From the NCBI GenBank assembly GCA_951406725.2, contig OX597818.1, positions 69,440,001-69,504,000 on the forward strand: 64,000 nucleotides of DNA. The letters are read 5' to 3'. This DNA comes from Octopus vulgaris. Taxonomy: Eukaryota. The position numbers and the translations under genes are program-made. The notes below the pieces were generated by a model. That model did not search any database, was not told the DNA's origin, and worked only from the letters and a program-made list of their open reading frames with translations. This document shows positions 1-64,000 of the stretch, one piece after another; the stretch's first letter is position 1; each line of letters opens with the position of its first letter.

Positions 1-195
1 TGACAAGTTTGGAAGGGGGTGGGTAAGTCAATAACATCGACCCCAGTATTCAGCTGGTATTTATTTTATCACCCTGAAAGGATGGAAAAGTAAAGTTGAC
101 CATGGTCGAATTTGAACTCAGAATGTAAAAATGGATGAAAAGTGACAAAGCATTTTACCGAGCTTGCTAATGATTCTGCCACCATGGGGCCTTAA
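1..195 (-). mobile_element. tRNA-derived SINE, family 2 (Octopus-type), partial
   Basis: Minus strand has a B-box-like GAGTTCAAATTC followed by the body ...GTCAACTTTACTTTTCCATCCTTTCAGGGTGATAAAATAAATACCAG; homologous copies at 7650-7856 and 34370-34545. Confidence 0.7.
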
Positions 196-719
196 CTATT
201 GGATATATATTAAATGGGAAAATGGCCTTAAAAAGCAAGCAAATCAAAATAAATCACAAAGATCAAGCAAATGAATGATGAGGCTTTAAATTATGACTTT
301 TTTTGGTGGGATGGGATTACATCCATTCTTTCTATGACAGCATGGGTTAGAGGAATAGTGAGGCATTGTTTGACAGTCAGATGCCCTTCCTCTCGCTAAC
401 CCTTATTTGTTTATCAAGAAAAGGATTTATTGTTTTAAGTGTCATCAAAGGTACAAAGCTGGCAGCTAACAGGAGAGAAACAAAAATCTCTTCAGGTGTA
501 GTCTGCCATTTCGAGAGAAACGTAAACAGACACATAGATTCATACACATGCATGTGAACAAGCAAACACACACATGCATGCACTCACATGTGCATACACA
601 AACGTACGCATACATACAAACATAAGCACATAAACACACACATAAGCCAATGACTGTTGCTCAGTAAGTTATGGCAACAAATGTTCCAGTTGATCAAAGC
701 AGCCTTCACTTGAACTTAA

Positions 720-905
720 TGTGCAGGAGTGGCTGTGTGGTAAGAACCTTGCTTCCCAACCACATGGTTCTGGGTTCCGTCCCACTGTGTGACACACATA
801 CAACAGGTTTCCCTAATTTTCCATCCAACAAATCCATTTACAAGTCTTTGGGTATCCTGGAGCTGTTGTAGAAAATATTTGCCCATGATGTTGTGCAACA
901 AGACC
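720..905 (+). mobile_element. tRNA-derived SINE family 1 head fused to an inverted SINE fragment
   Basis: TGCAGGAGTGGCTGTGTGGTAAG (A box) and GGTTCCGTCCC (B box), same as the full copy at 11019. Confidence 0.75.
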
Positions 906-1399
906 GAAACACTCTTTGCTTAAATAAGTTTATTGAAGACAGCAGTTGTATGTAATTCATAAGGAGATTCTCTGTTTAGCTTTGTTATTTTGAAGTTTAG
1001 AAATCCTCTGCAAGTGAGTGGGCCATGGTTGCATGTACCACCACCTTTTCATTAATTGTCCTTTTAGCTGCCTTTGTGAGCAAACATAGACATCTTTTTG
1101 TTCCTTCCATCCCTCATACAGCAGGATGTGACAGCTAAAGGGGTAAAAATGCTACCCAGAAGTTGGTTGCTTCATATTTTCAGGAACCATTGTATTAGCC
1201 AAAAATATTTGAAATGAAATGGTTTGCTCAATGGCACAAGATCCTGCTACCTGTGCAGAATTCAAAACTACAATCTTGTGATCATGAACCCAACATTCTA
1301 AACCTTTCATCACAGAGGAACAGATACTCTGGTCTCATGTTTTCCTTTGTCTTCCTGCCTGAAGTCCATATTATGGTTTCAACACAGGACTGCAAACTT

Positions 1400-1640
1400 A
1401 TCATCATTGTCATCATCATCATCATCATTTAAGATCTGTTTTCCATGCTGGCATGAGTTGGACGGTGTAACAGGAGTTGGCAAGGCTGCACAGCCGCACC
1501 ATGCGCCAGTCATCTGTTTTGGCATGGCCTCTATAGCTGGATGCCCTTCCTAATGCCAACCACTTTACAGAGTGGATTGTGTGCCTTTAACGTGGCACCA
1601 GCACAGGTACATTATTTGTTGCACTGGCACACATGCTTTC
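1400..1640 (-). mobile_element. RTE-LINE 3' end / RTE-tail repeat with (GAT)n tail
   Basis: (CAT)n then TTCCATGCTGGCATGAGTTGGAC...GCTGGATGCCCTTCCTAATGCCAACCAC; this tail is contiguous with RTE ORF sequence at 53330-54230. Confidence 0.75.
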
Positions 1641-2625
1641 TACAAATTATGTTTATATAAGGGGTGCAGGCAATATTGTGGGGTTAAGAACTTTGTCTCC
1701 CAACTCGTAACTATTTGGGTTTTGAAGTTCAGTTGTAAATGTGTGGCCCCTTGGCTACAAATCTTCTTCTAGAGCCCCAGACCAATCAAAGCCTTGTAAA
1801 TTGGTGTGGAAGAAGAAAACTGAAAAGCAGTTTTATATGTAAATATATATATATATGTGTAAATATAATATGGGACAATTATTCAGTAGCCATGATAAAA
1901 CTCAGAGTTTCGGATGTTGGGGCAGAAACCCATGCTGGCATCTCTTCAGTTATCTGGCCATCGGAAAAAATGCTATGAAGATGACCATTAAACAATACAT
2001 ATATATATATATATGTATGTATGTATGTATGTATATGTATATATATATGCATATGTATGTGTGTGTGAGTGTATTCATGTATGTACATACATATCTATAT
2101 ATGTGAGAATGTATGTGAATATAAATGTGTGCCAGTGTGACTGTGTTTGTTTCTCCTTGTCTTCAAATTGCACATTGTGTTGTAAAGAGGCATCACCCTT
2201 ACTGCACAAAACTTTGTCCTCCATTTCCAATATCCTTGAAAATATTGCCTTTCCTGGAAACAGGTGAGTGTTAGTGAGAGGATGGGCATTGAGCCACTGA
2301 AAATCTGCCTCAACAAATTGCGCATGACCCATGCTGGCATAGAAGAGGTGATGCTAAAATGATGAGGCTACATAATGTGCAGATGAGTCATAAATTAGAA
2401 AAACCATTGGAAGCTGGATGATTTGTTTGTTTGCTTTGTGGTGGTTCTGAGATAAATTCCATGCGATGAGAAAATTAGATGGATAACTCCCACAACCTTC
2501 ATATGTATGCAAATGTCATTAGCTTTAGGGATTAATAAAATGTGTGCCCAGATGTATGCAAGAGCATATATATACATGCATGTGTGACTGTGTGTGTGGG
2601 TGTATATCTCTCTCTCTTCCCCCAT

Positions 2626-2657
<32 letters not shown>

Positions 2658-2668
2658 ATATATATATG

Positions 2669-2731
<63 letters not shown>

Positions 2732-2745
2732 TATATATATATATA

Positions 2746-2790
2746 GTCCAACCCATGCTAGCATGGAGAACGGACGTTAAACGACGATGA
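2746..2790 (+). mobile_element. Ultra-short (45 bp) RTE-tail insertion inside (TA)n
   Basis: GTCCAACCCATGCTAGCATGGAGAACGGACGTTAAACGACGATGA flanked on both sides by (TA)n. Confidence 0.75.
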
Positions 2791-2810
2791 TATATATATA
2801 TATATATACA

Positions 2811-2849
<39 letters not shown>

Positions 2850-3794
2850 CATATATATGTATATGCATGCATGTATATATACACATATAAATGTATGTAT
2901 ATATGTATACATATATATATACACAACATATGTATACATATACATATACACAACACACACACACACACACATATGAAATCAACTGAAGCAAAATGTAATA
3001 AAATTTTATGCTAAACTCCAACAATGAATAAATGAATAACATTTTCTCACAAAATCCTTAGAAACGATCCAACTCGTTTGTGTCGAGTAATTTTCATTTG
3101 AGGTGGCAGATGGGTGGCAGATGGGTGGCGGAAGAGAAACGGAGCTGAAAAATAAAGAACTATTAAATACAAGTGTTACAAAAAGTGAAATGTTCTTTGA
3201 AATGCGCAAGACTGCACGTGGTGAGGTTTGACGACCAACTTCACAAATAAAATCTCAACTAAATTAACCCAATTTTAAAGATTACATTAAATGGCATTGT
3301 ATTGGCTTCTCAATGCTGAACAAAAAATAAATAATGGCATTCAGTTTTTCCAGAGAATTATGCTCTCATTTGTGTCACGATTTTAACAAGAATCAGCCTT
3401 CAACAGACAGTATTTATTTTCCACACGTGAGATCCAGGAAGCACAATGGCTGTGAGGCTGAAGATGTTGGTATGATTGATTGTACGTAACCGTTTGTATC
3501 ATGACACCTCCTCCTTTCAAACGTACCTAACTCCCCCACCCCATCGCTTTCATTATTTTAATCAAACAAAAGATAATTTTCAAATGCAGTTTATTTTTCA
3601 TATCTTCTCATGTTTTCACATTCAGCATTTTATTTCTTAAAATTTCAGGGACTTGTGAACTGTAGCACAAAATTTTTTTCTGGAAATTACTAAACTGGAG
3701 AACTTCATCAAATTCATTATCAACAGCGTCTACACCATCATCATCATCATCATCATCACCAACAACATCATCGTTATCATCATTTCATTGTCTT

Positions 3795-4013
3795 ACAGTT
3801 CTATATTTAAGAGACAAGGAATTATGTACATTATTTACATTTGATGGATATTTGTCCTCATCTTGATTGTTGTTAACACAACGTTTTGGCTGATATAACC
3901 TCCAGCCTTCATCAGGTGTCTTGGGGAAATTTCGAACATGGGTTCTCATTCCTAAGGTAATTTTCAATGAATAATAATGATAACAACAACGACAACAATA
4001 ATAATGATGATGT

Positions 4014-4061
<48 letters not shown>

Positions 4062-4093
4062 CGATGATGACGATGATAATGATGATGATGATG

Positions 4094-4142
<49 letters not shown>

Positions 4143-4192
4143 GGAATGAGAACCCAGGTTCGAAATTTCCCCAAGACATCTGATGAAGGCTG
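3795..4192. mobile_element. Penelope-derived inverted (palindromic) element, family A, with HHR
   Basis: 3903-3954 is the reverse complement of 4140-4192 around an (AAT)n/(GAT)n spacer; the same family recurs at 63675-63895. Confidence 0.7.
3875..3920 (-). ncRNA. Type I minimal hammerhead ribozyme motif (G12->A, probably inactive copy)
   Basis: Minus strand reads GACAC-CUGAUGA-a-GGCUG[10 nt]CAGCC-aAAA-CG-UU-GUGUU; helix I GACAC/GUGUU, helix II 5 bp, palindromic AACGUU helix III. Confidence 0.7.
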
Positions 4193-4970
4193 AGTTGGAA
4201 TGTAGATTTCAAAGAAACTCCAAAAATCTATCATGTGGTACCATTTCCAGAATAAATGGAGTCCACATGCCTAGACCCCAATTCCAATATGATGCTAGGG
4301 TGAACTTCTTCATGATGTCTTTCAGCAGGGCAAGCAGAACTTTGATTTTGCCCCCTGTGGTTGGAAACCAATCACCGCCATGCCCAGGTCTAACATGCTG
4401 GGGATGGTTTTCAGCATAGTCATTCATTTTGTCTGCAATATATTGGAACATTTCATCTATCAAAAACTCATGAAAGATTTCCAATGGTGAACTTCCATAT
4501 TCAAGGTCTGCCTTTGTGCCAGGCGAACCAGTATACCCATGCCATCAGATGAAATTGTCTCTCACTCACCACACGACATTCTGTTGTCCAGGGCCTTTCA
4601 CTGCTGCCCACCTGTACCTTTAATTCACCGGAATATCATCATCACTATTTGAATCCTCTGATTCTGAACCAGGAAAATACTCATTCTCTGATTCATCGTC
4701 TGAACTGTAAGAAACAACTGGTGAGGTGGTGGGGGTTGGTGTAGCTTGGCTTCAGGACTGTAAATTCGATGAAACAGGATGTGATGACAAAGTTGACAGA
4801 GCTGGAGTGCCAGGACCAGCCTATTAAATTGTAAATATTTACATAAATCATCTAATTAGCCTATCAGTTGGCAGGTGGTCCAGTACTAACTCAGGTGGCA
4901 TATAATTACGTCAACCGATTTAAAGCAGGTACATTGCATGCGTAAATTTACATCAATCGTTTTAAATGGG
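4193..4970 (-). mobile_element. piggyBac transposon left-end fragment with decayed transposase N-terminus
   Basis: TTAA (4971-4974) next to a CCCATTT terminus on the minus strand; acidic N-terminus (SSDDESENEY..SESEDSNSDDD); ORF 4209-4484 has piggyBac motifs (W.PTT..IK.LL, YW, TP.....DRF..L, LH). Confidence 0.8.
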
Positions 4971-5307
4971 TTAAACGATGATGACAGTGATGATGATGAT
5001 GATGATGAGTGCAATGTGATTCGTTAGATATTTAGCTGCTATTTTCAGCATGTCGAATAACCATCTATAAAATCTCTGTTTGACAGAATTCTCAGTCAAT
5101 GAACAATTCCGCAACTTTTACTTCTCCCTCCATTTGTCCAAGATTCTATTTCCTATCTTCTCTCTTACTCTCTTTCTTTCTCCCTGAAAATATTGGCTTT
5201 GTGAGATCAGCAGTTTAGCTCAGTTAGGATGGCTGATGGAAAGGAAGGTCTCTGTTACTCACACACACACACGTATATGTACACATATATATATATAAAT
5301 ATATACC

Positions 5308-5390
<83 letters not shown>

Positions 5391-5870
5391 GGGGGACGAT
5401 GGGGGGAGATACATATCAATACATATCAATACATGCATCTACATAGCGATACATTAGCAACATTGTTATTAGATTTTAGGAATTTCTTCTTAATGGAAAT
5501 GAATTGGAAAAAATTACCTATTGAATTTTTTAAGTGATAATATAATTTTGTTTCCTCAAAGTACATTAGTAATATAGTGTAAATATATACATATATATAT
5601 ACATGTATATATACATACATATGTATATATATAAATATATATGTAAGTATGTATGTGTGTGTATGTATATACATATATATGCATGTGAATATATATGCGT
5701 GAGTGTGATCATGTGTGTGCAAGTTCGTGCATGTATGTATGAATGTGTGTATGTATATATATGTGTGTATATATATATATATGTATATACACATATAGCG
5801 TTATATACATATCCAAACATATGTACAAGCCTGTATGTGTGTATACACGCAGACACACACATGCATGCAC

Positions 5871-6260
5871 ACAAGAAAAAGATGGTATCAAAAAGTTCCT
5901 GGTCTACGTAGGTAGCATGCCAATAGATGGCAGTACACGGTTGCATGCACAGTGAGGGCTGGTAGTGAGGCTCTGGGCTGAGGGAGATTGTAGTGTTTAC
6001 TTTGCAAGTTGTGATCACGTGTGTCTGCTGTAGTCTGTGACTTTTGTCATCGGTAGGAAGTTAGAACAAAGAGCCAACATAAAAGTTTTGTGGTGGAAAG
6101 TTGGAAAGTCTGCTTCAGAGACATTGAGCATGCTTCAGCAAGCTTATGGTGATGAGGCAATGGGGCATACGTAATGTTTTGAGTGACAAAGGCACTTCAA
6201 ATTTGGAAGAATGTCCCTGACATGGAATCCCCAAGAAAATGTGGAGAAAATCCATTTGAG
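5871..6260 (+). mobile_element. mariner transposon 5' fragment (HTH domain, degraded)
   Basis: TIR-like GGTATCAAAAAGTTCCTGG; translation LEQRANIK...GKSASETLSMLQQAYGDEAMG..CFE...HFKFGR is the mariner N-terminal HTH. Confidence 0.8.
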
Positions 6261-6929
6261 GTAAGATGGTTAGAGATGAGGCAGAGGTGAATGTAGCAAG
6301 TGATGGTCAGGGATATAGGAGAGGCTCAGGGGTGAGGGTTTGATAGGTGAGAGCACTGGGAGTGATAGAAGACACAAGAGGAGTTGAGGATGGAGAGGGC
6401 ATGGCTGGAGGGGAAAGAAAGTGGCAAAGGAGGGGACATAGTATGTGCTTCTTCTGTTGTCTGGTGATTATAATATGCATGTATATATATATGTGTGTGT
6501 GTGTGTGTGTCTGTGTATTGTGTATATTTGTCGTTTTATAACACTTTAACTGCAGGTTATATTGTAAGTATTTTTTATTGATTGTTGGGGTATTTGAAAA
6601 TAGATGGCTGAAATGAAATCATTTAAGACATGAAATGTCTAATGGGCCTTCATTTATACTAACTTATTGCTCTTAAATAATTTAAATTATGAAAAATATA
6701 GTGATGGTGGTGGTGGTGGTGGTGGTGGTGATAGAGAAGAGTAGAAGATGTAAAATTGCGTTGGCTAACAATGATGATGATGATGATGATGATATTGATT
6801 ATGATGTTTACAAAGCTACCATTGGTATTTGAACTCAGAACATAGCTGTTTGTCCCTAAACATTGAAAGCCCCCTACACTACTGTTGCTGCTATGAAACC
6901 TAATTAATTCTAATAACGATCTGAAACAT

Positions 6930-7540
6930 CAACACAAAGTGACAAACTTGAAGTGAGGTTCTCATCCAATTACACTCACACCAGCGTAAGGTTGGAAACT
7001 TGAGGTGAGAGCTTCATTAATTATGCTAAGCGTGGCACAAGGCCAGGAGTTTGAAGTGAGGACCTGATTAATTAAATTGAGCACAACCACAAGGACACAC
7101 ATTTAAAGAGGATACCTAGATTATAACATTGCTCCCTGAAAATGGAAATAAATTCGTTGTAAAGTCCTTGTTTATTATGTTGTATACAATCACAAGGACC
7201 CATATTCGAACTGAGAGTTTAGTTAACTGAGTACAACACAGAAGCAGATACTTGAAGTGTTGGGCCTAGTTAATAGTATGAGCACAGCACAAAGACATGT
7301 AATTAATGTGAGGGCCAAGTTAATTATATTGAGCAGAGCACAAGGCCAATCATTTTTAAGTGAAAGCCTCGTTAATTAAATTGAGCACAACACAAAGACA
7401 CATATTTGAAGTAGATACCTAGATTATAATATTCACACGAACACAAGGAAACAAATTTGAAATAAGGGCTTAATTAATCATTCATATTTTATATTCATAG
7501 GGTGCCAGATATTTAAAGTGTTGACTTAATTAATTATTAT
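6930..7540. repeat. Diverged ~51-bp tandem array (~12 units) with ~300-bp higher-order period
   Basis: CACAAGG/CACAAAG-like starts near 6933, 6985, 7036, 7088, 7191, 7237, 7288, 7338, 7391, 7442, each followed by TTTGAAGTG...TTAATTA variants. Confidence 0.8.
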
Positions 7541-7649
7541 CACACACACCTAACCCCAGTAAGGGATGTAAAACTTCATATCATGTGATACTTACCTGTT
7601 CTTTTACTCATAATACCACGCACCCTCCTCTTAATAATGCTTTCTAATT

Positions 7650-7856
7650 TAGGCCCTAGGCATAACATTTTCTAGGGGAGAGGCAAGTCAGTTATATCAA
7701 ATCCAGTACTTGACTGATGCTTTATTTTATTCATCCTAGAAGGATCAAAAGCAAAGTTGAGCTCAGAAGGAACTGAACACAGAATGTGAAGAACTGAAAC
7801 AACTTGTCCCAAGTGTTTATGTCCCTGATGCCCTAACAATTCTACCAGCTCACTGA
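7650..7856 (-). mobile_element. tRNA-derived SINE, family 2
   Basis: Homologous to 1-195. Confidence 0.65.
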
Positions 7857-9050
7857 TGGCCTTCTTTGCAGTAATAACTGTTAACACATTTGCTATGCAA
7901 CTATGGGGATCCAGGTTCATTTCCACTGGTTGGCGGCTTCAGCCTGAGTCTTCTGCCGTAGTCTCAAGGTCTTTGAGTGGAGAGAAACATTTTGTGTTCT
8001 TGAGTGGTATTTTTAACCTAGCTTCAGGTTTAATAGCATCAGCATCAATGTGATGGTCATAACTGGAATACCTTTGGTCATAGGTCTGCTGAATCAGGAC
8101 CAACCTAAGGCTAAACAACTACAGCATGTGAATGTAGAGTTGAGAGTCTTGCTAAAGAAATGAACTCAATCTCTGTAGAACATCTCAGCACAGCTAAATT
8201 TATGAAAGCCAGAAGTCTGCAAAACTTCAGCACTCTGGTCATACATTCTAGCAGTGTTCTATTAAATCAATTATACTTAGATTCCTACACATATATAAAC
8301 ATTTATTCTTCTTTAGTCTTGGAATGTATTTTGTTTTAACAATGCCATATGAAGGAGAAGAAGAGAAAAAAACTTGTTTTACTGAAAAGTGTCAAGAGAT
8401 AATCCATGGCTGTCATTGAGTCAAGATAATGAATATAAATGAGCTGCGTTATATATAATACATATTATACATACACCTTCAACAGTAACACACGCAATCA
8501 CATCTATAGACATTATTGTTAAAAACTCACATCAGGTTAGGTAATGCCACATTTCTATGGCTTATGAAAGCTAACGAAATAAAATTAGCGCCTATTTTGC
8601 CATAAGAAAAACATAGCTCAGTTGAATTTTCTTGTCTAGTTGCTTTTAATGTAAACTGAAAGAATTAAATTTAGTCTCATACTTGCAAGATAACTATCAG
8701 TGCCAACTAAACAACTAATAACACTGTGTCAGAATAAATTCTTGATGATAGAAACACACAAAATTCTTTATGAGTTTCAATGAAAATGGAAAGCGAGAGA
8801 GAGAGAGAGAATCAAACAATAAACGAAACACTGTTTTTACATTTAGTAATTGCATAAAAAAACAAACAAAAAACACACTCAAATACTATTTATTAATGTT
8901 TCTGTAATATGGCAGTGCACAGGTGAATCTGAGTAAAGACTAGTTTGATATACGATGAGACTAAAACATTACTCTAATATCATTTACAGTTATTGATCAG
9001 TGATAGGGAAAACAAAGAAAACGGAGACAAAATAATGTGCTGCTGTTGTT

Positions 9051-9088
<38 letters not shown>

Positions 9089-9344
9089 CGTTATTATTAT
9101 TATTATTTCCATTATTGCCACTCTTCGTGCTGTTGTTTTAACAGCCAGCAATGTTTTCAGTTTGTTTTTAGAGAAGGTTAATCCAATCTATTCGCCATCC
9201 TCAACCATATGATTGCCTATCTTTCAGTAATCTATTTCCTAGATCTACACTAATTTCTATCACTCAACTCACCAATATATTTTGTATTTAAATCATTGAT
9301 CCTATTGGCAGAAAGAAATAAGATGTTAACTTTAAAACTGATGA

Positions 9345-9426
<82 letters not shown>

Positions 9427-10983
9427 GGTCTCCATGTTACATTCAATTTTCCATGCTTTCATGGATTTTCCATGTTTTCTCCCACATTTCTTTGATTTCT
9501 TTCTTTCTGATGTTCAGCAACCCTTTATGACTTACAACACTTCTCATGTCTGCCTTCATCTTCTCTATGCTTCTCCCTTAGAACTGGCCCCTGACCAACT
9601 GACCCAATGTCACTTATGAACAAGCATCACCCCACTTTCTGCTTCTATCTTTGATATATATGTATATACAAACTTAACGATGTGTTTGAAACTAATTGGC
9701 TGCAGCTTCAGTCCCACTGCATAGGAAAATGGACATTTCTAATTTAGCCCTGAGTCATCCAATGCGTACAGAGTGAATTTGTTTGATGGAAATTGTGTAG
9801 AAGCTTGTCATATTATGTACGTGTCTGTGTAGATGTTTGTGCTTATCTTTGCTTGAGTTTGTCTTTCACCATTTGACAACAGGATTTTGTTTGTTTATGT
9901 CCCCTAAAATAGCTTTGCAGCAAAAAGGGAGCTACAGGATATATACTGAGGTCAATTTGATCACTTAGACACTTCAAAGTGGTTCTTCAGTACGAATGCA
10001 GCTCAGTGATCGAAACTTAAGATCTCTGTTACATTTGATACACTTGTACAACACTTTCTTGTAGACTCACCATGCATTTACAATAAGGAGCAATCACAAA
10101 ACATTATACCACACGCAAGTGAATTTAGGTAAAGGGCGTGCACCATTGCTGCACATTGCTGCTCCCACCATTCGTCATCCTAGACAATCTTTGAAGCAGT
10201 GTTCCTGTCGTTCCCCATCTCCATGAGATATTTCCATAAAAAAGTGGCGTGTGGCTGACCAGCATCACCCATCAGCCCAGCTGGATCCTCAGAGAACACT
10301 GCAGGCAGGATCCACCTCAGGAAATTGAACATGGCCAAACAATCCATGCTGATGCTCCCAAATCATACAAGTAACTGGATGCCTCCTAGTCTCTAAACAG
10401 AGTCATTGGTTGGGTAGGAAATCTGACCAATGGTAACCAATAATCTTAAGAAGCATTCTGGTACCAGAGGAGTTCGGGCAGTGCCAAAGAGCCCTTCTCT
10501 CACACACACACACACATAGTGTCAAAGTCTTGCAACCATAGAACAAGACAGAGAGGACCAGGGACCTGAAGACACAAATCTTTGTTTTCCTACACAGGAA
10601 AGCATGGAAAAATGGATGTTAAGAAGATGATGATGATGATGATGATGATGATGAGCAAGAGGAGGAGGAGAAAGTATGTAAGTTGTTCTGACCCAGCTGT
10701 TTTGACACTTGCATATTTGGTATCGCTGTTTCAACACTGAGTTATTTACTTCAGATATTTTAATATCTGGTGTCAATAAGTGGCTGTCTGGTAAGAAGTT
10801 TGCTTCCCAACAATATGGTTCCAGGTTCCGTTCCATTGCGTTGCACCTAGGGCAACTGTCTTCTACTATAGCCTTGAGCTGATAGAAGCCTAAGAAAAGC
10901 CCTTCATCTCTCTCTGTCTTTTTCTCTGTATATATATATATATATATATATATACATACATGCATATATATACATATATATTT

Positions 10984-11018
<35 letters not shown>

Positions 11019-11186
11019 GGTGCAGGAGTGGCTGTGTGGTAAGTAGCTTGTTTACCAACCACATGGTGCTGGGTTCAGTCCCACTGCGTGGCACCTTGGG
11101 CAAGTGTCTTCTATAGCCTCGGGCTGACCAAAGCCTTGTGAGTGGATTTGGTAGACGGAAACTGAAAGAAGCCCGTCGTATATATG

Positions 11187-11217
<31 letters not shown>

Positions 11218-11426
11218 TTGTGTGTCTGTGTTTGTGTCCCTAGCATTGCTTGACAACCGATGCTGGTGTGTTTATGTCCCTGTTACTTAGCGGTTCGGCA
11301 AAAGCGACTGATAGAATAAGTACTGGGCTTACAAAAGAATAAGTGCCGGGGTCGAGTTGCTCGACTAAACGCGGTGCTCCAGCATGGCCGCAGTCAAATG
11401 ACTGAAACAAGTAAAAGAGTAAAGAG

Positions 11427-11428
<2 letters not shown>
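11019..11428 (+). mobile_element. Full-length tRNA-derived SINE, family 1 (Octopus OR-type)
   Basis: A box TGGCTGTGTGG, B box GGTTCAGTCCC, internal (TA)n(TG)n, 3' ...GCTCCAGCATGGCCGCAGTCAAATGACTGAAACAAGTAAAAGAGTAAAGAG; inserted in (TA)n. Confidence 0.9.
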
Positions 11429-11486
<58 letters not shown>

Positions 11487-11523
11487 GTATGTATATGTAT
11501 TTGTATATATATATATATATATA

Positions 11524-12168
11524 ATTGTTAAAGAGGGTAACAAACATTAAGGCAAGGCAAACATCTCAAGTCATATACAATATCATTGGAGGAAGAAACT
11601 CAAAACCTTACAGCTGTTTCTGGGATATCCCCAAGTATGGGATATTCCGTCATCAGAGACAAATAGGGGGGGAAAATATGGAAAATGAGAATGGTATATA
11701 TTAATAAGATGACAACATAGAGGAATGGAGTAAAAGAATAAGGAGATGGAAAGAAAGAAGAAAAAAGAAGCATAAAAGTTCATAGTTCAACTTGCCAAAA
11801 CCAGAGCATGAATCTTTAGGTGCAATCCTGTGTAGATCCATGTGGGTTGAAGTCCTGATGCAGTAGACATCCAAAGTAAAAATACGTGAATATATATCAA
11901 GAGAATAGTAGTGGAGGTGGTATTAAGTGGTAAAAGTAAAGAAAAGAAAAGAAATAGAAAGAGAGGTGGATAGAGTGAGGTAGGGGGGATTTTAAGGATT
12001 GGCTACAGGATAAAGTAAGGTGCATAGGTGTAAGGTGTCTAAGAATTGTGTATGGGGTAGCCGAGAAGATAAGAGAGAGAATGAGGAGGTAGAGGAAAAT
12101 GGGGTAAAAAAATTAGAGTGAAATGAAAGGACTTTAGGGAGAGTAGGAGATGTCTGGTAGTTTTAAAG
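11524..12168 (-). mobile_element. Putative Penelope-like pLTR/3'UTR fragment between TA tracts
   Basis: Non-coding, pyrimidine-rich minus-strand segment containing the HHR at 11605-11660; bounded by (TA)n on both sides. Confidence 0.55.
11605..11660 (-). ncRNA. Type I hammerhead ribozyme motif (intact core)
   Basis: Minus strand reads GUCU-CUGAUGA-cGGAAUAUCCC[AUACUUG]GGGAUAUCCCa-GAAA-CAGCUG-UA-AGGU; palindromic ACAGCUGU helix III, GUA cleavage triplet. Confidence 0.85.
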
Positions 12169-12179
12169 ATATATATATT

Positions 12180-13480
12180 ATCATCGTTTAATATTCTCCT
12201 TCCAGGTTGACATATGTTGGATGGTTTGACATGAGTTGGCCAGACTGGAGCCTGCACCATGCTTCTGTGTCTGCTTTGACATAGTTTTCATGGTTGGATG
12301 CCCTTCCTAACACCAACCACCCCCACAGAGTGGGCTGAGTGCTTTTTCCATGGCACTAGCACAGGCTAGGTAAGTTTTGGCATGGTTCTTACAGCATTCA
12401 AATGCCAACCACTTTACAGTATGGACTGGGTGCTTTTTAAGTGGCACCTGCACTGGTGGGGTCACCAGGTGACTTTGCAAAACAAAGAGTCTTTGAGAGG
12501 GGAGGGGGAATTGGAGGAGGTCATCTTGTGTCAGATGATGAAAGGTTAGAGTGAGACAGAGAGAAACTGATGTCTTACTGTAGAGGAGGTCCATGGTCAT
12601 CCAGCCAGAGAGAGAGAGAGGGAGAGTGAACATGAAAGAGGGCAGGAACATGTATGCTGCTGAAGAGGAGGAACATGGTTACTTAGAGAGAGAAGGAGAG
12701 TTAACAAAAGAAAGAGATATGCTGTTGTAAAAGAGATGCATGGTTACCTAGCCAGAGGTAAGAGCAAGAGGAGGGAGAGAGAGAGTGATCAAGAATGAGG
12801 GCAGAAGAAGGTTTGTTGCTGAAGAGGAGATAGATTTTTACTCAGCGAGAGGGGAGAGCAAGGGAGAGCAACGGAGAGAGAGAGAGAGAGTAGGAGACAG
12901 CAAGTGCAGGAGAGAGCTGGCAGCAAGTACCACGGTATACCTGCGAGGAATGGGGATCAGAGCATAGATGGGATGGTAGATTAAGGAAGAGGGAGATGAA
13001 TGGGGGCAGGTGCTGGCAGGGTATTGCCAAGAAATTGCAAGTAGGGAATGGGGGTGGGGGATGCGGTGACTGGTGAGAATCTGGGTGTATAGAGGGAGAG
13101 GGGACAGTGAGCAAGGAAGGGGGGACTGGATTGGGGAGTGAGAGATGAATATAACGGATGAGGAGGAAATGTGATGAAGAGAAGCAGTTGAAGAACGTGA
13201 GATATAGTTTGGTTAGGGTTTAGCATAGGATGTGGGGAAAGGCTTTATTGTTACTGGTGCGTGGAACAAACGGTGTTTCTAGAACTCAGGTTTGCTGACG
13301 TTGGTCTTTTCTAGAACCTCATATCACCAGACATCTCGGTCCATTGTCATTTCCTCCATGAGCCCCAACATCCTGAGATTGGGCCTCACCACGTCATCCC
13401 ATCTCTTCCTGGGTCTCCCTCTTCCATGGGCACCTTCCACTTTCAGTGACCGGCACTTCTTTACACAGCTGTCTTCATTC
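12180..13480 (-). mobile_element. RTE-derived element with internal purine-rich tandem units
   Basis: RTE tail at 12180-12540; 4-5 GCTGNAGAGGAG..CATGGTTAC..(GA)n units at 12560-12950; RTE ORF end (GRPRKRWDDVVR-like on the minus strand) at ~13380-13480. Confidence 0.65.
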
Positions 13481-13799
13481 AAATGCATCACATATGTGTG
13501 TGTGTGTGCGTGTGTGTGTGTAACGCGTGTGTGTGTCTTTGTGTCTCAGTTTGTCCCTCCCCTGCTGCTAGACAACCGGTGTTGCTGTGTTTACATCCCC
13601 CATAACATTGCAGTTTCACAAAAGAAACCAACAGAACAAGTACCTGGTTTTAAAGAATTAGCACTGCCATCAATTCAATCAATTCTTCAATGTGGTGCTC
13701 CAGCATGGCCACAGTCTAATGACTGAAGCTACATGTTCTCTCTCTCTCCCTTCATGCCTGCCTCCTCTCTCTCTCTCTTTATATATACATATATATATT

Positions 13800-14043
13800 C
13801 TTTTCTTCTTTTACTAGTTTCAGTCATTTGACTATGGCCATGCTGGAGCACTACCTTTAGTCAAACAAATCAACCCCAGGAATTATTCATTTGTAAGCCC
13901 AGTACTTATTCTTTCAGTCTCTTTTTGATGAACTGCTAAGTTACAGGGATGTAAACACACCAACATCTGTTGTCAAGTGATAAGGGGGAGGGGATAAACA
14001 CACACACAAACATATACATACATACATACATACATACATACAT

Positions 14044-14085
<42 letters not shown>

Positions 14086-14490
14086 TCTTTTACTTGTTTC
14101 AGTCATTTGACTGCAGCCATGCTGGAGCACTGCCTTTGGTCGAGCAAATCGACCCCTGGACTTATTCTTTGTAAATCTAGTATTTATTCTATTGGTCTTT
14201 TTTGCTGAGCCGCTAAGTTACAGGGACGTAAACACACCACCATTGGTTGTCAAGCAATGTTGTTGGGGACAAACAGACACACAAACATATACACATGCAT
14301 ACACACGCATACATATATTTATACATATATACGATGGGCTTCTATCAGTTTCCGTCTACCACTCACAAGGCTTTGGTCGACCCGGGGCTATAGTAGAAGA
14401 CCCCTGCCCAAAGTGCCACACAGTGGGAATGAACTCGAAACCATGTGGTTGGTAAGCAAGCTACTTACCACACAGCCACTCCTGTGCCTA

Positions 14491-14521
<31 letters not shown>

Positions 14522-14680
14522 GAAGGGCTTCTTCCAGTTTCCGTCTACAAAATCCACACGTTAAGCTTTGGCCAGCCTGAAGCTATAGTAGAAGACACTT
14601 GTTCAAGGTGTCACACAGTGGGACTGAACCTGGAACCATGTGGCTGGGAAGCAAAGGTTCTTACTCCACACCCACATCTT
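13800..14680 (-). mobile_element. Cluster of three family-1 SINE copies (full copy 14085-14488)
   Basis: Repeated TTTTACTTGTTTCAGTCATTTGACTG..GCCATGCTGGAGCAC tails and CCACACAGCCACTCCTG heads. Confidence 0.85.
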
Positions 14681-15165
14681 TAGATGCATGAGAAAAAGTA
14701 GGGCACCATATTGACTTATAAACCTTTAGTGCACTCGGTCATATATTATATTTGCAATGCCTGTAGCAGTGTCCCTACTTCTGCTGGTCTGCATCTGCCT
14801 CAGTTTATTTGTCCCCAGTTACAATGAGTACTGTTGCAACAACACGCTCAATGTCCAGCCATGACCAACCATCTTATTTTGTATATAAAAGAGTGCAGAT
14901 ACGAGTGTGTGTGTGTGTGCATCTGTATATTTTATTTTATTTTTTATTTTATTTTATCTAGTTTCAGCTCACGAGCTGTGGCCATGCTGGGGCACCGCCA
15001 TTTGATATATATATATATATATATATATCATATTCATCATCATTTAACGACCATTTTCCAAGCTAGCATGGGTTGGACGGTTCGACCACGGTCTGGCAAG
15101 CCATGGAGGCTGCACCAGGTTCTAGTCTGATTTAGCAGTGTTTAAACAGCTGGATGTTTTTTACG

Positions 15166-15242
15166 TGTTTAGAAACCAAAATATTCTTGACATCATCTCA
15201 ATGTTTAAAACATTTCAAAAAGAACATTTATGATATATATAC

Positions 15243-15328
<86 letters not shown>

Positions 15329-15395
15329 CATTAATGTTCTTTTGGAAATGTTTTAAACATTGAGCTGATGTCAAGAATATTTTGGTTTCTAAACA
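15166..15395. repeat. 70-bp inverted duplication centred on (TA)n(TG)n
   Basis: 15166-15235 is the reverse complement of 15326-15395 with 3 mismatches. Confidence 0.9.
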
Positions 15396-15843
15396 AAACC
15401 TTGTGAAATTTCAATTTCATCAAATAGAATATTTATTCTGGAAATTCTTTAAATATGCCAGATTCCCGTTTAAATCAATAAATTCTATGTTCCTGTTTGC
15501 ATATATGGAAATACCTTAATTCTGATTGGTCCCTTAATATTCATAGATTTCAATTAAAAATGAAATTGATTTTCACCATTCTGCATAATTTGATATACGT
15601 TCTTATTTCTGTCACTTTGGTGAATGTCACCCTAAAGTACAAGCATGAATGTGTTATTTATGTATGCAAGTGTGTATCTATTCATGTATGCATGTATATA
15701 TATATGTATGTATGTATGCAAGTATGCATGTATGTATGTATGTATGTATGCATGTATGTATATATGTATATATGTGTATAAGAAAGTATGTATATATGTA
15801 TGTATCTTTCTATCTATCTACTTAGCTATATACCCTTCAATCC

Positions 15844-15880
<37 letters not shown>

Positions 15881-16075
15881 TACATATACATATACATATA
15901 CATATACACACACATCCATATATATGTGCACATTTGTGCATGTGCATATGTGTGTGTATTTATGCATGTATGTATATAGAGTGGAAATATTGGCAACTAT
16001 CAGTTAAGTAGTTCAATATAGGTATGTGTGTGAGTGTGTGTGTGGTGTATGTATATATATGTATGTGTGTGTATG

Positions 16076-16144
<69 letters not shown>

Positions 16145-17049
16145 GCACACATATATACCTTTATATATATATATATACTTAAAATTTGTGTGAGCTGTGT
16201 GTATGTACAGATGTATGGGGATGGCTGTATACATCAGAAGCGAAAAAAATGTTGACCTACCAAAAGCAGGAAAAGCATTGAATAGATTTGAAATATAGCA
16301 AATTCTAAGGGTTTTCTAAATTGGTTTAAAAGCTAATAACACTTTGCTATAGTCAAGTGATTTATTTGCAATTGTAACCTGTAAAAGGGAAAGAAAATAC
16401 CAGCACTTGCAGAGGACAAGAGGTTTCCTGTATGCAAGAGAATTGGACATAAAAGAATTGGTAGTTCTTTTTAATGAGAACAAATGATCTGATAATAGTC
16501 TGTAGAGACTTGGCTTGAAACAAAGCTTGCTGCTTTTCAGAAGGACTGATCAATTATAAAGTTTGGAATGTACAACAAATATTCTGAGTTGTATGATTAT
16601 GCGATTCGATTGTTCTGCCAGTAACAGGGTCAGTTTACTCCAAGTGTAAAGGACGTTGCTCATTATGATGTCTCCTTCGCAACTTGAGTAAGTTAATGTG
16701 AACTTTGGTCAGCTTGAAAATATAAAATGGCTCTGTCAAACTGAAAGGTTATCAATGTATTGATTAGGGGTTCGTTACGCTACAGTAATCAGCAAGACGA
16801 AAACAGTAACTTCATTGTGCTGACAAAACAGAGAGGGAAGAGGACATTGTAAACGAGCAGAGAAATCAATTCATCTAAGTACATAGAAATAATTATGAAT
16901 CGCTCCTCACGTTCGAAAGAGAGAAGAGGCTTCTATTAAAGGCCACTCAATGGATAAGCTGTGATGAATTTTAGTTGTTGCCATCTTGCTAACTTCTTGA
17001 CTGGTTTTATACACAAACTAGATTCGGTTTTGCTTGCTTGTTGTGTCCC

Positions 17050-17130
<81 letters not shown>

Positions 17131-17274
17131 ATGCGTGTGTGTGTGTGTGTGTATGTGTGTGTTTATGTGTATGTATGTGTGTGTGCATTGTTCCTTATTC
17201 ATTCAAAGTATTTTAAATGTTTTAAATAATTTGGAAAGTAGTATGCGTGTGTATGTATGTACATCATATAGAAT

Positions 17275-17312
<38 letters not shown>

Positions 17313-19111
17313 TATATATATTTATGAAGATAAATATGGAGAAAAAGATACATATGCATACATACACATAAATATATAAACATACATTTATATACATATA
17401 TATCTATATGTGTATAGATACCTACATTCATACACACATGGCTATGTATATACATATGCACTCACACACAAATACACACGTACACACGCGCACACATATG
17501 TATTTGATGATTATGAGAATGATGATGTTATATCCATATACACACATACATACATACACATATGCATATATATATATTTAACAATATTTATAATACTAAA
17601 CTAACATAATAAAACGTCTATGTGCTGAAGGAAAAAAAAAATGCTGCTAGAAATAAAATAAAAATTAATAATGGAGTCTCTTTAATTTTTATGCCATTAT
17701 TTGTTTTGTTCAATGTTGCAATAATATATGAAGAATATTATTATGGTCTTGATATTATTTAATATAAAGTCAATTTCATTTCTCCTTATAACCTAGCCAA
17801 CCTCCCTCACACAGACATACAAGAAGGAAAAAATTGCCGAAAAGTTTTCCAACCAATTATGTTTGTAACAATAGGTTTGATTTTATTTCATTCATTCTTT
17901 TTTTAAACATTTTTTTTCTATCTGATGCTAAAAGCGAATGATTTTGTAAAACATTTTTATGGTTTGATTGTTTTGTATTTTTTCCTGATCAAATTTAAGG
18001 ACAAAGAGATTTTAATTTATTCATAGGGTCACCCGCTTTTGCGCGAATGCTTTTAAATATATAATTTTTTTCAACTTAAAATTTTTACTGAATAGAACAT
18101 TTCTTTCACATCATTCCTGTATAAAGGTTACAAATAGATAAACTTTTAAAGAAACCTTATCACCTTTATTTGGCATTGACTTTCAGAGCCAGAAATATTC
18201 TTAAAGGCAAAAACCTACAAACAGCCTGATGATCCAAACTAAGGCAACACATGTTTGTTTAGTTTACAAATGCTGCCGTTTTACCACACACAGTTCTACT
18301 AAATGTGATGACAAAATCTGTCAGGTATTTTATTTTATTTGTCCTGAATATCAAATTCCAAAGATTCTTGAAATAAATAAACACCAAAACTGGAGTCAGT
18401 TTGTAGCTCGTCCACAGCAAGAAACCTGTTCTGCTTTGAGCCCTTCTCTTAGACCTTAGTCCTGCGCTTCCAAGTACGAAGTTGCCACTATCAGAGTTTG
18501 CAGTCCTCTAAGCTGCTGGTGACATGGAAAACAGCTAGCACTGTAAATTGGTTGGGAATAAGAAGGGCACACAGCTATAGAACCTATTGCAAAACAGATA
18601 AGGGAGCTGGATGTAGCAGGGTGTATTTCTCCACGTGGACCTTTGCTTGGATGATGATGGGCAACAAATCACCAAATTACCTGTATAACACACACACACA
18701 CACACACGCACACACACACACTATCTAATACACATACACACTGCCTCCAGCTGTTATTGAGCATTGAAATGTTTTGCCTTCTACACAAGTCACAGTCCAG
18801 AGAGGAGAAACATTTTATGAACAAACATTTTAGGAGATTATAGTGGTGGTGGTGACGATGATGATGATGATGATGATGATGACGATGACGATGTATATAT
18901 CATCATAGTTGTCATCATCATCGTCATCATCATTATTATCATCATCATCACCATCATCTTTTAACATCCACTTCCTGTGCTGGCATATATACACATATTT
19001 TCATATACATACCTACATACACTCATAATAGGGAGACAAACAGAGAGACAGATGGATGAATGGATGGATGATGGTGAATAGCATATGTATATATATATGT
19101 GTGTGTGTGTG

Positions 19112-19157
<46 letters not shown>

Positions 19158-19960
19158 CGCATCCATGGTTATGGTTAATTTTTATATTCTTCTGTTTCAT
19201 AACCCCGCTGTTAAAGCTACCCCCACCCGTCATATCTCCTAAAACTTCTATAATCTATATTTCCATAATCTCATTGCTGGAAATTATATGGAAACAATAA
19301 TATAAATTTCACAATATCTTAAATTCTCAATTTATATTCTGACCATGAAAATTTCAGAGAATTTTAAAATCCAGCAATTCAATTATTGTGTTTTTTCATT
19401 GGCAACATATATGTGGGTAGGTATTTGTACAGATTTGTGTGGGTGTAAGTGTATCTTCATGTGTTCATGAGTATAATGATAGCTCTGTGTGTGTGTGTGT
19501 TTGGGTGTGTGTGTGTGCTTCCTCCAATCTCTCTTTATTTTCCATTTTAAATCTTTAATCCATGTAAAGCTATAATTATATTATATTATACGCAAATATC
19601 TTTTGTGTTAGATGCATGCTAAAGTAAGTATGCAATGTTTGTGAGAGAGAAAGTCATATATATATACATGTGTGTGTTCGTGTATATGTGTATGTGTGTG
19701 TGAATATATATGTATGCATACATATATCCGTCTATAAATGCACATCTATATGAATTTATATATCTATACACATACACATACACATGCATACATACATGTA
19801 GATAGATAGAAAGAGAAATAGATAGAAAAGGTAGATTGGTAGGTAGGTAGGTACATATGTACATACATGCGTACGTATGTACATATAGACATATATATAT
19901 ATATATATATACATATGTATACATATATATATATACATATATATATATACATATGTATAC

Positions 19961-20013
<53 letters not shown>

Positions 20014-21719
20014 TATATATATGTATGTATGTATGTCGGTAGGTAGGTAGGTAGATGGAGTGATAGACAGGCAGACAGACAGATGGACTGACAGAGAGAT
20101 AGATAGATAGATAAATAGATAGATTTAGTCTGATGCAGCTCTTTCTCCCTCCAGTTTTCCCATCCCATATGCTCTCCTGCGTCAAGTGTGGAAGAGCCAA
20201 TAATGTGTTTATATATATAAATATATATACACACATGCAAACACATTCACACATCTATATTTAAGTCTTTCTCTCTCACAAATATTGTTTATGCATTCAA
20301 AGGGCTTTTTGGTCTTGCAGGCTACGTGGTGACCTCACTAGTGCTGGTGCCATTGTAAATGCACCCACTACACTCTGTTAAGTGTTTGGTGTTAGGAAGG
20401 CCATCCAGCATAGAAGCCATGTAAAAGCAGAAAGGAGAGCATGATGCAGTCTTTTGGGCCTGTCAAGCCATCCAACCCATGCCAGCTTGGAACACCTCTG
20501 TGGTGGCAATAATGACGACGACAACAATGATGATGATGATGATGGGTCCCAATTTGTTTATTTCAGTTTCAAGACTTTGGTATTTGGATAGATTCTCCAC
20601 TTCCTTTTCTGCAATGTCTTAGCCAGAAGATATTGCAATACCTAAAAGTATACATGTGTTCCAATCTTTCATTCCTAAATCTGAGCAGTTTGGATTGATC
20701 TGTTTGTTAGTTTGGATAGACATATCACAAACACTTTCAGCAAGAATGTTGTCATGTTCAATATTTGCTTAATATTTCCTTGAAAGCTTCATTGAAGTGA
20801 TACATTCATGCTACACAGCATTACAAACCAGAAATATGAGTTATGAGGATAGAAATATGTGTTATGAGGATAGAAAAACAAAGGAATGAGAAAAATTAAC
20901 AGCAAACACATTAGCAAGTGTTAAGAGGTTTATTGAGAGAAAAAAAAAAGCAAGGTTTTAAAAGGTTAAATATTCAGAAAAAATATTTACTGAAAATATA
21001 AAACATCCTATTAAATACAAAAACAAAAAGAAACTGATATAATTCAAGCAAATGAAAAGGCAACAGGCTCGACCACATACAAAGCATTAAACCTCCCACA
21101 AAAGCAGAGACAATAACACAACAGAAACAACCACACTGAAGAAATCAAGCTAAATTATTATTATTATTATTATCGTTATTATTTATATCATCGTCATCAC
21201 CATCAAATATTATTGAGAAGGCATTTGAGGGCCACAAATACTCAGTAGAGAGGTCCAAATTAAATAGTTAGACATTTAATTAGGAACCATTCTATTTGGC
21301 ATTTTAGTTTCTTTGGGACCAAGTTTACCTTTCATCACTTGAAGATCGATAAATAAATATCAATAATACATAGATTTACATAATGACCTGTCCAAACAAT
21401 TACTCTACACTTCATTTATATATTTGTGGCCATGTGCCAATAATAGGAAGCATTACTAGCTTCCTAGATGATGATGGTGATGATGATAATGATGATGATC
21501 ATCATGATCAGAAGTAGTTGGGGAGCATCATAGCCTTGTGTTGAGAGGAATACATATCGAGAGAGAGTAAAAGGTGAAAGAGACAGTGTGTGAGACAGAG
21601 GTATATGCAGGGTTAGTTTTGCAGCAAAAGCTCTTCCCATGTTCAAACATACATGACATGAGAGTATCAAGTATTATTGTATGTATATATATATATATAT
21701 AAATGTATTTTATTTAATT

Positions 21720-22092
21720 TTATTTGTTAGGGAATAAAAATTCTGGCATAACAGGGGTTCAAATTATTCTCAATGAAGAAATATATATTTTCATTTAAAA
21801 ATAGTAGGCCCATTCATCTCAACATATAAAAAAGAATTTTTATTTTAAATACCTACTACTTTATAACTTGGCTACACGTGTTTCATGAGGTACATAAAAG
21901 TGATATAGGGGCCTGATAATTGGGGCCATATTTTAAGAATGGTTCCAGCAAAACATGGAGTGGTTTAGGAACCAGGAAATGTACCTCATGAATCATGTGT
22001 AGCCATGTTATAAAGTAGTAGGTATTTAAAATAAAAATTCTTTTTTAAATGGTGAGATGAAGGGGCCTACTATCTCTAAATGAAAATATATA
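21720..22092. mobile_element. Palindromic HHR-bearing element, family B
   Basis: Arms 21781-21895 and 21979-22092 are inverted copies; (TA)n on both flanks; HHR at 21901-22010. Confidence 0.7.
21901..22010 (+). ncRNA. Degenerate type I hammerhead ribozyme with long helix II
   Basis: GGC-CUGAUaA-[UGGGG..AUAUUU..UGGUUCC/GGAACCA..AAAUGU..CCUCA]-GAAu-CAUGUG-UA-GCC; the other arm keeps an intact GAAA-CACGUG-UA-GCC. Confidence 0.65.
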
Positions 22093-22249
22093 TATATATA
22101 TATATATATATAAAGATACGTATATATTTACATACACACATACACTCCTTTATATATAAAGTCAATAGCTTTTGTTACCTGTGAGATTTAATTACCATGG
22201 GAGATCATTGCTCAAAAATAATAGGAGCCAGAATAAGGATAGGTTAGAG

Positions 22250-22380
22250 AACGTTCAGGGAATTTCTCTTCTATAAGCAACAAAGAGCTTTCCCTTTTGA
22301 GTGATGGGAAGATTGCATGACACTTGTGTTTGTAGTATAATGCTGTGGAGTAGTGAGACGTGGGCCTTGAATCTTTTAAG
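22250..22380 (+). mobile_element. RTE LINE ORF fragment
   Basis: Decayed FRE..LL.TKSFP..V.GRLHDTCV.S.ML.SSETWAL motif. Confidence 0.7.
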
Positions 22381-22491
22381 TCTTAAGAAAAGTAGAAAGA
22401 CAGAAGAGATGACAAAGGACCAACCAGCTTGACTATTAATGTGTGATTCTTGAGTAGACCAACCCATCTCAGGGAAACAGAGTTCTGGTAA

Positions 22492-22538
<47 letters not shown>

Positions 22539-23177
22539 ATGCACAACTGGGCCTTCTGCCCAATTACCTTTCTCCTCAAAACACCTTTCATCTCCACAAA
22601 TGCAGCTCTTCCTTGATACAATTTATTTTCCTTATTACCTGTAACCACCTCCTCTCCACCACCCATTCCCCATCTTCCATACCCCATACTCTCTTACAAC
22701 TTTCACCCATCCATACTCCTGGTCTCCTAGTTCCACACATTTCAACTCACCTCATATCCTGAGGTTCCATCCTGACCCCCTAATCACCACAATTCTTATC
22801 CATTTCCATCTTCTCACCCACCGGTCACTTCCACTCTCCCTTATAATGGGATTTGTCACGTAGCTCCTCTTCAGCAAGAAACCTGTTCTACTCTGGCCCC
22901 TTCTCCTATCATTCCATCACTCGTCTCCTCCTGTAAATGTGACTCCTCAGCTTTTGTACTCTTCCGAGCTGCATGACGACATCACTACTGCTGCTGGCAT
23001 GATAAATGCAGCCAGGACCTACTGCAAAATGGTTGGTGTGAGAAGGGGCATTCCAACCTGCGAAAGCATTGCCATACTGGAGCACAATGCAATTGGTGGG
23101 CCCATTGCATTCTGTGAAACTTGTAGACCCATACCAGTAGGGAACATATAGAATTTAAATGATGGTACACATACATA

Positions 23178-23394
23178 TTCTTTTATTCTTTTACTTGTTT
23201 CAGTCATTTGACTGCAGCCATGCTGGAGCACTGCCTTTAGTCAAACAAATCGACTCCAGGTCTTATTCTTTGTAAGCCTAGTACTTGTTCTATCGGTCTC
23301 TTTTTGCCGAACCACTAAGTAATGGGGACGTAAACACACCAGCATCAGTTGTCAAGTGTTGGTGGGGGGAAAAACACACACACAAACATATGCA

Positions 23395-23439
<45 letters not shown>

Positions 23440-23643
23440 TCATACATTTATATATATATATATATATATATATGCATGTATATACGGCAGGCTTCTTTCA
23501 GTTTCTATCTACCAAATCCACTCACATGGCTTTGGTCAGCCCAAGGCCATAATAGAAGACACTTACCTAAGGTGCCACATAGCGGGACTGAACCCAGAAC
23601 CATGTGGTTTGTAAGCAAGCTGCTTACCACATAGCCACTCCTT
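23178..23643 (-). mobile_element. Full-length family-1 SINE
   Basis: Same head, body and tail as 11019-11428. Confidence 0.9.
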
Positions 23644-23854
23644 ATGTGAATAGATGCACACACTGGATGTGCACATCAGCAGTTTAATTAATGCACCAAC
23701 TCAAATACATATTTACAAACACCAGAAACTCACGGCACTCAAAAGGTTCTGTTGCTTTGTTAGTGACTGGCTTGAACTTTCTCAAGAAGAACTTGAATAA
23801 AACTCAAAGGAAAATCATATACACATGAATATATACATGCATACATACATATAT

Positions 23855-23885
<31 letters not shown>

Positions 23886-24239
23886 TATACATACATATTT
23901 GCATACACATATCATAGTATGGAATACAGACACATTGGCATAGAGGACCATTCATTCGCCTGAATGATGAGTTCTATTCCCTGTAATTTTTGTCATTAAT
24001 ACAAGCCGAGTAAAAGAAATGTTAAGAGACTCTTCTTTGAATATTTGTAAAGAAATTGTCTTTTTTGAAAAGATCGTAGCAGTAATCAAACAGTGAAATA
24101 CCAACCAGGTGGCAAAACGATTATACATGCATCATGGAAATGAAAGAACCTGAAGTCAGCTACCACAGATTGCGGAACTATGGAGAAAATGTCCAGTGGG
24201 CTTTTGAGCTGAATCAAGACTTATACTAGTTCTACAGAA

Positions 24240-24750
24240 TCATCATCATCATCATCATCGTTTAACGTCTGCTTTCTATGCTGGCATGGGTTGGATATTT
24301 TGAATGAGGGTTGATGAGTCAGAAGGCTGCACCAGTTTCCAACCTGATCTGACAAAATTTTCTACAGCTGGATGCCCTTCCTAATGCCAACCACTCTGAG
24401 AGTGTTGTGGGTGCTTTTACGTGCCACTGGCCAGTAAGGTGGTACTGGCACCGGCCATGCTCAAATGGTGCTTTTTACATGTCACCTGCATAGGAGCAAG
24501 TCCAGTGGCACTGGCAACGACCACACCCAAATGGTGCTTTTTTTACATGTCCCTGGCACAGAAGCCAGTCATCAGCCCTGGCAATGATCATGCTCAAATG
24601 GCGCTTTTACCATTCCACTGGCACTGGTGCCAATCAGGCAGTACTGTCATCAGCCATGACAACGACTTCATTTCCCTCAACAGGTCTCCGCAAGTATAGT
24701 TTATTGTTCAATGATTGAAAGGTACTCTCAAATGGGCTGGTTATACAGAT
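24240..24750 (-). mobile_element. RTE 3' UTR repeat with internal GCAC..GCCA subrepeats
   Basis: (CAT)n-CGTTTAACGTC..CATGGGTTGG..GCTGGATGCCCTTCCTAATGCCAACCAC. Confidence 0.75.
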
Positions 24751-26022
24751 TGGCTAAGGACGATCCCTTGATAGGCTACTTGAAGGGACTTAAAGAATAC
24801 AAGGATAAGAAATACCAAACATTCTCGAATTTCTCAGAAAAAGAGCTACACCATCAGGCTACACTTGTTGAAAAGAAATGTGTCGTCTTACCAAACAGAA
24901 TCACTCAGCCAAAATGCACAAATGATAATGCACATCACCCCTATTTTTACCCCCTTTCCATCTCCCCTCCCCCCATCACTTCCACTCCCTTTTGCAATGT
25001 GATCAGAGAACTTTTTCTGTGAAGAGACTCAGAACAACAAGAAATATGACCAAGACAAACACAACAATATATATAATGAGTAGTACTAGTATTACAAAGA
25101 GCTAGCTGCGTCACATTCTGTGTCACACTGAATCTTCCTGAGAACTATACTTGTCTGTGGAGTACTCAGCCACTTGCAGATCGACTGGAACACTCATTGT
25201 CACGACCAGCAAAGTGCCAGTCACTTTATCATATATAAACACACACACACACACACATACATATTCTTGAAAAAGGTCATGCCAAGAGCTATGGTATTGG
25301 GAACTAACAAATGTTGGAAAATAGGGGGATATTTCCAGCTTGAATGGCTTTGATCAAAGGTCTACTGTATCAGATTTGGCCAGGAGCTAATCAACCACAC
25401 AAACAAGGAACGACTTCTGATACATTCCAGGGGGCCGGTGATTTAAGTGGGTTTTGAACCACTCACCCCTGCTATATCTTGCTGTCCCACACGAACTGTA
25501 GAAAGGGGGCTAAATAACAGCAACAAATATAACTGCTAAAATAATAAACAAATAATATGATATTTTAAAATAAAGGCTGTGTAAAGAAACCTGCTGTTAC
25601 AAATATTTCTTATAAATTTCAAACTTTGCTAATTAACCAGCAAATACAAATTAATTAGCAATGTAAAATTCAATTGAGAAATAAGTTTGAAAATTTTGAC
25701 AAATAGGAAAAAACTTGTTGTGTTCTAGACAAAACAGGATACATCTAGAAAATGAGGAAACAAACGAATAATAACAATTGAAAGATGCACGCAAAAATCA
25801 AATTATGGGATACATATACATAAATGTACACACACACACACACAAACACACACATACATATGCACATATGCAAATAACATACCTACCAGTCCATCAATCT
25901 GTCTCTCACTCCTCTCTCTCTCACTTCCTCTCTCCCTCTCATTATATATATAGAGAGAGAGATAGATAGATAAATGGATAGATAAATAGATTGCTCTACA
26001 TACACACACACGCATATATATA

Positions 26023-26330
26023 TACATGAGTACTACATTAGGACCTGCTTTGCTAAAAATAGAAGTCAAAATACTTCTAAACCACAGAAGAATCACTCAA
26101 TTCATAGAGGCATGATAGGAAAAGAAATTTTATTGAAAAATCCCTCTAAATTCGAAATCACGATATCCATGACATTCCTTCTGCATCCTTTGCCGAGGTA
26201 AGATGCTATTCTTATACACTAAAATTTCTTTTCCTATCATGCCTGTATTAATTTAATGATTTTTCTGTGGTTTAGGGCTATTTTGACTTCTATTTCTAGC
26301 GCAAAGCAGCTGCTTATGTAATACCCTAGT
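26023..26330. mobile_element. MITE-like element with ~110-bp TIRs, TA-flanked
   Basis: 26025-26133 and 26218-26328 are inverted copies (e.g. AGGCATGATAGGAAAAGAAATTTTA / TAAAATTTCTTTTCCTATCATGCCT); symmetrical ends; no HHR seen. Confidence 0.75.
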
Positions 26331-26432
26331 ATATATATATAAATATATCACATATATAATTATTAATTTTGCTTTTTACGCTCATGGCCACTAACATTGT
26401 TATTTTTAGGAATAATATTGTTCTCTTATATA

Positions 26433-26501
<69 letters not shown>

Positions 26502-26519
26502 ATATATCTATGTGGGCAG

Positions 26520-26790
26520 TGCCTCCTGTCTGGCTCTCGGTCAAGTAACATGTAAAATGCATCATCCAAATGTGGTCGATGCCGGTGTCCCCTGACTGGC
26601 TCCCATGTCAGTGGCATGTAAAAAGCACCCACTACACTCTTGGAGTAGTTGGAATTAGGAAGGGCATCCGGCTGTAGAAACATTGCCAGATCAGATTGGA
26701 GCCTGGTGCAGCTGCTGGCTCTCCTGACCTCAGTCAAACTGTCCAACCCATACCAGCATGGAAAACGGACGTTGAAAAATGATAATGGTA
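26520..26790 (+). mobile_element. RTE-tail repeat
   Basis: AAAAGCACCCACTACACTC..AGGAAGGGCATCC..GTCCAACCCATACCAGCATGGAAAACGGACGTT. Confidence 0.8.
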
Positions 26791-27849
26791 TATACACTCA
26801 CATCTATTGATAGCTGTGAGATTATGGTGCTCAACTGTAGACCAGTATTGTGAAGAATTCAAATCTAGCTGCTTTTGCGACTATATTGTTGTGATCTTGA
26901 ACAAGATGCTTAACCAAGTATTTTCACTGAAGCAGACTCCATGCTACTCCCAACCGCAGTCTAAGGTCAATGGTAAGAAAAACTTCCATGTACAAAAGAA
27001 ATTGATTCCCATAATGAAAGACAGTACCTCATTCTTCTTTTAGTTGCTTCAGTCAGTGGGCTGTGGCCATAATGGAGCATTCTCACCAAAGGATTTAATC
27101 TGTTCTAGATGCGGAAAGGATCCAAAAATGTGTATTTTATTAACATCCTTAGAAGAGAAAGTCATTCAAAGGTCTTCTGCATAGTTTCCATCTACCAAAT
27201 TTCTTTTATAAATCTTTTGTCATCACAAGACAAAAGCAGAAGGCCCTTACCTTAGGTGCTGCACACTGGAATTGAACCCATACCTGATGACTAGAAATGA
27301 AATCCATCTGATCACCTCCACATTCTCTTCTTACATGTGAATAGTCAAGCGGTCCTTTTATGGCAAAATTCCTCTTCTACTCTGGCCCCTTTTCTCATAT
27401 GTTAACTCTTCATCTCCTAGCATGAAGCCAATTCCTGCAAGCTGCATGAAAAATGGTAGAAACCATTCTAAAGTAGAGAATGGAACAGAAGGCCTTTCTT
27501 GAACCCAACAGATCCTGGCAAACTGTCCAATCTCACAGCAAGGAACATGGACAATAGATGAAGATGATGATGATGGTGGTGGTGGTGGTGGTGGTGGTGA
27601 TGATGATGATGTTGACGATGACGACGACGACAACGACGACGATGATGATGATTAACATTGATTAGAATGTGCAGTACTAAACGATATATGCAAAACAGTA
27701 TTTAATTAATTAATGTTTTCCTCTTAGACGCAGAAAGAATACAAAATTCTGGTGGTAATTGTTGGTGAGTCTGAAAGTAAAGATGGAGATTTTGGTAGAA
27801 TTTGAAGAATTAATCTGTAAAAGTTAATTTACAAGATTAGAAGAATGTC

Positions 27850-28120
27850 AGTCTCTTTCTGTCTCCCTGTTGGAATTGGGAAAAAGGGCCATGCCCATGG
27901 CCTTCACAGGCCAATGGGATTGATACTGATAGTGTTCCTGTTGAATCCTTGTAAGGGAACACTTGTGAGAGAGAGAGAGAGGAGAGAGTGAGACAGGAGC
28001 AGAGAGGAAATTCCACTGAAATAACATTCTGGAGAGGAAGGAGTGGATGTATTGGTTAGTGTGGAGGGGGTTGAAAAGAGAGGAGGCAAGCGGGACATGA
28101 GTAACTGAAGGGAGAGACAA
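27850..28120 (-). mobile_element. CR1/L2-like LINE 3' ORF fragment
   Basis: HTNQYIHSFLSRMLFQWNFL and LQGFNRN resemble the LINE C-terminal SFFPR...WN.LP...LQ.FK motif. Confidence 0.6.
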
Positions 28121-28121
28121 C

Positions 28122-28155
28122 TACGCATGTGTTTCAGTCTATTGAACCTCATCAG
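28122..28155 (-). ncRNA. Hammerhead core motif lacking helix I
   Basis: CUGAUGA-GGUU[CAAUA]GACU-GAAA-CACAUGCG-UA; near-palindromic helix III; no helix I partner. Confidence 0.45.
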
Positions 28156-29255
28156 TATAATTAATTTTATTAGTCCTCATTACTCAAGACGATTTAATTA
28201 ATTCACAAAATATTTTACATATAGTAAAAGAATTAAAAAATAATTTCTGTTAAATATAATTTGTATAATTTACAAATAGATATAAGTTAAGGGAAATAAC
28301 TCAAACAGACCAATGACATAATTAACTCGATTTAATTCTATGGATTTTACTGCTATATTGCTTATTAAGAATCGAAGTTCAAAAATTTCTGCTGCATTTG
28401 TAAATCTCAAAGGCCAATCCAAGATGAAATATGAAACTTATTTACTGGTATGAAAACACCACATACTAATATCTGACTGCAGAACAGTTGACAATCAGTG
28501 TTAGTAAGTTTACATCATCATAACTTAGCAGTTCAACAAAACAACTGATGGAACAGTAGCAGTTTTAAAACAACAACTGGGGTTGATTTGATCAACTAAC
28601 ATACGTGGTGATGCTCCAGAATGGTCACAAAATATCCAGAGTAAAAGAGTCAAAGACAGATTGCAACAAGTCTGTCATCTCCCACTCAGCCATATAAAAT
28701 GATCAACAATAAATAATAAAAAAAAAAAAGGCAAGAAAACAATCGGTGCTATATTGGAATATTATTGATAGGTATTGATTATTTATAAGTAAGGAAGAAC
28801 ATTTTCATAAATGTAAAACAGCAACAAAATAGATCAACAAAAGTGTTCGTATTGTCTAATATCACTTTACATAGGAAATATTTAGCAATTAATTTATTCA
28901 TGATTTGATTATCAATATAAATACACACACACATATACACATACATATACACACACATATACATATATGTGTGTGATTGTGTGTATTTATTCGTTTTTGT
29001 TTATATTCTATCACAATAACAGGACAACAATATTGTTAGTTACAGTGTTCTATCAAGAGACCAATCACTGCTTTACTTCATTTCTGATTGGGAAACTGAT
29101 AAGGAGTGCCTGCAAATTGGTGCAGAACAATTATCACAAAGGACTTTTTTTCAAGAACATTGTTTTTCTTGGTTTTCTTGCCAATGCTTATGTCCTTCAT
29201 TGAAAGATATATGAAAACTTACATACATAAACATATACACAAGCATATATACCTA

Positions 29256-30165
29256 CGAGGAGATACCCAAAAGAACCCGGAATTTTGCAATATTATTTTG
29301 TTCACTTAGTTTTAAATGTTTACTCTTTCATTTCCTTCAAAGTATTCTTCATTTGAATCAGTGCATCATTCCAGATGCATTTTCCACTAATCAAAGCAGT
29401 GTTGGAACTCTTGCAAAACGATGCCTTTTATATGCCTCCATCATTCTTTCCTTCACCTCTTCCACATCTGCAAATTCCATAGCACCAGTTTTCGTCACCA
29501 GTGATGACCTTTGAAAAAAAGTTCCGAATCCACTTCCAACTGTTCTTTCAGTTCATGACATGCATTCAGCCATGAATGCTTTTGATCTTCTGTGAGCAAG
29601 CAAGGCACCAACTTTGCTGTAACACTTTTCATTCACAATTCCTCACACGAAATTCATTGGCAGGATCTCCAGGACACACCAGTCATATCAACAAGTCTGT
29701 TAATTGTTCAGTGACAGTCCCCCAAGATCTGTTCATGAAATTTCCTGATTTCTTCATTTGTTCAGGAGGTCGACAGTCACCCTGAATGAGATTGGTCTTC
29801 AAGCATCAAGTGACCATTCCTAAAGCCTAGAAACCACTCGTAAGCGTGTGTTTTGTTCATGGCACAGTGTCCTTGTAAGCTGTTTGCAGCATGACAACTG
29901 TTTCGCCCATTGTTTTTCTCAGCTGGAAACAGAATTTCATGGAAGCATTCCATTCCTTCATTCCAGGCATCACAAAAATTGACATAAAGGGGTGAAGCAC
30001 AGCAAAATAAAGATGTGCCATCTGGCAGTATGACTTAATCCAACGACACTCGTCGGCAGGCTGATGCCTGAGGGTTGCATCATGTGGCTTCTGGTGGCAG
30101 ATGCCTCAACTACAACGGAATTGTCCTACATAGAACGTTTCCAGTTACTTTTGGGTTCCTCTTTG
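29256..30165 (-). mobile_element. Internally deleted mariner transposon with both TIRs and TA TSD
   Basis: TA|CGAGGAGATACCCAAAAGAACCCGGAA...TTCCAGTTACTTTTGGGTTCCTCTTTG|TA; minus-strand translation MKFCFQL..GETVVMLQTAY, AKLVPCLLTEDQK, VITGDENWCYG then jumps to the C-terminal FADVEEVK..EYFEG. Confidence 0.9.
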
Positions 30166-30351
30166 TACATGCATACATACATAAATTCATACACAAATGC
30201 ATGTCTTTATGTATGAATAAGTACACACATTCATATATACACACACATGCATGCATAAGTCCATCTATCTATCCATCTATATATTTATGTATACATATAT
30301 ATATGTATACACACACACACAGAGAGACACACAGACATATATATATATATT

Positions 30352-30560
30352 CTTTTATTCTTTTATTCTTCTAATGGTTTCGGTCATTTGACTGTGGCCA
30401 TGCTGGTGCACCACCTTTAGTCGAACAAATCAACTCAAGGACTTATTCTTTGTAAGCCTAATACTTATTGTATGTCTTATGCCGAACCACGAAATTACAG
30501 GGATTTAAACACACCAGCATCGGTTGCCAAGCAATGGTTGGGGGACAAACACAGATGCAC
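30352..30560 (-). mobile_element. Family-1 SINE 3' half
   Basis: GTCATTTGACTGTGGCCATGCTGGTGCAC..AACACACCAGCATCGGTTG. Confidence 0.8.
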
Positions 30561-30683
30561 AAACATATATACATATATATACATACACACACACACACAC
30601 ATACACACATATATTTTTTAATTTTTTTATTTTATCTAGTTTCAGTTCACGAGCTGTGGCCATGATAGATTGCAACAAGTCTG

Positions 30684-30735
<52 letters not shown>

Positions 30736-31596
30736 CACGGAAAGCGGATGTTAAACGATGATGATATATATAAATGGAACAAAAACGCAATAGAGGACAA
30801 TAAAACATTCGGAAAGATAGATGATACAAAGGTGAACAAGAGAAACAACAATTAGAAGGACAGGCAAAAAAAGATGGGTCATTCTTGGCCTTCTTTCCTC
30901 AGTCAAGTACCAGAAGTCACAACTGTTTCAGGCAGTTACCCTTGAGACAGTACGATCTGGTTGCACCCCCAAAAGGTCTAAGCTAAGAGCATTAGACCCC
31001 TTTGTAAGAAAGCTAGTGAATCTGTACAAAAAAACAGAGAACATAGTACACAATTACACAACAGGCTTCTTTCAGTTTCCATCTACCAAATCCTCTCACA
31101 ACCTTTTGTCGTTGATCCGAGGTTATAAAAGAAGACATTTGCCCAAGGTGCCACAGAGTGGGACTGAAACTGGTACCATGTGGTTGGGAAACAAGCTTCT
31201 TACCACACAGCCATGCCTCCACCTACTGTTGTTTAAGCAAAGGGTCACAGTTTTTGTTCATTAGCTAAATGTAAAACATCGTTGGCACCTGCATAAGTTT
31301 ATTAGCAACACATAGGTAAAAGTTGAAAATGTGGGAGGTATTTCTGCTGCAACCTGTATATAGAAATATATCATCATTCAATGTCAATTTTTCATGCAGG
31401 AATGGGTTGGATAGTTTGAGAGGAGCTGGCAAGGCTGGAGGGCTGCACCAGACTCCATTGTCTGCTTTGGCATGGTTTCTACGGCTGAATGCCTTTCCTG
31501 AGTGTTTTCTATGTAATAATAGCACCAGTGCATTTTAAATGGCACCACCACTAGTTGTGTATGTACATATGCACCATGCATGCATATATCTATATA

Positions 31597-31631
<35 letters not shown>

Positions 31632-31869
31632 AAGGGCATTCACCTTTATAAATACAAGCAAATATGAAATGTATGAAGGAGACGACATAGGGAGAGGACG
31701 ACCAGGATGAGGAGGATGACAACGATGATGATGGTGATGATGATGACAATGACTCCAGAGGTGATGACAATATAGACCATGATAATGATGACAATAATGG
31801 TGTTGTCAGTGACAATGATGTTGTTGACATTGCAGATGACAAAGGATGAGAACAATGGCAATGACAACA

Positions 31870-31892
31870 ATGAAAATGACGATGACGACGAC

Positions 31893-31984
<92 letters not shown>

Positions 31985-31994
31985 TGACGATGAC

Positions 31995-32027
<33 letters not shown>

Positions 32028-32050
32028 GAGGATGATGATGATGATGATGA
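31870..32050. repeat. (GAT)n/(GAC)n microsatellite
   Basis: Directly visible; source of the poly-D ORF. Confidence 0.95.
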
Positions 32051-32851
32051 AGAGCATGGTGTTTGTCTAATTTACACCCCTGACAAAATCAGTTGTCCCC
32101 TTCTTGAATGATTGTTTAGGCTTTAATAATGTTAGAGGCTGAACTGCAGCTGTGAAACAAAAACAAACAAACACTTTTCATTTATTCCCTCAACATGCAA
32201 CGTGTGCAACATAGCAAAGATGAAGAGCCATCCGACCAGTTTAACGCAGAAGAAACCAATAACAATAATAACAATAATAACAATAATAACAATAATAACA
32301 ATAATAATAACAATAATAATAATAATAATAATGATAATAATAATTATAATAACATTAATGATAACAACAGCAACAACAACGGCAAGTAATGATTATAAAA
32401 CACTTGAAATGTAATTGTCAATTAAGTTGTTTTTAATGATATATGAGATCATACTTAGATTGTTAATAAGACAAGGAGTAAAAATACATGTTTTCAATTA
32501 AAGCAGAGCATCAGATAAAAAGGCACTTAAGAGTGAATAGAATAACATTTCACTGAGAGAGAGATCTGCTTGGATGGCGCAAGCTTTGGCGGATGGATCG
32601 TGCTCAACAGCTGTCGAAGATTAACATCGGCCACTGTTATGACATCAGCTTTAAAATTAGCCAAGTTTTAGCAGCATGCATTATACATATATATATACAT
32701 ACATACATAAATGTAAATATACACACACACACACACACACTTGCATATATATATACACACACATATATGAATATATATATATCTATATATAAAATATTTA
32801 CATATAAATTATATGTATCACAATATATATATATCAAAATATATGTATGTA

Positions 32852-32899
<48 letters not shown>

Positions 32900-32914
32900 T
32901 AAACATACACACAC

Positions 32915-32951
<37 letters not shown>

Positions 32952-32953
32952 TA

Positions 32954-33376
32954 TCTATTATATAAAATCCGTTCTGTCTGTTTGTCTTCTTGGATCTCGG
33001 GCATCCTCCATCCGATTGTGCTCAAATTTGATATGTAGATACTGACGGAATCAGGGCGTGTATAAGTCTTGAAAAAATTACAAAAATCAGTTCCAGGTGA
33101 GAATGCGATGGATAAAGCCGGAGGAACGTGCATTTGTACACGCAAGTACTTTAAACCCTTTGGTTGCATATTTGTGTGAATAAAATCGTTTTTCTTTGGA
33201 ATAGAAAAAAGTCTATCTTTATTTCTTCTTTTGCTGGTGTCTCAAAATTAGGTTAAATCAGTGTTTCTCAAAGGGGAGGCTATGGGACGGTCAGACAAGT
33301 TGTTTTGAGAAAATTTGGTTTAAATGTTTGACAACTCAGCACCGACCATTGGACGGGGGGGGGTGCATTTTGCTCG
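32954..33376 (+). mobile_element. Non-autonomous Helitron-like element (copy 1)
   Basis: A|TCTATTATATAAAA 5' end, subterminal hairpin CCGACC-ATT-GGACGG, 3' end CTCG|T; close homolog at 52636-53059. Confidence 0.7.
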
Positions 33377-33416
<40 letters not shown>

Positions 33417-33427
33417 TAACATGTGTC

Positions 33428-33820
33428 TTATCTTTTACTTGTTTCAGTCATTAGACTGTGGCCATGCTGGGGCACTGCCTTGATGAATTTTAGTCGAATG
33501 AATTGATCACAGTTTGTTTTTTTTTTGCCTCGCTCCTAAGTTCAAGAGGTGTAAACACACCAACACCAGTTGTCGAGTGGTAGTGGTGTTGGGGAGACAA
33601 ATACAGACACAAAGACACACTTACATGCACACACACAAACATATATATATACACCATAGGCTTCTTTCAGTTTCTTTCAGTACCAAAACCACTGACAAGG
33701 CTTTGGCAGGCCTGAGGCTATAAGCAGATAACCCTTGGCCATAGTGCCACACAGTGGGTCTGAATCCAGACCCATGTGACTGAGAAGCAAGATTCTTCCC
33801 CCACAGCCATGCCTGCACCT
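33428..33820 (-). mobile_element. Family-1 SINE (diverged)
   Basis: Tail TTTTACTTGTTTCAGTCATTAGACTGTGGCCATGCTGGGGCAC; head CCACAGCCATGCCTGCACC. Confidence 0.8.
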
Positions 33821-34369
33821 ATGTAGGAGCAAAACAGTTTTTCAGTCCCTAGCAAGACACCTTTTGTAAATCTTCAACTTCAAAGATGACTAAAAGAAAA
33901 TGTTTTCCACTTGGAAAACATGCAAGGAAAAAGATGTACAAGAAGACCCTTGAATCCTTTGATATGCATTCACCCTTATCATCATTTTAACATCCACTTT
34001 TCCAAATTGGCATGGGTCAGATGGGTTACAGTAAAATTTAAACGGGCAAAGTATTACAATATGGAAGAAAATGAAGCTTTGTGAGTCAATATTAGAAATA
34101 GGAGAAATTAGACACAAAACACTAAGAAGACCAGATGGATAGACCAAGGCTAAAATGATCAAAGATGATATATAATAAAAAGGGGAAATGACTCTGGCAG
34201 TTGTTGAGTTCCCTGATAATCATGATTAAGCTATTCTCTTGCTATATTTCTACTGGAAGACATTTAATTTCGAAAATAAGAAAGAATTTAATAAAATAAC
34301 TTCAGTATTCTTATTCTAGTGTATGGAACACCAGATTAAAATTAACAGGAAATTAATATTAGTTTCAAA

Positions 34370-34545
34370 TTTTGATGAAAGGCCAGCAATTTCCAGGGAA
34401 GGGGTGGGTTGCTTACACCAACCCCTGTGCGTAACTGGTACATTTTTTATCGACCCTGAAAGAATAAAAGGCAAAGCCGACCTCAGTGGGATTTGAACAC
34501 AAAAGCTAAAGAGAGACAAAATGCCACAAAGAATTTTGCCCAGTA
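34370..34545 (-). mobile_element. tRNA-derived SINE, family 2
   Basis: ATCGACCCTGAAAGAATAAAAGGCAAAGCCGACCTCAGTGGGATTTGAAC. Confidence 0.75.
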
Positions 34546-35275
34546 AATGTGAAAACATGAAATGAATATTAACATGAAACATTAATTCACATGAAATTTG
34601 ATGGGAAGTTTTAATTTAGACCAATTAACAAGAAGTTTGTATCCTAGAACCAAGGGCAGTCTCAGATAGGTTGGTATTTAAACAGAAAATATATGCTCCA
34701 GTCATGACCCTGTTGTAATTGTAAAACTCCAAGTTAATCCTGGTTAAGCAAACCTTAAAATCAAAGGCATTCTGACTATGAGAACTCCATTACAGTGTAT
34801 TTAGGACCACATTATCAATTGTGGTCTTTCCATTTTTATGGCAGTTAAATGGGATTTGAGGGAGATTTGGCTGCTATTTGTAACGTATAGACTATCAATA
34901 TAGAGATTTCCTTATTAGTTGTATCATTCAAGCCATGACAAATTCATACGATGGATTACATTGGCCAAAGATTTGTTTAGCTCCAATTTGAGGGAGATTT
35001 AGCTGCTTTAATATTAGGTTAGCTGATCATATAGGGACTTACTGATTGGATTAGAGTATAGTGCAGAACCTTCAACTCACTGCCATTGTTCAGCACCGTT
35101 CTCTGATTTTTTAAAATCTTTTTTTATATTTTGCAGATGAAAATTCTATCTAATAATATGTCTTGGGATTTTGGAAATATATTCCACTCTCTGTCACATT
35201 ATTCACTTCTCTAGCATTGCATGACATTGCTCATACACTTCAAAACATAGACATATACATACATACATACATACA

Positions 35276-35352
<77 letters not shown>

Positions 35353-35402
35353 GTATATATGAGTGTATGAATCTATGTATGTGCATATATAAAAGAAATA
35401 TG

Positions 35403-35451
<49 letters not shown>

Positions 35452-35503
35452 GAGTGTATGAGTCTATGTATGTGCATATATAAAAGAAATATGTATGTAT
35501 ATC

Positions 35504-35551
<48 letters not shown>

Positions 35552-35971
35552 CAAATATGTCCAACACTATCATATAGAATCCCCTGGCCTCCTAAGGAAT
35601 AACATTGACTAGCGATACACATGGTGAATGTCTTGGAATGACTTGTAGAGGTGTGTAGAATGCAACGACTGTAGTTGTTCATTTTAATGCCGTCAATATA
35701 TTTTACTGACTGCATTACATGAATTAAGCGGAGCAATAACAACACCGTCAGAAACAACAACAACAACAACGACAATAACAACAATAATAATAACGAGTCT
35801 TTTATTTAACACAAGGGTGTTGGGTGACGGGTGTATTACGGAGACAAGTTGCAATTTGTATGGGAAGGAGGCATAAGATCCAGGGAGATTGAAGGGAAAG
35901 AGGAGGAAAGGTTCCTGTACACACACACACACACACACATATACAAATACACACGCACACACATATGAAAC

Positions 35972-36292
<321 letters not shown>

Positions 36293-36909
36293 AATGATAT
36301 TTATAGTCCACAGAAAATGTTTCTATTAAGTCCTGAAGTTGCAAGTATGTAGTTATTTCTGAAAAAAAAAGAAAAAGAAACAAAATCTATGAAGTAGAGC
36401 AGAATGACTGGCTTATCTGCCCTTCTTGGACTTGTCCATTGTAAGGTTTCTTTAGATAATAATCAACAATGCAACCAACCAAGAAATTGATCAGCCTTCT
36501 ATGAATTGTGTTCGATATAGAGAACCAGTTAAACCCACACATTTATTTCCATCTCCCTTTCTCGCTCTCCCTCTCTCCCCTTTCTCTAGCTATGTTATAT
36601 ACATGTGTGTGTGTGTGTGTGTGTAGGTGTGTTTCAGTATGTCTATTTGTTTCTGCATTTACCTATTATAATTTCTTTTCTCTTATTTGCTTATATAACC
36701 ATCTTGTAATGTACCTATCTGTCTGACTGTCTGTCTGGCTGTCTGTCTGGCTGTATGTATGTATATTGGAAGGACTTCCTTTGTCATTTTACTCTGATGA
36801 TAATGATATTGATGCTGATGATGATGGTGTATGATGATGATCTGTTTGTATCTGTCTGCCTGTCTTTTTCTCTCTTACTTTCTCTCTCACTCTCTCCTCT
36901 TTCTCTCCT

Positions 36910-36942
<33 letters not shown>

Positions 36943-36977
36943 CTCTCTTTCTCCATATATATATATATATATATATA

Positions 36978-37330
36978 CAAGGTCTGATCAAAAATTATTT
37001 GGACTGATACTTTAAAAAGATAACTACAACACACCAACCCAGCATTTAATCTTCGAATTATTCCTCTTCTGGAGGCCTACACTTTATCCAGCACCGTTTC
37101 CAGTGATGGAAGCATTCCTGCAACATCTCTTCTGGGATAGTGAGCAGCTGCTTTGCTGCATTCTCTTGAAATTCCTCAACTTCTCAAAATCTTCTTCCTT
37201 TCCAGTGGAATTTGATTCTTGCTTTGTTTTCAAGGCCATAGACCCATGATTTGCTGCCTTTTATGACAGTTTTCAAAAGGAATTTCATCTTCCTTGACAC
37301 AGCCAAGGAGATCTTGTGCAACTGGGACCC
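36978..37330 (-). mobile_element. mariner 3' fragment
   Basis: TA|CAAGGTCTGATCAAAAATTATTTGGACTG TIR; minus-strand EVEEFQENAAKQLLTIPEEMLQECFHHWKRCWIKC and SWVYG. Confidence 0.75.
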
Positions 37331-37475
37331 AATTATTTTTCAGATGAACACATTCTGCACACTCTATTTCCAAGCATTGTTATGAACAATGCAGGTGAGT
37401 AGGGATGTTATAACTTAGTGTGCATGTGCAACAGAGTTGAAGGTCGATCTGTACATAGCATCACCACGATACATG

Positions 37476-37540
<65 letters not shown>

Positions 37541-37547
<7 letters not shown>

Positions 37548-38030
37548 ATATTATAATTCATTTCTCTCGGTCATACTACCTCGGTTCTCGCGGTTAAAAT
37601 ATAATGTTTGCTAGATAGACCACGTGGGTGGAATGGGGAGTGCAGAATTTTACGCCTGCGCATTTTGAATTTGTTGACACTGTTTAGTTGGAGTGGTTCA
37701 TCTGAAGCGACAAGTTCGATGATAGGTAAAGTTCCTTCTTTTTAGTGTTTCCAAATCCAAATTAAGAAATTTTGAGCTGACGAAAGAAATGCTGATTTTA
37801 TTTGGCTAATCTTGAAACGTTGACGTACTCAAACGATCTATGTACTTGTGATATTTTTCTGTATTTACCCCCAAACCTTCGTGAGCTGTCTGGAGTAAAC
37901 ATTATCTGAGAGAAATTTTCTTTAAGTAGTAGAAATGGTAAGAAAAATTTTTTTTTGGCTGCTATTTCTACTAAGTTCAGTATGTGGCAAAGTAATTTAT
38001 TTTACTAAGCCCTAATTATATAATGTAATA
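37541..38030 (+). mobile_element. ~490-bp CpG-rich ORF-less insertion in (TA)n carrying an intact HHR (solo pLTR- or retrozyme-like)
   Basis: Bounded by (TA)n on both sides; many CpGs relative to the flanks; HHR at 37771-37833. Confidence 0.6.
37771..37833 (+). ncRNA. Intact type I hammerhead ribozyme
   Basis: UUUGAG-CUGACGA-AAGA..GCUGA..UUGGC..UCUU-GAAA-CG[UUGA]CG-UA-CUCAAA: perfect 6-bp helix I, full core, tetraloop-capped helix III, GUA site (cut after 37827). Confidence 0.9.
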
Positions 38031-38814
38031 TATATATATATATATATATATGATGGGCTTCTTTCAGTTTCCGTCTATCAAATCTACTCACAAGGCTTTG
38101 GTCAGTACAAGGCACAGTAGAAGACACTTTCCCAAGGTGCCACACAGTGGGACTGAACCCATCTTCTCATCACTTAATTAATGTAATTACCTCAACTTAC
38201 GCTGCAGAGTTCCTGAAGGAGATGCAATGGAAATATGCCCTGACTGCGAATGAAACCAGGTAGCCCCAAACTGTGCCAGTGCCCTACTCTACACTTAAAC
38301 ACACTAATCGGATTACACCTATTAGTCCAAAATAGCTGGCACGTAAAAAGCACCCACTGCACTCACGGAGTTGTTGGCGTTAGGAAGGGCATCCAGCTGG
38401 AGAAACTCTGCCAGATCAGGCTGGAGCCTTGTGCAGACTCCTGGCTTCCAAGACCCCGGTCGAACCGTCCAACCCAAGCTAGCATGGAAAACGGATGATG
38501 ATGATATCTATGTGTGTATATGTGTGTGTGTGTTTTTTTGCATGTCAATATCTATGTGTGTGCGTATGTCATGTGTGTGTATTTGTGTTTGTATTTGTAC
38601 CCCATCAATATTTAACGACCAGCGTTGGTTTGTTTATGTCCATGTAACTTAACAATTTGGCAGAAAAGAGTGCAATTGAGACCAGTACCCATTTTAAAAT
38701 AAAGTACTGTGGTCAGTTCGCTTGACCAAACACTTCAATGCAGCTCCTTAGCATAGCCACAGTCTAACAATTGTAACAAGTAAAATGAAAAATGCTAAAA
38801 CTTATGTGTATATA

Positions 38815-39051
38815 CAGTGTGGCCCAAAAGCAGGTTTTCAGTTCTTCAACCATTTCTTTCGTATTCATATATTTACAGTTTAGATCTTAATTATAAAAAA
38901 ACAAATGAAACCATTTTTCTCTGCTAATTTACTTAATTTTGTCAAGCTCCCATTTCAGTTTGTAAGATAGAAGTTTAAATGTAATAAAATGTTTTAAAAG
39001 AAATTTAAAGTGCCTACGTGATAACTGTAAACCTATGTTTGGGTCACTTTG
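38815..39051. mobile_element. Tc1/mariner-type MITE with TA TSD
   Basis: TA|CAGTGTGGCCCAAAAGCAGGTTTTCAGTT ... AACTGTAAACCTATGTTTGGGTCACTTTG|TA. Confidence 0.8.
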
Positions 39052-39577
39052 TATATTTATACATCATTCTGTCTATATGTCTATTTTAGATTTGTCCCAG
39101 AGAACTGCTTTTGTGATTATAACATCTGATGTGAATCCAGCAAATCTAATGCTTAAACATAACCAGAAAATCCCATTGGTATATTTTGTTCGAAAAAGTT
39201 CTATAATTTCTCAAATTGCTGCTTCTTAGATCAAACCTGTTTTGAAAGACTAAAAAGGATTTTCAAAATATTCCACATAGAATTTCTGACAATACTCACA
39301 ATGTGAAAGTTTGTGTTGTGAATCCCATAAATTTGTGGTGAGAGACGCTATAAGAATATGTGTGATGTGACTCACCAAAATTTCTAACAAGAAATGTATA
39401 AGATCTTTTGTGCAATGATTTTTATACATCATTATGTGAATGTTTCTGCTCTGATTCCCATAAAGTTATCAGAATGCTTGTATTATGATTCCTATATCCA
39501 GTTTTTAATAGATTAACCTTATGAAATCCACTTGCTACTGATAGTAGCTGCATTGATGTTCTGATTGTAAATCTATT

Positions 39578-39835
39578 GGATGGATGGATGGATGGATGGA
39601 TGGATGGATGGATGGATGGATGGATTTATACATATATACACACTGACCAACAGATACTTAGATAAATAGATAGATAGATAAGTAGGTAGATAGATAGATA
39701 GATACATAGACAGACAGATAGATGAACAGAAAGACAAACAGGCAGATATGAATGGGTGGATGGATGGATGGATGGGTGGATGGATGAGTAGGCGAGTGAA
39801 TGGACGGATGGGTTGATACATATATATACACAAAC

Positions 39836-39893
<58 letters not shown>

Positions 39894-40008
39894 TTAGATG
39901 GATGGATGGATAGACAGATAGATGGATAAGAGGATGGTTGGCTGAATAGAAAGACAAACAGGCAGATATTGATGGATGGATAGATGGATGGATGGATGGA
40001 TAGATGAA
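39578..40008. repeat. (GATG)n/(GATA)n compound microsatellite
   Basis: Directly visible. Confidence 0.95.
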
Positions 40009-40955
40009 TAATGAGGGAGCTGAGTCAGTGGATTGATAAATACAAATCGGACATCAATCTGAGCATCATAATTACCCTCCTCTTCTGCCTATTCCTCTTC
40101 CTCCTTCTCCCCCTCATCATCATCATCATCACCATCGTCATCATTTAGTTCCCATCTTCTAGGTTAGCATGGATTGGTATGTTTTTTTTTTAACAGGATC
40201 CACTGAGCTAGAGATCTGTGTCAAGCATCAATGTCTGCCTTGGCCTGATTTTTTAGGGTTCGATGCCCTTCCTCGCACAAACTTCATAGAGTGCTACCAT
40301 TTTGATTAATTTAATTTAAAATGTTTCAACCTTTATTTTCTTTTTACTTTTGATCTCATCAACAATTTCATGCATTCTCACTCTTGTGATGTCTCCAATT
40401 GGACATGGTTCAAAGAAGTCTAACTACTATTTCTAGCAAGCCCAGAGACCACATGGAGGCCTTTTCAACTTTACAATGAGTTAACCGTTTCTCATTTAGC
40501 CCCAGAATGCAGGTAGCCTAATGTACAAATTGCCATTTACCTTTATCTATTTCAAGCATAATTTCTTATTAACCTGTACCGGTTCTGTATCTCCCTTCTT
40601 TGATATTCAAACTGCAAGTCTTGTTGTCCTACAAAACTAACGTTTTTAAATATTCAGGAAGGGAGGAAATTGTTGAAAACAGCAACTGGAGTATAAAATG
40701 GAACTGTGAATTGAGGTTTTCCAAAGACTTAAAACCCCTTTTTAGTTCCACAAATGGCAACGTAACATAACAGAATCTACAAATTACCTATTACTTTTAA
40801 CTATTCTAAGTATAACTCCTGGTGTCGATATATCTGTGTCAAAATGTCAAATGTATATATATATGTGTGTGTATATCGATAAACAGATACACACACACAC
40901 ACATATATATATATATATGCATGTGTACATATGTATGTCTGTATATGTTTATATA

Positions 40956-41001
<46 letters not shown>

Positions 41002-41072
41002 CATGTATATATATGTATATATATATACACACATATATATATATTTATATATATATGTATATATATATATAT

Positions 41073-41120
<48 letters not shown>

Positions 41121-41656
41121 TTATATATATTTATATATACATATAAAACTATATATAAAGAATAAAGATATGTATAAATAAAATAATCAGCAAAGCAGAA
41201 AAATACAAAAAAATATATAAACCAATAGAAAAGAGCTAAAAGGGTGTAGGGATTTATAGAAGCTACATATTTCAGAAATAACATTTCTCCTCAAGACAAT
41301 GTTTACAGCTGTTGTTACCGAATGCTGTAAACTTGAAAGAGGTTTTATATGAATGGTTAGCTGGCTCTAAAAGGTTCCCTTACAAAAGATGAAACATATA
41401 ATATTGTAATCATTTCTCTCTTTCATTTGTTTCACTTTCACTTTCCATGTTGTTTTGTTGCTGTTTTTGTTGGTCGTTTCCCCCCCTCCCACCATCTTGT
41501 TGCTGCTGTTGTCCTTGTTTTACAGTTAATGTTGTCATAGCAGTTTTGCTTTTTCCTTATTCTAGTTGCCTTTATTACAATTATTATTATTATGGCTGTC
41601 GATGCTGTTGGTGGCAGGGTGTTCAGCCTTTGCTGCTGCTATTGCAGTGGCTTTTA

Positions 41657-41661
41657 TGATG

Positions 41662-41693
<32 letters not shown>

Positions 41694-41715
41694 AATAATG
41701 ATAATGATAATGATG

Positions 41716-41755
<40 letters not shown>

Positions 41756-41895
41756 TAATAGTAATAATAATAATAACAATAATTGTAAAAGTAATAATAG
41801 TAACAATTATTATTATTATTACTATTATTATTATTATTATTATTATTAGTAGTAGTAGTAGTAGTAGTAGTAGTATAATTCTTCTTCTTCTTCTT

Positions 41896-41928
<33 letters not shown>

Positions 41929-42075
41929 ATTATTATTATCATCATTAGTATTATCGTCATCAATAGTATTGTTATTATTATAATAATAATAATAATAATT
42001 CTTCTTCTCATTATTATTATTATTATTATTGTTGTTATTATTATTATGATTATGATTATCATTATTGTTATTGTT
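41657..42075. repeat. Compound trinucleotide microsatellite (AAC/AAT/ATT/AGT/CTT)
   Basis: Directly visible; source of the poly-I/N ORFs. Confidence 0.95.
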
Positions 42076-42222
42076 AATGCTGTTCTTGTGCATGCAGGTT
42101 TTGTTATTGTCCTTGTCATAGCAGCCAGCATTATTTTGTTGTTTCGTTTGCTTTCATTTTTGCAATTGCTACTCTACTTTTTGTTGTTATTCTAGTTTTT
42201 GTTGCACTTCATGTTTTTGCTA

Positions 42223-42254
<32 letters not shown>

Positions 42255-42428
42255 GTTGCCGTTGCTTTTATTACTTTTATTAGTATTAATATTACTGTTG
42301 CTGTTGTTTTTTTTCTCTTTTCCATTTCATTTGACTTGTGTATAAACTCCCACAGTTTTTGTAACCTGTCCTTAGAAATGTCCCCTCATTCACTACCTTT
42401 GTAGCAACTATAAAGAAAAAAAACTCTT

Positions 42429-42460
<32 letters not shown>

Positions 42461-42772
42461 CATCATCATCATTGCCATCATTAATATCAGTAGTGTTGTT
42501 GCTGTTGTTGCTATTTTTGCGGAAGTTACTTCAGTGTTCAAATCTATTAGGGACAAAGCTGGAACATTTAAAGCGATGCCATTTAATTGCCTATTACATA
42601 TCACTTTGAGGTGAATGACATATATATATATACACATAAATATGTACATGTATATATATATATACATATACATATATATATATATTTATATATATACATA
42701 TGCATATATATATAAATATGTACATGTATATATATATATATATGTGTCTGTATATATGCATATATAAATATA

Positions 42773-42830
<58 letters not shown>

Positions 42831-43607
42831 CATTTGCATATATATATATATATATATACATAAATATGTACATGTATATATATGTGCCTGTATGTGTTGA
42901 TATATATATATGTATACACACACACACACATGAGAATTCATTGTTGTTGTTGTTGTTATTGCTGTCACTAATGCTGCATATCATATGTAATGTTGCCATA
43001 ATGTGATAGAAGCGGCATCGGTAACCATTACTGCTAGCTAGACTCTTTCTCTATTCCAGAAGCAATCATTTTCCAATCTTTTCGATATTTTTGGCTTTAT
43101 GAATCAGTCAGAATGAAACTTCCTATTCAATGAGGCAAATCTTAGCTTTATGATGATTGGAGACACACACACACACACATACACATGCAAACATATATAC
43201 AAATATTGTTATGGTTGTACACAGATACACACACACATGCAAATGTGTGTGTGTGTGTGTGTGTATGCATATAAATTCATAAACAAGAGGATGGAACGAA
43301 CAGGCTTTAATTACAAATCCCAACAATTGTTTCTGCGCATTAATAACAGCCATTCGTTGCTAAGTTTTCTGTATTATATATATCATTATATAAATATGAT
43401 CCAGCAATAGCTGTGTACTCGCATGTCATCAGGCGAGGGGCTTTATTCTATAACCATTTGCTATTTTCAGCATTCTCCTGATAAACAGTAATACGTACAT
43501 TCAAACAGATACCAGTCATTAAAAATACCAAATAAATTAATGGAAATCAAAATCAGAAATATAAATTATAAAAAAAATAGACCAAAACTAAATTGATGGA
43601 ATGTATG

Positions 43608-43671
<64 letters not shown>

Positions 43672-43674
<3 letters not shown>

Positions 43675-44046
43675 TTAGAGGAAGATAATTATGGCCTGTT
43701 CATTTGATTACCCAGGGTTTCATGTCCATATAGTGTATAGCTTTACATCCATCTCATCAGGCCCTAATGACTCGTGGCCTATAACCTCTCTTCAGAATGA
43801 CCTTCCTTTGCCTGTGTGTCTTGTGGCTACTTTTTGAACACACAAATAAAGGATGGTCGTTTTAAAGAGAGGTTAAAGGCCACCAGCCATTAGGGTCTGA
43901 CGAGACCCTAATGTAAACCTAAGCGTCTTATGGATGCAAAACCCTGGGTCACCCTTTGAACTGGCCTTTACTTTCTTTCTCTAAATACTCTACTGTTTTA
44001 TAACTCAGAGTTTGTTTCTCATCAGGGTTTATGATTTGCTGACGAT
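43672..44046. mobile_element. Palindromic HHR-bearing element, family C (copy 1), with right-arm tail
   Basis: 43672-43820 and 43836-43987 are inverted copies; HHR motif in each arm; 60-bp tail 43988-44046 shared with 58933-58995. Confidence 0.75.
43874..43970 (+). ncRNA. Type I hammerhead motif (right arm; G12->A)
   Basis: AGGGU-CUGACGA-...-aAAA-CCCUGGG-UC-ACCCU with extended helix I UAAAGGCCA/UGGCCUUUA; the left arm (minus, 43704-43765) keeps CUGAUGA...GAAA-CCCUGGG-UA. Confidence 0.7.
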
Positions 44047-44053
44047 ATATATG

Positions 44054-44372
44054 CCCCACTGCGTGGCACCTTGGGTGAGTACCTCCTACAAAGCCTTGTG
44101 AGTGGATTTGGTAGACGGAAACTGAAAGAATATGTATAAATATAAATATATTTATGTGTGTGTGTATGTTTGTATGTCTGTTTTTGTCCCCGCAACATCA
44201 CTTAACAACTGATGCTGGTGTGTTTATGTCCCTGTAACCTAGCGGTTCGGCAAAAGATACCGATAGAATAAGTACTAGGCTTACAAAAGAATAAATCTTG
44301 GATTTGATTTGCTCAGCTAAAGGTGGTGCTCCAGCATCGCCACAGTCAAATGACTGAAACAAGTAAAAGAAC
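44054..44372 (+). mobile_element. 5'-truncated family-1 SINE
   Basis: CCCACTGCGTGGCACCTTGGG...CAGTCAAATGACTGAAACAAGTAAAAGA. Confidence 0.85.
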
Positions 44373-44397
44373 ATATATATATTATTATTATTATTAA

Positions 44398-44441
<44 letters not shown>

Positions 44442-44442
<1 letters not shown>

Positions 44443-44700
44443 GTGATGAAAACTCACAGTTTATTTTGCTGGTTATGATGGAAAGTGTCAGCTGTCCACA
44501 GCCAGCAGACTAAGGTAACAATTGTTTTATGGTCAAGCTTCAAGGAACCTGCCAAGAATTCTTGCAGTTCCAAGCAAGGCAGATTTTTGTAGGTGTTCTA
44601 CCTTCACACTTTCACTGAACTTTCTACAGCCATGTTCGTAGTGCTGATACTTCCAAATGCACCAATTACTATTGGTATCACATCTGCTCTAGCAAAAGTG
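44442..44700 (-). mobile_element. R4/Dong-clade (RLE) non-LTR retrotransposon 3' end next to (TAA)n
   Basis: Minus-strand VIPIVIGAFG...VEHLQKSALLGTARILGRFLEA* (stop 44533-44535), short 3'UTR, then the (AAT)n tract 44381-44441. Confidence 0.75.
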
Positions 44701-45496
44701 ACAGAGTAACTCAAGGGTCAAGCACTTATTACCATCATTTAACATGCCCATGTTTCGTGTTGACATGGGTTGGAGCAGCATATATATCATACACACATAT
44801 AGATAGATATATCTATGCATATACTTACATATTTACAAGCATATTTACACACACATGTGTGTATAGATCATCAAGCACTTCGCTCCCTATGGAGCATGGC
44901 CATTGATGTCAATTCTCCTCTGTCTTTGTCTCTGGGCTTTGTTTTCCTTTCCTAAGTTTCATTAGTTATTCAATGGTCATCGGTGCTTCCGCATTTATGC
45001 TTTTTTTTCTTTTTACTTGGTTGGCCTTCATTAAAGCAATTTTCCTTTCTGGAAGAAGTGGTCCCTTTTAGGCTGGTCTCTATCACGGGCTGGGTGGTCT
45101 GACAGGATGCAATGAGTTGGACGATTCTGTCATATTCCAATATCTGCTTTGACATGATTTCTAAGGCTGGATGCCTTTCCCAAGGCCAAACACTTTACAG
45201 AATATCCTGCGTGCTTTTTGCATGACAACAGCACTTGTGAGATCCCCAAGTAACTCAGAAGACAATGAAAAAGCACCCTCAACACCCGTCCACCTGAACC
45301 AGGGGGATTGTAACAGGGTGAAGGTGGCTTTATGCCATTTAATGGGGATAAGCATAGGTGTCTAGTCACAGAAGAGATATGGGGCTACTTCTCCTGAAAT
45401 AAAGGTGAATGGGAGTGACTGGAAAGAAGAGAATGAGAGCAGGGATATTGTCAAGGGGAAGAAGGGGAATACAAGAAAAGATTTGAATTCAAAGTT

Positions 45497-45898
45497 GGAC
45501 AGGTTTGGCTGCCTGTAAGAAGCTTGCTTCCCAACCACATGGCTCGGTGCTCAGTCCCACAGCATGGCACCTTGTGTGAGTCTCTTCTACTATAGTCTCA
45601 GACTGACCAAAGCCTTGCAGGTGGATTTGGTAGACAGGAACGGAAAAAACCCACTGTACATGTGTGGTGTGTGTGTGATTGTACTTGCACTTGTCCCCAC
45701 CACTGCTAGTCAACTATTGTTGATGTGTTTGTGTCCCCATAAGTTAACAGTTTTTACAAACGAGACTGTTAGAATAAGAACCAGGCTTTAAAAAAAAACG
45801 AAAGAAAAGAAGTGCAGGGGTCGATTTGCTCAACTAAATTTCTTCAAGGTGGTGCCCCAGCATGGCCACAATCTCATGACAGAAACAAATAAAAGATA
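45497..45898 (+). mobile_element. Family-1 SINE (diverged)
   Basis: GCTTGCTTCCCAACCACATGG..TCAGTCCCAC...GGTGCCCCAGCATGGCCACA. Confidence 0.8.
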
Positions 45899-46491
45899 AC
45901 AAACACCAACTTTTATAAAAACAAGTTAAATAAATAAAGAATAAAAATTGATGAATTTAAAAATAGTTTATTATCCTAGTTTTATTGTGAGTGCCATGTT
46001 GTCTGGTTGAAACCTCAGACCATAAATGGCTTCACTGAGTTTCTGCTTTAGATAACAGACTCACTTGCAAGAAATTTCTCAATAGGCTCTGACCAAATGA
46101 CCCATAAATGGAAATTTTATTTTATTATAAATTTCTTGCCATTATAAAAATTTCTATTCCTGCTTTAGGATTAGTTTTTCCTTTTTGAAATATCTTTTTA
46201 GGTTTTGTTGTTGGCTTTTAGCATTCCATGACCAATTTCCTTGGCTTGATAGATTCCAGAAAGACAGACACTGGCTTTGCTTGCACTTGGGAACTAATTC
46301 CATTGTTTTCTGAATAGATTTGTAATTCATTCAGGTACCAAATAGATTTGGAATAAACAGAGAATGTATTCTGTGTGGATACAAGCTTCTCATATTTCCT
46401 CCTCAATTCCTTCCCCACCCCCATTTCTCTCTCTCTCTCTCTCTTCTTTCTCTGTCTCTCTGTCTCTATCTTTATCTCTTTCTCTTTCTCC

Positions 46492-46542
<51 letters not shown>

Positions 46543-47105
46543 CATCTCTATCTATTTCTACCCCCACCCTGCCTTATTTCCTTGCTTGGCACTATAGATC
46601 TCATGGTGATTATTGATTTAAATAATGTCTCGAAAGTATTAATCTCATAAGCCCTTTGGCTCTAACATCTTAGGGAAGCAATTTTCAGTTCGACCATTGT
46701 GAACCCAGAATATTATCAAAACACAGATGCGCATAGGTTTGTGTATGTGTGTTTGTACATGTGCTTATGTGTGTGTGTGTGTGTAAGACAGACAGATAGA
46801 GGTGAAGAGAGAGGTAGAGAGAAAGAGGCAGAGATAATCACATGCATTTCTTCATATACAAAGAAAAATCCTGTTCTCTGTGAATATTATATTTGTGATG
46901 GAGCAAATATTAACAATGGCAAACTGAAACAAATTAAGGTTAATGTTGAAATAGCTTCCAGAAAAGATACTTATGACTTAATTCAGGAGAAAAAAATCAG
47001 AAAGAAAAATGCGAAAAGAAAATTATTTCTCTGCTGTTTTCTAACAATTCTCATTTAACTCATTATAATATACAATGAATCCTTTTTTCTGAAATTATCT
47101 ATGGC

Positions 47106-47143
<38 letters not shown>

Positions 47144-47509
47144 GGGTGATGATATATATGAATATGTGTATATATAGATATAGCAGTCACTATGTGTCTT
47201 GTGGATGTATAGACACACACATCCAACCATCCAACCATCCAACACACACACACACACCCAACACACACACACATGCATATATACACTCTCGGAGTGGTTT
47301 GCTTTAGGATGTGCATCCAACCATAGAAAACCATGCCAAATCAGACTGGAGTCTGGTGCAGTCTTCCAGCTTGCCAGCCCTGGTCAAACCATCCAACCCA
47401 TGCCAGCATGGACAACAGACGTTAAATGATGATGATGATGATGACGATGATGATATATATATATATATATATATTGCGTGTATGTGTGTGTGTGTGCTTT
47501 GTATATATG

Positions 47510-47872
47510 TATATAAAGGGAGCTAGAGTGAAAACAACCTTTTCCAGCATGCTTGAAGTGCCAATAACTTCAAAAGATTACCAAAAGCTCAAGCTAAATA
47601 TACATGTGGCTTAAAGTGGTCAAGTGAGAGAAAATTAAAATGACCTCACATTAACTCGTAAATTGGTTCCAGTTTCTGGATTAAAGCAAAAAATAAGCTT
47701 CCTTCCTTCGTCAACACAATACACAGAGGGAGGGGGAAATATAAGTTCAAATAACTGTGCATACCATCCAGCCATGTGTATGTTCAGCTGGAGTTTTTGG
47801 TAGTTTCTTGAAGGTATCGGCACTTGAAGCATGTTGGAGACAAACCCTTTTCACCCTAGCTCCCTTGATATA
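47510..47872. mobile_element. Palindromic element with ~100-bp arms (possible degenerate HHR, family D)
   Basis: 47510-47611 and 47770-47872 are inverted copies; right arm reads GUUUC-uUGAAGg..GAAg-CAUG-UUG-GAGAC. Confidence 0.6.
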
Positions 47873-48255
47873 ATTATATACAAATGTGCATTATTATTAA
47901 TTTAATGTATTAATTGCCCATAAATTTTTATAACACGCTGACTACTTGATAAAAATCATTTGCGTGACTTTTATCCTTACATTCTTTTATGAATTAATAA
48001 ATATACTTATAAATATTTATCGTTGCTATTATGCAAAAGTGTCATAAGTACAGAAAATGAAAAAATAGTTCCACCATTCCATAGCAAAACCATTGTACTA
48101 CACTTTGACAATTTTTGATATCTTTGTATCTGAAGGAGTTGGAGATACGATAGTTTGACCAAAAGAACCAGCTGTTGCAAGCATAAATAAATATTGAAAA
48201 AAGCACATTTGGCCAAATTTGGACATATGACAGTTTGATATATATATCAAATCAA

Positions 48256-48303
<48 letters not shown>

Positions 48304-48307
<4 letters not shown>

Positions 48308-48470
48308 GGTGCATAAGGTAATTGAGGACATAACTTTTTTGGGGTCATTGCTGCATTTTTTTGCTAACTCTGTATAATCTTTGTTTCAGAAAATAATAAT
48401 GGCAGACCCTCAGCTTACTCAAGAAATGAAGAGTCATGCTGTTACTGTTGTTGAAGCTGAAGGTGGCTTT
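48304..48470 (+). mobile_element. Tc1/mariner-like left end
   Basis: TA|CAGGGTGCATAAGGTAATTGAGGACA terminus followed by a short MADPQLTQEMKSHAV start. Confidence 0.5.
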
Positions 48471-48589
48471 ATTGAATAACATTATAGAAAAGAAGGTTTA
48501 TTTTCATCCTCATTGCATTTTTTTATCAATAAAGTTATTATCTGTCATTATGGTGATGGTGGTGATGATGATGATGATGGTGGTGATGA

Positions 48590-48621
<32 letters not shown>

Positions 48622-48689
48622 ATGGTGGTGGTGGTGGTGATGATGATGAGGAGGAGGAGGAGGATAACTTCACACATATCCCCATGACA

Positions 48690-49320
48690 TTGGTGAAATC
48701 AATGTCATATATTGTTTCCAACTTTATATTTTGATGTGTTACATCTACTCTACTTGGTATTTCTTTTTCTTCCTTTTTGCAAGCATTTCTTAATCCCTAT
48801 TTAATCCACAGCCTCTCTGTATGTTTGTATTTTCTACTGCTTGGGCTTATTAGATAATATTTTGTCATCCAACAATTTCATTATTTTTAGAAATGCTTCG
48901 TATATTTTATCAATTTCTTCTTCTTCTTGATATTCTATTTCCTAATTTTCTGTTAGTAATTCATTTTTGAATGCATTCGTGGATTCTTCTGTTCTTATTG
49001 TTTTATAATTAAAGTTATTGGCTTCCATAACCTTGCTGTAATTACAGTTTTAAGCCACAATAACTGGCAGATGGTCACTGATTTCATTTAATTATAGCCC
49101 ACTCACTCTATTGTCTTCCATACTATTTGTGGATATATTATTTATTAGATTAGCACAATGTGATGTAATTCAACCAACTCGAGAGATTCTGGATAGAAAC
49201 TATTCTATGAATTGCTTAACTCTTCCATCATTTTCTATTTATTTGGATTTACCAGTTCCATGACGTCTTGAATTGTTTTTGCAAAAATTTCTTCCTTCGA
49301 TATTTCAGTATTATTTCCAG
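48690..49320 (-). mobile_element. CR1/L2-like LINE ORF2 fragment (end of APE domain)
   Basis: Minus-strand NEISDHLP motif followed by AFKNELL..EN, KIYEAFL, WIK.GLRNACK-like segments. Confidence 0.7.
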
Positions 49321-49332
49321 AGGTTCTCTTTA

Positions 49333-49500
49333 AATGGCTCAGTGGTTAGCATGTTAGATTCATAATCATAAGGTTGAAGTTTGGATTCCTAGACCAGGCA
49401 GTACACCATGTCCTTGAGCAAGATACTTCATTTCCTGTTACTCCAGAGTTCACTCCGTAACAATGACTGGTGACAAGTGGCGTGTGGCATCTGTCATGGA
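49333..49500 (+). mobile_element. tRNA-derived SINE head, family 3
   Basis: TGGCTCAGTGGTTAGC A box, degenerate B box, GTCCTTGAGCAAGATACTT core. Confidence 0.6.
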
Positions 49501-49960
49501 TTTACATTGCATCAAGGAACAGTTTCCGATTTTCAGTCTCTTAAATTCCAAAGTGAAATAAATTCTGAGCTAATGGGCCTGCACACACAACAAACGCTTT
49601 ATCTTCATTATGGTAACCTGTTCATGGTAGAATATTCTATGCTTCGTTTGTTATATGTCACAGAAACTGAAATTAGTCCGGGCTTAAGGAGCCTCTACAT
49701 GCATAACATATGTAAGGTGAAAACACCATCTATACACACACACACACACACACACATAAATATATATATATATATCATCATCAGCATTATCATCATCATC
49801 ATCACCATTGTCATTACCATCATCTTTTAGTGCCCCTTTTTCATGATGCCATGGGTTGGACAGTTTTACAGGAGCTAGTAAGTCAGAGGGAAGCACCAGG
49901 CTCCAGTCATCTGTATATGTGCGTATATATGCATTTATATATGTATTTATATATGTATGC

Positions 49961-50001
<41 letters not shown>

Positions 50002-50040
50002 TAAAAAATGGAGTTAACGCAGGTTTAAACAAGTATTTTT

Positions 50041-50127
50041 ACTTTCTACATATGTTTCAAAAATTCCACTGATACTTATTCAAAAGAATAAAAGGTATAA
50101 ACAATGCAATCTTCTCTTCGGGAAAGT
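50041..50127 (-). ncRNA. Type I hammerhead ribozyme (CCGAAGA core variant), 3'UTR copy
   Basis: Exact mirror of 52291-52377. Confidence 0.8.
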
Positions 50128-50327
50128 GAAAAAACGAAACTTGTCAATACGACATTTTAGCAAAAAATGATGGATTCGTATAGCGATAGACAGAACGCTA
50201 TTAATATCGTTTAAAAAAACGTTATATGATATAACGTCATAAGTAGCTAACAGAAAGAGTAGGGATATTAATAGTGAATGTTAAATATAAAGGAAATTAA
50301 AGTCTAAACTATATATAATGATAGAGA

Positions 50328-51870
50328 CTACTTATATGCACTAAAAGTATGTTTCTGCCAATGCTTACATCTGTATGCTCGTTCTATAACCGTGTTTACT
50401 AGAGTATTTTTAGAAAAAATAATGAAAAATAGCTCAGAATTGCAGAGAAGACAGAATTTCTTGCCTTTGTCATATGGTATCGAAATTGAGAGGATCAACC
50501 ATTCTAAATGAAATTGTTCATTGTGGTCTTTTAAATCCCAAATCAGTTTGCTGAGACCGGTACTATTCCGTTTATTTCTATCTCTAAATGTTGAGTAATG
50601 GATAGAAATTCTCTTAGATAACTCTAACGATGTGCTTCCAATGTAAAATCGTACTTTATTACGAGTACTGATTATACACTGGTATATAGAATTTTTAATC
50701 TTAGAGTTACTTGACATAAATTTAATTCTATTGGGATTGACTTCAGATACAATAACCTTGTTATTAATATTTCTAGAGGGTTGGATGGTAGTAGCTAAAT
50801 TAATGTTAGTATCAGTAAATGTATTAATATTTAACAGTTTGTTATTATGAGAAGATATAATTTGCAAGAGATTTTTTGTGTTTGAAAAACCTATCCTAAC
50901 CTTATGTGAATTAATTATAGAGTAATATCTAGAATTATTTGGAAAATTCCTAGCAATAGCTTGACGAAACAGCAGTGGGAGATTAGATTTAATTTGTCTC
51001 CCGTCTGGAATTATTAACCAAATATTTTTACTAGTATTCATAGCGTAATTACTATTGAAGGTGTTATATTTACTTTTAGATCGGTAATAGGGGAATAAAT
51101 AAGGGTTATCTGCCTTCATTCGCTTTGTATCGGTGCGTAAGTTATGTTTGTTATCAATAATTCTTTTACAACTAGAAATCTTATCTACATTATTGAATTT
51201 ACAATTAGACTGAGCAGAATCAATGTAGAAAATTTTTTTCTGTATAACCTGCTTTGATTAAGGCAGAGTTATAGAATTCAGCATTATTATTGAAAATATC
51301 AATATTAGCAGATAATTTAGATAATCTAAATGAAATATTCTTAACTAAATTCTTAGTAATTGCTCCAGGATGATTACTAAATTTGCTAATGTACTTAAGA
51401 TTGGTCAACGGTTTATGATATGGGAAGTAAGAGTCACTGGGTAAATTAAGCGTAATATCTAAAAAGTTGGCCTTCGTCAGATCGTCATCAAAAACGATTT
51501 TTAAGCCCATTCTACTGAAAAAATTAACTAAACTGTTCTTAACTTTTTGTATCTTTTGATTGGAAACATTTTGGAGGTAAAGTAAACAATCATCACGATA
51601 TAGACCTCCATAAATGTTAGGGAACTCTTCAGCCATTTCAAAAAGAATATATATACAGACCAAATCAGCTATCTGTGCTGAATCAGAACTTCCCATAGGT
51701 ATATCGAAACTATCTGGTGTGTCTTTACGGACCCACAACTTATCATCAAATTTAATAATAGATCTTCTGGCTGCCAACACAACATTAATTTCTTCTCGGG
51801 TGAGACCAGCTTTGTTATGAGCAAGCCAAAGTGCCTTATTAAGTACTATTGGGTTAATAGATGAATAAAA
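50328..51870 (-). pseudogene. Penelope-like RT-thumb-GIY-YIG ORF, 5'-truncated, one frameshift
   Basis: FYSSI, FDIPMGSSDSAQIADLV, GLYRDDCL, FLDITL, SNHP; SIYQC..FYIGST..KRISIH, CLLC.SE, LVN, CKH. Deleting one base from the T7 run 51233-51239 fuses ORFs 51220-51897 and 50328-51119. Confidence 0.92.
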
Positions 51871-52290
51871 ACTGATTTGGGATTTAAAAGACCACAATGA
51901 ACAATTTCATTTAGAATGGTTGATCCTCTCAATTTCGATACCATATGACAAAGGCAAAAAATTCTGTCTTCTCTGCAATTCTGAGCTATTTTTCATTATT
52001 TTTTCTAAAAATACTCTAGTAAACACGGTTATAGAACGAGCATACAGATGTAAGCATTGGCAGAAACATACTTTTAGTGCATATAAGTAGTCTCTATCAT
52101 TATATATAGTTTAGACTTTAATTTCCTTTATATTTAACATTCACTATTAATATCCCTACTCTTTCTGTTAGCTACTTATGACGTTATATCATATAACGTT
52201 TTTTTAAACAATATTAATAGCGTTCTGTCTATCGCTATACGAATCCATCATTTTTTGCTAAAATGTCGTATTGACAAGTTTCGTTTTTTC

Positions 52291-52377
52291 ACTTTCCCGA
52301 AGAGAAGATTGCATTGTTTATACCTTTTATTCTTTTGAATAAGTATCAGTGGAATTTTTGAAACATATGTAGAAAGT
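52291..52377 (+). ncRNA. Type I hammerhead ribozyme (CCGAAGA core variant), inverted-arm copy
   Basis: ACUUUC-CCGAAGA-[GAAGAUU.CAUUG..AUAC..UUAUUC/GAAUAA.GUAU.CAGUG.AAUUUUU]-GAAA-CAUAUG-UA-GAAAGU; palindromic ACAUAUGU helix III. Confidence 0.8.
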
Positions 52378-52564
52378 AAAAATACTTGTTTAAACCTGCG
52401 TTAACTCCATTTTTTATTCATATTATTCAAATATTCAACGTAAACACGAAGTTTCAACCTTTATAAACAAGGAGTTACAACATCTTTACTTGTGAGATTT
52501 TTGCTGCCCTGGTAACTATTCATTCATTTATCCGTGTTAATTGTTAACAAGGTAAAATACACTC

Positions 52565-52635
<71 letters not shown>

Positions 52636-52636
<1 letters not shown>

Positions 52637-53059
52637 GAGCAAAACGCTTCCTGTCCAATGGACGGTGCTGAGTTGTCAAATATTTAAACCAAATTTTCTC
52701 AAAACAACTTGTCCGACCGTCCCATAGCCTCCCCTTTGAGAAACACTGATTTAACCTAAATTTGAGACAGCAGCAAGCAAAGAAATAAAAATAGACTTTT
52801 TTCTATTTCAAAGAAAAACGATTTTATTCACACAAATATACAACCGAAGAGTTTAAAGTACTTGCACGTACAAATGCACGTTCCCACGGCTTTATCGATC
52901 GCACTCTCACCTGGAATCGATTTTTGTAATTTTTTCATGACTTATACATGCCCTGATTCCGTCGGTATCTACATATCAAATTTGAGCGCAATTGGATGGA
53001 AGATGCCGAGATCCTAGAAGACAAACACACAGACAGACAGAACAGATTTATATAATAAA
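52636..53059 (-). mobile_element. Non-autonomous Helitron-like element (copy 2)
   Basis: Reverse complement of 32954-33376; hairpin CCGTCC-ATT-GGACAG, 3' end CTCA|T. Confidence 0.7.
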
Positions 53060-53329
53060 TATATATATATTGTATTTTGTATATGGCAGGTGCCTACCAG
53101 TAGACTCAAAAGTGGTCCTATGCTGCTTGTTGTGGGCTACCATGTAATATTCCAACATTCCAAGTTACTGTATGGGATTGTTATGTATGTGGTACTCCTA
53201 CTGCATACATAACAACCTTATACATACATATGTATATACACATGAATGTATGTTTACATGTTACAGATGTGCAGGTACATTAAACATCAGGAATGTACAA
53301 AAAATAGCCTCCCTTAAATGTCATTGGGC

Positions 53330-54230
53330 TCCTTAGAAATGGTAGGCAGTTTCTGTTTGGTGACCAAGTTAGTAGAAGGGGAGGTTGTTCCAAGAGCATA
53401 GCTGCTAAAAAAGGAATAAGCTGTGTGAAGTTCAGAGTGCTTAGTGATAATGGACCGCTCCCTGAGAATGAAAGGCAGAATGTATGATGCCTGTGTAGAA
53501 AGAGCTATGCTACATGGCAGTGAGACATGGGTTGTGACTATTGAGGAAATGTGAAGGCTTGAAGGAAATGAAGCCAGCATGCACCACTGGATGAGTAATG
53601 TTAGTGACTATATACAACAGAGTATAAAGGAGTTGAGAGAAAAACTGAGTATATGAGCGATTAGATGAGGTGTGCCGGAGAGAAGACTGCACTGGTATGG
53701 CCATGTAATGCATATGAAGGAAGGCAGTTGCATCAAGAGGTGCTGATCTCTAATTGTTGAGAGAATATGTGGAAGAGGCAGACCCAGGGTGATGTGGGAC
53801 GAAATGGTAAGAAAGGATCTACAGACTTTGGGGCTCACAGAAGGGATGACAAGGGACCAAAGGCTCCTGCCAGACTCCTGTGCTTGAAAATACATGTGAA
53901 GCTGAGTAAAAGCATGGGAGTCCTTGCATCCAGGCTTGATCCCAGCATCTGTCTCCAGCTGAGCATTCCTAATCTTGTGAGCTTGTGGGTGCTGGTGCCA
54001 TGTAAAAAGCACCAATACCTATGCTACATAAATGCACTCTGCCGGTACTATGTGAAAGCACCGAGCCCATTCTGTAGAGTGGTTGGTGTTAGGAAGGAGA
54101 CCCGGCCGTAGAAGCCATGCCAAATCAGACAAGTGGAACCTGGGCAGCACTTCAGCTGACCAGCTCCCATCTAATTGTCCCACACATGGCAGCAGGGAAG
54201 ATGGACGTTCAATGATGGCAATGATGATTA
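53330..54230 (+). mobile_element. RTE LINE 3' fragment (ORF end + 3'UTR + GAT tail)
   Basis: MKGRMYDACVERAMLHGSETW, RRLHWYGHVMHM, GRGRPRVMWDEMVRKDL, followed by the common ...GGACGTTCAATGATG tail. Confidence 0.9.
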
Positions 54231-54951
54231 TGTATGTATGTAATGTTTGTTTTCATACATATACATACATATAAAGCTATATATATACATATGTATGTAG
54301 TATATACATGCACACACATACACATGCACATGCAAGCATGCACGTACACACACACACACACACACACACATCAAGAAAGCAGTGAACACAAAAACAAAAC
54401 AATATAGGAGCAACAAGCTTTAACAGACGCATTTAGTTTCCCTGCTTAAAATGAAGTCCCCCCCCTCATAACTGAAGCTTTTAATCCTATCCAAAACCCA
54501 CATTTGTTCCCTATTTATTCTTCCTGTTCGGTTAGTTTATATCAATTCCCCTCGCATGCACCCCCTTTTCAGGGCTGATCTATGTCTCTGATATAACCAT
54601 TATATTGTATAGCTGCTTGAACAGACTTAAATATTCTTTGATGTTCAGGATGTTACCATATAGGTAACTCTGCTGTTAAAGTAGATAATTGATATTTTAT
54701 GATCTGTCTCAACTTCCATATTAAACTGATCAGCTGTGTAATAACTGCAGTTGTTGATATTATAAAAGAAATTAGTTTCCAGATCAATATTGTTTCCCAT
54801 ATGTTATGATTTGCGTTGATCTGTATATTTATAACTTATCAAACCCATTCTTTCATGTTCTACACCCTTTAGTGTATATTATTCTTCATTCATTCCCAGA
54901 TGAAAGTGAATCACTTCTATTAAGAAAAGTTATGGTCATGTGCTGTGACTC

Positions 54952-54952
<1 letters not shown>

Positions 54953-54997
<45 letters not shown>

Positions 54998-55320
54998 TTA
55001 ATGTCTGTTTTCCATTCTGCCCTGGGTTGGACACTTTGACAGGAGATTGCAAGGCTGGAGAGTGGCACCAGGCACCAGTTATTTGTTTTGGCATGGTTTC
55101 AATGGCTGGATAACCTTTCTAATGCCATCCACTTTACAGAGTATACGGAGTGCTTTTTTATGTGACACCAGCATTGAGTGCTTTATTGGTGGCACTGGCA
55201 CCAGTCCTTCATATATGACATCAACTTGGGAGTTTTTTACATGGCACCGGCAGAGGGGCCTTTTTTTATGTAGCACCAACATCCATGAGCTCACAAGACA
55301 GGGACCTCTCAGTAGAGAGA
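54953..55320 (-). mobile_element. RTE-tail repeat
   Basis: (CAT)n-TTTAATGTC..GGGTTGGAC..GGCTGGAT..TAATGCCATCCACTTTACAGAGT. Confidence 0.75.
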
Positions 55321-56099
55321 GGGGAAGTACGTTATATATTTTTGTTGATGCATTTGTTGGAAGGGGAAGAGTGTGTGACTGTTGAGAATCGTCTGAGGCT
55401 GATATGATGTTGTTGTTGTTAATGTTGTGTTTTAAATGAGCATATGTAGGAAAGGCTTGAGTGGGGAGGAAGCATTACACCAAAAGTAATGAGAAGTGAA
55501 TGGGTCAGAGATCTCCGAAGAGTGAAGATATCCCCAAATCACTTCTTTCTGAAGAGTAGAAGCCATTATAGTAGGGATACAAAAGACAGAGAGTGGAGAT
55601 AGCACATCAGGGTGCTGGAGAATGGTGTGTGTCTGTTAGAGGTGGAGTTCTAAGCAGTCGAGGATGTATCTTAGCTTACTCTTGACATGTTCTTTTACTC
55701 TCATTGCCATTTGTCTAATTCTTGTACAATTCTGATGACCACTGCTGCTCCCTTTTGGGATTCAATTCAATCTTTTACACATTTTGCCGTCTATTGTCGA
55801 TATAGACAAGAATTGCCTCTCACCCCACCCCATCCACTTTTTCCCCCCAGGAATTCTTTCCTTTGTTTCCTTTCATTCCCCACCCCCTTATTTGAAGAGA
55901 ATCATTTTGTGTTTTCTCATTGGTCAATTTATTCTCTGGTTTTTCTCTCTCTTGTTGAGTATCTCCAACTTTTGCCTTTTTCATATTCTTCACAGATAAG
56001 CATTCTTGGATGATGTTATTTACTCCTGATGCCACTTTGTCTGTTAGAAAGTAGTCACCTGATTCTTTACATTTGCCTCCTCCAACAGTTGTAGTTCCA

Positions 56100-56522
56100 T
56101 TTGTTCTTTATTCTCACAGCAAGAAAATGGCATGGAACCAAAAGATAATCGCCCACCTAAACAAGTCATGATACAAAAAATGTGTGCTTGACTTTCAAAC
56201 TGAAGTCTTCTTGTATAAGTTCAAAGTCTGATCTCAAACCCAGACTCAATAATGTCATTCATTCTTGTGAATTACTCCAAATGAACTAAATAATTTTCCA
56301 GAAATGCAACTATATTTTCCCATTTTCCTTTCTAAAATTCTCTGCTCTGAAGGCTTTTATATCCACCATCAGGTCCATAATATTTTCTTTATTCTTGCTT
56401 AGCTGTGGTGACAACTACAAACACCTTCACTTAAAAGTCAATCATTTTATGTCATTGACTAGTTCAGACGTGCAATTGTTTTTGGTTCCATGCCATTTTC
56501 TTGTAAAGCGAATGAAGAACAG
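56100..56522. mobile_element. MITE-like element with long imperfect TIRs
   Basis: CAAGAAAATGGCATGGAACCAAAA (~56120) and TTTTGGTTCCATGCCATTTTCTTG (~56480) are inverted; pairing extends about 110 bp. Confidence 0.7.
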
Positions 56523-57449
56523 GTGACGTTATATCAGTTAAAGTGTCTTTTGGTATATATTCTGCTGAACATCCTGTTATATACATTGTTATAAATGTCT
56601 TATATAGATTTCTTTGTTGAACTGTTTATTGTTATATTTCAGGAGTTATTTACTTCATAGCAAATGGCATTGCTATTGGCTGTTGGATCCAAATCGGTGC
56701 TGTTGACTTGTTCTGACCTTGTTGAAGCATAGATAAGAGGTTTTGCAGCCATCTTGAGAACAAAGAACTTGAAAGATGGTAATAAAAGAGCTGCTGGTGT
56801 GAAGCAGATCAGGAATTTCTTTCTACCAAAAGTCAGTGGTGTGGTGAAATGTGTGACTATAAAGAATTCAGTGAAGCCTTAAAAAGGTCATCGATCACTG
56901 CTGGAGGAACCACTTCTAAATCGATATTATAAAATATCTCTTATTAAATTGATATTGTGAGTTCAATAAGTTTGGTCAAAGCGATTTAATTAGTGAAGAA
57001 GGATTCATAAAAATGACACTCATTCGGCACAATTTCCAGGCGTCCCATCATTAAAAGGTGTTGGAACAATTGCAGTTGGGAAATTGTCACCTGATTCCAG
57101 CAAATGGTATTTTGTTTATCAGTCATCATTTTATGAGGAATATTGACTAAAATTGTTGTCTTTCACATAACCAATATGTAGAAATTTTGTAAATGCAAAT
57201 TTTATGAATTTCCACTGGTGATTGTCTAAATGGAATTGTTCAGTATTTACAGGTGTAAATTCCATATTTGGGAAGACATGTAAACTCTAGAAACAAAGAA
57301 TCCACTTTCAATCAGCTGCAGGTAAAGTTCACCTTTTAAATATCAGTTCTCTAGTTGTGTGTGTGTTTGTGCATACGCGTGTTTGTGTGTGTGTGTGTGT
57401 GTATGCAAGCGTGTGTTTGTGTATGTGTATCAAGTAGACCATCAGATAT

Positions 57450-57700
57450 TGTTATACACCACTGGTCACAATGTGCTTCCAATCCTGTCTTGATTGTGCT
57501 GTTCTTTTCCACCTTGACACAAATTGTTTGACTAAATTGCCTTCCCATCATCGTGGAGGCCTTCCAAATGGCCTTTTCCAATCTCTTGGATGCCACTCAG
57601 CAACTGCATGGGTCCATTTGTTGTCTGTTAACCTTGCAACATTTCGAGTCCAGCAGGACTTGTGCTTTTGGTACTCTGTGATCACAATATTCACTCCACT
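57450..57700 (-). mobile_element. Second RTE-clade LINE ORF 3' end
   Basis: Minus-strand WTRNVARLTDNKWTHAVAEWHPRDWKRPFGRPPR*WEG..RWKRTAQSRQDW. Confidence 0.75.
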
Positions 57701-58640
57701 CCATTCTTGAATGATTCAAAGAGGGTAAAGCATATACAGGTGCAAAGATGGCAGTCATTGATTGAGGAATCAAGATTTGTCTGGAATATGATACATGATG
57801 ATAAGCTTCCATGGAAAGAAGCAGTCATATTAAGACAGAGGCCTGATCTGCAGATTAGGGAGAACAGTTAACAGGATCTTGATGAAAGTCAAGATGAGCT
57901 GCATTAGTTTTAAAAAGAGGCAACTTTGGGGGAAGATATGGTAAAAAAAAAAAGAATTTATCAGAATGATGTATGTTTTGGTGGAATTGAACCAGAGACA
58001 AAAACTATATTTGAGGGAATAAGAGCTATAGGTTAGAATATTAATTCAGATTAATGTATCTTTATCAATATTAAAATACCATTTTGAAGAATCTCCATTT
58101 CAAAGAAAAGTATTTTATTTCCAGATCAGTGTTATATCCAGAAAATCAGAAAATGCTAAATGTTTTCCCACTCTCTGATTAGAAAGAATTCTTTTTTTGG
58201 ATTTACTATATATACATATGTATATATATATATATATGGACAAGACGTCTGTTGGGTTGGACGCCATTCCTCTCACCTCCCAACAATTTTTCTTTTCTAC
58301 TTATTTCATTCCTATTTATTCTATTTCTTTTAAAAATTCCTCCCAGGAATTACAGTTCATCTTGACCTAACGTCCCTTAATGTTTGTCTTCGTTGATTGT
58401 TTACTTTGTACGTCCACTCAGTTGTTTTTGTTTGTTCCTTCGAAGCCCTGACTCCACACATTTTATATTTTCAAGATTCCTGGATGTTGCTGTCCTATGA
58501 AGTTTTCCTATCTTGTTGTTAAAAGCACACAACAAAGAGTAGTAAAACAGTCAACAACTGATAAGCGAGTTATCTTCTTTATGTATTTTATCCTCTATTT
58601 ATTATCTCTCGCATGTTTACATATTTTTCACTCATTGATG

Positions 58641-58719
58641 ATGTCCTGTAATTAATGTGAATTTTTATTGATATATATATATATATATATATATCAATAA
58701 AAAAATACACATTAATTAC

Positions 58720-58726
<7 letters not shown>
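58641..58726. repeat. 30-bp inverted duplication centred on (AT)12
   Basis: ATGTCCTGTAATTAATGTG..TTTTATTG-(AT)n-CAATAAAA..CACATTAATTACAGGACAT. Confidence 0.9.
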
Positions 58727-58767
<41 letters not shown>

Positions 58768-58812
58768 TGTATATTTATATATATGTGTGTGTATATATGT
58801 ATGTGTATATAT

Positions 58813-58862
<50 letters not shown>

Positions 58863-58932
58863 CAAACACACATACACCTACACACACACACATATATATA
58901 TACATACACAATATGTATATATATATATGTAA

Positions 58933-59080
58933 ATCATCAGTAAATCATAAATCTAGAAGAGAAGCACTCTCTGAGTTATAGAGCAGCAGATTATTTAGAT
59001 AAAGATAATTATGACCAGTTCAAAGGGCGACTCAGAGCTTTGTGCCACCTTATGAACTGGTCATAGCTATCTTTAGCTAT
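58933..59080. mobile_element. Palindromic element, family C (copy 2, minimal ~150 bp)
   Basis: 58933-59042 matches the reverse complement of 43937-44046; 59044-59079 is the inverted arm. Confidence 0.75.
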
Positions 59081-59894
59081 CTATTTATCTATATGTGTGC
59101 ATGTGTGTGCATGTGTGTGTGTGTGTGTGCGTGTGTGTGTGTGTGTGCGCACGCATGTGTGTGTGTATAAGACAGTCTTCTTTAAATTTCCAAGTACCAA
59201 ATACACTGATATGGCTTTGGTCAGCCCAAGGCTATAGCAGAAGACACTGCCAAAGATTTTTTGATATTAGATAACACCTGCAAATTTCATAAGGATTGTC
59301 CCTGTTCTGAGTTTAAGGGATTTGGTTGTATTCTTTAAATCATACTCTATTTCACCATCAATCAAATGGGATTGCCTAAGGAATGGTTCAAAACATTAAA
59401 ACAATCTTAAAGACATTCACACTTTGTTTCCAGTAATTCCAGTAAATTGTTTCCAGTAATTTTCACTCCAACTATTGTCCACTAATCATATTATTCCTCA
59501 GTTACAGGAAATGTTGCTGAAAACATTTTAACTGTAGCAAAACTCACCATAAAAAAAAAAAACATAAATTGTGAAAAAGAAAACAAAAAAAGGGAATGAA
59601 AAATAGATTAGCCTTTTTCCTTATAAATGGCAACTTCATCAAGCAACCTATCAATTAGGGAAAAAAGGTTATTTCTTTAAAATGAGTTATTTAGTTTTCA
59701 GTCGGCTTTTGTGCCTCCTTTACAACAAAATTTCCTGTAACAGCAAATTTTCTCACGGCAAAAATGTTCATGACAAATTTTCTGGACACATCTTATTCTT
59801 CATAGGGATAGACTCCAAAGTTTTTCATTATTAATCAGCTATCAGGTGTGAGAACCTTTGAACATGTCCTATTTCATAAAGGAGCAGATGTACT

Positions 59895-60286
59895 CTTTTC
59901 TCTTTCTCTTTACTCTTTTACTTGTTTCAGTCATTTGACTGCGGCCATGCTGGAGCACCGCCTTTAGTCGAGCAAATCGACCCCAGGACTTATTCTTTGT
60001 AAGCCCAGTACTTATTCTATCGGTCTCTTTTGCTGAACCGCTAAGTGATGGGGACGTAAACACACCAGCATCGGTTGTCAAGCAATGCTAGGGGGACAAA
60101 CACAGACACACAAACATACACACACACATGCATACATATATACGACAGGCTTCTTTCAGTTTCACTCACAAGGCTTTGGTTGGCCTGAGGCTATAGTAGA
60201 AGACACTTGCCCAAGGTGCCACACAGTGGGACTGAACCTGGAACCATGTGGTTGGTAAGCAAGCTACTTACCACACAGCTACTCCT
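59895..60286 (-). mobile_element. Full-length young family-1 SINE
   Basis: Very similar to the reverse complement of 11019-11428. Confidence 0.9.
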
Positions 60287-60540
60287 GAATAAAATAAAAT
60301 TCGAAATCTTGTAATACCAGCTGGAAACAAAACAGTTTGCATTACAAGGAATATGACCAGAACTTTGGTTCACATATATTAAGTATGGTGTGAAAATGAA
60401 CCACTTGAGAGGAGTGAGGGTGATGCTGACAATTTTATCAGTGGTGCCTCTCATGGTTTAGGAAGCACCTATGCTGAGGGTGATGTGTAACAATATATTA
60501 AAGAACCGAACCAAATCTGGAGTGAAAGAGTCATCCTTAA

Positions 60541-60759
60541 CCCTTTTGTTACCATATTTATTCTCAGATGCTTTTGTGTTTCTTCCAATTACTTCTAAAT
60601 ATAACAAAGAATTTAGTAAAATAAATTATCATTAAGCTAGTGTTAGGAACATAAATTGTGACTAAGGTTTGGTGGAAGATTTTAATTCAAAACTTATGAA
60701 AACAAGACATTTGTACAACAGAGCCAGAGGTGGTTTCAGCTGGGTTGGTATCAAAAGGG
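60541..60759. mobile_element. piggyBac-type MITE
   Basis: TTAA|CCCTTTTGTTACCA ... TGGTATCAAAAGGG|TTTG (right TSD degenerate). Confidence 0.8.
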
Positions 60760-61099
60760 TTTGGCTACTGAGTTCTTATGCTTCAGAGGTGGGATGAAGT
60801 TGTTAAAAAGAAATACAAAAATTAATGGTATGAATAAATTCCTCTTCCTGTATTTGCAAACTTCCCAAACCTTGAACTGCACTGAATGCTAGACCATGTG
60901 GGTGGGAAGTGAAATTCTTAACTCCATGACCATATCTGCACCTAACAAGCCTGCATATTTGTGTGTGTTTATTGTTGTTTTAACCCTAGGTCAATCACAA
61001 CCTATGATCAAACACCTTATAGTCAGGACGGCCCCAATCATATTTTTAGACAATATATCATAATCACCATCATCATCATCATAATTCCCACCACCATCA

Positions 61100-61490
61100 C
61101 CATCATCATCATCATCATCATCATCATCATTTAGCATCCTCTTTCGATGCTGGCATGGGTTGGACAGTTTGACTGAAAACTGGTAAGCTGGGGAGCGGCA
61201 CCAATCTGAATTCGCATGGTTTCTATGGCTGGATACCATTTTCAGTGCCAACCACTCCAAGAATGTAGTAAATGGCTTTTATGTGTCACTGGCATGGGTG
61301 CCGGTTATGTGACCACAGCATCGGCCATGACTATCATCTCATTTGGCTTCACAGGTCTTCTAAAGCACGACATATCACCAAAGGCCTTGGTCTCTTGTCA
61401 TGGCCTCCCATGAGGCCCAACGTCCGAAGACCATGCTTCATCCCCTCATCCCATGTCTTTCTGAATCTACCTCTTCCACAGATTCCTTAT
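61100..61490 (-). mobile_element. RTE 3' end
   Basis: (CAT)n tail, GCTGGCATGGGTTGGAC, and minus-strand GRGRFRKTWDEGMKHGL-like ORF end. Confidence 0.75.
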
Positions 61491-63199
61491 ATATATAAGG
61501 TTGCCTCATCTGATGACATTTTTATTATTATTCAAGGCAGTTGATTATGATTTGAGGGATATTTCACTGCTATTTCTCACAGGCTGAAGGCTTAATAAAA
61601 GATTCCTTCACTTGCCACATATGTTTGTCTGGTTGTCTCTGTTGTATTTCTACATTTGTGTTGCAAGTGAAATCAGGTTCACTTCGTATACAGGGAAATA
61701 TTTGTGATGTAGATATATAAATATATATGTGTGTGTGTGTGTATGTGTGTGTATGTATATGTATGTATATATGACAGAGCAAAATATGTGATGTAAAATA
61801 ATAAACATTATGTGTAATGTAGAGTTATATACGTGAGGTATTGAAATATATTTCATTGTTATCAAACCCCAGCTCAGCCCTTCTAGCTAAGATTTGTGAT
61901 CAAGAGCATTCCAGGCATGGCTGTCCCGCCAACTTTTCAATCAGTTTCCAATTTAACCTAATTCCACAGTAAATGCTAATAGAACTATTCTTTCTATTCT
62001 GTATGCTCTAAATTTCCTGTTGATTCTATTGTTTCTGCCTAATTGAGCAATCAACTTCTATTTTACTGCTATAATTTGTCAGGTAGAATTTGTTTTTGTG
62101 ACGTCATTTTAACATTACCTCCATCTGTTTCTAATTTAATCATGTTTGGGGTATTATATGGCATTTCTCTGCATCGCATTGTTGGCATTATTTATGTAGT
62201 GTGTGCTGTGCTTGATGACTATTCAGTTGATGTGATCTCCGATTGGTCAAAGCAATTTTTATCTCCTCCTGTGACACACACATATCTAGACAAAGCAGTG
62301 ATATTCCTCTTTCCCTCATTTCTAAAATTGGATTTATGATTGAAGACCAATTTCAAAATCTCTCTTCATTCACATAAATATGAAACGTATATGTTTCCAT
62401 GTTAACGGCTTGACATTTTATCTTTTATATTCCTTTATTCTTTTACTGGCTTCAGTTATTTCCCTTTTGCCATTTTAGAGCCCTCCCTCCTATGATTTTA
62501 CTCAATTGTATTAATACCAGGCTTTAAATCAATGAACATAAACACAGACAGGGATCCAGATACAGACATATTTTTATGTATGTGACAACAAGGAACAATG
62601 GTGATATGTTCCCTCATAACACAAAACTCGATAGGAAAACATTTGTGCAGAACACAAGGATCCTGAATAGAATTCCCCACAAAACAAGGCAAAGCACTTC
62701 ACATATATCATGGCACAGTGGTAAATTAAACAAAGATTTAGCAAACAGTAAGCGAAATAAAATAATGCACACTCGACTGATGATGATGTATAATAGTTGA
62801 ATACTGAAATGCTGGCATTAGTGCCGACATCAATGCCATTAGCTTTGCTTGCCATAAACAGGCAGCAACGACACTTCTCCTCGAAGATGAAACAATGAAA
62901 GCCCAGAATACTGTCAGAGCTGTCAACACCATCATACCATCAAAACGTTGGTTATATCAGCAGCAATACTAATATTGATAGCTGACCCCCCTCCCCCCTC
63001 TCTCTCTCTCTCATTCCCCATTTATTTATATACCATTATCATTACCATTCACCATCCACATTTTCATATTTGCATGTTGCCAGACAAGATTCTTTGAGGT
63101 AGATTTTCCATGGTTGGGTACTTTTCTTGTCACCAATCTTTAATTTGTTTCCAAGCAAGCTAATATCTCCCCACAATCCAGACATGTTTTCATCAATGA

Positions 63200-64000
63200 C
63201 ACTGAGGTAACAGCATCACCTGTTCCACTGATTGAGGTCGTTTGTGAGTTTATGCCTGATAGGATGCTGGCAAGTAATGGCGCTTCCAGAACAACACTTT
63301 CAGGAATATCACTTCTAATCAGTGACTTGCAAGAGAGCAGACTCTGTGCAGCAACATAGTGATTCCTTGTCTATAAAATGTTTTTGTTTTTTGTTTTTGT
63401 GATATCAAGATCCTTTAAACTGTAACAGATTATTCCATGATCCATCTTGTCAAAGGCTTTAGCAAAATCGACACATATACAATCAGTATCCATTTCCTTC
63501 AGGAAATTATGAAGTATTATGTTATGGTGCCGTAGTAGTTGCATCCAACATGTTCATCCTGTTTGATAAATTCATACTGTGTATCCTTGAAGCTGCTGTT
63601 TTCCTCTTCATATTTGATTTGTCTTTTTCAAACAATGTGTTCAGCAGTTTTTGATGTGTTAGATGTGATCACAAGATTATTTACATTATTTACATTTGGC
63701 GGATATTTGTCCTCATCTTGTTTGTTGTTAACACAACATTTAAGTTGATATATCCTCCAGCCTTCATCAGGTGTCTTGCTGAAGGCTGGAGGGTCTATCA
63801 ACCAAAACGTCATGTTAACAACAAACAAGTTGAGGACAAATATCCACCAAATGTAAATAATGTACATAATTCCTCATCTCTTAAATATAGATCTGTGTGA
63901 TCAAAACGTGTTTGTAATTTATAGCTTCAGATCTGCCACCTTCCTTGTGTATAGATGTGAACATTGCTTCTTCCAGTATTTCTGGGAATATGCCAGATAC
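63200..64000 (-). mobile_element. CR1-type LINE RT fragment, interrupted at 63675-63895
   Basis: Minus-strand NYKHVLITS..SK, D..CVDFAKAFDKMDHG, SDIPESVVL.PLL (degenerate NYRPISLTS, DF.KAFD.V.H, SGVPQGSVLGPLL). Confidence 0.85.
63675..63895. mobile_element. Palindromic HHR element, family A (copy 2), with ~11-bp TSD
   Basis: 63676-63766 and 63780-63870 are inverted copies, with a ~25-bp tail on the right arm; TGTGATCACAA (63664-63674) / TGTGATCAAAA (63896-63906). Confidence 0.85.

Follow-up and report, generated by a model that had tools for sequence, protein, structure and literature searches.

The segment at positions 37541-38030 of the window (the whole 64,000-nucleotide stretch analysed, positions 69,440,001 to 69,504,000 of Octopus vulgaris contig OX597818.1) is an insertion that carries a hammerhead motif and lies between two (TA)n tracts. 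It belongs to a repeat family with a 567-bp unit (family A); E1 and E2 denote the two fixed ends at which arms of such insertions stop. The features are as follows, with the evidence for each.

37479..37542, no strand: (TA)n target microsatellite on the 5' side (repeat and sequence reading)
37541..38026, plus strand: one arm of the family A unit, truncated at its 5' end, that spans unit positions 82-567 (0.87 of the 567 bp) and stops at E1 (family search, arm mapping)
37765..37839, plus strand: type I hammerhead with an extended helix I, whose distal 3 bp (37765-67/37837-39) lie beyond an internal loop (motif scan, folding, alignment)
37777..37783, plus strand: core CUGANGA box (sequence, motif scan, family copies)
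37784..37813, plus strand: two-part helix II; both stems covary and the AAU/UAA internal loop is nearly invariant (subfamily alignment)
37817..37826, plus strand: helix III and its loop, 3 bp with a tetraloop in the monomer, a 10-nt self-complementary stretch with two G-U pairs in the dimer (folding)
37827..37828, plus strand: predicted self-cleavage site, 3' of GUA, unit position 368/369 (hammerhead consensus, unit mapping)
37926..37973, plus strand: hairpin (z -3.7)
37975..37985, plus strand: 5' strand of the long junction stem, whose 3' partner in the tail (unit about 32-42) is absent from the window copy (folding, alignment)
37986..38011, plus strand: inner hairpin just upstream of start site E1 (folding, alignment)
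38020..38026, plus strand: fixed 3' end E1; tail-bearing copies have the alternative end E2 about 92 nt further on (arm mapping)
about 38028..38051, no strand: (TA)n target microsatellite on the 3' side (sequence reading)

An initial annotation had described a CpG-rich, ORF-less insertion bounded by (TA)n, with a further hairpin downstream of the hammerhead, and each part of this description held. The segment has 14 CpG sites, with an observed/expected ratio of 0.98 (versus 0.34 in the window) that was reached by 9 of 260 sliding windows; its GC content is only 35%. In a doubled unit, no frame runs free of stops for more than 67 codons, and just 1 of 200 shuffles was as stable as the hairpin. 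We found no host exon nearby: Pfam scans of 40 of the 181 frames in the window and 98 of the 219 frames in the flanks (30 kb on each side) matched only transposon domains at E <= 0.001, and for an exon-like frame at 7675-7938 no homologue was found. The window also contains a DDE_Tnp_1_7 transposase fragment (4212-4544, minus strand) and a 358-bp repeat that is present twice in opposite orientation, the copies being 92% alike and each adjoining (TA)n (33000-33357 and 52650-53007). At about 47510-47870 on the minus strand lies a degenerate relative, in which the hammerhead has decayed (22 bits, E 0.013) and a direct repeat of ~350 bp stands between TA tracts.

By reading the sequence and scanning it for motifs, we recovered every hammerhead element that had been named, and where it had been placed. 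Helix I is perfect, with six Watson-Crick pairs (37771-37776 with 37828-37833). The core box CUGACGA (37777-37783), GAAA (37814-17), and GUA (37825-37827) are all present. Helix II has two parts, of 4 bp (37784-87/37810-13) and 5 bp (37791-95/37802-06), with the AAU/UAA internal loop between them, and helix III consists of A37817-U37826, C-G, and G-C, closed by the loop UUGA. Together, the CUGANGA core, GAAA, the NUH triplet, three helices, and an open helix I make this a type I hammerhead. The cut position, 3' of GUA, is that of the hammerhead consensus. A strict form of the motif (at least 6 bp in helix I, 4 in helix II, and 2 in helix III) occurred in none of 50 dinucleotide shuffles of the window, and a loose form gave a mean of 0.06 matches per shuffle. 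The string of helix I plus core is common to 51 of 53 family A copies, and the helix III string to 50 of 53. A scan of the segment against Rfam matched no hammerhead family, even at E 10, which the extended helix II may explain; the Rfam scans of the window and the segment gave only microsatellite-driven noise.

Homologs of the hammerhead show both core conservation and covariation, the two signs by which the initial annotation had proposed to judge it. In an alignment of 14 sequences from four subfamilies, 91% of the cells in the helices are paired (28-43% in slid controls) and 11 of 21 pairs changed on both sides. None of 500 column shuffles reached the covariation score or the number of cells paired, although the score is inflated by the relatedness of the rows; the count of doubly changed pairs was not above column shuffles (359/500). 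Here and for the junction described below, covariation is based on four to five subfamilies whose rows are not independent, and the structures were drawn from the same sequences. The subfamilies also differ in detail. The proximal helix II has its full 4 bp in family A versus a mismatch at the base in B, C, and D, and the 3' side of the helix I internal loop is CGA in family A versus UAA in B, C, and D. Subfamilies B and D have a shorter, classic palindrome in helix III, and in family A this helix has 2 extra nucleotides and keeps the palindrome through G-U pairs. With a complete core that shuffled sequence does not reproduce, and with covariation of its helices in four related subfamilies, the hammerhead (37771-37833) is, by these sequence comparisons, real.

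We searched the 2.8-Gb genome for the family and obtained 104 matches from the 40 candidates that were scored out of 1627. The top 30 matches were 97-100% identical, with 83 bp between tandem matches, and the 30 loci that we fetched contained the 567-bp unit in head-to-tail and inverted arrangements. Thus, the tandem copies that the initial annotation had suggested looking for do exist, as head-to-tail 567-bp units, and its description of the insertion as young is borne out: the top copies are 97-99% alike, and the window copy differs from the family majority by 4 substitutions in the 456 positions compared. The genome contains at least 384 exact matches to 24 nt of the hammerhead, as compared to none for the reversed control. 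Units of family A lie head to tail with no ORF between them, in up to 3.6 units, and have a GC content of 34%. Subfamily B is 77% identical and reaches 13 full units in tandem, and the older subfamilies C, D, and E are about 70-76% identical in alignable parts. The 13-unit array (L176:1020-9132) is a single insertion bounded by E1 and E2 in (TA)n; it may have expanded locally at a later time. Elsewhere, a family A insertion adjoins a B insertion in a case of nesting (L025), and another hammerhead-like motif (34 bits) lies on the minus strand within a long fold-back insertion (L102:2946-3032). The family has the features of a retrozyme, namely tandem ORF-less units of low GC content with one type I hammerhead each. 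As for the proposal that the segment is a retrozyme monomer, the family is indeed of retrozyme type; the window copy is less than a whole monomer, being 0.87 of a unit and 5'-truncated at unit position 82.

To describe how these insertions are built, we mapped the arms of 29 family A and 24 subfamily B insertions chosen by score (after dropping 1 and 6 duplicate loci), plus 16 family A insertions taken in positional order along contig 1, two of which look like one duplicated locus. Each arm ends either at E1, which is the end of the unit, or at E2, about 92 nt (family A) or 103 nt (subfamily B) beyond it, and (TA)n follows; in the insertions whose flanks we examined, the fixed ends adjoin (TA)n. 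The 5' ends are scattered, so that insertions are 5'-truncated, and often an inverted arm is present. Arm lengths range from 0.1 to over 13 units (the loci for the family A search and for subfamily B were chosen by best score, which favours long arms). Among the 33 two-armed insertions with both ends classifiable, 31 had one E1 end and one E2 end, two had E2 at both ends, and none had E1 at both ends, which differs from independent choice (binomial p 1.3e-7). This count excludes 12 two-armed or complex loci in which an end was truncated or ran off the locus edge, or which were compound (L012, L016, L023, L025, L027, L068, L079, L081, L197, L199, L206, and L210).

Partial tandems, an inverted 5'-truncated arm, a tail at one end, and a microsatellite target are the features of a non-autonomous Penelope-like element (PLE). 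According to the available text of Craig 2021 (PMC8557442), PLE insertions show partial tandems, 5' inversions or inverted truncated copies, a one-ended tail, and a bias towards (TA)n, and the available text of Frangieh 2024 (PMC11167929) describes two internal start sites, shown biochemically, from which a Penelope-type reverse transcriptase makes the tail. Because the family matches both descriptions, we conclude that its insertion footprint is that of Penelope-like elements.

The region around the two ends also has a structure of its own. A second RNA structure spans E1 and E2: a long stem joins sequence before E1 to the tail, and there is a hairpin before each site. Each of A, B, D, and E, folded separately, gives this junction, and in nine sequences it is 94% paired (33-45% in slid controls), with 5 of 28 pairs changed on both sides. 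A circularised monomer folds with a z of -7.2 against 40 shuffles. A CCCT motif lies about 11-14 nt before both start sites (38004-38015 in the window, and homologous sites); we take the copy at E1 to resemble one reverse-complement telomeric repeat.

The insertions also carry information about the template. The 5' ends of arms do not pile up at the predicted cut site (5 of 115 lie within 10 nt, with 4.3 expected; 3 of 115 lie within 3 nt, with 1.4 expected, p 0.17), and many arms extend across at least one ribozyme site; the reverse transcriptase therefore probably copied a circle or an uncut multimer. Units diverge less within insertions than between them (0.8% versus 1.3% in A, 0.6% versus 1.8% in B). 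In addition, 10 (A) and 12 (B) locus-private substitutions are common to all the units that cover them, often in both arms, as compared to 58 and 40 in single units. Both observations imply that the two arms come from one source. One B insertion (L074) is made of two unit types in alternation, ordered X,Y in one arm and Y,X in its partner. Such an order would fit a heterodimeric circle or a linear trimer as template, so not every template was a single-unit circle. There was no sense-strand excess of A>G (17 versus 22 T>C in A, 16 versus 15 in B), and hence no editing scar that would give independent proof of an RNA intermediate. In a post hoc comparison across family A and B loci, A>G or T>C made up 17 of the 32 private variants common to all units and 23 of the 110 in single units (p 0.0007), with T>C ahead (12 versus 5); the enriched variants are possibly inherited errors of reverse transcription. 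In four runs that we guess to be RNA, and which may be DNA, assembled contigs match portions of the unit, and in each run a single contig extends across the predicted cut site; strand, ends, and circles cannot be read from these contigs.

Overall, we consider it very probable that the segment is a 5'-truncated copy of an ORF-less, hammerhead-bearing 567-bp tandem repeat that inserts into (TA)n with two fixed ends and is likely copied in trans by a Penelope-like reverse transcriptase-endonuclease. Tandem source copies would be transcribed, and their hammerheads, probably as dimers, would cut the transcripts to unit-length RNAs, which could be ligated into circles. A Penelope protein would then bind the junction RNA, nick (TA)n, and prime at two internal sites, one per DNA end, and by reading through the ribozyme site the reverse transcriptase would make arms 0.1 to over 13 units long. 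The copy in the window would be a one-armed product. As it has one ribozyme and no tail, release of a unit-length RNA and formation of the junction stem are likely both beyond it, and it is probably a dead end that is unable to seed further copies.

In looking for a partner, we searched with the GIY-YIG family and two protein queries and sampled three coding families (78 loci). Young coding families of Penelope type, with open frames 778 and 781 codons long, are present in the genome, as is a third family. One young, truncated coding Penelope-like element is in the window itself, at 49995-52567, with the end of the reverse transcriptase and GIY-YIG on the minus strand at 50328-51906. (TA)n flanks it on either side, one end bears a tail of about 144 nt, and an inverted arm of 555 bp matches perfectly. 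Its hammerhead-like motif has the core CCGAAGA in most of the copies listed; we take the element to resemble the Hydra clade. This copy shows the same pattern of TA, inversion, and tail as the 567-bp repeat. At another locus (L047:2614-3150), a young coding element adjoins an older subfamily C copy at the latter's E1 end, and we rejected a template switch as the explanation: similarity to kin is no higher than 94% for the C copy and is 99% for the coding element, so nesting is likelier.

This shared footprint is also what would be expected if the unit were the terminal repeat (pLTR) of yet another coding Penelope-like element, with the short insertions as its truncated products, in line with the initial annotation's proposal of a young solo pLTR. 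Retrozymes are related to pLTRs according to the available text of Li et al. 2026 (bioRxiv 10.64898/2026.07.22.740005), and only three coding families were sampled. However, we found no 3' repeat homologous to the unit in those three families (78 loci), and the profile matches in their 3' regions were separate retrozyme insertions. By tblastn, none of 69 family A or B insertions, a sample rather than a census that includes the 16 taken in order from contig 1, is joined in line to a Penelope ORF. The unit has no coding frame, and it recurs head to tail without an intervening ORF, 13 times over in subfamily B. The solo pLTR thus finds no support in these insertions, and we consider it unlikely.

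Slightly less likely still, in our view, is that the window copy cleaves a host transcript efficiently as a monomer, as the initial annotation had suggested for the case that it lies in an intron. The core is intact, the 2-bp helix III with a tetraloop is like that of the efficient invertebrate retrozyme hammerheads described in the available text of PMC7229834 (where most of them cut efficiently), and family A has the full proximal helix II that B, C, and D lack. The claim that the motif can fold as a monomer stands insofar as the hammerhead fold is just 0.3 kcal/mol above the minimum-energy fold (-11.3 versus -11.6 kcal/mol). It is marginal, however, with a predicted pairing probability of about 0.07 for helix III as against 0.42-0.45 for a competing pairing between the helix III strand and the core (tertiary contacts are not part of nearest-neighbour folding). 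Helix III and its loop are predicted to form a 10-bp self-duplex at -10.8 kcal/mol, as compared to +0.4 as a hairpin. This palindrome favours dimers, and on all these grounds the description "probably active" is doubtful for a monomer. Also, the 3' side of the helix I internal loop departs from that of the other subfamilies, the copy is recent and unremarkable in its 4 differences from the majority, and there was no host exon among the 138 frames scanned. As for experiments, the available text of PMC7229834 gives 22% cleavage per hour for the monomer of an axolotl motif with a similar helix III, and that of Li 2026 reports that 1 of 9 Xenopus dimers cut. Palindromic helix III motifs of this sort act as dimers according to the available text of PMC4209133, and as modelled here, the family's hammerhead probably works as a dimer too.

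Finally, the family could be a satellite that spread at the DNA level, through unequal crossing-over or by rolling-circle DNA transposition, and in which the hammerhead is a passenger. Such spread would suit the long arrays and the non-periodic shared variants of the 13-unit array (which fit local exchange after insertion). However, the combination of a fixed 3' end and a random 5' end, the inverted arms, and the E1/E2 pairing all point to target-primed reverse transcription, and the RNA structures covary. As a route of dispersal, spread at the DNA level is therefore very improbable and largely refuted, although array length may still be due to it.

Returning to trans-copying by a Penelope-like enzyme, we tentatively propose a more specific form, to which we give somewhat less than an even chance: a dimeric Penelope-type enzyme would grip the conserved two-hairpin junction of a circular retrozyme RNA, prime both (TA)n ends from sites ~92 nt apart, one per end, and then roll round the circle. 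If so, the enzyme would recognise its RNA by the covarying junction, which would thereby account for the PLE tail, and the family could readily serve for the first direct test of mobilisation in retrozymes. The window copy itself is ordinary: it is one of hundreds, truncated, and probably inert. Mobilisation of animal retrozymes by PLEs has been proposed, and in the available published text it is not shown from insertion structure. What the family adds is an ORF-less hammerhead repeat with a full Penelope footprint, a one-site-per-arm rule, and a conserved RNA junction, and the last two lead to concrete bench predictions about the template (circle or multimer) and its recognition. Our searches of the open-access literature yielded no paper that describes such a family in this animal group or the E1/E2 pairing of arms.

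We compared the family to known systems as they are described in the available portions of the papers cited. Metazoan non-LTR retrozymes (Cervera and de la Pena 2020, PMC7229834) are alike in their ORF-less, low-GC tandem units with one type I hammerhead each, in a predicted circle that is highly self-paired, and in co-occurring with Penelope-like elements, by which their mobilisation is only proposed. Their units are 150-450 nt, versus 567 nt here, and in contrast to them the family has no discernible target-site duplication in (TA)n and has short, inverted, and tailed insertions. Expression and circles have been shown for those retrozymes. In its sequence and insertion features, our family is both a putative animal non-LTR retrozyme and a putative non-autonomous Penelope-like element (as described in Li 2026 and Craig 2021).

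For vertebrate retrozymes, Li, Clavereau and Pollet (2026, bioRxiv 10.64898/2026.07.22.740005) reach the same conclusion about origin, that they are non-autonomous PLE derivatives. Their family lengths of 51-972 bp include our 567-bp unit, and they also view solo copies as immobile offspring. Their evidence is co-occurrence and pLTR phylogeny, whereas ours is the insertion footprint, without a parent pLTR in the families sampled. They favour local tandem growth, whereas here multi-unit arms are bounded by E1 and E2.

Two kinds of Penelope-like elements share parts of the footprint. Poseidon of Anolis carolinensis (Frangieh 2024, PMC11167929) shares the tail from two internal start sites, AT-rich targets, and extension of both strands, and uncut RNA was its dominant template in vitro, which is a further likeness. 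Unlike the non-coding unit, with its tail of about 92-103 nt, Poseidon is autonomous and has a tail of 30-40 bp; in the available text, its start sites do not differ between strands, and one-site-per-arm pairing is not among its reported features. Non-autonomous PLEs such as MRC1 of Chlamydomonas (Craig 2021, PMC8557442) share head-to-tail non-coding insertions, an inverted 5'-truncated copy, a tail that is often at one end only, and microsatellite targeting. Unlike our family, these elements, as described there, have no canonical hammerheads, and their 3' end is like that of a known partner.

Last, the canonical type I hammerheads of metazoans and PLEs (Cervera and de la Pena 2014, PMC4209133) share a helix I of 6 bp, a helix II of 4 bp, a short helix III, and a palindromic loop suited to dimers. 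Unlike them, the family has helices I and II that are both extended through internal loops of the AAU/UAA type, and in family A helix III is 2 nt longer, with G-U pairs preserving the palindrome.

Follow-up and report, generated by a model that had tools for sequence, protein, structure and literature searches.

The features of Penelope-type elements (PLEs) have been set out in several reports. Inverted 5′-truncated copies and one-sided tails of 30-40 bp were listed by Craig et al. as general PLE features, and the origin of the inverted repeats and tails was called undefined (PMC8557442). An inverted pLTR, a tail of 31 bp on one side only, and a target-site duplication (TSD) of 9 bp were described for the Pen2a element of Adineta vaga, and other Adineta Penelope copies have TSDs of 8 or 10 bp, or none (PMC3846280). 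The Penelope element of D. virilis was described with a 34-37-bp end repeat and variable inverted termini (PMC2377424), and Cervera and De la Pena reported pairs of minimal hammerhead motifs (HHRs) on opposite strands, ~100-700 bp apart (PMC4209133). Biochemical data come from PAc (Poseidon of Anolis carolinensis), which in vitro cuts and extends both strands, starts reverse transcription (RT) at two sites bounding the tail, and inserts without HHR cleavage (PMC11167929). Self-priming and EN-resolution were proposed by Arkhipova and colleagues (PMC3846280, PMC8557442).

The insert analyzed here lies at 63676-63895 of the window, that is, of the whole 64,000-nt stretch of Octopus vulgaris DNA under study. 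It was found to consist of two 5′-truncated copies of one repeat end, placed head-to-head and together 220 nt long. It is very probably a PLE retro-insertion of some kind, and a single retrotransposition event in which both target strands were nicked and primed was judged, on balance, to be its probable origin. The first-pass annotation had proposed target-primed PLE insertion, rather than a TA or TTAA MITE, from the asymmetric ends and a TSD of ~11 bp; this proposal was supported by the chance and excision tests, by the two end classes and scattered junctions of the relatives, and by the architecture of the Adineta elements. The structure is of a kind already known, and it is likely what a single Penelope-type insertion into an older, decayed LINE ordinarily leaves behind. 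The locus by itself is unremarkable; repeat annotators might mistake so small and decayed a PLE footprint for a MITE or a microRNA precursor. Its value is that of a clean test case for the origin of PLE inverted repeats and tails.

The nearest likeness is to Pen2a_Av, Pen2_Av, and Pen3a, which have head-to-head inverted pLTRs, a tail on one of them, and an overlap at the junction, and to an Adineta Penelope case of insertion into a non-LTR retrotransposon with a short TSD (PMC3846280). Unlike these Adineta elements, the insert has no ORF or second direct pLTR between its arms; its tail is 25 rather than 31 nt, its TSD is 11-12 nt and imperfect rather than 8-10 bp, and its overlap is 2-4 rather than 15 nt. 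The two end classes described below, which differ by the tail and lie ~90-120 nt downstream of the hammerhead core, resemble those of PAc, and cutting and extension of both strands as by PAc would give the layout of the insert (PMC11167929). The insert differs from PAc in that no protein is known for its family and its target lacks ATT, and head-to-head products are undescribed in the covered parts of the PAc report. The non-LTR retrozymes of metazoans are likewise small non-coding repeats with type-I hammerheads (PMC7229834). Their hammerheads are canonical and in direct tandem (PMC7229834), whereas those of the insert are inverted, minimal, and decayed, and the insert was not placed among the retrozymes.

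No description of twin priming in PLEs was found in the literature search. In L1 twin priming, both nicks are primed, the two cDNAs are joined by microhomology, and the TSD is retained. L1 inversions join different parts of one RNA and have a poly(A) end, whereas the arms of the insert cover the same stretch with two alternative 3′ ends. A description of the insert's family in octopus was likewise not found in the openly accessible articles searched, and the family may already be catalogued in repeat databases or supplements. Nothing specific to it was found in the covered passages of PMC6962438 and PMC7229834.

Anatomy of the insert and its target site

Positions within the family are given as a coordinate x, which was set on the second window copy with x = 1 at hammerhead C3 (63770 in the left arm). 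The arm ends were defined by family homology, without use of the flanking repeats.

Table 1. Coordinates of the insert, its target site, the host remnant, and the second family copy in the window
Feature	Position	Strand	Details
Host LINE-type RT remnant, downstream part	63143..63663	-	Decayed: stops, one frameshift; DFAKAFD motif at 63469
Left TSD copy	63664..63674	+	11 nt, 12 nt with 63675; first 10 nt a perfect palindrome
Left arm, 5′-truncated repeat end	63676..63778	-	x = 95 (outer, short, tail-less) to x = -7 (inner); alignment to 3796-3922
Decayed minimal type-I hammerhead, left arm	63730..63775	-	CUGAUGA core kept; stem II 3′ strand and GAAA box mutated
Inversion junction	63775..63779	.	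2-nt exact (4-nt imperfect) arm overlap, inside the right arm's hammerhead core
Right arm, portion common to left arm	63780..63870	+	x = 5 to 95; without the 5′ strand of hammerhead stem I and some of the core
25-nt tail, right arm only	63871..63895	+	x = 96-120
Right TSD copy	63896..63906	+	11 nt, 12 nt with 63907
Host LINE remnant, upstream part	63907..64000	-	Runs off window end
Second family copy, head-to-head	3796..4192	.	Antisense arm with tail, 3796-~3969; sense arm, 4142-4192, with its end in stem II

The claimed size of the palindrome, 220 nt, was confirmed by homology to the copy at 3796-4192, which runs over 63676-63778 (antisense) and 63777/63780-63895 (sense). The right arm starts with x = 2-5 at 63777-63780, and its outer end, x = 120, is at 63895. 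The stretch from x = -7 to 1 is present only in the left arm and the tail only in the right arm, and neither arm contains the other. Between the arms, 10 of the 90 positions they share are different, and in comparison with the second window copy either arm has 8-9 differences (9 in 102 nt for the left arm). Two changes relative to that copy are common to both arms, at x = 26, where stem II is broken, and at x = 72; the chance of both being shared was estimated as roughly 0.005-0.03. At x = 90 the right arm has C and the left arm has A, and the outer end of the left arm itself reads ATT.

The insert encodes nothing now and is decaying, as seen from the divergence of its arms. Its strand was calculated to fold with -128.6 kcal/mol (z = -21.5), and none of 200 shuffles was as stable; if transcribed, it would form a long dsRNA hairpin. 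In an Rfam scan of the window no family reached the gathering score, and the best match for the insert was a miRNA model far below threshold.

Direct repeats were found at the sites where the first-pass annotation had placed them, with 10/11 matches, a period of 232 nt, and an exact stretch of 8/8. Extended inward to 63675/63907 they match at 10/12, and this 12-mer abuts both arms, base 63675 adjoining the left arm end. Random non-repetitive flank pairs reached at least 10/11 in 5, 28, and 83 of 40,000 trials when a slack of 1, 3, or 5 nt, respectively, was allowed at the arm ends; without any slack, the flanks of the insert score 2/11, because base 63675 separates the left arm from the 11-nt repeat. 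The one or two mismatches of the TSD fit the age of the insert, given the differences of the arms from each other and from the second copy. No duplication was found outside 63664-63906. The target site lacks the 5′-ATT-3′ motif preferred by PAc. Of the family's two window copies, the present one has a TSD of 11-12 nt and none was found for that at 3796-4192; two copies are too few for a length distribution.

Removal of the insert together with one repeat had been claimed to restore the host frame, and this could be reproduced, as excision of 232 nt gives ...NYKHVLITSNTSKTAEHIV in one frame. Eight excisions were tried. NYKH-x-x-ITSNTSKTAEHIV was read in a single frame after all three of 232 nt; those of 229, 235, and 220 nt kept the frame with altered motif spacing, and the MITE-style excisions of 240 and 242 nt shifted the host frame. 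Only the 232-nt excision yielded both the frame and the expected motif spacing. The restored frame is in register with NYRPISLTSxxxKxxExI, which we take to be a LINE RT motif; it was not found in print in the literature search.

A point absent from the first-pass annotation is that the left repeat forms a perfect palindrome of 10 nt. The two repeats can thus pair with each other in inverted orientation as well, and the possibility of a MITE or other DNA transposon whose TIRs include the palindromic flanking word therefore had to be tested. The size and hairpin form of the insert are indeed MITE-like. However, its ends are asymmetric by 25 nt rather than forming symmetric TIRs, and if the repeats are read as TIRs, no TSD is left outside them and the corresponding 240- and 242-nt excisions disrupt the host frame as described above. 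Single, tandem, and variably truncated relatives also exist, and the arms carry a PLE-type minimal hammerhead. A MITE origin was deemed largely refuted already and extremely improbable.

Hammerhead motif and relatives of the family

The sense strand carries a stem I, CUGAUGA, a single unpaired A, a stem II closed by G-C, and, ahead of the cleavage triplet, a palindromic stretch. Judged by sequence, these are hallmarks of the minimal type-I hammerhead of metazoan PLEs as given in PMC4209133. The likeness includes the unpaired base between 9 and 10.1, the G10.1-C11.1 pair, the palindromic 15.2-16.2, and the lack of helix III; unlike the motifs described there, both arm copies are decayed and one is cut within the core (PMC4209133). 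The minimal motif is recognizable in three window arms, and its predicted cleavage site, after x = 36, would fall at 63735/63734 in the left arm. G12 is missing in all three window copies covering its position, although 12 of the 13 protein frames that were informative do have it (12 of them from sister subfamilies). Stem II is mismatched in both arms, and the right arm is without the 5′ strand of stem I. When folded, the copy at 3.9 kb alone formed both stems (z = -2.0); neither arm of the insert folds so. No Rfam hammerhead match was observed in either family copy at the gathering score or at E <= 10. The designation of the insert as an HHR palindrome is therefore apt as far as a minimal type-I motif is recognizable in it, but the motif is decayed and intact in neither arm (G12 lost, stem II broken), and the intact core with G12 and the stems I and II of an active minimal type-I hammerhead are not found in the insert. 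Elsewhere in the window, at 28155 on the - strand, a lone hammerhead-like motif was observed outside any palindrome; its CUGAUGA...GAAAC core is intact and its stem II is 4 bp long.

The inversion junction had been described as lying in or beside the HHR core. It does fall in the core, but lies 31-43 nt upstream of the predicted cleavage site and is not conserved. A junction at the cleavage site was ruled out here; among the 16 palindromic relatives, three have an end at x = 35-36, in one case through a frameshift artifact, and these were considered too few to interpret.

The relatives were collected by means of an open frame across the copy at 3.9 kb, which matches an Octopus bimaculoides UniRef entry at 82%, a result that points to an octopus host, and 195 ORF clusters at 50% identity. 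The survey covered the 150 of these 195 clusters that were listed, of which 149 were used, P0026 (475 aa, cysteine-rich repeats) being left out of all counts as a chance match. It consists of translated sequences, most of which belong to a sister subfamily and which are biased to open frames, and the many database "proteins" of the family are probably spurious ORFs called on the repeat. No autonomous RT/GIY-YIG partner was found, as none of the 150 matches listed exceeded 238 aa apart from one chance match, and a protein search for longer homologues of the family frame was empty. The search for family copies in prokaryotic genome contigs gave 86 loci against ~69 expected by chance, with a longest match of 36 nt around the seed; these were chance matches, and the element itself was not detected there.

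Sister-type ends were scorable in 94 of 104 cases. Of the 11 tail residues, 3 or fewer were shared by 27 ends, 8 or more by 59, and an intermediate number by 8. In these translations the relatives' ends fall in two classes, tailed and tail-less, tail identity being bimodal, and the two outer ends of the insert match the two classes. Among 24 close relatives, x = 90 could be placed in 16 and not in 8; C was found at 6/8 tailed ends and at 0/8 short ends (Fisher p = 0.007). At x = 72, the close relatives have Ser in 13 of the 17 placed and Pro in none, with 2 placements visibly wrong and 7 proteins unplaced.

An antisense arm followed by a sense arm, as in head-to-head palindromes, was found in 16/149 proteins. 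In these 16, the inner ends were placed between x = -90 and +47 and the starts of the sense arms between -78 and +33. Of the inner ends, at least five (P0007, P0021, P0067, P0087, and P0121) look misplaced by frameshift or overlap, so only the scatter was used. The first-pass annotation had suggested that junction positions be collected across the family; among the 16 database palindromes they proved to be scattered, none being common to all. In the sister subfamily, head-to-tail units of ~43 codons restart in one register just upstream of the hammerhead (23/25 matches), and these units resemble a small tandem retrozyme-like derivative.

The scatter bears on the proposal that a pre-formed palindromic non-autonomous element was copied whole, which predicts many copies sharing one junction. 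Such a master would account for the single TSD around both arms and for the two changes that the arms share, and fixed-junction derivatives do exist in the form of the sister head-to-tail units. It was nevertheless considered highly improbable, as the surveyed palindromes have no one common junction and two nearer copies join elsewhere, namely the palindromic close relative P0025, whose junction differs from that of the insert, and the second window copy, whose junction lies in an upstream microsatellite.

Routes to the head-to-head arms

The structural features expected of a PLE were observed in the insert, namely a 5′-truncated inverted copy in a head-to-head repeat, a one-sided tail, which at 25 nt is somewhat below the quoted 30-40 nt, and a hammerhead motif within the pLTR. 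For the origin that we favor on balance, a PLE protein acting in trans would have cut the LINE remnant with a stagger of 11-12 nt. RT primed from one nick would have begun at the distal start site, x = 120, and so taken in the tail, whereas RT primed from the other would have begun at the proximal one, x = 95. Both cDNAs would have stopped after ~100-118 nt, near the hammerhead, and would then have been joined via the 2-4-nt overlap, gap filling producing the TSD. A single transcript or source locus probably served as the template, as two changes are common to the arms. One of these, at x = 26, disrupts stem II, so that self-cleavage was probably dispensable.

Because each arm has a stretch that is missing from the other, the pair cannot have arisen just by one arm folding back and being copied, and each arm would have needed an outside template or later trimming. 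As PAc cuts and extends both strands and starts RT at two tail-bounding sites, priming at both nicks would be the simplest route. It is further supported because the tailed right arm has C and the tail-less left arm the class-specific A at x = 90, an argument that rests on one base in this copy. The changes shared at x = 26 and x = 72 fit one copied strand, or later conversion between the arms, at least as well as two primings. Points against priming at both nicks are the lack of an autonomous partner, a target without ATT, a tail shorter than 30-40 nt, and a second copy without a TSD.

A single priming would instead require that one cDNA folded back at a short self-complementary stretch near the hammerhead and copied itself, and that the endonuclease trimmed the tail from one end during resolution, in line with the self-priming and EN-resolution ideas of PMC3846280 and PMC8557442. 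The two derived changes common to both arms would follow directly from such copying, the junction overlaps a small native hairpin, and the left end reads ATT, the cut motif preferred by PAc, which suits endonuclease trimming. However, the extra trimming step is needed because the arm reaching further upstream is the tail-less one, and C would be predicted at x = 90 in both arms, whereas the base found in the left arm is the A of the short class. For a cDNA that ends at x = -7, the 3′ end was calculated to be paired with a probability of only 0.19, which places this position 19th among 86, so a favorable fold-back hairpin at that position is unsupported. This route was regarded as possible, if rather unlikely. 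With two end classes, a diagnostic base that separates them, and copies as numerous as the ORF clusters suggest, the family lends itself to a genome-wide comparison of two-nick priming with fold-back.

It was also considered whether the insert is what remains of a longer inverted-repeat PLE insertion, like the 2.4-kb one at 49995-52423, whose centre was later deleted between short overlaps so that the two outer ends were left. The window does contain long head-to-head PLE insertions, and an overlap of 2-4 nt at the junction could reflect deletion just as well as joining. No second event is required by the sequence, however, and short head-to-head forms with varied junctions are common among the relatives. 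Deletions are also expected to break rather than to create near-perfect palindromes. Loss of a centre was accordingly deemed improbable.

A broader hypothesis, which we put forward as speculative and doubtful, is that the 5′ edge of the hammerhead acts as a built-in RT stop and template-switch point, that the short end arises by a telomerase-like slip on a 9-nt repeat, and that octopus PLEs mass-produce ~200-nt hairpins and ~130-nt tandem units, both centred on the ribozyme, the hairpins being a major and self-contained source of dsRNA for the exceptional A-to-I editing in octopus. A stop at the hammerhead edge is suggested because the left arm stops at x = -7, where the sister tandem units restart, although a single founder explains their common register equally well. 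The telomerase-like slip would explain the A/C split between the end classes. Very high hyper-editing and dsRNA potential have been reported for octopus and, in the covered part of the report, were not assigned to repeats (PMC5625713), so the family hairpins are candidate editing substrates.

Host remnant and other palindromes of the window

The host of the insert had been labeled CR1. A decayed RT remnant with LINE-type motifs was indeed found, but the CR1 label was not confirmed, as it rests on RT motifs that are in register and no Pfam RT match was obtained in the host LINE pieces. The Atlas gave an RVT_1 lead only, in 13% of a cluster, with a score of 0.95. PDB sequence searches with two LINE pieces gave chance matches only, the protein database gave no RT match, and no second copy of the host LINE was found within the window.

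The first-pass annotation had taken this insert as the best single piece of evidence that the mini-palindromes are retro-insertions. A flanking direct repeat of at least 8 nt was observed at only 1 of 9 window palindromes examined, the present insert itself; the best direct repeats at the other eight were 4-7 nt and mostly in microsatellites. The site thus tells well how this one insert arose, but it cannot yet speak for all mini-palindromes.

The centre of the second family copy, 3970-4141, is an (AAT)n/(GAT)n/(AAC)n run, which recalls the Asn-rich inserts of Adineta Penelope elements described in PMC3846280. A young Penelope-type insertion at 49995-52423 is also head-to-head, with 555-nt inverted arms that have 2 differences. 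It contains a 5′-truncated RT frame (51220-51906, - strand; RVT_1, E = 0.0016) and an overlapping frame (50328-51257, - strand) with a YIGST motif and GIY-YIG Atlas leads. Its left end lies in a (TA)n run, a search for a TSD found none, and no DNA similarity was detected between this RT/GIY-YIG element and the insert's family. The palindromes at 15166-15395, 21781-22093, 26014-26340, and 58641-58726 have no clear TSDs, several end in (TA)n, and scans for hammerhead cores found none in them (the last being scanned once). The palindromes at 43672-44046 and 58933-59079 constitute a second palindromic family, with a common one-sided extension of ~60 nt and CUGANGA-like words in their arms.
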